Source: Flavobacterium sp. (GTDB lineage Bacteria > Bacteroidota > Bacteroidia > Flavobacteriales > Flavobacteriaceae). From it: a stretch of DNA of 50,397 nucleotides. Positions 1-50,397 of this stretch are shown in pieces; position 1 is the stretch's first letter; each line of letters opens with the position of its first letter. The stretch lies in NCBI RefSeq assembly GCF_044368625.1, contig NZ_JBIPPD010000001.1, forward strand, positions 1 through 50,397, given 5' to 3'. Below the pieces are notes generated by a model. The model did no database searches and was not told the origin of the DNA. It saw only the letters and a program-made list of their open reading frames with translations. Position numbers and translations under genes: made by a program.

Positions 1-521
1 ATTTTTAAAATCTGTGTTCCAGAAAAACAATAATTTTATAGACTGTATAGTTCAAATGATTTCAAGAAACAAAATAATTTTTTGCAACACAGATTTGAGA
101 AATTTTTAAAATTGAAAAAATTTAAAGCATACTATAAATGTTTCGCTGATTTCTCTGATTTTTAAAATCTGTGTTCCAGAAAAACAATAATTTTATAGAC
201 TGTATAGTTCAAATGATTTCAAGAAACAAAATAATTTTTTGCAACACAGATTTGAGAAATTTTTAAAATTGAAAAAATTTAAAACATAATATAATGTTTC
301 TCTGATTTCTCTGATTTCTCTGATTTTTAAAATCTGTGTTCCAGAAAAACAATAATTTTATAGACTTTATAGTTCAAATGATTTCAAGAAACAAAATATT
401 TTTTTGCAACACAGATTTGAGAAATTTTTAAAATTGAAAAAATTTAAAGCATACTATAAATGTTTCGCTGATTTCTCTGATTTTTAAAATCTGTGTTCCA
501 GAAAAACAATAATTTTATAGA
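1..521. repeat. Tandem array of ~157-bp palindrome-containing units (at least 3.3 copies, cut by window edge)
   Basis: Units start at 1, 158, 323 and 480 (157, 165, 157 bp, then partial). Each contains the inverted pair AAATCTGTGTT / AACACAGATTT. Units differ at a few positions. Confidence 0.95.
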
Positions 522-534
522 TTACTTATTACAA

Positions 535-867
535 ATGGATTTACAAGACCAATTAAAAAACCTATTTCCGGACCACGAACCTTCTAACGAAGTCGAAGAA
601 TTTTCTGCCGAACCCAAGTCACTTTGGATTCAAAAAGAACCTATGATTTGCAAGTTTGAAAAGCGAAAAGGTAAACCCACAACAATAATTGCGGGTTACG
701 ACGGTGAAGAGGAAGATTTTAAAATTTTAGCCAAAGAAATAAAAAACAAGTTTGCCGTAGGCGGAAGTTACAAAGACGGAGAAATCATCATTCAAGGAAA
801 TTACCGCGACAAAATCATGCAATTTTTGCAAGAAAAAGGATTTAAAACAAAACGTGTAGGAGGATAA
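535..867 (+). CDS. Translation initiation factor SUI1/YciH family
   Basis: KRKGKPTTII, GGSYKDGEIIIQG motifs. ATG 535 (MDLQDQLK) is preferred because the upstream ORF extension lies in the repeat. Confidence 0.85.
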   Translation: MDLQDQLKNLFPDHEPSNEVEEFSAEPKSLWIQKEPMICKFEKRKGKPTTIIAGYDGEEEDFKILAKEIKNKFAVGGSYKDGEIIIQGNYRDKIMQFLQEKGFKTKRVGG

Positions 868-878
868 GACCTCCTAGC

Positions 879-980
879 TCCCGAAAAAGCGGGACAAGAT
901 CCCAAAGTGGGAAATACTAAATAAATTATAAAAGCCTATTGACCCCTAATAGGAATATCCCGAGATGTTGGGATTAGGGG
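879..980. repeat. Cluster of short GC-rich palindromes (REP-like remnants)
   Basis: TCCCGaaaaagCGGGA 879-894; TCCCAaagTGGGA 900-912; CCCCTAAT 943-950 / ATTAGGGG 973-980; ATCCCGAgatgTTGGGAT 957-974. Confidence 0.55.
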
Positions 981-986
981 ACCAAA

Positions 987-1853
987 ATGATACAATCTTC
1001 CGAATTAATACTTAACCCAGACGGTAGCGTTTACCATCTCAATTTGCAACCAGAACACATTGCCAACGACATTATTTTTGTTGGCGACCAAAATCGTGTG
1101 GAAAAAATAACTCAGTTTTTCGAAAAAATTGAATTTTCTACGCAAAAAAGGGAATTTAAAACACAAACGGGAATTTACAAAGGAAAGCGGATAACCGTAA
1201 TGTCTACAGGAATTGGACCGGACAATATTGATATTGTGATGAATGAACTCGATGCTTTGGTCAACATCAATTTAGAAACGCGAAAGCCAAAAGAAACACT
1301 TACATCTTTGAATATTATCCGAATTGGTACTTCGGGTTCTTTGCAAGAAGACATTCCAGTGGACAGTTTAGTAATGTCTAAATATGGCTTAGGATTGGAC
1401 AATATGTTACGTTCCTACGTGATGGATGAAATTTCAAATCCCGAAATAGAAGAAGCATTTGTAAAACAAACCAGCTGGGATCTAAAAAAAGGAAAACCGT
1501 ATGTAATTTCATGCAGCGAAAAACTAGAAAAGTTAATTGAAAGTCATGAAATTTTCAAAGGAATTACCGCTACTGCACCGGGGTTTTATGGTCCACAAGG
1601 ACGGGTTTTACGACTTGAAATTCAAGACCCTGAATTGAATAGCAAAATGGACAATTTTAATTTTGAAAACCTAAGAATTACCAATCTCGAAATGGAAACG
1701 GCAGCGATTTACGGACTTTCTGCATTACTCGGTCACAATGCTCTTTCCTTAAATGCAATTATTGCCAATCGCGCGAGCGGCACTTTTAGCGAAGATCCCT
1801 ATAAAGCAGTTGATGCGTTAATTGCTTATACTTTGAATAAAATAGCTACTTAA
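987..1853 (+). CDS. Nucleoside (uridine) phosphorylase, PNP/UDP family
   Basis: YHL, VGDQNRV, STGIG, IRIGTSGSLQ, GFYGPQGR and NLEME motifs. Confidence 0.9.
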   Translation: MIQSSELILNPDGSVYHLNLQPEHIANDIIFVGDQNRVEKITQFFEKIEFSTQKREFKTQTGIYKGKRITVMSTGIGPDNIDIVMNELDALVNINLETRKPKETLTSLNIIRIGTSGSLQEDIPVDSLVMSKYGLGLDNMLRSYVMDEISNPEIEEAFVKQTSWDLKKGKPYVISCSEKLEKLIESHEIFKGITATAPGFYGPQGRVLRLEIQDPELNSKMDNFNFENLRITNLEMETAAIYGLSALLGHNALSLNAIIANRASGTFSEDPYKAVDALIAYTLNKIAT

Positions 1854-1889
1854 AATTATTAAGAATAGGAGTATTAAGCATTTAATAAG

Positions 1890-2444
1890 ATGGATTTAAT
1901 AATAGAAACGCCAAGATTATTACTTCGCAAAATGCGTCTTGAAGATGCTGAAGCTTTATTTGAAATGGACAAAAATCCAGAAGTGCATAAATACCTTTGG
2001 CAACAACCATTTACTGAAATTCAAGAAATTGAAGCTTATATTGAAATGGTTAATAATCAATATCTGACTAATAAAATTGGTCGTTTTTCAACCATTCTTA
2101 AAGAAACCAACGCGCTTATTGGATGGACCGGAATTAAATATGTAAACGACCACGTCGAGAATGGCAACACCAATTTCTATGACTATGGGTATCGATTGAA
2201 CCAAAAATTTTGGAACAAAGGCTACGCCACCGAAGCTTCAAAAGCATGGCTGGAATATGGATTTAACCAAATGAACATCGAAGAAATGAATGCTTACACC
2301 CATGCTGAAAATGGCGCTTCCAATCGAGTTTTAGAAAAAGTTGGATTTACTTTTATCGAAAATTATCCCGACAAAGACGGTGTGATTTGGAAATGGTGGC
2401 AAATGAAAAATGATGGTTTTTACAACTTTCTGAATAAATCTTAA
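1890..2444 (+). CDS. GNAT N-acetyltransferase, RimJ/RimL type
   Basis: IETPRLLLR start; WNKGYATEA; NGASNRVLEKVGF. Confidence 0.9.
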   Translation: MDLIIETPRLLLRKMRLEDAEALFEMDKNPEVHKYLWQQPFTEIQEIEAYIEMVNNQYLTNKIGRFSTILKETNALIGWTGIKYVNDHVENGNTNFYDYGYRLNQKFWNKGYATEASKAWLEYGFNQMNIEEMNAYTHAENGASNRVLEKVGFTFIENYPDKDGVIWKWWQMKNDGFYNFLNKS

Positions 2445-2460
2445 AAATGAAATACGGAAT

Positions 2461-2486
2461 GAGATTGCTTCATTCCTCGCAATGAC
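2461..2486. repeat. Single arm of a REP-like intergenic repeat
   Basis: GAGATTGCTTCATTCCTCGCAATGAC resembles a recurrent bacterial intergenic palindrome arm (recalled, not searched). It abuts the next ATG. Confidence 0.55.
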
Positions 2487-3335
2487 ATGAAAAAAATAAA
2501 AATAGCAGGAGTTCCCGAACATTTCAACCTTCCGTGGCAACTAGCCATCGAAAACAACGAGTTTACGGATTACAACATTGATTTAGAATGGACAAATGTA
2601 CCTGAGGGAACAGGTAAATTGTGCGAAATGCTTCGCAGCGGCGAAACCGATTTGGCCGTAATACTAACCGAAGGGATCATCAAAGACATTTTGGCTGGAA
2701 ATCCATCGAAGATTGTTCAAATTTATGTCAAGAGTCCGCTGATTTGGGGAATTCACGTTGGTGCAAATTCAAGTTTTAAAACCGTTTCTGATTTAAAGGA
2801 TACTCGAGGAGCGATTTCCCGCAGAGGTTCGGGATCCGAATTGATGGCGTATGTCAACGCTCACAACCAAAAATGGTCCACTGAAAATTTGAAATTTGAA
2901 ATAGTAAATACCATCGATGGTGCGGTTGAAGCATTGACGAACGAAAAAGCCGATTATTTTATGTGGGAACGTTTCATGACCAAGCCATTGGTTGATCAAG
3001 GTATTTTTAGACGATTAGACGATTGTTTGACACCGTGGCCGAGCTTTGTAATTGTTGCCACTGATGATTTACTTAAAAATAGTCCAGAAGTAATTCAAAA
3101 AACACTGCAAATCATCAATTTTAAAACAAAAAAATTTAAAGAAATTCCTGGAATAACTGCAACAATTGCCGAACGTTTTCATCAAAAAATTGAAGATATA
3201 GAACATTGGATTAGTAGAACCGAATGGTCTCAGGAATCAATGGATCAGGAAATGTTAAACAATGTTCAAAATCAACTCTTTGAATTCGGCATTATCAATA
3301 AAAAAGGTACTTTTGCTCAACTAGCGATTCGCTAA
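2487..3335 (+). CDS. Type 2 periplasmic-binding-fold protein (NMT1/TauA-like), no signal peptide
   Basis: GVPEHFNLPW, GTG, LTEG, ISRRGSGS, FMWERF and TPWPSF pattern. Confidence 0.75.
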   Translation: MKKIKIAGVPEHFNLPWQLAIENNEFTDYNIDLEWTNVPEGTGKLCEMLRSGETDLAVILTEGIIKDILAGNPSKIVQIYVKSPLIWGIHVGANSSFKTVSDLKDTRGAISRRGSGSELMAYVNAHNQKWSTENLKFEIVNTIDGAVEALTNEKADYFMWERFMTKPLVDQGIFRRLDDCLTPWPSFVIVATDDLLKNSPEVIQKTLQIINFKTKKFKEIPGITATIAERFHQKIEDIEHWISRTEWSQESMDQEMLNNVQNQLFEFGIINKKGTFAQLAIR

Positions 3336-3356
3336 AAGTTGCCTTCCCATTGATTT

Positions 3357-4289
3357 ATGATTCAAGAAACAAGACAGAAATTACAAGTTCTTCGAAGTAA
3401 ATTCCAGCTGCAAAAGCCTTGGAACAACATTGTAATTTTTATACTTAACATTTTGATTTCCATTCCCGTTTTCATTATCATTCATCAAAACATAATTGAT
3501 CCTGAATGGCCACTACAAATTGATAGAATCCTACTATTTATACTCTTACTAGTTCTTATTCAACTTGTATTGAGAATGTTACAAACGATTATGATTATTT
3601 GTATGGGTTTGTATTTACTCGTTTTACTGTATGGAACAACTATTGGAAATTATGGTTTTAGCGAAGTTATTGAGGATTATCGCTCGATGATGTACCTGAT
3701 GCTCGATGATGCCAATCCGCAGGATTTAATTATTTCGAAACTGCTTCCTTTTCCCAATAAATCAAAAATTTTAAACGCCATTGATTTTCAAAATTCCAAA
3801 GTTCGAAATTTTGCTGTAATGGCCACAACCGAGAATTTTAGAGACATTAAGGGCTATAATGAGTACCGAAATACCATTCAGTGTTTTGCTGTTTTTAAAA
3901 AAATAAAAGAAAATTGGAATTATGTGGACGATCCAAAAGGCAGGGAATACATTGCAGCAGCAAGCGAATCAGTTCTTCATTTTTCGGGTGATTGCGACGA
4001 TCATGCGATATTGATGGCGGCTTCTATTCGAGCGGTTGGCGGGACTCCACGGCTTATTCATACCGGTGGTCATATTTACCCTGAAATGCTTATTGGAAAC
4101 AAAAAAGATTTAGAAGCCATCAATTACCTTATTAAAGAAGTACTATTTAAAAACGAAAGTAAAGGCAAAAAAATCCATTATCACATTGACGAACGCGGTC
4201 AAATTTGGCTCAATCTTGATTATACCGCACGCTACCCTGGAGGTCCATTTATGTCGGAAGAAATTTTGGGGGCGCTGACGTTGAATTGA
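3357..4289 (+). CDS. Membrane-anchored transglutaminase-like protein
   Basis: Three N-terminal hydrophobic segments; Cys-His-Asp triad in GDCDDHA, GHIYPE and WLNLDYT. Confidence 0.8.
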   Translation: MIQETRQKLQVLRSKFQLQKPWNNIVIFILNILISIPVFIIIHQNIIDPEWPLQIDRILLFILLLVLIQLVLRMLQTIMIICMGLYLLVLLYGTTIGNYGFSEVIEDYRSMMYLMLDDANPQDLIISKLLPFPNKSKILNAIDFQNSKVRNFAVMATTENFRDIKGYNEYRNTIQCFAVFKKIKENWNYVDDPKGREYIAAASESVLHFSGDCDDHAILMAASIRAVGGTPRLIHTGGHIYPEMLIGNKKDLEAINYLIKEVLFKNESKGKKIHYHIDERGQIWLNLDYTARYPGGPFMSEEILGALTLN

Positions 4290-4380
4290 TTTAACGGTTG
4301 TGTTTAGCTCCTATTTGGTTTGTTACATCAATTTCGTTGATGACGAAATGTAAATGCTTTTCATTGTTTTTGAGGTTTAA

Positions 4381-4418
4381 AACCAACTGCAAAAGAGGAT
4401 TGCAGTTGGTTGTTTTTT
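4381..4418. terminator. Bidirectional intrinsic terminator
   Basis: 12-bp stem AACCAACTGCAA / TTGCAGTTGGTT with T-run, between convergent genes. Confidence 0.85.
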
Positions 4419-5158
4419 TATTCTATTTTACAAACTTTTTTACTTATAATTTCGGTCTTACAAATAGCAGCACCTCCGTTTTCTTTAGTACCATAGGCAT
4501 ATAAACTATTTCCCCATGTAAATCCCCAATTTCCTACTTGAGTACCATCAGCGGGGTATGGACTTACGCTAAATGGGGAGCAAACTAATTTTTTGCATCT
4601 ACCATCTGTAGTAATACCACCTTCTTGGTTTGTAGTGTTTGACATCCATCCACTGGGGCATTGACAAGTAGTTTTAGTAATTTCTGGTTGATTAACCAAC
4701 CTTCCAATAGCTTGATCTGAATTATAGTTTTTAATACCAACTGCACTGTAAGCCCTAATTACTGTTCCGTTTGCTGCTCCATTTGCACATGCACAATCCG
4801 CAATTTGTTGTTTTTCGGCTATTGATAAACTTACTGCTGCATCTGAACATCTACGTTGACAATCTTTCCTATTAGTATCATTTTCAGGGAATGTTCCGGT
4901 ATACGTTTTATTGACCCTTCCAGTTAAATCCATACAAACTCCTGCTCGATCTTTTTTATCAGTTAAATCAGTATATGAAACAACACAAAAACAATTAGCC
5001 TTTGGTAATTTTATTTTAGAAACAGAAGAAACTTTAGTATCATTTTTAGTTTCTTCTATATTGACATTAGATTTATTTTGTTTTGTGTCTTGACCTTGAA
5101 GACTGTTTATAAAGAACAAGAAAGTGATAATAATGCATATTTGGTTTAGTAATTTCAT
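4418..5158 (-). CDS. Secreted cysteine-rich hypothetical protein
   Basis: Sec signal (..SLQG|QD); 13 Cys in the mature part, including three CxC pairs. No family recognised. Confidence 0.8.
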   Translation of the reverse strand: MKLLNQICIIITFLFFINSLQGQDTKQNKSNVNIEETKNDTKVSSVSKIKLPKANCFCVVSYTDLTDKKDRAGVCMDLTGRVNKTYTGTFPENDTNRKDCQRRCSDAAVSLSIAEKQQIADCACANGAANGTVIRAYSAVGIKNYNSDQAIGRLVNQPEITKTTCQCPSGWMSNTTNQEGGITTDGRCKKLVCSPFSVSPYPADGTQVGNWGFTWGNSLYAYGTKENGGAAICKTEIISKKVCKIE

Positions 5159-5178
5159 AATTGTTGTATTTTAATTCT

Positions 5179-5208
5179 CACCTACTCTATTTACTCTTTT
5201 CGGTTGCC
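5179..5208 (-). promoter_or_regulatory. Conserved 5'-leader hairpin, copy 2
   Basis: Minus strand GGCAACCGAAAAGAGTAAATAGAGTAGGTG; stem ends 21 nt before ATG 5158. Confidence 0.65.
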
Positions 5209-5232
5209 TAGTTTTTTAAATTTTATCTTTTC

Positions 5233-5913
5233 TTATTTACAATCTTTCAAAAGAAAACATCTACATTTTGGATTTTCCCTACAAGCAAAAACATCAATAT
5301 TTAACCCGATAGTAGTTCCAAGTGAACTTGCGCTTGCTTTTACTCTAAGTGCCATTTTGTTAAAAGTTGCAACCCTAACACTTGCATCAACCTGCCACAT
5401 TCCCACAACACTTTTATCTTTAGCTTCATATACTGTTTCTAGAAATAAATCTTGTTCATAAGCATCTACTCTGATGTAGTTGGGTGATGGGTTCATCCCT
5501 ATTCCAGCCATAGCATTGAATTCAAATTGATGTTTTTTTCCTAATTTTATGCTTGGTCCAGTCATTACAGAAATTTGTGACCATGATATAGAACCTGGTG
5601 GATTTGGAATAGGAATGTATCTTGGTGGTGTTTTTCGTTTTCTAGTAATACTTGCAACTCCATCGTTATCAAGAGAGCCTGTAGAAAAGCCAATTCTTGA
5701 AGCAATTCCCCAAGTATCACCCCAACGTTGTCCGATACCAAAATTTACACCGTTGCCTGCAAATAGAGGTCGACTTGGATTTTGATTTTCTTTTAAAGAA
5801 GAAAAGGTGTAACCTGCATCCAAACTAAATTGATGGTAGGGTTCCCATTTTTTTTGAGCAAAGCTCATTGCTGTTACGAATAGCAATGCGATGATTGTGA
5901 TTTTTGTTTTCAT
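5233..5913 (-). CDS. Secreted protein, probable outer-membrane beta-barrel with Cys-rich tail
   Basis: Signal peptide (..SFA|QK); amphipathic strands (FSLDAGYTFS, FEFNAMAGIG); tail CRENPKCRCFLLKDCK. Confidence 0.65.
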   Translation of the reverse strand: MKTKITIIALLFVTAMSFAQKKWEPYHQFSLDAGYTFSSLKENQNPSRPLFAGNGVNFGIGQRWGDTWGIASRIGFSTGSLDNDGVASITRKRKTPPRYIPIPNPPGSISWSQISVMTGPSIKLGKKHQFEFNAMAGIGMNPSPNYIRVDAYEQDLFLETVYEAKDKSVVGMWQVDASVRVATFNKMALRVKASASSLGTTIGLNIDVFACRENPKCRCFLLKDCK

Positions 5914-5932
5914 TATAATTAGTTTTTTGTTT

Positions 5933-5962
5933 TCCCTACTCTAATAGCTTTTCGGGTTTCGC
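5933..5962 (-). promoter_or_regulatory. Conserved 5'-leader hairpin, copy 1
   Basis: Minus strand GCGAAACCCGAAAAGCTATTAGAGTAGGGA; stem ends 20 nt before ATG 5913. Confidence 0.65.
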
Positions 5963-6177
5963 TTTGATGCTTTAAAAGCACATTACAAAACTGCAAACTA
6001 TCTAAAAATCAATTGATGCGTGATTAACTAAAAATGATTGGGTGGTTTAACTGCAATTTTTACCGTTTAATAACGGATGTAAAAAAGAGTCTTTAGCGGA
6101 ATGAAAATAATTTAGAATATTGTTACTTTGAATCGTAATAAAAACTAATTTTAACATAAAATTTAAATCTTCAAAAT

Positions 6178-6927
6178 ATGAAAAGCAAACTTTTAACTAT
6201 CGCCTTTGTAGTCTTGGCAATTGCCTTTGGAACGTATGTGTATCATTTTCCGCCAAAAATTGCCGAACCAGTGGCTCCAATGCCTAATGAAAATAACACA
6301 TGTACTGATTATTCGACCTCCCAAAAAAGCAAGTTGACCTCTGGACTAGTGTTTGACATGGTTCAAATGTACCGAAACAATCAATTAATGAATATTCAAG
6401 ATTTAAACGCCAGGAAAGTCATCAATGAAGATGCCTACAGTATTTGGTTTGATCTTGACACTCTAAAAAAATTCATTTACCATTTTGAAAAAGATATAAA
6501 TCAAAACAAGACGTATGCAAAAAACAAGAAAGGTATTCGAATTTATTATGCAGCTTATCCTGAAAAAATAGAAGAATGGAAAACAATTCCCGAATACAAA
6601 GACATTGCATTTATGGCAGATGATCCTTTCAAAAAAAGTTATGAAAAAAAACATACATTGGTCATGATTCCAACCTTGCAAAGCAAAGAGGGCAAAATTT
6701 ATGATATCAACTTATTTGAACCCAATACTTTCGTAAACGGCATTTCAAAAAAAGAATATACCAATAGAAACGGAAGTATGCTCAACATTTTTAGACCAAA
6801 ACCCCTGTATTCACTACTTCCAGCTTCGAGTGCAAGAGTAGCGCGACCAAATCCTGAAGAAGAAATTGCTGCGAGAAATCACGGTACTTTAGTGCCACCG
6901 GATTCCAAAGCTGGTTCTGGCTTTTAA
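6178..6927 (+). CDS. Exported/membrane-anchored hypothetical protein, candidate signal or signal precursor
   Basis: N-terminal hydrophobic anchor; blocks SIWFDLDTLKKFI, GIRIYYAAYP, HTLVMIPT and C-terminal NHGTLVPP; first gene of the two-component operon. Confidence 0.75.
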   Translation: MKSKLLTIAFVVLAIAFGTYVYHFPPKIAEPVAPMPNENNTCTDYSTSQKSKLTSGLVFDMVQMYRNNQLMNIQDLNARKVINEDAYSIWFDLDTLKKFIYHFEKDINQNKTYAKNKKGIRIYYAAYPEKIEEWKTIPEYKDIAFMADDPFKKSYEKKHTLVMIPTLQSKEGKIYDINLFEPNTFVNGISKKEYTNRNGSMLNIFRPKPLYSLLPASSARVARPNPEEEIAARNHGTLVPPDSKAGSGF

Positions 6928-6936
6928 TTTTAAATT

Positions 6937-7584
6937 ATGTACAGCATCCCACCTATTCTTAAAGATTTACTTCAACTTTGCGAATTTATCGCGTTGTTTT
7001 TTGGCGTATTAAAATTCAATTCTTTAAAAAATTCCTACTGGAAATGGTTTGTTTTTTATTTGCTTTACATCTTTACCTATGAAATTTTTTGCCGTGTTTA
7101 TCTATCAACTTTTGAAACAGAAATTCGATTATTTTTATCGCTAATTCAAATTCCTTTCGAATTTCTCTTTTTCTTTTGGTTGATTGGGTATCAATCGCTA
7201 CAACGAAAAACACTTTTTTGGTGCATAACAGCTGTATATTTATTGTCTTTTGGTATTGAAAATTATGCTTTTGATGAGGCTAAATACAGTTTTAAATCAT
7301 TGAGTCAATCTTTTGGAACTTTGCTCATGCTGATTCTCGTTGGTTTAGAATTTGTAAAACAAATTAAAAGCGATGACATTTTAAGTTTTACCTCTAACAA
7401 AATGTTTTACATCAATTTGGGAGTCATTCTTTTTTATATAGGCAACATGCCTTTTTTTGGACTTTACAATTTAATTTTAGATCATCCAGAAATTTGGAAT
7501 GGGTATTACAAATATTTTATGATTTCAAACTGTAGTATGTATTTATTATTTGCAGCATCTTTTATATGGGGGAAAATCAAATAA
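6937..7584 (+). CDS. 7-TM integral membrane protein, candidate sensor subunit of adjacent kinase
   Basis: About seven hydrophobic segments in 215 aa; overlaps the kinase start by 19 nt. Confidence 0.75.
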   Translation: MYSIPPILKDLLQLCEFIALFFGVLKFNSLKNSYWKWFVFYLLYIFTYEIFCRVYLSTFETEIRLFLSLIQIPFEFLFFFWLIGYQSLQRKTLFWCITAVYLLSFGIENYAFDEAKYSFKSLSQSFGTLLMLILVGLEFVKQIKSDDILSFTSNKMFYINLGVILFYIGNMPFFGLYNLILDHPEIWNGYYKYFMISNCSMYLLFAASFIWGKIK

Positions 7585-8357
7585 TTATTGCCATTATATT
7601 ATTTAACTTATTCTTTTTGCTGTTTATCGTTGGCATTATCGTTTTCATCCAACAATATAAACTAAAGAAGAAAGAACACCTTGCAACGCTTACATTTCAA
7701 CAAGAAAAACATCAAAAAGAACTACTCGAAAATCAAATCGAAATTCAAAACCAAACTATGCAGCACATTGGGAGGGAAATTCATGACAATGTGGGTCAAA
7801 AACTGACACTTGCAAGTTTGTATACCCAACAATTGGCTTATGAAAACAAAGCGCCTCAGATCAATGAAAATATCGAAAATATCAGCCAAATCATTAACGA
7901 GTCGTTAGCTGATCTAAGAGAATTATCAAAATCATTAACCGATGATTCGATTTCTAAAAATTCGATTTACAAACTGATTGAAAACGAAGTCAGGAGAGTT
8001 CAAAAAACGCAAAAATGCGCCATTACATTTGTTTCTGGTAAGTTAAAAGTAGTCCTAAACAATCAACAAAAATCAATTTTACTCAGAATTTGTCAGGAAT
8101 TTATACAAAATAGTTTGAAACATGCACAATGTAAAACAATTAAAATTGAACTGAAAAAAAATGACAATGAGTTGCTTTTTAAGCTTCAAGACGACGGAAT
8201 CGGATTTGACGCTTCAAAAACATCAAATGGGATTGGTATAGAAAATATAAAGAAAAGAACAAAAATTTTGAATGGTAGTTGCAATTTGTCAAGCAATGCT
8301 CAATCCGGTACTTGCTTACTAATCTCGATTCCTTTACACTCAAATGAACTTAGATAA
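7566..8357 (+). CDS. Histidine kinase, HisKA_3/NarX class, single TM, no sensor domain
   Basis: H-box REIHDNVGQ, N-box QEFIQNSLKHA, G-boxes DDGIGFD and GIGIENI. Confidence 0.95.
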   Translation: MGENQIIIAIILFNLFFLLFIVGIIVFIQQYKLKKKEHLATLTFQQEKHQKELLENQIEIQNQTMQHIGREIHDNVGQKLTLASLYTQQLAYENKAPQINENIENISQIINESLADLRELSKSLTDDSISKNSIYKLIENEVRRVQKTQKCAITFVSGKLKVVLNNQQKSILLRICQEFIQNSLKHAQCKTIKIELKKNDNELLFKLQDDGIGFDASKTSNGIGIENIKKRTKILNGSCNLSSNAQSGTCLLISIPLHSNELR

Positions 8358-8359
8358 AA

Positions 8360-9004
8360 ATGGAAAACTCAATTGTAATTGTAGACGATCATGTTTTAAT
8401 AGCAAAAGCGTTAAGTGGTATTATTTCAAATTATGAAAACTTTCGCGTATTGTATGAGTGCGAAAACGGAAAAGAGTTAATAGAAAAATTAAAATTTGAA
8501 AAAAACTGTCCAAAAATAGTTTTACTCGACATCAGCATGCCTGTAATGGACGGTTTTGAAACTGCAAAATGGCTCAAAGAAAATCATCCTGAAATTAAAA
8601 TCATGGCGTTGAGCATGCAGGACGATGATCAAAGTGTGATTAAAATGATTAAAAATGGTGCTCACGGCTATTTACTCAAAAATACACATCCCGCACATTT
8701 AGAGCAGGCCATGTTAAAATTAGTTCAAGATGGATTTTATTACCCCGAATGGGCGTCAAAAATAGTATTTTCAAGCTTAAATTCGACTGATTCTCGTCAA
8801 GCAAATTTTCCGAAATTGACCGAAAGAGAGAAAGAATTTTTGAAATATTCCACTTCTGAAATGAATTACAAAGAAATTGCCGAGAAAATGTTTTGCAGTC
8901 CTCGAACGATTGAAAGCTACAGAGACCATTTATTCGAAAAATTAGAAATTAAAACCCGTGTGGGACTAGCTGTTTTTGCAATAAAAAATGGATTTTCGGA
9001 CTGA
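8360..9004 (+). CDS. NarL/LuxR-family response regulator
   Basis: IVDDH, LLDISMPVMDG, GYLLK receiver motifs; LTEREKE..EIAEKMFCSPRTIESYR HTH. Confidence 0.95.
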   Translation: MENSIVIVDDHVLIAKALSGIISNYENFRVLYECENGKELIEKLKFEKNCPKIVLLDISMPVMDGFETAKWLKENHPEIKIMALSMQDDDQSVIKMIKNGAHGYLLKNTHPAHLEQAMLKLVQDGFYYPEWASKIVFSSLNSTDSRQANFPKLTEREKEFLKYSTSEMNYKEIAEKMFCSPRTIESYRDHLFEKLEIKTRVGLAVFAIKNGFSD

Positions 9005-9145
9005 TCCTAACTAAAAAATGTCAAAATAAACGAAATTGCCATTAACGCCTTTACATTAAATCTGCAAGTTAATATAAGTGTCGTTTAAATTGTTGCAAAT
9101 ACGGTTTAAAATGACTAACCTTACTCCACTTTTATAGACTTACCA

Positions 9146-9865
9146 ATGAACGTAAAATTCTATCTTATCGTGCTCCTTTTTGGCTTTGTAAAAAATAATA
9201 TACAAGCCCAAAGCTATTTCCCTAAATTGAACAATTTGTTTTTAATGAATGAAGGAGCAGAATCCATTTTTACTCCCGAAACTGAATTTTTCAGGTTAGA
9301 ATTAAGAGAAAATTTCAACAAATTATTTTACGGTGATTTACAAACCTCCAACGGCGGAAGTCGCAGGAATTCGTCGGCATTTTACAGTATGAAAATTATT
9401 CCGCGATTTGTTTTTGAAACGAATTTGTTTGATGCTTCGATGAAATTAAAATTCAATGTTCCTAATGACGGCAGTAAATACCCCTCTTTTCCAATTATTT
9501 GTAATGAATACAGCGCCATTTCTGATGACGATAAGAAAGAAGGAAAAGGTACTATTTCTACTGATAAAGGAGCGCTTTCGGTTCAATTTTCGAGTAATTT
9601 AATTGCATCCATTGTCAAAGAGATTCCAAGTGCGTTTTTGATTGAACAAATTAATTATACGTACAAGAATGATGTTTTTGAAATCGATTTACAAGGTGAA
9701 TTTGCAAATGATGTCAAAATAAAAAAAGTTAAATATCTTAAGGATGCGATTCAAAATTTAAAATTGGTGGTTAAAAATAACTCCGTAACCGTTTACGTTG
9801 TCTCTAAAAATAAGGCTCTAGAGGTATATACCAAATTCATTGAAAATGAAACATCAAAAAAGTAA
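9146..9865 (+). CDS. Secreted hypothetical protein
   Basis: 239-aa ORF with signal-like N-terminus (..IQA|QS). Confidence 0.65.
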   Translation: MNVKFYLIVLLFGFVKNNIQAQSYFPKLNNLFLMNEGAESIFTPETEFFRLELRENFNKLFYGDLQTSNGGSRRNSSAFYSMKIIPRFVFETNLFDASMKLKFNVPNDGSKYPSFPIICNEYSAISDDDKKEGKGTISTDKGALSVQFSSNLIASIVKEIPSAFLIEQINYTYKNDVFEIDLQGEFANDVKIKKVKYLKDAIQNLKLVVKNNSVTVYVVSKNKALEVYTKFIENETSKK

Positions 9866-9869
9866 AGTT

Positions 9870-10307
9870 ATGAAAATCAATATATTACTATTAATTATAT
9901 TTACAACTTTTTTAAGTCAAGCACAAACTAAAGTCATTGCTCATAAAAGTCATAGCGGTTCTAGACATTCGTTTATGAAAGCCTATCAGAAAAATTTGTT
10001 CGACATTAATCGTTCGAATTTTGGTTTACCTGGCAATAGAACTATAGTTGTTTTGGACAAAGTGGTAGCCTTGAATGATTCCATAACTGTACTTAAAATG
10101 CGCGAATCGGTCGTGTGTTATCCGTTTCAAATGAGTTATAAAAAATTAAAAGATTCCGATTTTAAACCTAAAGTAGATACGTTAAAAAACCACAAAATTT
10201 TCAATAGAAAAAATTCGGTAGCTGCAATAAAAGCATTTAAAAACTATTATCCCGTCCAGTTTAACAATTCCATCGACAGTGTGTCATTTATTGGTTTTAG
10301 AAAATAA
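9870..10307 (+). CDS. Secreted basic hypothetical protein
   Basis: Start at MKINILLL gives signal ..SQA|QT, followed by IAHKSHSGS. Confidence 0.65.
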   Translation: MKINILLLIIFTTFLSQAQTKVIAHKSHSGSRHSFMKAYQKNLFDINRSNFGLPGNRTIVVLDKVVALNDSITVLKMRESVVCYPFQMSYKKLKDSDFKPKVDTLKNHKIFNRKNSVAAIKAFKNYYPVQFNNSIDSVSFIGFRK

Positions 10308-10315
10308 AAGCTTAC

Positions 10316-11524
10316 ATGAGAAAATTTGTACACCTCCTTTTTTTGCACTTTTCTCTCTTAGGTATTATTTTTATTCCTTTTTCATTCAATTATTTATCAT
10401 TTCAATCCCAACTTACGTCGTTTTTATTTGAAGATATAATTGATGCAATAGCGCGTCTTTTAAATGTTTCCATTTCAAATTCCGAAATTTCATCCGATTC
10501 CACAACGATGTATTTGCTGGTGATTGTACTGTTCGTGATGGCTTTAGCACTGACTTTTCTTGTGCCGCAATTTGCATTTTGGAAAAAAAATAAAATTGAG
10601 ATTGCAGCAGTTATTCCAACCATCTTGGTATATTATTTATCCGTAGTTTTACTTAAATACGGTTTGGATAAAATATTCAAAACACAGTTTTACCTTCCTG
10701 AACCCAACACTTTGTACACGCCTCTCGGACTGTTGGATAAAGATATTTTGTATTGGAGTACAATGGGAATTTCAAATTCTTACAACATTTTTCTAGGGTT
10801 AGTAGAAGTCATTCCTGCCATTTTTTTGCTTTTTAAGAAAACGAGAACCTTTGGATTATTTGTACTTACTGGAATTCTTCTGCATGTTGTTTTTGTGAAT
10901 TTTAGCTTTGATATTTCCGTAAAATTGTATTCATCATTTTTACTATTTTTGTGTTTGTTGCTTTTGGCTCCAGCCGGAAATGCTTTACTACAGTTTTTTG
11001 TTTATAATCGAACCGCTCAATTACCTTTAATTTCGCGACAACATTTAATTCACTCGAAAGTAATTCGGATTTCTTTGAAAGTATTGCTAATCTTAGCTTT
11101 TTTTACCGAAGCGCTTTTGCCCTACATTCAAAATGGATTTCAAAATGACGACCGAATTCCGCGACAAGAACTGCACGGTGCATACAAAATTGTAAAATTT
11201 ACCCAAGCAAACAATGAACTGCTTGACATAAAAATACAGCCAAAACGCCTATTTATACACCGACAAAACTATTTTATTTTTCAATACCAAGATGATTCGA
11301 TGGAGGATTTTCGGTTTGAAATTGATGTTTCAAAAAAAGAATTTATTTTAACGAATTACGACGGTCAAAGCACCGTCATAAATTATAACTATTCAAAAGA
11401 ATTAAAAATACTAGAATTGCACTTCCAAGATTCAGGAATGACAATGTATGCTAAAACGTTGCCTTGGCAAAGTTTACCGCTTTTGCAACCCCTTTATCAC
11501 TGGTCAGTTGACGAAATAAATTGA
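10316..11524 (+). CDS. Multi-pass membrane protein, DoxX-like
   Basis: YGLDKIFKTQF..P..LYTPLG..LYWSTMG and NFSFDISVK pattern; many TM segments. Confidence 0.65.
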   Translation: MRKFVHLLFLHFSLLGIIFIPFSFNYLSFQSQLTSFLFEDIIDAIARLLNVSISNSEISSDSTTMYLLVIVLFVMALALTFLVPQFAFWKKNKIEIAAVIPTILVYYLSVVLLKYGLDKIFKTQFYLPEPNTLYTPLGLLDKDILYWSTMGISNSYNIFLGLVEVIPAIFLLFKKTRTFGLFVLTGILLHVVFVNFSFDISVKLYSSFLLFLCLLLLAPAGNALLQFFVYNRTAQLPLISRQHLIHSKVIRISLKVLLILAFFTEALLPYIQNGFQNDDRIPRQELHGAYKIVKFTQANNELLDIKIQPKRLFIHRQNYFIFQYQDDSMEDFRFEIDVSKKEFILTNYDGQSTVINYNYSKELKILELHFQDSGMTMYAKTLPWQSLPLLQPLYHWSVDEIN

Positions 11525-11529
11525 AAAAT

Positions 11530-12204
11530 TTACCACATAATCAGCTCCTTATTTTGCTTTTTTAAAAAAACATTAGTCTGACTGAAATGTTTGTTGCCAA
11601 ACCATTTTCCTTGATTGGCACTCATCGGCGAGGGATGGCCACTCCTTAAAACCAAATGCTTTTGGGTATCGATTTTTGCCCCTTTTTTCTGGGCAAAATT
11701 TCCCCACAACATAAAAACAACTCCCTCTTTTTCTCGATTAATATGTTCGATTACTGCATCGGTAAAAACATTCCATTCCAAGTGTTTGTGGCTATTTGGT
11801 TTGTCTTTTTCAACCGTAAGTCCCGCATTTAAAAGCAAAACGCCTTGTTTAGCCCAACGTTCTAAACTTCCGAAAATCGGAGGTTCAATACCTAAATCGT
11901 CATTCAATTCTTTAAATATATTGCGCAACGACGGCGGAAAACGGGTGCCATCGTGTACCGAAAATGCCAATCCATTTGCTTCGCCTGTTCCATGATACGG
12001 ATCTTGTCCAATAATTACCACTTTTAAATTGGCCCACTCGCATTGATTAAAAGCTTCGAAAACAAGGCTTTTAGGCGGAAAACAACTGGCTTTTTGATAC
12101 GCATAATGTATTTCCAACCAAAGTTTTTGAAAATAGTTTTTTTCAAATTCAGGTTGCAATTGGTCATACCAAACACGATTTATATTTAAAATTTCGGGTG
12201 TCAA
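11530..12204 (-). CDS. ung: Uracil-DNA glycosylase family 1
   Basis: GQDPYHG, PPSLRNIF, QGVLLLN and HPSP motifs; TTG start. Confidence 0.97.
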   Translation of the reverse strand: MTPEILNINRVWYDQLQPEFEKNYFQKLWLEIHYAYQKASCFPPKSLVFEAFNQCEWANLKVVIIGQDPYHGTGEANGLAFSVHDGTRFPPSLRNIFKELNDDLGIEPPIFGSLERWAKQGVLLLNAGLTVEKDKPNSHKHLEWNVFTDAVIEHINREKEGVVFMLWGNFAQKKGAKIDTQKHLVLRSGHPSPMSANQGKWFGNKHFSQTNVFLKKQNKELIMW

Positions 12205-12440
12205 TTTTTATAAAAAATTAGTGAAACATAATAATTTTCAAGATACAAATTACGGATAAATTCGTTTTGTATCTTTCGAAAAAGACTTAAAAAATCAAAT
12301 ATGTCCCACCTTTTAGCAACTTTCATTGTTTATATTTACAAAAATTTTAGGAAATAAAAAATATGCTTGCGATATTTGGCATTATAATGAAGCAAATACA
12401 CAATAAGTAAGTAAGAACTTAAAAAAATAAATAACTACAA

Positions 12441-14700
12441 ATTAAAAATATTCTGGTTCTATTTACTTTTTTAATTACCAATACCGTTTTTTCTCAGGAT
12501 AATTTTACACAAAAGAAATTGGATTCTATAGAAACGAAACTTTCGAAAGTAAGTAACGATTCGATTCGATTAACAATGATGCTTGGCTTGGGAAGGGATT
12601 ATGCCTTACATGCCAACAAGCGAAATTTAGAATTCAATCAAAAATCCATCGAACTTGCTCAAAAACTCAATCGCCCTTTAGGTATTGCAGAAGCATATGC
12701 AAACTATGGATTGTATTACGAAAGAATAAATGATACACTCAAACAGAAAGAATATTTAGAAAAGATACTTGTATTGGGACAAGAAAAAAAAGACAATAGG
12801 GTTCTTGGAAAAGCATATTTTGAGAAAGGATTTTATTATTGGAATAGAAAAAATCTTCGTAAAACAAATCAATATTTAGAACGGTCTATTGAATTTTATA
12901 AAAAAACAAAAGATAAAAACAGCCTTAGCGAAGTTTATTTGCAAATAGGATTTTTACATCAAGAAGAATTTAAAGATTACAATAAAGCCTTGTTTTATTA
13001 CAGAAAGCATATTGATTTATTTGACAAGGACGACTTTCAACTGATCAACACCTACTCTACAATAGCGAGCATTTATACGATACAATCCAAATATCAAAAG
13101 GCATTGGAATATTACATGCTTTCGGACAAATTATTTAAAAAACACAAGGCCACAGACTCTTTTCATTATGCCCTTTTACAAAGCAAATTGTCCACCGTAT
13201 ATCAAGAGTTGGAAGAATATGACAAAAGCTTAAAATACCTGAGTTTTTCTTTAAAATATTTTTTAAGTAAACAAGATTATCGTGCATCATCTGTACTCTA
13301 TGCCCAACAAGCGGCCTTGTACTTGAAAATGAAAGATTCAAAAAATACCCTAAAAAGTATCGAATCAGCTGCTGAAATTTCTGAAAAAATAAAGAATTGC
13401 GTACAGAAGGAAAACGCCTATTCTGCCATTGCTTATCTATTTTATGATATGAAAAATTATGCAAAAGCATTAGAATTTCATCTCAAATCATACAAAGAAT
13501 GTCCGCTAAATACACCTTATAAAGATATAGAAACGCAAGAATTCAATATCGGAGCGACGTACCTAATGCTAGCCAAAAATCTCGATCAAACCACAAATAC
13601 AACTGCTGCTGTTCCAAAAAATAAAATGGTCTTTTACAACTTGGCGAGAACTATTTGACCCGTGTTATGGAAAGTGCAAAAATAAATTCGAACATTTCAC
13701 TTCTAAATAATTGCTACCTCCATTTGTCGGAAATTGCTGATTTGCAAAACGACAAAAGGAAAGCTTTAGATTATTATAAACAACATATTATTTACAAAGA
13801 CAGCTTAGCAACCATTGAAAACCGTGAATTGCTGGTTCAAAACCAAATGCAATTTGAATTTGATCAACAGGAAAAAGTGAGGGTTGCTGAACAAGAAGTC
13901 AAAGATGCTTTGTCCAGAGAAGAGTTGACCAAAGAAAAAAACAATAGAAACCTGGCCTTGGGTGGAATTGGATTTTTTGTCGTTGTAGCTGGATTTTCTG
14001 CTTTTGCATATGTTCAGAAAAGAAAAGACAACAAAATTATCTCCGAAGAAAAACAAAAATCAGACGATTTATTATTAAACATTTTACCTGCTGAAATTGC
14101 TCAAGAACTGAAAGAAAAAGGCACTTCTGAAGCCAAACATTTTGAGAGTGTTTCGATAATGTTTACCGATTTTAAAGACTTTACCAAACTTTCTGAAAAA
14201 ATTCCTTCGACAGAATTGATTCAAGAATTAAATTACTGTTTCAAAGAATTTGACAACATCATTACCAAACACGGTGTCGAAAAAATAAAAACCATTGGAG
14301 ATTCGTACATGGCGGTTTGTGGACTTCCTGCAAAATATGGCAATCACGCCCAAAAAATGGTGGATGCTGCTTTGGAAATTCGAGATTTTATTGAAAAATA
14401 CAAAGAGAAACGACAAGAAGAAGGAAAATCATTTTTTGAAATGCGAATCGGCATCAATTCGGGCGAAGTTTTGCTGGAATCGTGGGAATTAAGAAATTTG
14501 CCTACGACATTTGGGGTGATGCCGTAAATACCGCTTCGCGAATGGAAAGCAATGGCGAAATTGGTAAAGTAAATATCAGCGAAGCCACCTATAATTTGGT
14601 TAAAAATAATTTCTCGTTTGATTACCGAGGCGAAATGGACGCCAAAGGAAAAGGGAAAATAAAAATGTATTTCGTTGAACCTAAAGAGAATAACGTATGA
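12441..14700 (+). pseudogene. TPR-sensor, single-TM class III adenylate cyclase, disrupted (ATT start plus two 1-nt deletions)
   Basis: Three overlapping ORFs join into signal peptide, TPRs, TM, LLLNILP, FTDFKDFT, KTIGDSYM, RIGINSGEV and YDIWGDAVNTASRMES. 2260 nt + 2 nt = 754 codons. Confidence 0.85.
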
Positions 14701-15269
14701 TTTTTGAAAAAGCAAAAGAATTTATTCTTGAAAAATTAGATCGAGAATTACCACAACAGCTGATGTATCACGATATGAGACACATTTTAGATGTGTATCA
14801 AGCTGCTATCAATTATGCAACATTAGAACAAGTAAATGACGAAGACACCATTTTACTCAAAACTGCCTCCTTGTTTCACGATTGCGGATTTATAATTCAG
14901 GCGGAAAATCATGAGGCAATTTCGTGCCAAATTGCCGAAGAAATTTTGGTACAATTTGACTACAGTCCAGAACAAATTCAGAAAATTAAAGGGATGATTA
15001 TGGCTACCAGAATTCCACAAACGCCAACCAATCATTTGGAAGAAATTTTAGCCGATGCTGATTTAGACTATCTCGGTCGCGACGACTTTGAAGAGATATC
15101 CGAACGGCTTTTTAAAGAGTTAAATTTTTCAAATAGAAATGATTGGAATAAAATACAAATTTCATTTTTTGAAAAGCACAACTATTTTACAAAGTCGGCA
15201 GAAACGCTTAGAAACGCCAAAAAGCAAGAAAATTTAGAGCAAATTATTGCCCAAACAAAATTTAATTAA
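14697..15269 (+). CDS. HD-domain phosphohydrolase
   Basis: YHDMRH, LFHDCGF and DADLDYLG motifs; ATGA overlap with the cyclase stop. Confidence 0.9.
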   Translation: MIFEKAKEFILEKLDRELPQQLMYHDMRHILDVYQAAINYATLEQVNDEDTILLKTASLFHDCGFIIQAENHEAISCQIAEEILVQFDYSPEQIQKIKGMIMATRIPQTPTNHLEEILADADLDYLGRDDFEEISERLFKELNFSNRNDWNKIQISFFEKHNYFTKSAETLRNAKKQENLEQIIAQTKFN

Positions 15270-15271
15270 GC

Positions 15272-16141
15272 ATGAACACCATAAAAATAAAAGACAATTT
15301 CAAAGATTATTTACTGGTTTTGATTGGTATATTTTCGGTAAGTTTTGCTTTAAAAAGTTTGCTAATGCCCAACCACTTTTTTGATGGTGGGATTACAGGA
15401 GTGGCGCTTTTGGTTCATGAAAAATTTCATTACAATATTGCACTAATTTTTATTGTATTTAACATTCCCTTTCTGCTTTTGGGTGCCCAATTGATTGGTA
15501 AATCTTTTGCCATAAAATCGTTAATTTCAATTATAATTCTAGGTTTATTTTTACTCTTTATTCCTTATCCTGTAATTACCCACGACAAACTAATTATTGC
15601 CGTATTTGGCGGTTTCTTTATTGGTTTGGGCGTTGGATTGGGAATGAAGAGCGGTTTTGCACTCGATGGTATTGAAGTTTTGGCAGTCTACACCGGGAAA
15701 AAAGTGGGCTTTTCGATGAGCGAAATTATTTTGGGAATCAACATCATTATTTTTTCTGTTGCCGCAGTATTTTTTGGCTTGGAAGCCGCTTTTTACTCGA
15801 TGCTCACTTATTTCGTGGCCTCAAAAACCATAAATTATGTGGTAGAAGGTTTTGAAGAATTTACAGGAATTACCATTATTTCCTCCAAAAGTGAAGAAGT
15901 AAAACAGTTTCTGGTTTTGCAAATGAGTAAAGGAATTACCGTTTACAAAGGCGAACGGGGTTTTATGAAAGATAATTTTGACAACAGCGTTTCAACAGAT
16001 ATCATCTTTACTGTAGTTACCCGATTGGAGGTAAGAAAACTGAAAAATGCGTTGCATCAAATTGATCCGAGTGCTTTTATTTTCTCAAGTTCAATTAAAG
16101 AAACGGCAGGGGGAATTTTAAAAAAGAGACACGAACATTAA
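15272..16141 (+). CDS. YitT family membrane protein (DUF161/DUF2179)
   Basis: DGGITGVA, FNIPF, C-terminal GITVYKGERG..VVTRLEV..IDPSAFI. Confidence 0.9.
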   Translation: MNTIKIKDNFKDYLLVLIGIFSVSFALKSLLMPNHFFDGGITGVALLVHEKFHYNIALIFIVFNIPFLLLGAQLIGKSFAIKSLISIIILGLFLLFIPYPVITHDKLIIAVFGGFFIGLGVGLGMKSGFALDGIEVLAVYTGKKVGFSMSEIILGINIIIFSVAAVFFGLEAAFYSMLTYFVASKTINYVVEGFEEFTGITIISSKSEEVKQFLVLQMSKGITVYKGERGFMKDNFDNSVSTDIIFTVVTRLEVRKLKNALHQIDPSAFIFSSSIKETAGGILKKRHEH

Positions 16142-16261
16142 TCTAATTTAGCATAATGAATTTCAGAATTTAAACCTGTTTTCAAGTTTTAAAATTAAGT
16201 AATTGATTCCATTAGATTGCTACTCCACTTGACTTGTTGGTACAAGTAAAACGAAATAACC

Positions 16262-16287
16262 TGTAACTTTTTATTGTTCTTTTCGTC
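16262..16287 (+). promoter_or_regulatory. ECF sigma-type promoter
   Basis: TGTAAC-N16-CGTC upstream of the CPBP gene. Confidence 0.6.
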
Positions 16288-16313
16288 CTATGAGTCAATC
16301 AATCAAATCAATC

Positions 16314-17165
16314 ATGCATCAATCACTTCAAAAAATCTTGTATTTTCCAATAACTAAAATCATATTGGGAATTGCCATTTGTTTTTCCATTTTTATCGTT
16401 GTTCAAAATTTTGTTTTAAAACCCATTCTCTACAGCCTTGTTTCAAATAAAAATGTTGCAGACCCAATAATCCATCTCGTTTCTGTATTTGTTTTACTTT
16501 TTTCTTATTATTTTTTCTTTCGCCTTTTTGAAAAAAGACCGGTAAGTGAACTTTCTACAAAGTATTTTCCAAAGGAAATCTTTGGAAGTTTTATCTTCGG
16601 TTTTTTAAGCATTGCTTTGTCGATCTTTATATTATACTTACTCGGAAATTACCATTTTATTTCGATCTCGACAGAAAATTACGCTGTAAAATTGTTTACA
16701 ACCTTGGTGGTAGCGGCATTAATTGAAGACTTATTTCACCGCGGACTCCTATTACGAGAATTAGAAAATTGGTTGGGAACACACACCGCTATTGTACTGG
16801 TAATGCTTCTTGAAACTATACATATTTTTAATCCCAATGCCAATGTTCTTAGCTTTTTTGTATCCTTGTGCTGGGGCTTTACGATGTCGATGCTTTTTGT
16901 ATACACCAAACGCATTTGGCTGCCTTTTTTCTTTCATTTGGGTTGGAATTTTGCCCAACCTTTTTACGGTTCGAATCTAACTGGACTCAACAATCTCGGT
17001 ACAATTATTCAAGCAAAATTTGAAGGTCCGGAGCTTCTCACGGGAGGAAAAGTAGGTATTGAGAATTCAATTATTAACGTAATTTTGTTGCTTTCGATTG
17101 GTGTCTATTTCTACTATCGAGCTCGAAAAGAAGGGAAAATAATTGCGCGAAAAACAGTACATTAA
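16314..17165 (+). CDS. CPBP (CAAX/Abi) intramembrane metalloprotease-like protein
   Basis: EDLFHRG, IHIFNPN and HLGWNF motifs. Start 16314 is preferred because ATG 16290 abuts the promoter -10. Confidence 0.8.
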   Translation: MHQSLQKILYFPITKIILGIAICFSIFIVVQNFVLKPILYSLVSNKNVADPIIHLVSVFVLLFSYYFFFRLFEKRPVSELSTKYFPKEIFGSFIFGFLSIALSIFILYLLGNYHFISISTENYAVKLFTTLVVAALIEDLFHRGLLLRELENWLGTHTAIVLVMLLETIHIFNPNANVLSFFVSLCWGFTMSMLFVYTKRIWLPFFFHLGWNFAQPFYGSNLTGLNNLGTIIQAKFEGPELLTGGKVGIENSIINVILLLSIGVYFYYRARKEGKIIARKTVH

Positions 17166-17209
17166 GCGGAAGAAAAAAGTCAATCTTTTGCTTAAAATTT
17201 TAAATCAAA

Positions 17210-17244
17210 AAAAAATCCACAAACATGACGTTTGTGGATTTTTT
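17210..17244. terminator. Bidirectional intrinsic terminator
   Basis: AAAAAATCCACAAAC-atgac-GTTTGTGGATTTTTT between convergent genes. Confidence 0.9.
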
Positions 17245-17261
17245 AAAAAATAGAAATTAAA

Positions 17262-18722
17262 TTATTTCAACGGAATATTTTTCAATATTTCCAATACAAA
17301 TTTCCAGTATTTCTGTGCCGAAGAAATCGAAGCGCGTTCGTCTGGCGAGTGAGCTCCATGTATCGTTGGCCCGAAAGAAATCATGTCCATATCCGGATAG
17401 TTGGTGCCTAAAATTCCACATTCCAAACCGGCGTGACAAGCGACCACTTTGGGTTTTTCGTTGTTTTGTCTTTCATATAAATCAACCAAAACATCCAGTA
17501 TTGGCGACTTTACATTGGGTGTCCAACCTGGATAGGATCCTGAAAAATTGACTTCGCAACCCATTAATTCAAAGGCAGAACGTAAGGCATTTGCCAAATC
17601 CATTTTAGAAGTTTCTACAGAAGAACGCGTCAAACAACCAATAGTAATTGCACCATTTTTGACAATTACTCGGGCGATATTATTTGAAGTTTCGACCAAG
17701 TCAGCCATATCAGGACTCATTCTATAAACGCCGTTATGAGCGGCATACAATGCCCGAACCAAACCTTCTTGCACTCCTAAATCCATAATTTTTGAGGGCA
17801 AATCGGTTTTCTCAATGGTAATAACCAAATTAGGCTCCATCGTTTTAAATTCGGTTTTGATGTCGCCAATAATTTCCTGCATATCAAAAACATAGGCTTC
17901 GTCGTACATTCCAGCGATTACAACCGTTGCCGTACTTTCCCGCGGAATGGCATTTCGCAAACTTCCACCATCAATTTCTGCAATTTGTAAACCAAAATTT
18001 TCAAATCCGTCAAAAAGCAAACGGTTCATTATTTTATTGGCATTCCCTAAACCTTTGTGAATATCCATTCCAGAGTGTCCGCCATTTAGACCTTTTACCG
18101 AAATTTTGTACGCCACTGCATCTTCGGGAACGTCTTCTTCCTCATAACTTCGGGTTGCCGTTACGTCAATTCCGCCCGCACACCCAATATCAATTTCGTC
18201 GTCCTCTTCGGTATCCAAATTCAATAGAATTTCGCCTTGAAGCAAACCTCCTTTTAAACCCATCGCTCCTGTCATTCCTGTCTCTTCATCAATTGTAAAC
18301 AAAGCTTCAATTGCGGGATGCGGAATATCTGTTGATTCTAAAATTGCCATAATGGTAGCAACTCCCAGGCCGTTATCGGCTCCAAGCGTAGTTCCTTTGG
18401 CCCGAACCCAGTCGCCATCAACATACATTTCGATACCTTGTGTATTGAAATCAAATACTGTAGTCGCGTTTTTTTGATGAACCATATCCAAATGCGATTG
18501 CATCACGATGGTTTTACGGTTTTCCATTCCAGCAGTTGCGGTTTTTTTGATGATTACGTTTCCGACTTCATCTTCGATGGTTTCCAAACCCAAATTTTTA
18601 CCAAAATCTTTCATAAATGCAATCACACGTTCTTCTTTTTTTGAAGGACGAGGTACCGCATTTAGGTCGGCAAATTTATTCCAAAGTTGTTTAGGTTCGA
18701 GGATGCGAATTTCTTGGCTCAT
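17262..18722 (-). CDS. pepD: Aminoacyl-histidine dipeptidase (M20C)
   Basis: PRPSKKEE, QSHLDMV, TTLGADNG, DEETG, GGHSG, HAGLECG and HSPDE motifs. Confidence 0.95.
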   Translation of the reverse strand: MSQEIRILEPKQLWNKFADLNAVPRPSKKEERVIAFMKDFGKNLGLETIEDEVGNVIIKKTATAGMENRKTIVMQSHLDMVHQKNATTVFDFNTQGIEMYVDGDWVRAKGTTLGADNGLGVATIMAILESTDIPHPAIEALFTIDEETGMTGAMGLKGGLLQGEILLNLDTEEDDEIDIGCAGGIDVTATRSYEEEDVPEDAVAYKISVKGLNGGHSGMDIHKGLGNANKIMNRLLFDGFENFGLQIAEIDGGSLRNAIPRESTATVVIAGMYDEAYVFDMQEIIGDIKTEFKTMEPNLVITIEKTDLPSKIMDLGVQEGLVRALYAAHNGVYRMSPDMADLVETSNNIARVIVKNGAITIGCLTRSSVETSKMDLANALRSAFELMGCEVNFSGSYPGWTPNVKSPILDVLVDLYERQNNEKPKVVACHAGLECGILGTNYPDMDMISFGPTIHGAHSPDERASISSAQKYWKFVLEILKNIPLK

Positions 18723-19091
18723 TTTTATAATTGATTATAAATTTAAAGCCGTAAAGTTACAAAGTTAGCTTGGGAAAGGGTTAAAAATACTGCGAAAATT
18801 AAGGAAGCTTTACCAGAAATTAAATATGTAAAAGTCTAACGACTTGTAAATCTTGCGTGTCCTGATTGCATTCGAGAGGCTTAAAGATTCAAGCTGTCAT
18901 TACGTTAAGTGGTTAGGTCGTCGTTACGACGTAGCTGTACCCGAGCACTTTGCTCTAATAGGCTAACAATCTCTTTTCGGGAGTAACTGACGAGATCCCT
19001 CTTTGGTTGGGATAACAAAATGAGCACGTTTTAAATGTATTGGACTTCTGTCCCAAAGGTGAAATTCTCTTGTAATCAAAACCCATTATGA

Positions 19092-19346
19092 TCAAGCGAT
19101 GTGTTTTTCGAAAAGTCTTTTAGCATCTTTAGCAGATACTTTTCCAACACATTCATTTTTGTGGATGCAAATGATGGGTGCTTGCTTGCACAATCCTTGA
19201 CATTTCATTTTTTGAACAGAAACGGTATCTTTTAATCCTGCTTCTTTGACTAAATCTTTGAAACATTCTTTGACTTCAGCATTGTATTTGCAACATTTTT
19301 TGCCGTCGCAAAATAAGATTACTTTTTCTTTATTTTTCTTGCCCAT
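19092..19346 (-). CDS. Thioredoxin-like [2Fe-2S] ferredoxin
   Basis: CDGKKCC and CQGLCKQAP motifs; start MGKKNK at 19346. Confidence 0.8.
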   Translation of the reverse strand: MGKKNKEKVILFCDGKKCCKYNAEVKECFKDLVKEAGLKDTVSVQKMKCQGLCKQAPIICIHKNECVGKVSAKDAKRLFEKHIA

Positions 19347-19382
19347 CCGAAATGAATTGAAGTTGTATAAATTATTGCGCAA

Positions 19383-19418
19383 CAAAAATACATTATTATT
19401 TTAATCTATTCTAAATAA
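19383..19418 (-). promoter_or_regulatory. Primary-sigma -7 box with adjacent imperfect palindrome (candidate Fur-type operator)
   Basis: Minus strand TTATTTAGAATAGATTAAAATAA (19418-19396), then TATTTTTG (19390-19383). Confidence 0.55.
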
Positions 19419-19584
19419 AGGATTAAATTTTAAGCTTTTATTGTGTACTTTACGTAATCGAAACAAAATTATCTTCGTACTGTTTACCCATTTACATACG
19501 GAAAATTAGGATTTACAGTTTTTTAGTGATTCTATAAATCCTAAAGATAATCCAGAAATTACGAATGAAGTCCGAAGATATTAA

Positions 19585-19666
19585 AATAGCCCCGTCCCTA
19601 AGCTTCGAGTACAATGAGAAATCCTATCGATTTTTTTTTCGCGAGATTGAAACGGAAGACGGGAAC
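19585..19666 (+). repeat. Degenerate structured intergenic repeat, Flavo-1-like
   Basis: CCCGTC 19591-96 pairs with GACGGG 19658-63; internal AATC..GATT and AACGGA, as in the 34483 element. Family name is from recall. Confidence 0.4.
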
Positions 19667-19760
19667 ATGGATTGAAAAAGAACCCAAGCGATGGGCACCA
19701 AATTCTAAATCAAGTGTTTGTTTATGAAGTGAGAAGTATTTGTTATATTCGCTTTAATAA

Positions 19761-20837
19761 ATGGGATGTATGAAAAACCGTAGATTGGCATGGGTTGTTT
19801 TCTTGGGAGTTCAAGTTATACTGGTTCAGCTTTTAGGATTTTTTCCAGAAATTGTGGAACGTTTTTACAGCAACGGTTTCTATCCAATTGCAAGTTCTTT
19901 TTCTCGAATTATTGTGGGTTGGATTCCGTTTTCGGTGGGTGATCTTATTTACTTTATTGTCGGGTTTATGCTATTGGTATGGGTGGTAAACTTGTTTCGG
20001 AAGCTTAAAAATTGGAAAATTATTTTGATAGAAATGAGTGCTGCGGTAAGTGTTTTTTACTTTTTATTTCACCTACTTTGGGCTTTTAATTACTACCGGC
20101 AACCGCTTTTTGACAAAATGAATATTGAAAAAGAGTACAGCGATGCCGACTTACTGACCTTTACCAAACAAATGATTGCACAAACCAATTCCATTCAAAT
20201 TGCAATTACAGATAACCCCAATGAAAAAGTAATTAATACTTTATCCCAATCAGAAATTTTTGACAAAAGTCTCGCTGGTTACCAAAAACTAGCAGAACGT
20301 CATCCGTTTTTTGCGTATCAAAATGCGAGCGTGAAAAAGTCATTAATTAGTTTACCCCTTTCGTACATGGGATTTTCGGGGTATTTAAATCCGTTTACGA
20401 ATGAAGCCCATGTCAACGTGCGTATTCCAATGATTAATTTTCCGTTTACCGCTTGCCACGAAATGGCGCATCAAATTGGATATGCATCAGAGAGTGAAGC
20501 CAATTTTATTGGTTTTTTGGCAGTTACCCAAAACGAAAATTTACATTTTAAATATGCAGGTTACAGTACTGCTTTGCGGTATTGTATTCGAAATTGGGAA
20601 AAGCGAAATCCAACTTTGGGTAGGAAATTATGGGCAGAAATCAATCCTGGAGTCCGTGAAAATTTTGAAGAATCGGTACTTCATTGGCAACAATATGAGA
20701 CGTTTGTGGAAGATGGTTTTAAAATTTTCTATGATAATTTCTTGAAAGTCAACCAGCAAGAAGAAGGTTTGGAAAGCTATAGTAAATTTTTAAATTTGCT
20801 TATTAATTACTCTAAAAACAATGCAATAACCTTTTAA
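19761..20837 (+). CDS. DUF3810 family putative zinc aminopeptidase-like membrane protein
   Basis: PFSVGD, WAFNYYR, GYLNPFTNEA and HEMAHQ (HExxH)..ESEANFIG motifs. Confidence 0.85.
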   Translation: MGCMKNRRLAWVVFLGVQVILVQLLGFFPEIVERFYSNGFYPIASSFSRIIVGWIPFSVGDLIYFIVGFMLLVWVVNLFRKLKNWKIILIEMSAAVSVFYFLFHLLWAFNYYRQPLFDKMNIEKEYSDADLLTFTKQMIAQTNSIQIAITDNPNEKVINTLSQSEIFDKSLAGYQKLAERHPFFAYQNASVKKSLISLPLSYMGFSGYLNPFTNEAHVNVRIPMINFPFTACHEMAHQIGYASESEANFIGFLAVTQNENLHFKYAGYSTALRYCIRNWEKRNPTLGRKLWAEINPGVRENFEESVLHWQQYETFVEDGFKIFYDNFLKVNQQEEGLESYSKFLNLLINYSKNNAITF

Positions 20838-20858
20838 AAATTGAAATTATAAAAATGC

Positions 20859-20885
20859 TGTAACAAAACGCAATGAAAAACTACT
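20859..20885 (+). promoter_or_regulatory. Putative autoregulatory ECF promoter
   Basis: TGTAAC-N16-CTACT immediately before the ECF sigma gene. Confidence 0.55.
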
Positions 20886-20894
20886 AATGGAACT

Positions 20895-21389
20895 ATGAGC
20901 GCTTCTTTAGAACAATCTTTTGTTAAACAATTACAGGAAAATCAGAATATCATCCACAAAATTTGTAGGTTGTATACTTCTGGTGACGACGAGCACAAGG
21001 ATTTGTTTCAAGAAATAACAATCCAATTGTGGAAGGCGTTTCCGAAATTTAGAGGCGAAAGTAAGTTTTCTACTTGGGCTTATCGTGTGGCTTTGAATAC
21101 AGCAATCACATTATATCGAAAAAGCAAGCGGTCGATTGCCACTACGGAATACGATACGACGAAACATTTTTTTAAATCAGAAGACTATAATTATGAAGAG
21201 GAAGAACAACTCAAGTTGCTGTACAAAGCAGTTTTTCAGTTAAATGATATTGAAAAAGCATTGGTTTATATGTATCTTGAGGATAAAAATTATGAAGAAA
21301 TTGCGGAAACTTTAGGAATTAGCGAGGTAAATGCACGAGTGAAAATGAACAGGATCAAAGGAAAGTTAAAGAAAATTTTAAATCCGTAA
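20895..21389 (+). CDS. ECF RNA polymerase sigma factor
   Basis: DLFQE, FSTWAYRVALN (region 2); YEEIAETLGISEVNARVKMNR (region 4). Confidence 0.95.
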   Translation: MSASLEQSFVKQLQENQNIIHKICRLYTSGDDEHKDLFQEITIQLWKAFPKFRGESKFSTWAYRVALNTAITLYRKSKRSIATTEYDTTKHFFKSEDYNYEEEEQLKLLYKAVFQLNDIEKALVYMYLEDKNYEEIAETLGISEVNARVKMNRIKGKLKKILNP

Positions 21390-21403
21390 GGACAAAAAAG
21401 TAT

Positions 21404-22045
21404 ATGGAAGAGTTAGATATTTTAAAGAAACATTGGAAAAAAGAAGAGGATTCCTTTCAGCAAGTTTCTGAAAAACAGATATATAAAATGATTCACAAGA
21501 ATTCAAGTTCGATTGTGAAATGGATTTTTATCATTAGTATTTTGGAATTTTTATTGTGGAGTGTGGTTTCCTTTTGTATGAAAGACGGCGAGGGCATGCG
21601 TCAATTTGATGCCTATCATGTGGATCATATCATGACACCGTATATGATTGTAGGTTATGTGGGGCAGGCTTATTTTTTCTTTCAGTTTTATATGAATTAC
21701 CGCAAAATTACAGCTACCGATAACATAAAAAAACTGATCAACACTATTTTAAAAACCCGCAAAAAAGTGTATCAATACGTTTGGTTCAACATCATTTATG
21801 CGGTATTGAATATTATTATTGTTTTGATTATTCAATTTAATTATGATGAGAGACTCATTGAGTTGATTAAAGTATCCGAAAAAAGCAATAAAGCGATGTT
21901 GATTTATGGTATTTATACTGGCATAACCATTTTGTTTTTAGCGGTATTTATTGGTTTGATTTGGATATTTTACCGAGTAGTTTACGGTATTTTATTACGA
22001 CGTTTGTATAAAAACTACGAGGAATTAAAGAAAATTGATTATTAA
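21404..22045 (+). CDS. 4-TM membrane protein, probable anti-sigma factor
   Basis: MEELDILKKHWK N-terminus plus four TM segments, directly after the ECF gene. Confidence 0.65.
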   Translation: MEELDILKKHWKKEEDSFQQVSEKQIYKMIHKNSSSIVKWIFIISILEFLLWSVVSFCMKDGEGMRQFDAYHVDHIMTPYMIVGYVGQAYFFFQFYMNYRKITATDNIKKLINTILKTRKKVYQYVWFNIIYAVLNIIIVLIIQFNYDERLIELIKVSEKSNKAMLIYGIYTGITILFLAVFIGLIWIFYRVVYGILLRRLYKNYEELKKIDY

Positions 22046-22075
22046 ATCTTATTTTTTACAATAAAATTACATTAC

Positions 22076-22924
22076 ATGAAACATTTATTTTTACTAACGT
22101 CATTACTGATTTCTACTATTACTTTTTCTCAAAATGAAAACTCACTTTTGTACCGAATTTCAGGTAACGGTATTACAAAACCTTCTTATTTATTTGGAAC
22201 CATTCACATCAGTTGTGAAGCCAAAATAAATACAGAACTAAAAAATGCTTTGGATGCAACCACCCAAATGTATCTCGAATTGGATATGGATGATCCCGAA
22301 TTACAAACCAAAATGGCCGCAAACGTTCATATGAAAGATGGTGCGACAATTAGTTCATTTCTTTCTGCTGAAGATTACCAACTTTTAGACAGTTACCTGA
22401 AAGAAAAGTTAAATGTTTCGGCAAAAGCTTTTAATACGTACAAACCATTTTTTTTAAGCTCTTTCTTTCTAAGTTCCCTTTTGGAATGTGCGCCTCAGTC
22501 GTTTGAAAGCGAATTGGTCAAAATTTCAGCTATGCAAAAAGAGCCGGTATTTGGATTAGAAACCGTAGAAGAACAAATGGATATTTTTGATCAAATTCCG
22601 TATCAATTGCAAGCAGAAGAGTTAATAAAATCCATCCGAGCTGACTTTAAATCGGATAAAGAAGAACTTAATGCGTTACTAAAGGCCTACACACTCAAAG
22701 ATCTAAACGAAATGCAAGTACTTTTCAAAAAAAGCGACAATAAATTAATGAGTGATTACGAAGATTTGCTTCTAGTTAAACGAAACAAAAATTGGATTGG
22801 ATTAATTGAGCGAATAAGTAAAGACCAACCCACATTTTTTGGTGTTGGAGCAGCACATTTAATTGGTGATGAAGGAGTTGTAAATTTACTTCGAAGAAAT
22901 GGATATTTAGTGGAGGCGCTATAA
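22076..22924 (+). CDS. TraB/GumN family protein
   Basis: Signal peptide; SYLFGTIH, GLETVEEQ, RNKNW and GVGAAHL motifs. Confidence 0.9.
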   Translation: MKHLFLLTSLLISTITFSQNENSLLYRISGNGITKPSYLFGTIHISCEAKINTELKNALDATTQMYLELDMDDPELQTKMAANVHMKDGATISSFLSAEDYQLLDSYLKEKLNVSAKAFNTYKPFFLSSFFLSSLLECAPQSFESELVKISAMQKEPVFGLETVEEQMDIFDQIPYQLQAEELIKSIRADFKSDKEELNALLKAYTLKDLNEMQVLFKKSDNKLMSDYEDLLLVKRNKNWIGLIERISKDQPTFFGVGAAHLIGDEGVVNLLRRNGYLVEAL

Positions 22925-22927
22925 CTT

Positions 22928-23740
22928 CTAATCTTCCTTGTAACTGAAACGCCGTTTTTCATTCAGTTGTTCCGCTTCTTCTTGAATTTGAGGCGGAATA
23001 ACTTTTAAAAACGATGGATGTTGTTCGATTGCAAATTCTATTTTTTCTACAATTTTTTCAATGGTATCGTTTTCATAATCAATAAGCAACGGCTCTTTGA
23101 TTATAAATGATTGAAGAATTCCTTTCTTTTTTAATCGCAACCCTTTTTTATCAAAAGAACGTCGAAAACCGTCAATGACAATGGGAATAACAATTGGTTT
23201 GTGGGTTTTTATGATATGAGCGGTCCCTTTTCGAACCGGTTTAAACGATTTTGTTGTGCCTTGCGGAAAGGTGATTACCCAACCGTCTTCTAACGCTATT
23301 TTAATATTTTCGGTATCGTTTGGGTTGACTTCGCGCTGTATATCTTTTCCTTCCGCTCGCCAAGTTCGCTCAACCGTTATCGCTCCAGCGTAGGCCATAA
23401 TTCGAGGTAAAAGACCCGCTTTCATCGTTTCTTTTGCAGCTACATAATAAATATTGAGTTTCGGATTCCACAGATATCCGATGTTTTTTATGCTATCCAC
23501 GCGACCACTCAAACTGGCATTAAAAACGTGAAACATCGCCACGACGTCGGCAAAATACGTTTGGTGATTAGAAATAAAAAGTACATTGGTATGAGGTAAA
23601 TTTTTGATAATCTCCGATCCCTCAATTTGAAGCTCATTAAAACCGCGGTACCGTCTGTGCGTTAAAGCACCTAAGATACGAATGAGCCATTTTTTAAGAA
23701 AAAGCAAGTGACCAAAAGGACTTCGTTTAAACCATCCCAT
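22928..23740 (-). CDS. Lysophospholipid acyltransferase (PlsC family)
   Basis: NHQTYFAD and FPQGT motifs; start MGWFKR. Confidence 0.85.
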   Translation of the reverse strand: MGWFKRSPFGHLLFLKKWLIRILGALTHRRYRGFNELQIEGSEIIKNLPHTNVLFISNHQTYFADVVAMFHVFNASLSGRVDSIKNIGYLWNPKLNIYYVAAKETMKAGLLPRIMAYAGAITVERTWRAEGKDIQREVNPNDTENIKIALEDGWVITFPQGTTKSFKPVRKGTAHIIKTHKPIVIPIVIDGFRRSFDKKGLRLKKKGILQSFIIKEPLLIDYENDTIEKIVEKIEFAIEQHPSFLKVIPPQIQEEAEQLNEKRRFSYKED

Positions 23741-23790
23741 AGCGGAAATTTCGTTAGAAAATAAGTTACAAACATACGAAAACATTCGAT

Positions 23791-24429
23791 TTACAACACC
23801 TTTTTTAGTACTTCTTTAAGTTCATTCAACATCATTCCCGTTGCACCCCAAACAACATTTTCGCCGAATTTAAAAACGGGAATTTCAATTTCTTTCATAT
23901 AAGAGGTTTCCAAAATCTGGGTGGTAAAGTTATTCTCGTCCAAAAGATCAACTATTGGTAATTCGATAATTCCAGAAACTTCTCTTGGATCGGGAATGAA
24001 AGTTAATTCACTTTCACTGTAACCTAGAAACGGTAAAACAGAAAAATTACTTGGCGGAATGTATATTTCTGAAAATGCTTTTACAACTGAAATGTGGTCG
24101 GGCGAGATTCCTATTTCTTCGTGTGTTTCGCGCAAAGCGGTGGCTTCCCTACTTGTATCGTACACTTCAACTTTTCCTCCAGGAAATCCTATTTGAGACG
24201 AATGAACACCATTGTAGGTATTTCTGAGAATTAATACCAAATGCGTTTGGAGATTTTTTGGATAAAAGAGCATCAAAACCGCTGCTTTTCTTGGGTTTAA
24301 AGTGGCAGGATTGTTTAGCTTTAAAAATTGCAATCGCTCGGGAGGCGACATTTTCTGGTGTGCTTGTTCGCCCAACAAATTTTCTTTTGCTACTTTTGGC
24401 ATGTATTTGAGAAAATCAGTGAAAATCAT
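23791..24429 (-). CDS. Nudix hydrolase, CoA pyrophosphatase type
   Basis: HSSQIGFPGGK..ALRETHEEIGI Nudix box; VWGATG. Confidence 0.9.
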   Translation of the reverse strand: MIFTDFLKYMPKVAKENLLGEQAHQKMSPPERLQFLKLNNPATLNPRKAAVLMLFYPKNLQTHLVLILRNTYNGVHSSQIGFPGGKVEVYDTSREATALRETHEEIGISPDHISVVKAFSEIYIPPSNFSVLPFLGYSESELTFIPDPREVSGIIELPIVDLLDENNFTTQILETSYMKEIEIPVFKFGENVVWGATGMMLNELKEVLKKVL

Positions 24430-24486
24430 ATTGCTGTTTTTTAAAAATCTAAAGTACAAAAATTCCTTCATTTAGCATTCCAAATT

Positions 24487-24930
24487 ATGTTTAGTAAAGC
24501 CGATTCACAAAAAATAAAAAGAGAATTCTGGATAGAATTTGCCACCGTTTATCCTCGAAAATGGTTGCTGTACGATACCAAGATTAGGGATTTTTCGTTC
24601 AAGTTTTACGTAGACAATAAAAAAGCCCAAATCACTCTGGACATCGAACCCAAAGACGAAGAAAAACGAAAAATTTATTTTGAAAAAATAGAATCGTTGA
24701 AGCAAATCTTGCTAGATGAATTTCTGCCTGATGCAGTTTTAGAGCGGCATTTTCACTTAGAAACAGGAAAAGTGATCAGTAAAATTTGGGTCGAAAAATC
24801 AGGTATCAGTGTTTTTAATAAAGAGACTTGGCCCGAAATATTTGACTTTTTCTATGAAAAAATGGATGCTTTTGAACGGTTTTTTTATGAATACAGGGAT
24901 TATATAGAAGACTTGGAAATGAATGTTTAA
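24487..24930 (+). CDS. DUF4268-like conserved protein
   Basis: EFW..F..KWLLYDTKI.DFSFKF pattern. Confidence 0.7.
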   Translation: MFSKADSQKIKREFWIEFATVYPRKWLLYDTKIRDFSFKFYVDNKKAQITLDIEPKDEEKRKIYFEKIESLKQILLDEFLPDAVLERHFHLETGKVISKIWVEKSGISVFNKETWPEIFDFFYEKMDAFERFFYEYRDYIEDLEMNV

Positions 24931-24957
24931 AACTTTCGTTTCTAAAATTTTTAGCAT

Positions 24958-24991
24958 AAAAAAGGCATTTCCTAAGTTGAAAATGCCTTTT
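24958..24991. terminator. Bidirectional intrinsic terminator
   Basis: AAAAGGCATTT / AAATGCCTTTT stem between convergent genes. Confidence 0.85.
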
Positions 24992-25012
24992 GTAGAAACT
25001 TGCTATATCGAA

Positions 25013-26677
25013 TTAATGACTTCCCTCCGCCTCTATGGCATCTACATCAATATTTTGTTTTTTCAAGATTCCTTTTACTGCAAAGCCGTAAAAAGCGATA
25101 TAAGCAAAACAAAGCACCGGTATAAAGTAGGACTCATGAATACCAATAACATCTGAAATTTTTCCTTGAAGAGGAGGGATTATTCCTCCACCTAAAATCA
25201 TCATCACCAAGAATGCCGAACCCTGAGAAGTATATTTTCCTAAACCTGTAATTCCTAAAGCAAAAATTGCAGGCCACATGATGCTGCAAAATAAACCACC
25301 ACTCATAAAGGCGTAAATTGCCACTGTTCCCGTAGAAAATAAACCAATTATCATTGCAATCATTCCGAAAAGGCCAAAAATCAATAATGTTTTTGCCGGT
25401 TTATCTTGACCCAGAAAAAATCCAGTAATTTGTACTGCAACAACTACAGCATAGGCATATAACGGTGTTATATCTTGTCCTGAAATAAAGTTTACAAAAA
25501 GTACCACACCAAATGCGATATAAGGAACTATAATTAACAAAATTTTTCTTGCACTGTTTGATGGATTAAATACCGAAATAGCTCCAGCCCATCTACCAAT
25601 CATCAAACTTCCCCAGTACATGGAAATATATGGAGCAATAGCAGCGCCAGTAATCCCACCAAAAGCAGGAGTTCCTAACAATTCGGCCAAATTACTTTGG
25701 ATGGTTACTTCTACTCCAACGTATGTAAAGAGGGCCAACATTCCCAAAACCAATTGTGGATATCGCATAGCTCCCCAACCTTCTGGTGCTTTTTTTGCAG
25801 CAATATTTGCAAAAAGTAATCCAAAAACAATAACCAATAAAGACATTATTGTTAAGGTTAAACCTAAATAATCTATTTCTTTATTTTCAATAAAACGTCT
25901 GATAAACTCTGGATCTTCATAGCGAGAAAAAATATACCCAAAAATAACAACCAAAGCCAACGTTATAGTTATTAAAATATTTCTTGCTTTATTGGCAGGT
26001 TCAAAAACAGATTCACTTTTTCCTGCTGGTAATTTTTTAGAAAACATGAATAAGGCTGCTGCAATTAAGAACAAGCCACCAACTGCCATATAAAGAATTT
26101 CCATTTTATCCAGAGAATCTGCTTTTTTAGCAAACTCCTCTAAATTTACTCCCGCAATTACTCCAAAAAGTGCTATTGAAACCACAATTGGACCTATTGT
26201 AGTTCCGAATGAATTTACACCTCCTGCCAAATTCAACCGATTAGAAGCTGTTTGTGGCGATCCGAGTGAAGCCACAAATGGCTGTGCAGAAGTTTGTTGT
26301 AAAGAAAATCCTAATGCTACTATAAATAAGGCTCCTAAAATTAATGCATAACTGCCTTGTGTAACTGCATAAATCATAAATGCAGCACCAAATGCACTCA
26401 CTATCAATCCATTAATAATCCCTTTTTTAAATCCCCAAGAATTCAAAATGTCTTTTTGGGCCACTCCACTCAAAATAAAAAGCAACAAAGCTCCAATATA
26501 ATAGGCGCCATAAAACGCAAAATCGATGAGCTGACTTTGAAATTGATCAAGTCCAAACTTGATTTTACAAAAAGGGATGAAAACTCCGTTGGAAGCTCCA
26601 ATAAAACCCCAAAAGAAAAAAACTGTAATTAGCGTGTAAAGTGCTGAATTGTTTGAATTGGTTTGTTTTGTATTCAT
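25013..26677 (-). CDS. MFS glucose/galactose/fucose (FHS family) transporter
   Basis: [30 protein letters not shown] and [10 protein letters not shown] motifs. Confidence 0.9.
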
Positions 26678-26886
26678 AAATTAAGGTAAGGTAAAAAGAT
26701 TAGTTCGTAAAAATAGTGACCGAACTCTTACAATAAAGCAGGAATTCTTTCAAATTTTTTATAAATATCAATGATAATTACCTATTGCACAAATGAATTT
26801 GAATTTATTTTCAACGAAAACGATTTCGTTAATAATTTTTAAAAAAAGTGCAAATCTAAAAACAAAAAAAACCTGAATTGAAACAA

Positions 26887-28095
26887 TTACAACTGCTTCT
26901 CGAAGACATAATCCTGCAAATAACTGAATCTATCTGTAAGCTGGCCTTTATTGGTAATTTGAGCACGTTGCAAAATTCCGTCTTTATCATTGTTGAAAAA
27001 AGCAGGGATTACATGTGTCATAAACATTTCTCCAAAACCTTCGCTGGCGTCTTTTGGTAATTCACATGGCAAATTATCAATGGACATTACCGCAATCGAA
27101 CCCGGGTGAAAAACATCCACTTCCTTCTCTTCGCTTGGCAAATATCCAAAAATAGGATCGGCAATGGTAGATGCTTTAATTGTACAAGCAATTGGACCGT
27201 TTACATCGCAGGAAATATCAGCCACAACTTTGATTCTGTTTTTTACCGATTTCAGCATGTCGTTGGTCAAAATATACGGAGCATTTGTGCCGTAAAAATG
27301 AGCCGCCATAAAAATATCAGCCGCTTGGGCATACTTTTCAAAATCCGAAACAAAGTCGGTTGGGCTTTTATAAAAGACTGATTTTACAAATGCACCACCA
27401 TCTTTCCGTTTGTAATAATCGTTGACTTCAATTTGTGTGTAAACTGGAGAATCATAGGTTTTAGACAGAAAATCAGCAGGAGCCACTTCTTTCATTTTCA
27501 TCGCATCTAAAATTTCTTTTACTCCTTTACCTGCTTTTCCACTTCCTGTAACAACGATTTTAATAGGTGGAAGTATTAATCGCTTTAATTTTTCAACTAA
27601 AACGGCTTTCCCATTCAAGGTTTCTGCTTTAGGCAATTGGAACAAATCGTATTTTATTCCGAAGGCTCGAATACCATTGTAAGCACCTACATTTCCAGCG
27701 TATCGGCCAAAACCTATCAGTCGATTATTATCTTGATTCACAATTGTTTCGTGATCGTACAAGTCGATATTTTTTTCCAAAACCGCCTGTAAAAGTCCTT
27801 TATTGTGGGGTTGTTTCTTTATGGTATGCGAAAAAAAGAAATATTTTTTATTAGGAATTAATGCCGAAATGGGTACTTCTTTTACGCCAAAAAGAACGTC
27901 GCAGTCGCTTACATCAGTTGTGAGTTCAAATCCCATATTTTCGTATTCTTCGTCTTTAAAAACGCGAATATCAGAACGTTCTACTACAATTTCTGCTTCT
28001 GGATACTTTTCTTTAAAACGCAGTAACTCAGAGGGTGTAAAAACTACACGACGATCAGGGGGATTTTTTCGTTCTTTAAGTATTCCGAATTTCAT
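26887..28095 (-). CDS. NAD(P)-dependent oxidoreductase, AlaDH/PNT-saccharopine dehydrogenase fold
   Basis: GVKEVP, FFSHTIKKQ, FGRYAG, DISCD and IDNLPCELP motifs. Confidence 0.85.
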   Translation of the reverse strand: MKFGILKERKNPPDRRVVFTPSELLRFKEKYPEAEIVVERSDIRVFKDEEYENMGFELTTDVSDCDVLFGVKEVPISALIPNKKYFFFSHTIKKQPHNKGLLQAVLEKNIDLYDHETIVNQDNNRLIGFGRYAGNVGAYNGIRAFGIKYDLFQLPKAETLNGKAVLVEKLKRLILPPIKIVVTGSGKAGKGVKEILDAMKMKEVAPADFLSKTYDSPVYTQIEVNDYYKRKDGGAFVKSVFYKSPTDFVSDFEKYAQAADIFMAAHFYGTNAPYILTNDMLKSVKNRIKVVADISCDVNGPIACTIKASTIADPIFGYLPSEEKEVDVFHPGSIAVMSIDNLPCELPKDASEGFGEMFMTHVIPAFFNNDKDGILQRAQITNKGQLTDRFSYLQDYVFEKQL

Positions 28096-28394
28096 TTTGG
28101 TAGGATTTAATGCACTATTAAGTGACTGGAAATTAGTAAAATAAACACAAAAAAGTAAAAATATAAATACTTTTTCACTAACAAGACAATTAATGTTGCG
28201 AATATAACTATTTTATAAAGTGTTTGCAAATAATTTCCGTTGAAATAAATGGTGGGTTTTCAATTGTATTTCGTTACATCCTGATGTTCAAAAATTTAAA
28301 ACATTTAACACCTCGATAGTCGTAATGTTTCATAAAATGATTGAAGAAAAAGTAAGAGAATATTTATATTTGCCTTTTTTGCCTATTTTCCCCA

Positions 28395-29600
28395 ATGAAA
28401 AAATTGATTTCCTTACCCTTTAGCGCTTTGCTTGTGTTGCTTTTTTCTTTAAATGCTTGTAAAAAAGATGACAAATCTACTACAGCAGCTACTGAAACTG
28501 TACAAGATACTTTTCCGCACATTCGTCCCAATACCAATAAACAAAAAAAATTGGCACCTGATTATATTGCTGAAAACAGGCGAAAAATTGAACTTTTTTA
28601 CCAAAAATATTGGGACAAAAACGAAGTCAGTGGTGGATTATTAGTCGCCAAAAACGGTCAAATTATTTTCGAACGCTACTCTGGTTACAGTAATTTTGAT
28701 ACCAAAAAAGAAATTGATGTCAACACACCTATCCACTTGGCCTCTGTTACAAAACGAATTACGGCGGCTGCAATAATGGTTTTAGTACATGCTGAAAAAC
28801 TAGAACTCGATCAAAAAGTGAAAACCATTTTGCCCACTTTCCCATATCCAAACATCACTGTCCGAACCTTATTGAATCACCGGAGCGGTTTGACCAATTA
28901 TACCTATTTTTTTGACGATCGGAAAGTATGGAATCATCAGAAACAAGTCACCAACCAAGATATATTGGATGTTTTTGTAAAATTTGAAGCACCGCTTGAT
29001 TTTAAAACCGATAAACATTTTGCGTATTGCAATACCAACTATGCGATGTTGGCCTTGATTATCGAAAAAATAACGGGATTGAACTACCGAGATGCTATGA
29101 AAAAAATTATTTTTGAGCCTTTAAAAATGGACCAGACTTTTGTAATTGACTACGAAAAAGAGTACAGAAATGAAAGTCAGTCGTACAAAGGGAAGTACCG
29201 ATTTCATGAATTGAACCTTTTAGAAACGGTTTATGGCGATAAAAACATTTACTCAACGCCTCGCGATTTATTAAAATTTCATCAAGCGGTAGCATCAAAA
29301 GACTATCTGTCACCCAAATTAAATTCTGAGGTTTTCAAGGGATACAGTTACGAACGAAAAGGAACGCGAAATTACGGTTTAGGCATTCGAATGATGGAAT
29401 GGAACGATGGCAAACAATTATTTTACCACAACGGTTGGTGGCATGGAAACACCTCTTCCTACGTCGATTTGAGAGATGAAAATGTGGTAATCATTGCTTT
29501 ATCAAATAAATACACAACGATGACGTACAAGTCGATTTATTTAGCCACTTTATTCGGCGATTATCCTTTAAAATTAAAAAAAGACGAATTGGGCTTTTAA
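28395..29600 (+). CDS. Serine hydrolase/beta-lactamase-family lipoprotein (PBP-like)
   Basis: Lipobox LNAC; SVTK (SxxK), LLNHRSGL, YCN and HNG motifs. Confidence 0.9.
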   Translation: MKKLISLPFSALLVLLFSLNACKKDDKSTTAATETVQDTFPHIRPNTNKQKKLAPDYIAENRRKIELFYQKYWDKNEVSGGLLVAKNGQIIFERYSGYSNFDTKKEIDVNTPIHLASVTKRITAAAIMVLVHAEKLELDQKVKTILPTFPYPNITVRTLLNHRSGLTNYTYFFDDRKVWNHQKQVTNQDILDVFVKFEAPLDFKTDKHFAYCNTNYAMLALIIEKITGLNYRDAMKKIIFEPLKMDQTFVIDYEKEYRNESQSYKGKYRFHELNLLETVYGDKNIYSTPRDLLKFHQAVASKDYLSPKLNSEVFKGYSYERKGTRNYGLGIRMMEWNDGKQLFYHNGWWHGNTSSYVDLRDENVVIIALSNKYTTMTYKSIYLATLFGDYPLKLKKDELGF

Positions 29601-29613
29601 TAAAATTAAATTG

Positions 29614-29621
29614 TAAATTTG
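29614..29621 (+). promoter_or_regulatory. Bacteroidota primary-sigma -7 box for ssrA
   Basis: TAAATTTG matches TAnnTTTG, ~35 nt before the mature 5' end. Confidence 0.6.
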
Positions 29622-29655
29622 TGGTCTACTTTTTGCTAAACACAAATGGTAATAT

Positions 29656-30052
29656 GGGGTCGACTGGTTTTGACAGCAAGTCGAATTGAAATGTAAGCAC
29701 GTCGAGAACTGGGACAATTCTCGTTAATAAAAGGTTTCAAAACATTTACACGGCGAAGATAACTACGCTTTAGCTGCATAATCCGAATTATAGTACGATT
29801 TGCCTAGTTCCTATTAGATAGGAAAGCTGGATTCTCCTTGAAAGCCTTGGTTTGTGGCGTTCTATTCAGGGGAACCGTAAAAATAAACCTAGAGATGGTG
29901 AAGCTTTAGCGCTGTCTTGACACTAAAGAAGCTAAGTACTGAATGGCTGTTTCTGGCCGACCTCAGTAACGAAAAATCAATCAGGAAATAAGCGTGTAGA
30001 AAGCCTTTTGGTTGCTTGTTTGGACGGGAGTTCGACTCTCCCCGACTCCACA
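29656..30052 (+). ncRNA. ssrA: tmRNA
   Basis: 5' GGGGTCG pairs with 3' CGACTCC-A; T-arm GGGAG-TTCGACT-CTCCC; tag ORF 29752-29781 GEDNYALAA*. Confidence 0.97.
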
Positions 30053-30089
30053 AAAACCCTTGTAAATCTTTGGTTTACAAGGGTTTTTT
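30052..30089 (+). terminator. Intrinsic terminator of ssrA
   Basis: AAAAACCCTTGTAAA-tctttgg-TTTACAAGGGTTTTTT. Confidence 0.9.
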
Positions 30090-30162
30090 AGTTTTTAATA
30101 CAATTGAGTGTGCAAAATACTAATTATTCAATTTCCTCTATCAAAACCCCAACGATAAACCC

Positions 30163-30198
30163 AAAAAAAAACCTCAACATATTGCGATGTGAGGTTTT
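30163..30198 (-). terminator. Intrinsic terminator of PA2169-family gene
   Basis: AAAACCTCA..TGAGGTTTT stem, with A-run giving a U-tail on the minus strand. Confidence 0.75.
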
Positions 30199-30242
30199 AA
30201 TTTGGCTTTAGGAAGAAAGCCAATTCCGATAAAGCGGTGAGC

Positions 30243-30695
30243 CTAGTTATTGGCTTGGTCGCGTAAGGCTTTTACTTGATCGTGATCAGCACGAAGTTTA
30301 GTTTGCTGGTTTACAATTAGTGAAACGTATTCCATCGGTAATGTTTCGCGATTTTCAAGTGCTTCTGCATAGGCTTCTAAGGCTTTGTCTTCGCCAAATT
30401 CGCATGAATTCAAAATAGTACCGCGGTCGTTTCCTGTCAAGGCTGCTTTTACATCCATCCACACTCTGAAAAATTTTCCAGTGGTTCTTGTGCCTTCTTC
30501 TACTTCACCACCTAAACGCAGTACTTCGGAACGAAGCTCTGATAAATTTGCAAAACTTGTTGCTTTTAAAGTAGCAAAAAGGCCTCGTAAATCGGCATCA
30601 CTTGTTTCCTTTGCTGCTGTTTCATACCCTTCTACTCTGTCGTTGTTGATTTCAATCAAATTGTTTAAAACCGAAATTCTTTTGCTGTTTTCCAT
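30243..30695 (-). CDS. PA2169/DUF2383 ferritin-like four-helix-bundle protein
   Basis: LNNLIEINNDRVEGYETA, RVWMDVK and CEFGEDKA motifs; start MENSKR. Confidence 0.85.
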   Translation of the reverse strand: MENSKRISVLNNLIEINNDRVEGYETAAKETSDADLRGLFATLKATSFANLSELRSEVLRLGGEVEEGTRTTGKFFRVWMDVKAALTGNDRGTILNSCEFGEDKALEAYAEALENRETLPMEYVSLIVNQQTKLRADHDQVKALRDQANN

Positions 30696-31052
30696 AACTT
30701 TAATTTTTATTATCCAAAGTTCGAATTTAAAACAATAGCTACTATTACAGTATTTCCGTTTAGGGTTGTGAGATATCGCTTTGAGCGACAAATTGATCAT
30801 TTTTTGCTTAGCTTTCTACATCCATTTTACAAAATTTTTTTAAAAAAAGTAAACCATCAAAAATTTCAAGCATATTTCACGTTTTGAAAATCGGCTATTT
30901 GGACTTTATAAAATCCCCCAAATCGTCATTTCAATCACTGGTTATTTTTAGTATATTTAATACCAATAAAAAAACTATACACAAGCCTTTTTTATTTTTA
31001 TTTTTCTCATTTTCAATAAATTAAAATTTTTTTTTGTATACAAAATAATATT

Positions 31053-31994
31053 ATGCAGCAACAATCCTTTTTAGAAAATTTATACCAAAAACTTCTTTCA
31101 AAAGAAACAAAAGAAAAATTGGAGTACGCCATTTTATGGATTGCTTTAGCTAGTTTTATCATACACTTGCTGCTTATTGGTTTGGTTCATTTTGACTTTG
31201 TTACTTTTATCGAACCTTCAAAATTATTAAAAAACCCCATCGCAGCTATTTATACACCGTTCTCATTTATTCTGGTTTATGAGGTGTATTTATTGATTTA
31301 TTACCTACCAAAATCTACCTCTACCTACATTTCAAAGCAATATGAAATTATTGCCTTAATCATCATTCGAAGGCTGTTCAAAGACCTCTCCGATTTGTCG
31401 CTTTCAGCCAATTGGTTTACTATTAAAAATGATTTGCAGTTTACCTACGATTTGGTTGCATCGGTTGTTTTATTCTTTTTGATTTACCTTTTCCATATCC
31501 AGCGAACTAAGGTTTACCGCAGCGTCAACGAAAGTAAATCGCATACTCAAAGCATTTTAAAGTTTATTAATGCCAAAAAATACATCGCAACGGCCTTAGT
31601 TCCTATCTTGTTTGTCATTGCTATTTACTCATTTTTGGATTGGAGTTTGAGTGTTTTTCAAGTAGTTGACGCAAATACCACTAGCTTTAAAAACATCAAC
31701 AATATTTTCTTCGAGCAGTTTTTTAATATTTTGATTATGGCCGACGTAATACTGCTGTTGTTTTCATTTTTTCATACCGACGAATTTCACAAAGTAATGA
31801 GAAACTCAGGATTTATAATTTCGACCATTTTACTTCGAATCTCATTTTCAGTAACCGGAATTACGAATGTTGTCTTGATTATTTCGGCTTTCGCATTCGG
31901 ACTTTTAATGCTCGTTATTCATAATAAATTTGAAAAACAGTTGGCTTCCGGTACTATAAAAGAAAGTACCGCCCAACAGCCAGAGCCATCGTAA
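31053..31994 (+). CDS. Multi-pass membrane hypothetical protein
   Basis: 313 aa with ~7-8 hydrophobic segments; AIYTPFSFILVYEVY and RNSGFIIST blocks. Confidence 0.75.
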   Translation: MQQQSFLENLYQKLLSKETKEKLEYAILWIALASFIIHLLLIGLVHFDFVTFIEPSKLLKNPIAAIYTPFSFILVYEVYLLIYYLPKSTSTYISKQYEIIALIIIRRLFKDLSDLSLSANWFTIKNDLQFTYDLVASVVLFFLIYLFHIQRTKVYRSVNESKSHTQSILKFINAKKYIATALVPILFVIAIYSFLDWSLSVFQVVDANTTSFKNINNIFFEQFFNILIMADVILLLFSFFHTDEFHKVMRNSGFIISTILLRISFSVTGITNVVLIISAFAFGLLMLVIHNKFEKQLASGTIKESTAQQPEPS

Positions 31995-32087
31995 AGCATA
32001 TTCATGAATTAGTGTGCTATAAGGTTAGAGACGGGGGAAAAGCAATAATTATTCTTCACAAGGCAGGGTTATTTTTGTTAAAAGTAT

Positions 32088-32429
32088 TTATCGGTCAATA
32101 AAAGAATATGTAATTGTTTCATTTGAAGTATCAATTATAACGGATTCTCTTTGATTGGTCATTTCCATATTTAAGTAATAAATGCTCCCTTGCTTTTTAA
32201 ATTTGTCAATATCTTTAACATTCTTAAACAGGGATACGAAATCAGCTCTTTCAATTTTTATTTGAACAACGATGGAATTACTACCAAAACTACTACTTTT
32301 TTCATTTCTAAAATAAGTGTAGTTAACAATATCAACTCCTAAAATTTCAGAAAGTCTGCCCACAACTTTATCGTTTCTCGAACAAGAAACGACAAAACTT
32401 AAAGTTAATAATGTTAAAAATCGCCTCAT
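32088..32429 (-). CDS. Small hypothetical lipoprotein
   Basis: MRRFLTLLTLSFVVSC lipobox; 113 aa. Confidence 0.6.
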   Translation of the reverse strand: MRRFLTLLTLSFVVSCSRNDKVVGRLSEILGVDIVNYTYFRNEKSSSFGSNSIVVQIKIERADFVSLFKNVKDIDKFKKQGSIYYLNMEMTNQRESVIIDTSNETITYSFIDR

Positions 32430-32652
32430 AGCTTTTTTTACAGTCCATTGAAAATAAACCAGCAGTCTTAAAACGCCTTTAACTGCTTTGCAAAAGGCTC
32501 TAACTTCGCATCCCTCTAGTTGAAGCTTCGAATAGCAAGGTCACGATTTAGTTTGCTTCGAGGTCGATGCTATCGAAAAGCAAAATCTTCACTTCACAAA
32601 GCTATCAGGAATGGGTCAAAACACTTTTATAAACACAGTCAACTACCGAAAA

Positions 32653-34410
32653 TTACTCCGATTTCTTCACCTCACTTCTTGGTCCAATTCCATTGCTATT
32701 AAACGCTTCAATTTGAAAATAATACACATCCGAACGATCCAAACCGTTGAAGTAATATTCATTTTTGCCGTACACCATAATCGATCCGTACAATTTATCG
32801 GGTGATTTTCCGAAATAAATCACATAACCGTCGGCACTCGGTTCTTGTTGCCACTTGAACCACACATTTCGGCGTTCTCCTTTTACTTTTGGTCCAGAAC
32901 GCAACGGAATAAAATTCTGTACAGCATCAGGTTTATCGCCCGACCCTTTTCCAAAAACGCGAAAACCACTTAGGGCAAATGTTCCGCTTGTGACACCCAG
33001 ATTTTGTATTTTGATGAAACGGCATTTTACGGGTGTTGCCAATTCTACATATTCGTGCGGTACGTCTTGTTTATTCATACTTTTATCCAAAATTATCCGC
33101 CATTTTTTCCCGTCATCGGAACCGTATAAAATATACTGATGACCTGCTGGGTTATCTGGTTTTCCCATCAAAGTGGCATCTTGATCGGCATAATTGATTT
33201 GGATGGCATGGACCGTTGCAACTTCGCCCAAATCCGTTTGATACCATTCTGACTTATTGCCCGATTTGGCACTCCAATACGTTTTGATGTCTTCATCAAC
33301 GGCAAAATTCGGCTGGAACCCACCCAAAGTCGATGAAACTTACACGGGTTTGTTGTAATTCAAAAGCATCCAACCTGCGAAACTTTCACTCCAATGGCCT
33401 TTTTGTTCGACCGGCAAAAAAGTAGGATAATCACCATAAGCGGTGTTGGAGTACATGACATCATCGGCATCAAAACCCGCCGGCCAAATACCAATTCTTC
33501 TTTCAAAATTATTTTTGACGCAAATCCCAATAGTGGCCGTGTGCCAATATGTTCCATTCGCATCCTGGAAAGTTGCGCCATGACCTGCACCTCGAGCAAA
33601 TCCGCCAGGCTTGTACGAAAATGGATTGTGGGATTGGTATTCAAAAGGACCAAGCGGGTGTTTTCCTACATAAACTCCGTCGGCATAGCCGCTAAATTCC
33701 GTTCCAGGCGCTCCGTATTGCAGGTAATATTTACTATTATACTTGGTTACAAAAGCGCCTTCAGTAAAAGGTTGCAGAAAAGTATTGTCGTTGTTTTCGC
33801 CAAAGCGTTCCCAACCGTGTTCGTCGTCGTTCAATGCCAAAACCGGTACGCGATCGCCTTCGGGTAGGAAGGTTTTCCGATTTAATTTAACACCATAAAG
33901 TGGGTACAAATTGCTCGAACCATAATATTCGTACAACTCATCCTTTTCTTCGTCCCAAAAAATTTGTGGATCCCAAGCTGCAGCTTCTGATTTATGTACC
34001 AACTCTTTCCACTCGTTTTTTTCGGGATGGGTACTCATCCAAATCGGAAATTCTTTGGTGTGTGTCGAACCTTTAACCAACAAGGTATCGTTTACAAAAG
34101 AAAGTGTTGGCGCACACAGTTCGTCCCAAACTTTGTGTTCGGGGCGGAGAAATTTTCGCGAATGAAATTTCCATTTCAACATGTCCGAACTTATCCAATA
34201 GCCCCACTGATTGGTGGAAAAAAGGTAATAGTTTCCTTTGAAAAAAGTGATCACCGGATCAGCAGTCGCTCGGTGTTTTCCTTGTGTTACAAACGGTTCA
34301 ATAGGACAATAGGCATAATCGATATTGATGGGATTGCAATAGGTTTTCTGCTGACTTTGAGCCGAAATACAACTTATTAAAAGTATAAGTATAAGGTATA
34401 TTGTTTTCAA
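32653..34410 (-). pseudogene. GH43 + F5/8 (CBM32-like) + FN3 glycoside hydrolase with in-frame premature stop
   Basis: ADP, WDP, EG and YYLQY GH43 motifs. The two ORFs share a frame: AAA CCC GTG TAA GTT TCA TCG ACT TTG GGT (KPV*VSSTLG), stop at 33342-33340; 586 codons in total. Confidence 0.85.
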
Positions 34411-34482
34411 AATGAATTATTTAAATTAGACAAAGACGCAAAAATTGATTTTTAGCAGTGAAGGTGTCGCTTACTCGTTTTC

Positions 34483-34594
34483 GCGTGAGGGACGGAAGTG
34501 GAGCTCTCCCGAAGAAATTGCGATTCCGATAGCTATCGGAAGAAGCAATCTGCGGGAAGCGGGAACGGACTGCCCGACCCGTAGGGACACGCCC
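34483..34594 (+). repeat. GC-rich nested-hairpin element, Flavo-1-like, carrying an 18-bp perfect palindrome
   Basis: GCGTG/CACGC, GGG/CCC, TCCCG/CGGGA and ATTGC/GCAAT pairs enclose TTCCGATAGCTATCGGAA (34524-34541). Family name is from recall. Confidence 0.6.
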
Positions 34595-34641
34595 AAAAAA
34601 GACCTTGAATTGTATATGTAAACTTATCGTTTTTTGGTTTG

Positions 34642-34672
34642 AAAAAACCCCTTGACTTGCACCAAAGGGTTT
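34642..34672 (-). terminator. Intrinsic terminator after bglX
   Basis: Minus strand AAACCCTTTGG-tgcaag-TCAAGGGGTTTTTT. Confidence 0.7.
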
Positions 34673-34689
34673 CACAACTAACTCAATCA

Positions 34690-36984
34690 TTAAACAAACA
34701 AAAAATTAAGTTTCATTTGGGTTGTAGAATCGGGTCCGATAAAAACTTCAAACGTTCCAGGTTCTGCAACAAAATCCAGATCCGAATTATAAAATTTTAA
34801 ATCTTCTTCGGAAATGGTAAAGGTTATTGTTTTTGTTTCGCCTTTTTTAATAAATACTTTTTCGAAGCCTTTGAGCTCTTTCACCGGACGTGTTATGGTT
34901 CCCACAAGATCCCTGAGGTACAATTGGACGACTTCACTCCCGTCAAAATTTCCGGTATTGGTTACTTCCACAGAAACCGTAACTGATTCATTTTTAGAAA
35001 ATTGCTCTTTTGAAATTTTTAAGTTTTGATACGAAAAACGGGTATAACTCAACCCAAATCCAAAAGGAAATAAAGGTTCGTTGGGTACATCCAAATAGTT
35101 GGTTTTAAACTTTTCGAATTTTCCTTCAGTATTTCCCAAAGGTCTGCCGGTGTTTTTATAGTTGTAATAAATGGGAATTTGCCCCACACTTCTAGGAAAC
35201 GTCATTGTGAGTTTTCCGGAAGGATTTACATCGCCAAAAAGTACATCCGCAATCGCATTTCCTGTTTCCGAACCTCCAAACCACACATTTAAAATGGCAG
35301 GCACTTTTTCTTTTTCGTTGTTTAAAACCAAAGGTCGTCCGTTAAATAGTACCAAAACGACTGGTTTCCCTGTTTTTAATAAAGCATCGAGTAACTCTTG
35401 TTGGATTTTTGGAATTTCAAGATCGGTACGGCTGCTGCTTTCGCCACTCAACTCAGCCGATTCGCCCAATGCCGCAATAATTACATCCGATTGATTGGCA
35501 ATTTGCAAGGCTTCGGCGATTAACGCTTCTTTAGATCTTTTGTCGCGGTTTAAGGTTTTGCCGAACATCGTTCCGAGTTCTTCCAGTTTTTCATCTTCGG
35601 TCAAATTCGAACCTTTGGCGTACAAGACATTGAATTTATTTTGAGACGCATTTTGCAAACCTTTTAATAACGCAATGGAATTTTCTTGTTTGGTAGCCAC
35701 ACTCCATGTTCCGGCCATATTTTCTTTGGCATCCGCCAAAGGTCCAATCACAGCGATGGTTCCTTTTTTCTGAAGTGGTAAAAGTTGGTTGTCGTTTTTT
35801 AATAAAACAAAAGATTCCGATGCTGCTTTGCGGGCAAAGGTTTTGTGTTCGGTTGTAAAAATATCGGTTTTAGATCGGTTGACATCGCAGTATTTATAAG
35901 GATCGTGAAAAAGACCCAAATCGTATTTGGCATTTAAAATTTTGCAAACAGCATTATCGATGGTTTCGAGTTTAACTTTTCCTTCTTGCAATGATTTTTC
36001 TAAAGTAGACAAAAATGCGTCGCTCACCATATCCATTTCGATTCCGGCATTTAAGGCCATTGCAGCAGCGGTTTGCCTGTTGCCTACGCCGTGATCGACC
36101 ATTTCGTTAATTCCGGTGTAATCCGTAACCACAAATCCATCAAAACCCCATTGTTTTCTCAAAACATCGGTCATCAACCATGTATTTCCCGTTGCTGGAA
36201 TTCCGTCAACTTCATTAAAAGAAGCCATAGCCGTTCCCACTCCTGCATCGACAGCTGCTTTGTAAGGTGGGAAATATTCGTTGTACATACGAATCCGACT
36301 CATATCGACTGTATTGTAATCGCGACCGCCTTCTGGAGCGCCATAAAGTGCGAAATGTTTGACGCAAGCCATCAAAGTTGTATTTTTAGACAAATCATTT
36401 TGTTGGTACCCGTTAACCATTGCTTTGGCAATTTGGCTACCCAAAAAAGCATCTTCGCCCGAACCTTCCGAAACGCGTCCCCAGCGAGGATCACGAGATA
36501 AATCGACCATAGGCGAGAAAGTCCAGTTGATGCCATCGGCCGAAGCTTCTTTCGCAGCAATCTGAGCGGTTTTTTCAATTAATTTCATATCCCAAGTACA
36601 CGACAAACCGAGCGGAATTGGAAATGTGGTTTCGTACCCGTGAATAACATCCATCCCGAAAAGCAAAGGGATTTTCAACCTGCTTTTTTCAACGGCAATT
36701 CGTTGCACATCTTTAATTTTCTGTAGCGATTTAATGTTGAATAAACCACCCACTTTTCCTTCTTCAATTTTTTTTCCAACATCCGAACTGTTGGCTTGTC
36801 CAGTGGTAATGTCGCCAGCGGTGGGTAAATTGAGTTGGCCTAACTTTTCGACCAAAGTCATTTTTGAAATTAAATCCGTAACAAAAATTTCTTTTGGAGC
36901 AATTACGACGTTCTTTTTCTTTTTTTGAGAAAAAACGCTGATGGAACAACAGATGAATAATAAAGTGATACTTTTTTTTAACAT
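34690..36984 (-). CDS. bglX: GH3 beta-glucosidase
   Basis: DVIHG, RDPRWGR..EGSGED, KHF, VVTDY and SGESSSR motifs; C-terminal FN3-like domain; signal peptide. Confidence 0.93.
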   Translation of the reverse strand: MLKKSITLLFICCSISVFSQKKKKNVVIAPKEIFVTDLISKMTLVEKLGQLNLPTAGDITTGQANSSDVGKKIEEGKVGGLFNIKSLQKIKDVQRIAVEKSRLKIPLLFGMDVIHGYETTFPIPLGLSCTWDMKLIEKTAQIAAKEASADGINWTFSPMVDLSRDPRWGRVSEGSGEDAFLGSQIAKAMVNGYQQNDLSKNTTLMACVKHFALYGAPEGGRDYNTVDMSRIRMYNEYFPPYKAAVDAGVGTAMASFNEVDGIPATGNTWLMTDVLRKQWGFDGFVVTDYTGINEMVDHGVGNRQTAAAMALNAGIEMDMVSDAFLSTLEKSLQEGKVKLETIDNAVCKILNAKYDLGLFHDPYKYCDVNRSKTDIFTTEHKTFARKAASESFVLLKNDNQLLPLQKKGTIAVIGPLADAKENMAGTWSVATKQENSIALLKGLQNASQNKFNVLYAKGSNLTEDEKLEELGTMFGKTLNRDKRSKEALIAEALQIANQSDVIIAALGESAELSGESSSRTDLEIPKIQQELLDALLKTGKPVVLVLFNGRPLVLNNEKEKVPAILNVWFGGSETGNAIADVLFGDVNPSGKLTMTFPRSVGQIPIYYNYKNTGRPLGNTEGKFEKFKTNYLDVPNEPLFPFGFGLSYTRFSYQNLKISKEQFSKNESVTVSVEVTNTGNFDGSEVVQLYLRDLVGTITRPVKELKGFEKVFIKKGETKTITFTISEEDLKFYNSDLDFVAEPGTFEVFIGPDSTTQMKLNFLFV

Positions 36985-37042
36985 AGCAATGAATCTACGG
37001 GTTTAGGGCAATCAGGATTGCAAAATTATTTTATTGGTTTTA

Positions 37043-37750
37043 TTATTTTTTTTGAGCAAATAACCACTCGTAAAAATTTGGGTCGCTGTAGGCAGAATCC
37101 CAACTGTTGTGGTTGTCGTTTGGAAAAATGGTAAGACTGCAATTTGGATTAGCCTTTTTAAGTTTCTGATAAATATCTATTGACATATTTGGAGACACGA
37201 CATCATCTAGGGCTCCGTGAAAAATATGTACTGGCGTATTTTTGAGCACCTCAACATTTTTATAAATATTGACGTCTGTAACGCCACAAACGGGTGCTAC
37301 TGCTACAAAAAGTTCGGGATGCTCGGTGGCTAATTTCCACGTTCCCCAGCCGCCCATGCTCAAACCGGTCAGGTAAATGCGGGATTTGTCGACGTTGTAA
37401 GTTGTAGCAATGGACTGTATCAATTCATAAATTTCGTCGGTATTCCACCACGTATTTTCAGGACATTGCGGTGCTAAAATAGCAACATCGGTTTTCATTG
37501 CATTTTGATACGTAAACGGGCTGTGGTTCTTAACCATTTCCAAGTCCGTTCCTCTTTCTCCCGAACCGTGTAAAAAAACCAGTAACGGAAATTTTACTTT
37601 CTGGTTTTCTGGCAGTTGTAAAACGTAACGAACGTTAATGGTTGTTTTTATTTCTTTCTTGAAATTACCTTGTATTTCTTGCGAAAAAGATGCAGAAATA
37701 GAGGCAAGGAAAGAAATAATTACTAAATAAAGTGTCTTTTTAAATTCCAT
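37043..37750 (-). CDS. Secreted alpha/beta-hydrolase (esterase/peptidase)
   Basis: LHGSGERG, GLSMGG nucleophile, FHGALDDVV and HNSW motifs. Confidence 0.85.
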   Translation of the reverse strand: MEFKKTLYLVIISFLASISASFSQEIQGNFKKEIKTTINVRYVLQLPENQKVKFPLLVFLHGSGERGTDLEMVKNHSPFTYQNAMKTDVAILAPQCPENTWWNTDEIYELIQSIATTYNVDKSRIYLTGLSMGGWGTWKLATEHPELFVAVAPVCGVTDVNIYKNVEVLKNTPVHIFHGALDDVVSPNMSIDIYQKLKKANPNCSLTIFPNDNHNSWDSAYSDPNFYEWLFAQKK

Positions 37751-39140
37751 GTTGAGAAGATGTAAATCCTAAATTTTGTAAACCAGTGCGTACTTCGGGT
37801 GCATTCATGAACAAATTCCAAAGTAATCCAGTTCGGTGATTTTCAATCATCGGAATTATCGTTCCTTGGTCTATTGCCAAATATCTTTTGGTTACCCAAT
37901 CGTTAAAATGAGGCGATACCGCATCATAAGGTCCTGCTACACCTACAAACTTGCTTCTCTTTTCAAAATACAAATAACGCAGAAATTTCATAGATTCAAC
38001 TGGAGTGTACGGAAAATTAGATAAAGCCGCCGTTGGTGTTACTACTCCACGATCATTATTGGGTTGGTGTGCGGTATAGCCCACCGTTCCGTTTGTATTT
38101 CGAGTGTAACCTGCTGTTAAACCCCAGAATTTATCACTATAAGAAGTGAAATTCCCTGGATTTGCTACGCTATAATTCAACATTATTTTAGCGTGATTTT
38201 GCGTAAGATTCCAATAATTGGCATATTGATCGGTTAATCCGCGAGGGTCCAAACCTAAAAATGAATAATGCGACCAAAACATCGGACCCACCGAAGAAGT
38301 GCCGTTGTGGTTAAAAATTTTAGGCAAACCATAACTTGTTCCAGAAGTGACAATTGCTCCATTTCTAGCCCAACATTGGTTGTATACAGCATTTGAAATG
38401 GGATGAGTTGGACTCGCTTTAGCTAAAATATAAGTAATTAAAGTTTCATCAAAGCCTTGTAACTTAAAATTCATTTGCCACTGGTAATTGGGCGACCAAT
38501 GCCAATACAAATTGTTTTCGCCTTTGGTATACCAATCCCATTCGACGCCTCTCCAAAGGTCATCTGCTTTTTGAGCCAAAGCTATTTCTTCGGCATTACC
38601 GTTTTTAAAATATTCGCGGAGGCAAATTAAGGCTTGACACAAGAAAGCGGTTTCTACTAAATCGCCACCGTTATCAAACGTGCTAAACGGAATGACATCT
38701 CCATTTGTTCCGTTCATCCAGTGGGGCCATGCACCGTGAAACCTATCGGCGTTTTCAAGAAAGTTTAAAGCGGTTGTAAATCGTGAAACAGCTTCTGCTC
38801 TTGGAACAAAACCTCTTTCAACACCTACAATTAAAGACATTAAACCAAAACCTGAACCACCGGTGGTTACAATTTGGGCATCGTTACCGGGATCTTCTAC
38901 GTGATAACGTTCTCGGGCTAATTTTGAATTTGGTTCAGCATATTCCCAGAAATATTTTAAGGACTCCATTTGCACTTTGTCCATCAGTTCATTATCCGTT
39001 AAGGGAGGATAGGTGGGTTCCACAGGTTCTGGAACTACAATGGGTTCTTCCACAATTACGGGTTCTGACCACCATTCTGGATTGGTACACGAACTAAAGG
39101 AGAGTAAAAAAAAGGCTATTAAAATGTACATAAATTTCAT
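37740..39140 (-). CDS. GH144 endo-beta-1,2-glucanase-like lipoprotein (DUF3131)
   Basis: Lipobox FSSC, Pro-rich linker; GGSGFG, FHGAWPHW, DNGGDLVET, LYWHWSP and AIDQG..MIEN motifs. Confidence 0.85.
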   Translation of the reverse strand: MKFMYILIAFFLLSFSSCTNPEWWSEPVIVEEPIVVPEPVEPTYPPLTDNELMDKVQMESLKYFWEYAEPNSKLARERYHVEDPGNDAQIVTTGGSGFGLMSLIVGVERGFVPRAEAVSRFTTALNFLENADRFHGAWPHWMNGTNGDVIPFSTFDNGGDLVETAFLCQALICLREYFKNGNAEEIALAQKADDLWRGVEWDWYTKGENNLYWHWSPNYQWQMNFKLQGFDETLITYILAKASPTHPISNAVYNQCWARNGAIVTSGTSYGLPKIFNHNGTSSVGPMFWSHYSFLGLDPRGLTDQYANYWNLTQNHAKIMLNYSVANPGNFTSYSDKFWGLTAGYTRNTNGTVGYTAHQPNNDRGVVTPTAALSNFPYTPVESMKFLRYLYFEKRSKFVGVAGPYDAVSPHFNDWVTKRYLAIDQGTIIPMIENHRTGLLWNLFMNAPEVRTGLQNLGFTSSQHGI

Positions 39141-39233
39141 ATGGGAGATTTTTATTTGGTATTATAAATTTTAAAGATCTAATAACTACCGTGAAATGCG
39201 AATAAATTTCTATCAGCAAAATGCTATTTTAAA

Positions 39234-39264
39234 TAAACCCCAAACTTTTAGTGTTTGGGGTTTA
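39234..39264 (-). terminator. Intra-operon hairpin/terminator between LamG and GH144 genes
   Basis: TAAACCCCAAAC-N7-GTTTGGGGTTTA with T-rich tail on the minus strand. Confidence 0.75.
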
Positions 39265-39277
39265 AACTTTTAATTGA

Positions 39278-40180
39278 TTATCTTCCTGCAGCTTCTAAAT
39301 CATAAAGTGATTTTACATCAGATGCAACTAGTGCTTTTTTGTATACTCTGATTTCATCAATATTTGCTTGTGCAGGAGTTTGCCACGCATCTGGCGTTCC
39401 AGATACAACTGTACTGAAAGTTCCAATTATTGGTTTTGTAGGAGTAAAGAAATTTAAGGGTAACGCTGCACCACCACCTCTAACTTCGAATTTAGAATTA
39501 GAAATTTTTTGACCGTTTGCATATAAAACAAATTTACCCGTTGGAGCATCCCAAGTGGCCACATAATGAGCCCATTTTCCACCATTTTTGTTCGCATTTC
39601 CTGTATGACCATCTGCTAAATCAGCAGCATTTGGCTTTGGAGAATTGATAACATCTTGGTTGTTTGAATCCATACCATTTTTGATATTAACAAGTCCTTT
39701 CATAACCAAAGTGTCGTTTGTTGAAGGGTACCAACCTGTTTCTGCCATTAGATTGATGTTTCCAGACCAGCTATTTGGACGGTCTAAATTAAACAACATT
39801 GTTGGACGACCGTTAGCACCTTCACCACCGTTGTTAGTCACTTTAGCCCAAAGACTGATAGTCATACTTGGCATTGTGCTGCTTAAAGCTGCGATTTCGG
39901 GGTAAGCTAAATAACCATTAGCAAGTTTTAAACCTTGACCTTTTGCACCACCTTCATAAGTTGCACCAACAGTATTAGATGGTGAAGTATTGGATTTAGA
40001 TTCAATACCGTTTCCGTCTAAAGGCCAATGCGCTACTAAATCCGCAGCACCAACTTCATCGGCAGAATTGTAACCTCCGATAGGTGGTAATGACACGGTG
40101 TCGTCGTCGCCACAGCTTGCTAAAAATGCCAGTGATGATACTAAGATCATCGATTTCAATAAAATTTTGTTTGTTTTCAT
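39278..40180 (-). CDS. LamG/ConA-like surface glycan-binding lipoprotein
   Basis: Lipobox LASC; LVAHWPLDGN, TISLW, WAHYVATWD, LYANG and IDEIRVYKKAL motifs. Confidence 0.85.
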   Translation of the reverse strand: MKTNKILLKSMILVSSLAFLASCGDDDTVSLPPIGGYNSADEVGAADLVAHWPLDGNGIESKSNTSPSNTVGATYEGGAKGQGLKLANGYLAYPEIAALSSTMPSMTISLWAKVTNNGGEGANGRPTMLFNLDRPNSWSGNINLMAETGWYPSTNDTLVMKGLVNIKNGMDSNNQDVINSPKPNAADLADGHTGNANKNGGKWAHYVATWDAPTGKFVLYANGQKISNSKFEVRGGGAALPLNFFTPTKPIIGTFSTVVSGTPDAWQTPAQANIDEIRVYKKALVASDVKSLYDLEAAGR

Positions 40181-40257
40181 AATAAAAAGGGTTTGTAAAT
40201 AATTAGAGTTGATTGTAAATGCAACATGCATTTATATTGTTAGTGAATTTTTAAAAA

Positions 40258-41715
40258 TTAATAGCCCGGATTCTGCATCAGTAAGTTACCACTTAAAATA
40301 ATTTCATTTTGTGGAATTGGAAAAACTTCGTGTCTTCCGATGATGAATGTTTTGCCATTGGCAGCCATCGCCGAAAAGGCTTTTCCTGTTCGAACGAGAT
40401 CAAACCATCTGTCGTGTTCCATAGCCATTTCCAATCGGCGTTCTTTGAGCAAGTCGTCCATAGTAATTCCGGTTAAAGCTTGTAATCCAGCACGTTCACG
40501 AATCATGTTTACTTTATCTAATGCCTCGGAAGTGTTACCTAAATTCAATGCAGCTTCTGCTCTTATAAGTAAAATATCGCTGTATTTGAGTATTCTAATG
40601 TTTTTTCCTGGCACTTCTCGGTCGCCGTTCCAGCTTTCGGCAATGGAACTGTGGTACGATTTATAATTGTACCGCGGATTTGACCACCCTGGCGATGAAG
40701 GAAAACCATCCCAAAGGTTTATGTTACTGAACAAGATCGTTGCTGCTTTTCTAGAATCGTTCGGTTCATAAGCGTTGGTAAGACTTAAAGAGGGTGTATT
40801 GAAACCCCAACCCAAATCGGGTGTTCCTCGAGGCGCTTGAACATACGAATACGCTCGAACGGAATTTCCTGGCGAACCTTGGATTTCATAGATTGACTCA
40901 ACCGTATTTTCACCCACTTCTCTCCATACATCTTCGTAATTTTCTAACAATCCGTATTGACCCGATCCAATTACCATTCCTGACATATCAAAAGCTTCTT
41001 GCCATTTGTTTTGGTACAAATATACTTTTGCCAATAAAGCTTGTGCAGCACCTTGCGAAGCGCGGCCCAAATCATTTGGTCCATACTGGCCTTTTAATGG
41101 TAAATCCTGGATGGCGGCTAATAAATCCGTTTCAATCTGAGCATAGGTTTCTTGCTTGGACTTCCGGGTATAAACAACCTGATCAATTAATGCGGCATCG
41201 TTATTGTCAATTTTGATTGCTACGACAGGAACGCCACCAAAACAGCGTACCAAATCAAAATAAAATAATGCTCTTAAAAATTTGGTTTCTGCAATAAGTC
41301 GTTTTTTTAAATTTTCAGCAATTTGCAATTGTTCTAAGTAGAATAAAGCATTATTTGCTCGACCAATTCCGTCGTATCGGCCTTGCCAAATTTCGCGAAA
41401 TGAAATATCCGTTGCGTCAAAAGTCAAATTATCCATTTTATGTTTGTCGGCACCCGTGTCACTCAGCGACGAACCTTTATCTGCATCATCCGAAGTTATA
41501 CTTGTAAGTCCTATCCACGAAAACGAATACATCTCGTAATCCAATTGCTTGTTGTAAACTCCATTGACTAAAGTTATCGCATTATTAGGGTTATTCAAAA
41601 AATCAATTTCATTGAGTGCGTCATTGGGCTCTACAATTAAATCTTCTTCACAAGACGTACATAAAAGTAAGCATAAAGCTACTGAAAATGCGTTTAGATA
41701 TTTTGTGTTTTTCAT
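40258..41715 (-). CDS. RagB/SusD family lipoprotein
   Basis: Lipobox CTSC; FLRALFYFDLVRCFGGVP, ERRLEMAME..RWFDLVR and QNPGY motifs. Confidence 0.95.
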   Translation of the reverse strand: MKNTKYLNAFSVALCLLLCTSCEEDLIVEPNDALNEIDFLNNPNNAITLVNGVYNKQLDYEMYSFSWIGLTSITSDDADKGSSLSDTGADKHKMDNLTFDATDISFREIWQGRYDGIGRANNALFYLEQLQIAENLKKRLIAETKFLRALFYFDLVRCFGGVPVVAIKIDNNDAALIDQVVYTRKSKQETYAQIETDLLAAIQDLPLKGQYGPNDLGRASQGAAQALLAKVYLYQNKWQEAFDMSGMVIGSGQYGLLENYEDVWREVGENTVESIYEIQGSPGNSVRAYSYVQAPRGTPDLGWGFNTPSLSLTNAYEPNDSRKAATILFSNINLWDGFPSSPGWSNPRYNYKSYHSSIAESWNGDREVPGKNIRILKYSDILLIRAEAALNLGNTSEALDKVNMIRERAGLQALTGITMDDLLKERRLEMAMEHDRWFDLVRTGKAFSAMAANGKTFIIGRHEVFPIPQNEIILSGNLLMQNPGY

Positions 41716-41725
41716 GATTATCATT

Positions 41726-44695
41726 TTAAAAGCTAGCATTTAAACCAATTAAAAAAGTTCTGTTGGTAGGATAAGCATCCAATTCGATTCCGGCACCACC
41801 AAGAGGGGCACCTGTAACTTCTGGCGAAAATCCTGAATATTTTGTAAAAAGTAACGGATTGAGTGCTGTTACAAAAAGACGTACGTTATCTACCTTTTCG
41901 TAAAACTTCTTGAAGGTATACCCTACAGTAATGTTATTTATTCTCAGAAAATCCCCATCCTCTATAAAATAAGTTGATGGTCTTGGAACGTCGTTAGATG
42001 GTTTAGGGTTGGCTGCATTTGGATTATTTGGCGACCAGAAATTCTCTAAAACAGCCACTTCAATATTTTCGCCACCAAAACGCTGTGCTTTTTTTCCGTT
42101 AAAAATTTTATTTCCACCCACGCCGTAGGTATCGACAGAAAAATCAAATTGTCTATAATTTCCACCAAAACTGATACCATACGTATACGTAGGAATGTAG
42201 CTTCCAGCACTCACACGTTCGTCACTGTAGGTAAATCCACCATCACTGTTAAAACCAGTCACTTCATAAACATAAAAAGTTCCCAAAGGTTGACCCACTT
42301 GCACTTGCTTGGTGAATTCGCCATTACTCAATCCTCCACCAATAAAAGTGGAGAAAAATTTATTATCTACTTTCTCTAATCGGTTACGGTTGTTAGAGAA
42401 ATTTCCGCTGATGAAATACGAAAAACTATCGGTTATTTTATCACTCCATCGAAGTGCAAGTTCTTGCCCAACGTTACTCACTTGACCTGTATTGACAACA
42501 ACAGAACCTGCTGAAATAACTCGTGGCAAACTGATAGGCAGAATAATATCAGAAGAAACTCGGTTGTAATACTCCAAAGAACCGGTTAAACGTTTATTGA
42601 ATAAAGAAAAATCAAAACCAATGTCAAATTCTCTCATGGTTTCCCAGGTTAAATTTGGATCTACTTGATACGGCACAACAGAACCAGGTTGCACAACGGC
42701 AGGATCACCGAAAGTATAATTAGCACCTGCATTGAATACAATATTATTAGTTGAATTGCCAGAAATACCATTTCCAACCTCGCCATAACCTGCTCTAAAC
42801 TTGAGGTAATCTAGGGTTTTAATATTTTCGAAAAAAGATTCATCACTAATTACCCAACCTGCAGAAACAGCGGGAAACAGTGCCCAATTTTTACCGCTAA
42901 GAAAAGTACTTGTTCCTTCTCGACGTAAAACAGCTGAAAACAGATACTTCCCTTTAAAATCATATTCGGCTCTCGCAAAATAAGCAATAGAAACAATTGG
43001 TGTGGATTGTGAGTTTTGTACAACACGACCTGGTAAAAATTCGTCGTTATAGGTAGATAAATCAAGTGACCAATAATTAGATTGGACTGGAACGTTAAAA
43101 CGCGTTCCTGAAAGATTACTAGAAATATTTCGAGTGGTTCTGGACATTCCTCCGAGAAACGTTATCGAGTGTTCATCAAAGCGTTTTGTGTAGGTCATAA
43201 AATTATCCCAGTTCCAATTATACCCATCAGAACGTCTTTGAGTTAGGGAGTTGTATTGAGGCGTATTTGCACCAAAAGTATCTTCATAATCCGATATGTC
43301 ACTAGTAGGATTTTGAGATAAAAAAATATTTGCAATCGGGTTAAAAGAAAAACTTTTATTTACATCATAAGTGGCACCAAAGGAGGAAGTAAATTTAATA
43401 TCATCAGTGATTTTTAATTCTGCCATTACAGAACCTAGAATGCTTAAATTTCTGTTTTGTTCGTTGGTATAAAACAATTGTGCAGCAGGATTGGCTACAT
43501 TATTAAAACGATCAATACCGTTGATGTCTATCAGTCCTGTATCTGGGTTTCTCAAAGGCACTCCCCAGCGACCGTTCTCAAATTTTACAGGAACGAGAGG
43601 CGATTGCTTGTAAGCATTTGTAAAGGCACTTAACGGTTTTTGTGTTCCTCTGGTAATGGCCAAATTCAGGTTTTGAGAAATTTTGAGTCTTCCATCAAGC
43701 ACCTTGAATTCTGTTCTGGAATTAATATTGTTTCGATTAAACTCTGACCCTCTCAAAATACCTTTTTCCAAGTAATTTGTATAACCTATGTAATACTTTG
43801 CCGTTTCATTACCACCGGACAATGAAATAAAATTACTAGCCGTTTGGCCTAAAGTTGTAATTTCGTCCAACCAATTAACATTGTTGGGCTGATTGGGATT
43901 TAAATACGTCGCTGACCCTATCGCAACATTATTATAATAGGCATATAAAGCTGCATCACCCATTTCGACTGTTCTTTGGATTTGCTTTATACCATAATAA
44001 CTATCATAAGAAAGTTTTGCTTTGCCTATTTTTCCTTTTTTGGTAGTAACTATTACAACTCCGTTTGCACCTTTCTGACCATAAATGGCCAGCGAAGAAG
44101 CATCTTTAAGAATGTCTAAAGTTTCAATTTCATTTGGACTCAGATTACTTATTCCAGAAGCTTCGACGCCGTCAATAATAAAAAGCGAGATTGCACCACC
44201 TAAAAGGGTACCCAAACCTCTGATTTGTAACGTTGGATTTGCTCCAGGTTCATCATTAGTAACGATATTTACACCAGCAGCACGACCTTGTATGGATTGT
44301 ATTGCTGATTGTGCAGGTGTTTTCAAAATCTCTGCCGTTTTAATTTGTACAACGGATCCCGTAATTGCACCTTTTTTTCTACTTCCATATCCAATTACCA
44401 CTACATCTTCCAATTCAGTTGCTGGAGCTTTGTCCAAAAAAACAACAATATTGTTTGATGCTTGAATCGTTTTGGTTACAAAATTGGTTGCAGTAACTTG
44501 CAAATCTGTTCCCTCTACAGCGGCAATTGTAAAGGTACCGTCTAAATCAGTTAGTACCGATGCATTTGTATTTGTATTCAGTACAAAAGCATCTGGGATT
44601 GGAACTCCGCTATTATTCAAAATGGTTCCTTTAATAGTCTGTGCATTGCTAGAGACAGACACTATAATTGCGAATAAGAAAAAACAAATTTTCAT
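41726..44695 (-). CDS. SusC/RagA TonB-dependent transporter
   Basis: VVVIGYG, ILKDASSLAIYG..GANGVVIVTTK, LTWE; ends GLNASF. Confidence 0.97.
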   Translation of the reverse strand: MKICFFLFAIIVSVSSNAQTIKGTILNNSGVPIPDAFVLNTNTNASVLTDLDGTFTIAAVEGTDLQVTATNFVTKTIQASNNIVVFLDKAPATELEDVVVIGYGSRKKGAITGSVVQIKTAEILKTPAQSAIQSIQGRAAGVNIVTNDEPGANPTLQIRGLGTLLGGAISLFIIDGVEASGISNLSPNEIETLDILKDASSLAIYGQKGANGVVIVTTKKGKIGKAKLSYDSYYGIKQIQRTVEMGDAALYAYYNNVAIGSATYLNPNQPNNVNWLDEITTLGQTASNFISLSGGNETAKYYIGYTNYLEKGILRGSEFNRNNINSRTEFKVLDGRLKISQNLNLAITRGTQKPLSAFTNAYKQSPLVPVKFENGRWGVPLRNPDTGLIDINGIDRFNNVANPAAQLFYTNEQNRNLSILGSVMAELKITDDIKFTSSFGATYDVNKSFSFNPIANIFLSQNPTSDISDYEDTFGANTPQYNSLTQRRSDGYNWNWDNFMTYTKRFDEHSITFLGGMSRTTRNISSNLSGTRFNVPVQSNYWSLDLSTYNDEFLPGRVVQNSQSTPIVSIAYFARAEYDFKGKYLFSAVLRREGTSTFLSGKNWALFPAVSAGWVISDESFFENIKTLDYLKFRAGYGEVGNGISGNSTNNIVFNAGANYTFGDPAVVQPGSVVPYQVDPNLTWETMREFDIGFDFSLFNKRLTGSLEYYNRVSSDIILPISLPRVISAGSVVVNTGQVSNVGQELALRWSDKITDSFSYFISGNFSNNRNRLEKVDNKFFSTFIGGGLSNGEFTKQVQVGQPLGTFYVYEVTGFNSDGGFTYSDERVSAGSYIPTYTYGISFGGNYRQFDFSVDTYGVGGNKIFNGKKAQRFGGENIEVAVLENFWSPNNPNAANPKPSNDVPRPSTYFIEDGDFLRINNITVGYTFKKFYEKVDNVRLFVTALNPLLFTKYSGFSPEVTGAPLGGAGIELDAYPTNRTFLIGLNASF

Positions 44696-44764
44696 AGGTC
44701 GTTTGATTTATAGTGCTAAGGTATGCAATTACAACGATATAGTTGTGGCAAAAAAAGTAATCAA

Positions 44765-44878
44765 TAGTACATCAAAAAGTAAAAATAATATTTTAATGCA
44801 TTGATTTACAATACTTTAAAATATAAAAAATTAAAAAAACCACAGCATTAAATAGAGCTTTGATGTAGTAGTGATGTG
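44765..44878. promoter_or_regulatory. Repeated ACATCA boxes upstream of susC (candidate regulator sites)
   Basis: TGATGTA 44861-67 and TGATGTG 44872-78 (11-bp period), plus inverted TACATCA 44768-74. Confidence 0.45.
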
Positions 44879-44937
44879 CTATAATTATTTGAATAAATAA
44901 CCAAAAATTTACTGAATATAAATTTATACTCGAAAAT

Positions 44938-47679
44938 TTATATATTAATCATAAAGTTACTTAAATTTTCATCTTTAGAAATGTTTAGTTTTTTGCGAAG
45001 TCGGTAACGATGTAATTCTACGCCGCGGTACGAAATATTCATCAACGGAGCAATCTCTTTAGAGGCCAAATTCATCCTAAGAAAAATACACAGTTTAATA
45101 TCTTTTGAGGTCAAATGCGAATAAGTTTGCGTAAGTTTATGAACAAAATCTTCATGACTTTTCATTAGGTTTTTTTCAAAATTTTGCCATTCATTTTTAT
45201 TTATAGAATTACTTTTAATCGCTTTTTTGATTTTGGATTTAAGTTGAGTTGAGTCATTTTCACTGTTCAAAATCGTTTCGATACTCTCAATCATTTCCGA
45301 TTGTTTGGCTATGGACAATGATTTTCCAGCCACTTCCGAGGCTTTTGTTTGGACTTGGATTTCTAGAATATGCTTTTCATACTCCTGCATTTTTAACTTA
45401 TTTATCGTTTCAGTTTTTATTTGTTCAATTTGATTTAAATGATTGATTTCCTCTTCAATTCGTTTTAATTTCTCTGTGTACCTAATTTTGGTCCATCTGT
45501 AATACAAATAAAACACAATCACAATCAGTACAATATATATCATAATCATCCAAAACGATAGATACCACGGATTGGTTACTGAAAATTTATATTTAGTTAC
45601 TTCATTATATTTATTTCCGTCAAAATAGTACAGCGACACTTGCTGCTTTCCACTTGATAAATTATTTAGCACTATCCTGTTATTTTCAACTATTACAAAT
45701 TCAGAATTATTATTTAGTTTATAAAACAATCGCGGACTGTTAAATCCGAATTTTTCAGAAATTAAATGAAGTTCCAAACTCTCATTATATTTTATAAGCG
45801 AGGTATCGGTTAGCATTTTATTATGATAAAATCCCTCAACCTTAATATCATTAACAGAAATTTCAGCGTTGGATAAATTTACTTTCAAAAATCCATCGTC
45901 CAAATTTAAAAGCAGTGATTGCGCTATTTTTATAACCTTCGTATCTTGATTGAGGATTTTTCCTTCATAGTACTTTTGAGGAATAACCTTCCAATAAAAT
46001 GTGGCATTCTTAAACTGAATCAGGTATAATGTATTGTCTTTAATAACAATAAAATTCTTCTCATCAACAGGAATTATATCAGAGATTGCCTTAAAATGCT
46101 GATTGAATAGATTACTTTTTTCTAATTTTTCAGTGAGCGAATTGTATTGATACCATTCCATATTGATATAAAAAAACAATTCGTTTTTAAAATTGAAAAT
46201 TTTTACTCCAAAGTCGTTGATTAATCTATTTTTTTGAGAAATATTTTCGACCGTATTAGTCCTAAAATCATCTGAAAATGCTATTTTGAATAAACTTCGG
46301 TAATTGTCGACAGCCCAAATTTCTTTCGCCTTGTTTTGAGCTATATTTTTAATGGGGTTGTTGATGTTTGAGACACGATCAAATTTTTGCAAATTCATGG
46401 GATCGGTGTACATGATAATCCCTGAATAATTGGATTGGTAATACCTGTTGTCCGTTACACTGTTAAAAAGTTTCCAGCCGCCACTTACATCATTTACTTT
46501 TATATAAGCACCGTTTTCGTACTTAAAAGTCCCGTCGTTGTGACCAATAATAAACTGATTCCCCACTTTTTGAATGTCCCAAACTTGTCCTTGCGAATTG
46601 GGAATAGTAGTCAAAATCTTGTTTTGCCATTCAAAAACACCATGATTGGTTCCTAACAAATACCCCGATTCCTTCGGTTGCAATGCATAAACGGAACCCA
46701 ATAAACCTGTATTATCTGTAAAAATTGAAATGGGAGAATTAATTTCGATATGGGCAATTCCATTATCCAAACCCAACCAAACATTTTCTTCTTTATCAAC
46801 TGTTATCGACAATACCGAATTGTTATTTAATGCATTACCCCTATTGATATTTGTGATTTTTTTGGTTTTCGTTTGCACCACATAAGCGCCTTGTAAAGCC
46901 GTACCAATTACTAAAGTGGAATCATTGATACTTTTCGCAGTTATGATGGTTTCTTTCTTGAGAGCTGCATTTAAATCGGTATTCCAAGGAAATAGTATAC
47001 CATTTTTCTCAACAAAAACGCCGTCCTTTTGGGTAAAAATGTAAAGACTTCCATCGTGCGGCTCCATCCCATGAATGATTTTATTTTCTAAAATAGACCA
47101 CTTTAGCTTTTTCTGAAACTTCTTATTTTTAAATTCAAAAAGCCCCTCCTTTATAGAAGCTGCATAGATAGTACCTTCATTTTGAAAGCAATACGATATT
47201 TGAAAAGGAAATCGTACTTTTTCAATTTTAGTACCATCATAAATGAACAATTCATTAAAAGACTGGAAATAAATGAGGTTACCATTTTTGAATATCTTCC
47301 AAATTTCCTCATTATTAGAATCACCTGTAAATAGGTTTTTATTCTTGCTTAGTGAAGTGTAAACCATTTGGCCTTTTTTTCGTTGCCAAAATCCAAATTC
47401 AGTGTAAGATCCCGTGTAAATTTTACTTCCATCAACAAAAAGAGAGCGAATAATGGTTTTGTTCGGCAATGCATATTTTTCCCAAATCACTCCATTGTAA
47501 CGCACCAAAAACCGATTGTTAGCAAAGTACATTGCCGCATCGTTTCCTTGGGCAACGGACCAATTCTGGTTGTCGCCTCTGTAATCTGCTTTTGAATAGT
47601 TTTTAACAAATGGTAGAAGTTCCTGACCGTAACTGTTGATTTGTAAAACTAAAATAACTATGCAAAGTACTTTTTTCAT
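44938..47679 (-). CDS. Membrane-spanning one-component regulator: beta-propeller + YYY-like domain + TM + LuxR-type HTH
   Basis: NQNWSV, VWLGLDNGI, PWYLS-TM; LTSKDIKLC..SKEIAPLMNISYRGVELHRYRLRKKL; no kinase motifs. Confidence 0.9.
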   Translation of the reverse strand: MKKVLCIVILVLQINSYGQELLPFVKNYSKADYRGDNQNWSVAQGNDAAMYFANNRFLVRYNGVIWEKYALPNKTIIRSLFVDGSKIYTGSYTEFGFWQRKKGQMVYTSLSKNKNLFTGDSNNEEIWKIFKNGNLIYFQSFNELFIYDGTKIEKVRFPFQISYCFQNEGTIYAASIKEGLFEFKNKKFQKKLKWSILENKIIHGMEPHDGSLYIFTQKDGVFVEKNGILFPWNTDLNAALKKETIITAKSINDSTLVIGTALQGAYVVQTKTKKITNINRGNALNNNSVLSITVDKEENVWLGLDNGIAHIEINSPISIFTDNTGLLGSVYALQPKESGYLLGTNHGVFEWQNKILTTIPNSQGQVWDIQKVGNQFIIGHNDGTFKYENGAYIKVNDVSGGWKLFNSVTDNRYYQSNYSGIIMYTDPMNLQKFDRVSNINNPIKNIAQNKAKEIWAVDNYRSLFKIAFSDDFRTNTVENISQKNRLINDFGVKIFNFKNELFFYINMEWYQYNSLTEKLEKSNLFNQHFKAISDIIPVDEKNFIVIKDNTLYLIQFKNATFYWKVIPQKYYEGKILNQDTKVIKIAQSLLLNLDDGFLKVNLSNAEISVNDIKVEGFYHNKMLTDTSLIKYNESLELHLISEKFGFNSPRLFYKLNNNSEFVIVENNRIVLNNLSSGKQQVSLYYFDGNKYNEVTKYKFSVTNPWYLSFWMIMIYIVLIVIVFYLYYRWTKIRYTEKLKRIEEEINHLNQIEQIKTETINKLKMQEYEKHILEIQVQTKASEVAGKSLSIAKQSEMIESIETILNSENDSTQLKSKIKKAIKSNSINKNEWQNFEKNLMKSHEDFVHKLTQTYSHLTSKDIKLCIFLRMNLASKEIAPLMNISYRGVELHRYRLRKKLNISKDENLSNFMINI

Positions 47680-47911
47680 AACGCTTTTAAAATTCAAAAG
47701 TAAAGAAAGAAAGTTTAAGATGTTGATTAAAATTTTTAAGCAAATATAATTGTAAAAAAATGCATCTATCCCTATTTAGTTCGGCGAAAAAAAATTGCAA
47801 CAGGCAGATGACAATTTCGACAATTTGAAATTTCAGCATTGATAATTTATATCATATTCGCATAATATTACTTTGTAAATTATATTATTTTGATATAGTT
47901 ACATATAAAAC

Positions 47912-47919
47912 TACCTTTG
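47912..47919 (+). promoter_or_regulatory. Primary-sigma -7 box for sdaA
   Basis: TACCTTTG, 18 nt before ATG 47938. Confidence 0.65.
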
Positions 47920-47937
47920 CTCTATAAATTAGAGAAT

Positions 47938-49362
47938 ATGGAAGAGTGTATTTCTGTTTTTGACATGCTTAAAATAGGTGTTGGTCCATCAAGTTCACAT
48001 ACCCTCGGACCTTGGCGGGGTGCCGAGCGCTTTCTAGCAGAACTTGACAATGAGCAACTACTGGATAAAACTACAAAAGTGGTCGTTAATTTGTACGGCT
48101 CACTTTCGTTAACAGGAAAAGGCCATGCAACCGATTTGGCCGTGATGTTGGGTCTGAGCGGTCAAGATCCTGAGTACATCCCCATCGAAAATATTGATTT
48201 AATCATACAATCCATCAACAAAACGAAGCAATTAAATTTGAATCAACAAAAAATAATTGCATTTGACGCTACCACTGATATCGTTTTCAACAAAGAATTC
48301 TTGCCGTTTCATGCCAACGGTTTTAGCTTTACGGCTCATACAGAGGTTAGAGAATATACTTCAACATTTTATTCTATTGGTGGCGGATTTGTTGTAAAAG
48401 AAGAACGCAGCAACGCCAAAGAGAAACTGCAGTTTAAATGTGCCTTTCCCTACATGATTGATAATGCAGTTCAATTGTTGGAATATACCACAGTCGAAAA
48501 TAAATCTATTTCGGAAATCGTATATGAGAACGAAAAATCAATGCGAACAGAAGAAAAAATCAATTCAGAATTGTTGCGGGTTTGGCACACAATGCTTGAA
48601 TGTATGTATATTGGTTGTCACTCAGAAGGAATTTTACCTGGTGGTTTAAATGTACGAAGACGTGCTTTTGACATGCATCAAAATTTGATAGGTCTAGCCA
48701 ATTATAACAATCCGCAAGAATGGTTGGAATGCATCCGTCACACCGAAGTTAAATTCAGACAAATTTTAAAATGGGTAAGCTGTTTTGCCCTTGCGGTAAA
48801 TGAAGTTAATGCTGCTTTAGGACGTGTGGTTACCGCTCCTACCAACGGAAGTGCAGGCGTGATTCCAGCGGTTTTAATGTATTATTTGTGTATCGAAAAC
48901 CACAATGCTGGAGAAAAAGAAATCAAGCAGTTTTTACTCGTAGCTGGAGAAATAGGAAGTTTGTTCAAGCAAGGTGCTACCATTTCTGCCGCAATGGGTG
49001 GCTGTCAGGCCGAAATTGGTGTTTCCTCGGCAATGGCTGCTGCTGCTTTGTGCGAATTAATGGGCGGAACTCCAGAACAAGTATTGATGGCTGCCGAAAT
49101 TGCAATGGAACACCATCTGGGTTTAACTTGTGACCCAATTGCAGGTTTAGTTCAAATTCCATGTATTGAACGAAATACAATGGGTGCAATCAAGGCTATT
49201 AACGCCGCCGAACTTGCCCTAGAAACAGATGCTAAAAATGCGAAAGTACCCTTAGACAAAGTTATTTCGACGATGTGGCAAACTGCAAAAGACATGAACA
49301 CCAAATACAAAGAAACGTCGGAAGGCGGCTTGGCCGTAAGTGTGAATATGGCAGATTGTTAA
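47938..49362 (+). CDS. sdaA: L-serine ammonia-lyase (Fe-S)
   Basis: [29 protein letters not shown] and [15 protein letters not shown] motifs. Confidence 0.95.
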
Positions 49363-49384
49363 TGCTACACTTAATCAACATTTT

Positions 49385-49427
49385 AAAATCCAGTTTATCA
49401 ATTTAAATTTGAACTGGATTTTTTTTT
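49385..49427 (+). terminator. Intrinsic terminator of sdaA
   Basis: AAAATCCAGTT / AACTGGATTTT stem plus T-run. Confidence 0.8.
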
Positions 49428-49644
49428 GAGTTTTGGTAGAAAAATTCCAAAAAAGTTTGCAATGAAATTCATAACTTTTTTAATGCAAATTTCAATAAAA
49501 AGTACTCCTATTACAGAGTAAATTGCTTTTCTCCCTTTTATGAGGGCTAAATAATTTATATTAGATTGCACTATTTTCTTTATCACATGAATTGCACTAA
49601 CACAAAAAGTAATTTAGTATTTTTACATCCTTAAAAAAAGAACC

Positions 49645-50397
49645 ATGTCAGTAGCTAAAAAAGATTACAAGCGAATTACGACCAAATCATTGATTGAAAT
49701 GAAGGCAAATGGAGAAAAAATTTCCATGTTAACGGCATACGATTTTACGATGGCAAAAATAGTCGACTCAGCTGGAGTGGATGTAATTTTAGTGGGGGAT
49801 TCAGCGTCAAATGTAATGGCGGGTCACGAAACAACTTTGCCTATTACATTAGATCAGATGATTTATCACGCTTCAGGCGTGGTTCGAGGTACCTCGCGTG
49901 CCCTAGTAGTTGTCGACTTGCCTTTTGGTAGTTATCAATCGGATTCGAAAGAAGCGCTTCGTTCTTCCATTCGAATTATGAAAGAAAGCGGTGGACACGC
50001 AGTGAAAATGGAAGGTGGAAGTGAAATCAAAGATTCGATAAAAAAAATATTGAATGCCGGAATTCCGGTAATGGGACATTTGGGATTAACGCCGCAATCC
50101 ATCTACAAATTCGGGACTTATACTGTTCGAGCCAAAGAAGATGCCGAAGCAGAAAAATTAATAGAAGATGCTAAAATGCTGGAACGCATTGGATGTTTTG
50201 CCTTAGTTCTTGAAAAAATTCCTGCACAACTCGCACAAAAAGTAGCCGAAAGCATTTCAATTCCGGTAATCGGTATTGGAGCTGGAGGTGGTGTTGACGG
50301 CCAAGTTTTAGTAATTCACGATATGTTGGGAATGAATAACGAATTCAGTCCGCGTTTTCTGAGAAGATACTTGGATTTATATGATCAAATGACTGCT
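49645..50397 (+). CDS. panB: 3-methyl-2-oxobutanoate hydroxymethyltransferase (runs off window; absent from ORF track)
   Basis: Hand translation: [52 protein letters not shown]. Confidence 0.95.

What the first reader, a model, noticed from the sequence alone, without database searches (positions are those of the whole stretch)
4418..9004. Candidate undescribed signalling system: exported NHGxxxPP protein + 7-TM receptor + sensor-less kinase + LuxR regulator, divergent from secreted Cys-rich genes
Seen: four tightly coupled genes (gaps of 9, -19 and 2 nt). The kinase has one TM and no input domain, and the overlapping 7-TM protein is the obvious missing sensor. The first gene is exported and has no recognisable family. 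Two secreted-protein genes with a shared leader motif are transcribed divergently. Established: HisKA_3 kinases pair with NarL-type regulators, and Gram-positive peptide quorum systems (agr, comQXPA) encode signal, polytopic kinase and regulator together. Inference: a Bacteroidota protein/peptide-signal circuit (quorum, kin or contact sensing) with a split receptor controlling secreted products. I cannot confirm novelty without a search.
Basis: partly seen in the sequence, partly recalled or inferred. Interest (0 to 1): 0.85.

Follow-up and report, generated by a model that had tools for sequence, protein, structure and literature searches.

The report
Kin-specific tail-peptide receptor signalling cassette
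A four-gene unit of flavobacteria and their relatives pairs an ordinary kinase and regulator with two uncatalogued proteins, a precursor-like protein whose 16-residue tail co-evolves with a seven-helix membrane protein, and it likely works as a self-amplifying, kin-specific peptide signal, a kind of communication best known from Gram-positive bacteria.

Summary
The four genes are real and coupled as described. They keep their order in 76 of 80 related loci; the other four are cut by contig ends. Gene A (6178) ends in a fixed 16-residue tail, NHGxLxPP…F. Gene B (6937) folds as a seven-helix bundle. Neither has a catalogued family.

The tail tracks B, not A's own core. In 48 close pairs, all 19 with a diverged B also had a changed tail. 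Tail residue T237 and B residue 67, at the outer end of helix 3, co-vary far above other tail pairs, in two clades and in independent pairs. A conserved palindrome upstream of A sits in an array centred between two mirror-image promoter-like elements. Three complete genomes carry one A but two different B types.

Best reading: an agr-like, self-inducing, kin-specific peptide circuit built from unrelated parts. Binding, release and trigger are untested, and one genus mostly lacks an export signal on A.

The divergent genes are exchangeable cargo. Only one is Cys-rich, and their shared leader is Rfam DUF805b. This scan noted Cys-tailed sister cassettes on other DNA before.

The parts
6178..6927 (+). 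Gene A: 249-aa putative signal precursor (N-terminal hydrophobic anchor or signal, GxRxY core with no fold match, low-confidence linker, C-terminal tail)
6877..6927 (+). Codons of the 16-residue tail N234-F249 plus stop; T237 (6886-6888) co-varies with B67
6937..7584 (+). Gene B: 215-aa stand-alone seven-helix membrane protein, putative receptor; residue 67 (7135-7137) lies in the predicted outer half of helix 3
7566..8357 (+). HisKA_3 histidine kinase with one TM helix and no input domain; H-box His73; overlaps B by 19 nt
8360..9004 (+). NarL/LuxR-type response regulator (REC with Asp57, GerE HTH)
6061..6078 (.). Conserved palindrome (CCGT-N6-ACGG core), predicted operator of the cassette's own regulator
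6018..6099 (.). Array of four operator-like sites at a 23-bp period (one strong, three degenerate), centred between the two promoter-like elements; the degenerate sites were read by eye
6123..6130 (+). Degenerate Bacteroidota -7-like element predicted to drive A-B-HK-RR
   Evidence: consensus from PMC6847099
5986..5993 (-). Mirror-image degenerate -7-like element predicted to drive the divergent genes
5933..5965 (-). DUF805b RNA motif (Rfam RF02914) in the leader of 5913
5233..5913 (-). Signal-peptide outer-membrane beta-barrel protein (PF13505); exchangeable cargo
5179..5213 (-). Second DUF805b-like motif (below the family cut-off), in front of 5158
4418..5158 (-). Signal-peptide protein with 14 Cys and no family; exchangeable cargo
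4381..4411 (.). 12-bp hairpin between the converging genes, likely terminator

Best explanation
The cassette is likely a self-amplifying, kin-specific peptide signalling circuit: the 16-residue tail of protein A is predicted to be the ligand of the seven-helix protein B, which would act as the detached sensor of the one-helix kinase. Inferred steps: A is made as a precursor whose folded core may hold the tail. A cut in the unconserved linker, or at the near-invariant Asn, would free the tail. The tail would enter B from the periplasmic side, residue +3 near B67. B would switch the kinase, and the phosphorylated regulator would bind the palindrome array and turn on both its own operon and the divergent cargo genes. 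Tail and receptor are exchanged between close relatives as matched pairs, which gives specificity groups. Shown: gene order, tail-B co-variation, matched divergence, conserved palindrome and mirror promoter-like elements. Not shown: binding, cleavage, export, direction of regulation, trigger.
For: Order A-B-HK-RR in 76 of 80 loci. Tail is exactly 16 residues from Asn to the end in 142 of 234. Across 137 g14 loci tail distance follows B's outer half (rho 0.45) more than A's core (0.09, 0.24) or the regulator (0.13). In 48 disjoint close pairs: B diverged and tail changed 19 of 19; B conserved and tail changed 8 of 29; adjacent linker 9 of 19 against 10 of 29. Variable tail codons are non-synonymous in 46 of 290 when B is kept and 124 of 190 when B differs; linker 120 of 290 and 101 of 190. 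Coupling of tail+3 with B67: z 14.1, raw 2.84, against 1.14 for the next tail-B pair and 1.09 for the best tail-core pair. It ranks first in one clade and second in the other; in-clade shuffles reach 4.4-4.8. Of 16 independent pairs, 8.3 go the same way and 0.3 the other (median p 0.008); the best of 108 other B columns differs by 3.5. Perfect palindrome in 59 of 96 and 84 of 135 upstream regions, against 0.1-0.2 expected from shuffles. Mirror TTTG elements in 62 and 68 of 74 non-g14 loci. Three single-contig genomes have one A and two B types; in two of them the extra B is 91-93% identical to another species' B and differs between the two at 24 synonymous against 5 non-synonymous codons.
Against: In genus g14, 134 of 137 A copies have no hydrophobic N-terminus, so the route of the tail to B's predicted outer face is unexplained. 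No peptidase or exporter family recurs with the cassette among the 30 largest neighbour clusters of 80 loci. Tail and B are adjacent genes, so block-level co-transfer alone is expected from linkage; B's inner half tracks the tail as well as its outer half in close pairs (rho 0.86 against 0.80). Only one residue pair stands clearly above the shuffle level, and 16 of 67 Thr tails still go with Tyr67. Eight of 29 pairs changed the tail without a large change in B. The regulator-residue/box match (79 of 79) rests on only 1-2 independent changes. AlphaFold places part of the tail as a strand in A's own model, which also fits a tethered role. N-out topology rests on a modest charge bias.
Confidence: 0.5

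Rival explanations
1. Kin-damage alarm: same ligand-receptor pair, but the caged tail is released only when a cell is lysed or its envelope is cut, so neighbours of the same group sense damage rather than density.
For: Signal-less, hence probably cytoplasmic, A in 134 of 137 g14 loci, while the co-varying B residue lies in the predicted outer half; no recurring exporter or peptidase; orphan receptors. Precedent for kin lysis as a signal: PMC4348357 (abstract read).
Against: 108 of 120 non-g14 copies have a hydrophobic N-terminus and need no lysis. Predicted autoinduction of A fits a density circuit better. Divergent cargo seen is not obviously defensive.
Confidence: 0.2
2. Tethered accessory subunit: A stays attached and its tail docks on B within the same cell, as an agonist or inhibitor, in the manner of auxiliary proteins of intramembrane-sensing kinases (SaePQ, LiaF; recalled). 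The real stimulus would be envelope stress or a small molecule.
For: Membrane anchor or lipobox in most non-g14 copies; conserved folded core with invariant residues; no processing gene. Earlier scan notes e1-7238427, e1-7237281 and e1-5213671 read sister cassettes this way.
Against: It does not explain some 37 B clusters with type-specific tails in one genus, nor intact orphan receptors of another group. A signal-less A cannot reach an outer pocket while tethered.
Confidence: 0.2
3. B is an AgrB-like processing or export enzyme for the tail, and the kinase takes its input elsewhere.
For: AgrB also co-varies with its substrate (PMC10482373, passages). It would supply the missing export step.
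Against: No Cys or His among B's invariant or near-invariant columns. The kinase has no input domain. Orphan B copies are kept without a substrate.
Confidence: 0.05
4. Linkage only: tail and B travel together because they are adjacent, and do not interact.
For: Divergent tracts begin at about the tail and run through B into the kinase's first helix.
Against: One position pair co-varies repeatedly on a B tree built without those columns. The equally adjacent linker shows no association in the two-way count. Tail codons are constrained within a B type.
Confidence: 0.05

Closest known systems
agrBDCA of staphylococci (PMC10482373, passages read)
   Same: Four-gene operon of precursor, membrane protein, kinase and regulator; divergent promoters; positive feedback; a hypervariable block spanning signal and sensor that defines specificity groups.
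   Different: No detected homology of signal or sensor. The sensor is a separate seven-helix protein, the kinase is HisKA_3 and the regulator NarL-type. The precursor is a 150-260-aa folded protein with a C-terminal tail and no conserved Cys. No AgrB-like enzyme. Gram-negative host.
ComQXPA of Bacillus (PMC4008528, abstract start seen in the listing; further details recalled)
   Same: Four adjacent same-strand genes; signal is the C-terminal part of a precursor; NarL-type regulator and pherotypes (recalled).
   Different: No isoprenyl transferase and no conserved Trp in the tail. Sensor and kinase are separate genes. The precursor is far larger.
SaePQRS and LiaFSR auxiliary-protein systems (recalled; named in earlier scan notes)
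   Same: One-helix or minimal-sensor kinase with operon-encoded membrane and exported partners.
   Different: No family hit to their partners. Here a short tail and the membrane partner diversify as matched pairs.
N-acyl-cyclolysine signalling of Bacteroidota (Linares-Otoya 2025; seen only as described and cited in PMC13419125; paper not held)
   Same: Cell-cell signalling in the same phylum.
   Different: That signal is a small acylated metabolite; this cassette encodes no recognisable synthase.
Peptide-activated GPCRs and adhesion-GPCR tethered agonists (structures listed; mechanism recalled)
   Same: B superposes on GPCR bundles over about 190-210 residues (Z 10-12.3, rmsd about 4). The co-varying residue lies at the outer end of helix 3.
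   Different: 4-14% identity; Z is below the tool's bar for helical bundles, so descent is not shown. Output is a histidine kinase.
Cys-tailed (PCPPxC) Bacteroidota sister cassettes (unpublished scan notes)
   Same: GxRxY core and [N/D]-x5-PP-type tail upstream of a 7TM gene, kinase and regulator; profile match of 92% to the Cys-tailed L102 protein, tail included.
   Different: This branch lacks the tail cysteines, ends in a fixed aromatic residue, has a larger core and is often membrane-anchored. The Hymenobacter-like L100 protein was not matched (1.9%).

Membership tests
agr | AgrB-family peptidase with Cys-His dyad | tested here: not met
   No AgrB hit for B or its 111 aligned rows; no conserved Cys or His in B
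agr | Short AgrD pro-peptide with conserved Cys forming a thiolactone | tested here: not met
   A is 249 aa; the tail has no conserved Cys
agr | Polytopic sensor fused to the kinase; LytTR regulator | tested here: not met
   One-helix HisKA_3 kinase and GerE regulator
agr | Hypervariable block covering signal and sensor, giving specificity groups | tested here: met
   (sequence pattern only)
agr | Autoinduction from divergent promoters | tested here: inconclusive
   Conserved palindrome and mirror elements; regulator-box match has 1-2 independent changes; no expression data
ComQXPA | ComQ isoprenyl transferase and conserved Trp in the signal | tested here: not met
   No such hit among cassette genes; no Trp column in the tail
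HisKA_3/NarL two-component system | HisKA_3 + HATPase_c kinase with H-box His; REC + GerE regulator with acceptor Asp | tested here: met
   His73 and Asp57 read in the sequence
Catalogued 7TM sensor domains (HisKA_7TM, 7TMR-DISM, MASE) | Profile match to the family model | tested here: not met
   0 of 111 rows match any such Pfam model at E 0.01; one Atlas cluster carries only an automatic name of this kind
GPCR-like 7TM fold | Structural superposition clearly above unrelated helical bundles | tested here: inconclusive
   Z 10-12.3, rmsd about 4; Foldseek best E 0.37
Peptide quorum sensing (functional class) | Diffusible self-made peptide that activates the cognate receptor with cell density | not testable with these tools
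   Needs peptide detection and reporter assays
SaePQRS/LiaFSR-type auxiliary systems | Homology of the auxiliary proteins to SaeP/SaeQ/LiaF | tested here: not met
   No Pfam or NCBIfam hit over cut-off for A or B
DUF805b RNA (RF02914) | Score at or above 35.6 bits | tested here: met
   5933-5965: 41 bits; the second copy, 32.3 bits, falls short

The most novel reading that the evidence does not exclude
A Gram-negative peptide-pheromone system of a new build: a protein of unmatched fold cages its own C-terminal ligand, and release by proteolysis or kin lysis activates a stand-alone GPCR-shaped receptor that drives a histidine kinase in trans. It has dozens of specificity groups within one genus, a readable ligand-receptor code (tail+3 against helix-3 residue 67) and eavesdropping orphan receptors.
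Probability: 0.45. Interest if true: 0.92.

Novelty: categorically new. Interest (0 to 1): 0.82.

Why it matters
A 2026 review lists small molecules as Gram-negative signals and peptides for Gram-positives (PMC13419125, passages). If the reading holds, this is a peptide language in Bacteroidota, present in 142 of 151 genomes of one genus and patchily elsewhere (18 of 401 across the phylum). It is directly testable: the ligand candidate is a genome-encoded 16-mer that can be synthesised, the receptor residue and operator are named, and natural cognate and non-cognate pairs exist. It would also give a bacterial model of a GPCR-shaped peptide receptor wired to a kinase, and a set of orthogonal signal-receptor pairs. 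The rating 'categorically new' refers to the signal and receptor families and the split-sensor build. The logic converges on agr, and the kinase and regulator are ordinary.

Tried and rejected
Complex prediction of B with A residues 220-249 (paired alignments of 111 rows): no verdict, score 0.02 against a mark of 0.32.

Fold searches for A found nothing clear: Foldseek no E at or below 0.001, best Z 4.0; PDB sequence search best E 0.22. The Atlas gave only unnamed Bacteroidota clusters. A catalytic role of A's core could not be examined because no coordinates were returned.

No B-kinase or A-B fusion among proteins of 390-2000 aa; the tool calls this weak evidence.

One metatranscriptome run gave 9 low-depth contig pieces, 5 of them 95-99% alike; it cannot show level, strand or operon structure.

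The metagenome scan with the kinase gave few close relatives; most of the 80 loci were unrelated kinases and dropped out at parsing.

B-kinase couplings were not used: the top one (B214-H4) is the gene overlap.

A genome-wide regulon in G000 was not found: the only strong intergenic matrix hit is the site itself, which was in the training set (the assembly has 384 contigs).

The sigma-70 scan is not informative for this phylum.

Nine literature searches (listings and abstract starts only) showed no description of this cassette. Most subscription journals are not covered. The supplement of PMC5737381, which I expect to describe DUF805b (recalled), could not be read, and its main text does not mention it.
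Full report
OBSERVATION. The six ORFs and the gaps of 9, -19 and 2 nt are as reported. The kinase has one hydrophobic helix followed by HisKA_3 and HATPase_c with His73; the regulator is REC + GerE with Asp57. A (6178) and B (6937) have no Pfam hit over cut-off and no NCBIfam, PHROGs or PADLOC hit, and no PDB sequence relative. Each is single-copy in the own genome. Of the divergent genes, 5913 is an outer-membrane beta-barrel with 4 Cys and 5158 has 14 Cys and no family. Their shared leader is Rfam DUF805b.

CONSERVATION. A scan of species genomes with A's alignment confirmed 297 stretches and kept the best 80. In 76 of them all four genes follow in order, two with the regulator cut by the end of the locus; the other 4 stop at a contig end. 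Named hosts include Flavobacterium, Aquimarina, Tenacibaculum, Pedobacter, Kordia and Dokdonia. B matched 18 of 401 genomes across the phylum, 35 of 301 in the own genus and 142 of 151 in genus g14, which I call Chryseobacterium-like from its similarity to named proteins. A's profile finds 1,067 clusters at 50% identity. I parsed 257 loci as A-B-HK-RR, the window included, and set aside 27 with other or cut layouts. Weak B relatives also have GxRxY proteins upstream, with tails that grade into the Cys type. Profile matches are 95% for L101 (core only), 92% for L102 (tail included) and 1.9% for L100. This is therefore the cysteine-free branch of a cassette that earlier unchecked scan notes met on other genomes; no note matched A's sequence.

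ANATOMY. A models at pLDDT 86: N-terminal helix, an alpha/beta core, a low-confidence stretch at 218-233, and a tail modelled with more confidence, with a strand at 237-239. Invariant among 91 rows are twelve core residues and N234, H235, G236, P240, P241; in g14 the His varies. Of 244 proteins, 234 have NHG, and 142 of these end exactly 16 residues from the Asn; the last residue is Phe in 139 and Tyr in 31. By a crude hydropathy rule, 108 of 120 non-g14 copies have a hydrophobic N-terminus (12 with a lipobox-like pattern, some probably false), but 134 of 137 g14 copies have none; only one of those could gain one from an upstream start. B models as seven helices at pLDDT 91 and superposes on GPCR-type bundles at Z 10-12.3, which the tool says may be only a common arrangement. 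Loops 1, 3 and 5 hold more Lys+Arg (2.6, 3.1, 2.9) than loops 2, 4 and 6 (1.4, 1.8, 1.2), and loop 5 is the most conserved loop. I infer N-out topology and a kinase-facing loop 5.

THE TAIL GOES WITH B. Over 137 g14 loci, tail distance correlates with B's outer half (0.45) more than with B's inner half (0.29), A's core halves (0.09, 0.24) or the regulator (0.13). I took 48 disjoint pairs whose kinase and regulator differ by at most 8%. All 19 with B over 15% different had over 25% of variable tail positions changed, against 8 of 29 with B conserved. The adjacent linker showed no such split (9 of 19, 10 of 29). I set these thresholds, and several pairs reflect the same swap, so the p-value overstates. 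In L201 against L264, core, kinase and regulator differ by 1-3%, B by 39% and the variable tail by 64%. Divergent DNA tracts start near the tail, cover B and end in the kinase's first helix (22 chosen pairs). Variable tail codons differ non-synonymously in 46 of 290 cases when B is kept and 124 of 190 when it is not (linker 120 of 290 and 101 of 190).

Adjacent genes travel together, so I tested single residues. In a mean-field coupling analysis of 246 loci (11 dropped for lacking the tail pattern; effective number 103), tail+3 with B67 scored z 14.1, raw 2.84; the next tail-B pair scored 1.14, the best tail-core pair 1.09, the best tail-kinase pair 0.77. Gln, Asn, Gly, Asp or Glu at +3 goes with Tyr67 in 72 of 74 distinct rows; Thr goes with a non-Tyr residue in 51 of 67. 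The window has Thr and Leu. The pair ranks first outside g14 (z 5.8) and second within it (5.2); two in-clade shuffles reach 4.8 and 4.4. On a B tree built without columns 63-72, 16 independent pairs gave 8.3 concordant and 0.3 discordant (median p 0.008, range 0.001-0.125); no other of 108 B columns exceeded a difference of 3.5. The position was chosen from the same data, so this checks independence from phylogeny and is not a fresh sample. Other top pairs (B72, B188, B119, B13, B174) are mostly in predicted outer halves but near the shuffle level.

ORPHAN RECEPTORS. Three single-contig g14 genomes carry two B genes 52-58% identical to each other but only one A. In two of them the extra B is 91-93% identical to the B of L278, whose tail they lack, and the two copies differ at 24 synonymous and 5 non-synonymous codons. 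A kept receptor for someone else's tail favours a signal between cells. It rests on two or three genomes.

REGULATION. A perfect CCGT-N6-ACGG or GGGT-N6-ACCC palindrome lies about 105-115 nt before A in 59 of 96 non-g14 and 84 of 135 g14 regions. Shuffles give 0.1 and 0.2; a control stretch in the regulator gene gives 0 and 10. Regulators with Ser in the recognition helix go with the CCG box and those with Asn with the GGG box in 79 of 79 unambiguous non-g14 loci, but this is only 1-2 independent changes. In the window the strong site (6061-6078) is one of four sites at a 23-bp period, three of them degenerate and read by eye. The array is centred between mirror TTTG elements at 5986 and 6127. 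These resemble the Bacteroidota -7 element TANNTTTG with one mismatch each (PMC6847099, passages). They recur at fixed distance in 62 (left) and 68 (right) of 74 non-g14 loci; in g14 the left one occurs in 3 of 93 and the right one in 56 of 93. A divergent ORF was called in 61 of 74 loci, some calls probably spurious. Of 38 of those 61 scanned, 8 carry a T9SS sorting tail and 22 have no Pfam hit. The bidirectional switch is conserved in this clade, and the cargo is not.

MECHANISM. I commit to a self-inducing, kin-specific peptide circuit (0.5): precursor A, released 16-mer, receptor B, kinase, regulator, operator array. That the tail contacts B is common to the three leading readings (about 0.9 together); release between cells is common to two (about 0.7). 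Open against it: no export signal in g14, no recurring peptidase or exporter among the 30 largest neighbour clusters, one strong residue pair only, and no experimental data. Rivals are a kin-damage alarm (0.2; precedent PMC4348357, abstract only), a tethered accessory subunit (0.2), an AgrB-like role for B (0.05) and linkage alone (0.05).

COMPARISON AND NOVELTY. It works like agr (operon layout, divergent promoters, hypervariable signal-sensor block; PMC10482373, passages) but fails agr's and ComQXPA's defining components. It is a true HisKA_3/NarL pair with uncatalogued input proteins. Nine searches of the held literature (listings only) showed no description. The library lacks most subscription journals, including the 2025 paper on N-acyl-cyclolysines, and the DUF805b source supplement could not be read; either may bear on novelty claims. 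Statements on SaePQ, LiaF, ComQXPA details and adhesion GPCRs are recalled.

VERDICT. Observation confirmed with two corrections; interpretation partly supported and sharpened; interest 0.82.

Noticed in passing
L286:- and L290:- (A-B-B-HK-RR), L291:- (B-A-B-HK-RR): Extra intact receptor gene of another type (52-58% identical to the resident one) in genomes with a single A; possible eavesdropping receptors.
   Followed up: yes
L008:5195-6738 and L081: Two different A genes in tandem before one B; the first is a lipoprotein. Its tail type matches neighbouring loci L007 and L009, so it may be a relic of a swap.
   Followed up: partly
proteins P0350, P0355, P0016: A homologues with two core domains. 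In P0350 and P0355 (lipoprotein-like) only the second core carries the tail, so a core can exist without one.
   Followed up: no
G000 C79:9405-9440, C79:10492-10524, C46:1178-1212; window 5179-5213, 5933-5965: DUF805b motifs sit in front of each gene of tandem pairs of signal-peptide proteins, and in 35 of 74 divergent slots by pattern. They may mark exchangeable gene cassettes rather than only regulate.
   Followed up: partly
L001-L109, divergent slot: Highly variable cargo: of 38 scanned, 8 have T9SS sorting tails, plus an M43 peptidase, a DUF2589 protein, a collagen-repeat protein and beta-barrels. L020 holds a 91-aa ORF that looks like a natural-product precursor (recalled resemblance).
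   Followed up: partly
L281:- 2327-3751: The kinase gene is interrupted after 127 codons; a broken copy or a sequencing error.
   Followed up: no
L094-L102, L233-L240, L350-L352: Distant cassettes with other tails; an Asn or Asp six residues before a Pro is kept in most. Some have two or three 7TM genes per kinase.
   Followed up: partly
window 12519-14527 (+): Two overlapping ORFs (TPR-like, then one TM and an adenylate/guanylate-cyclase-like part, judged by eye) that look like one frameshifted gene.
   Followed up: no
genus g14 loci L085, L086, L286, L290, L291: The cassette sits directly behind a clpB-like gene (recognised by eye) and lacks the divergent promoter element (3 of 93).
   Followed up: partly
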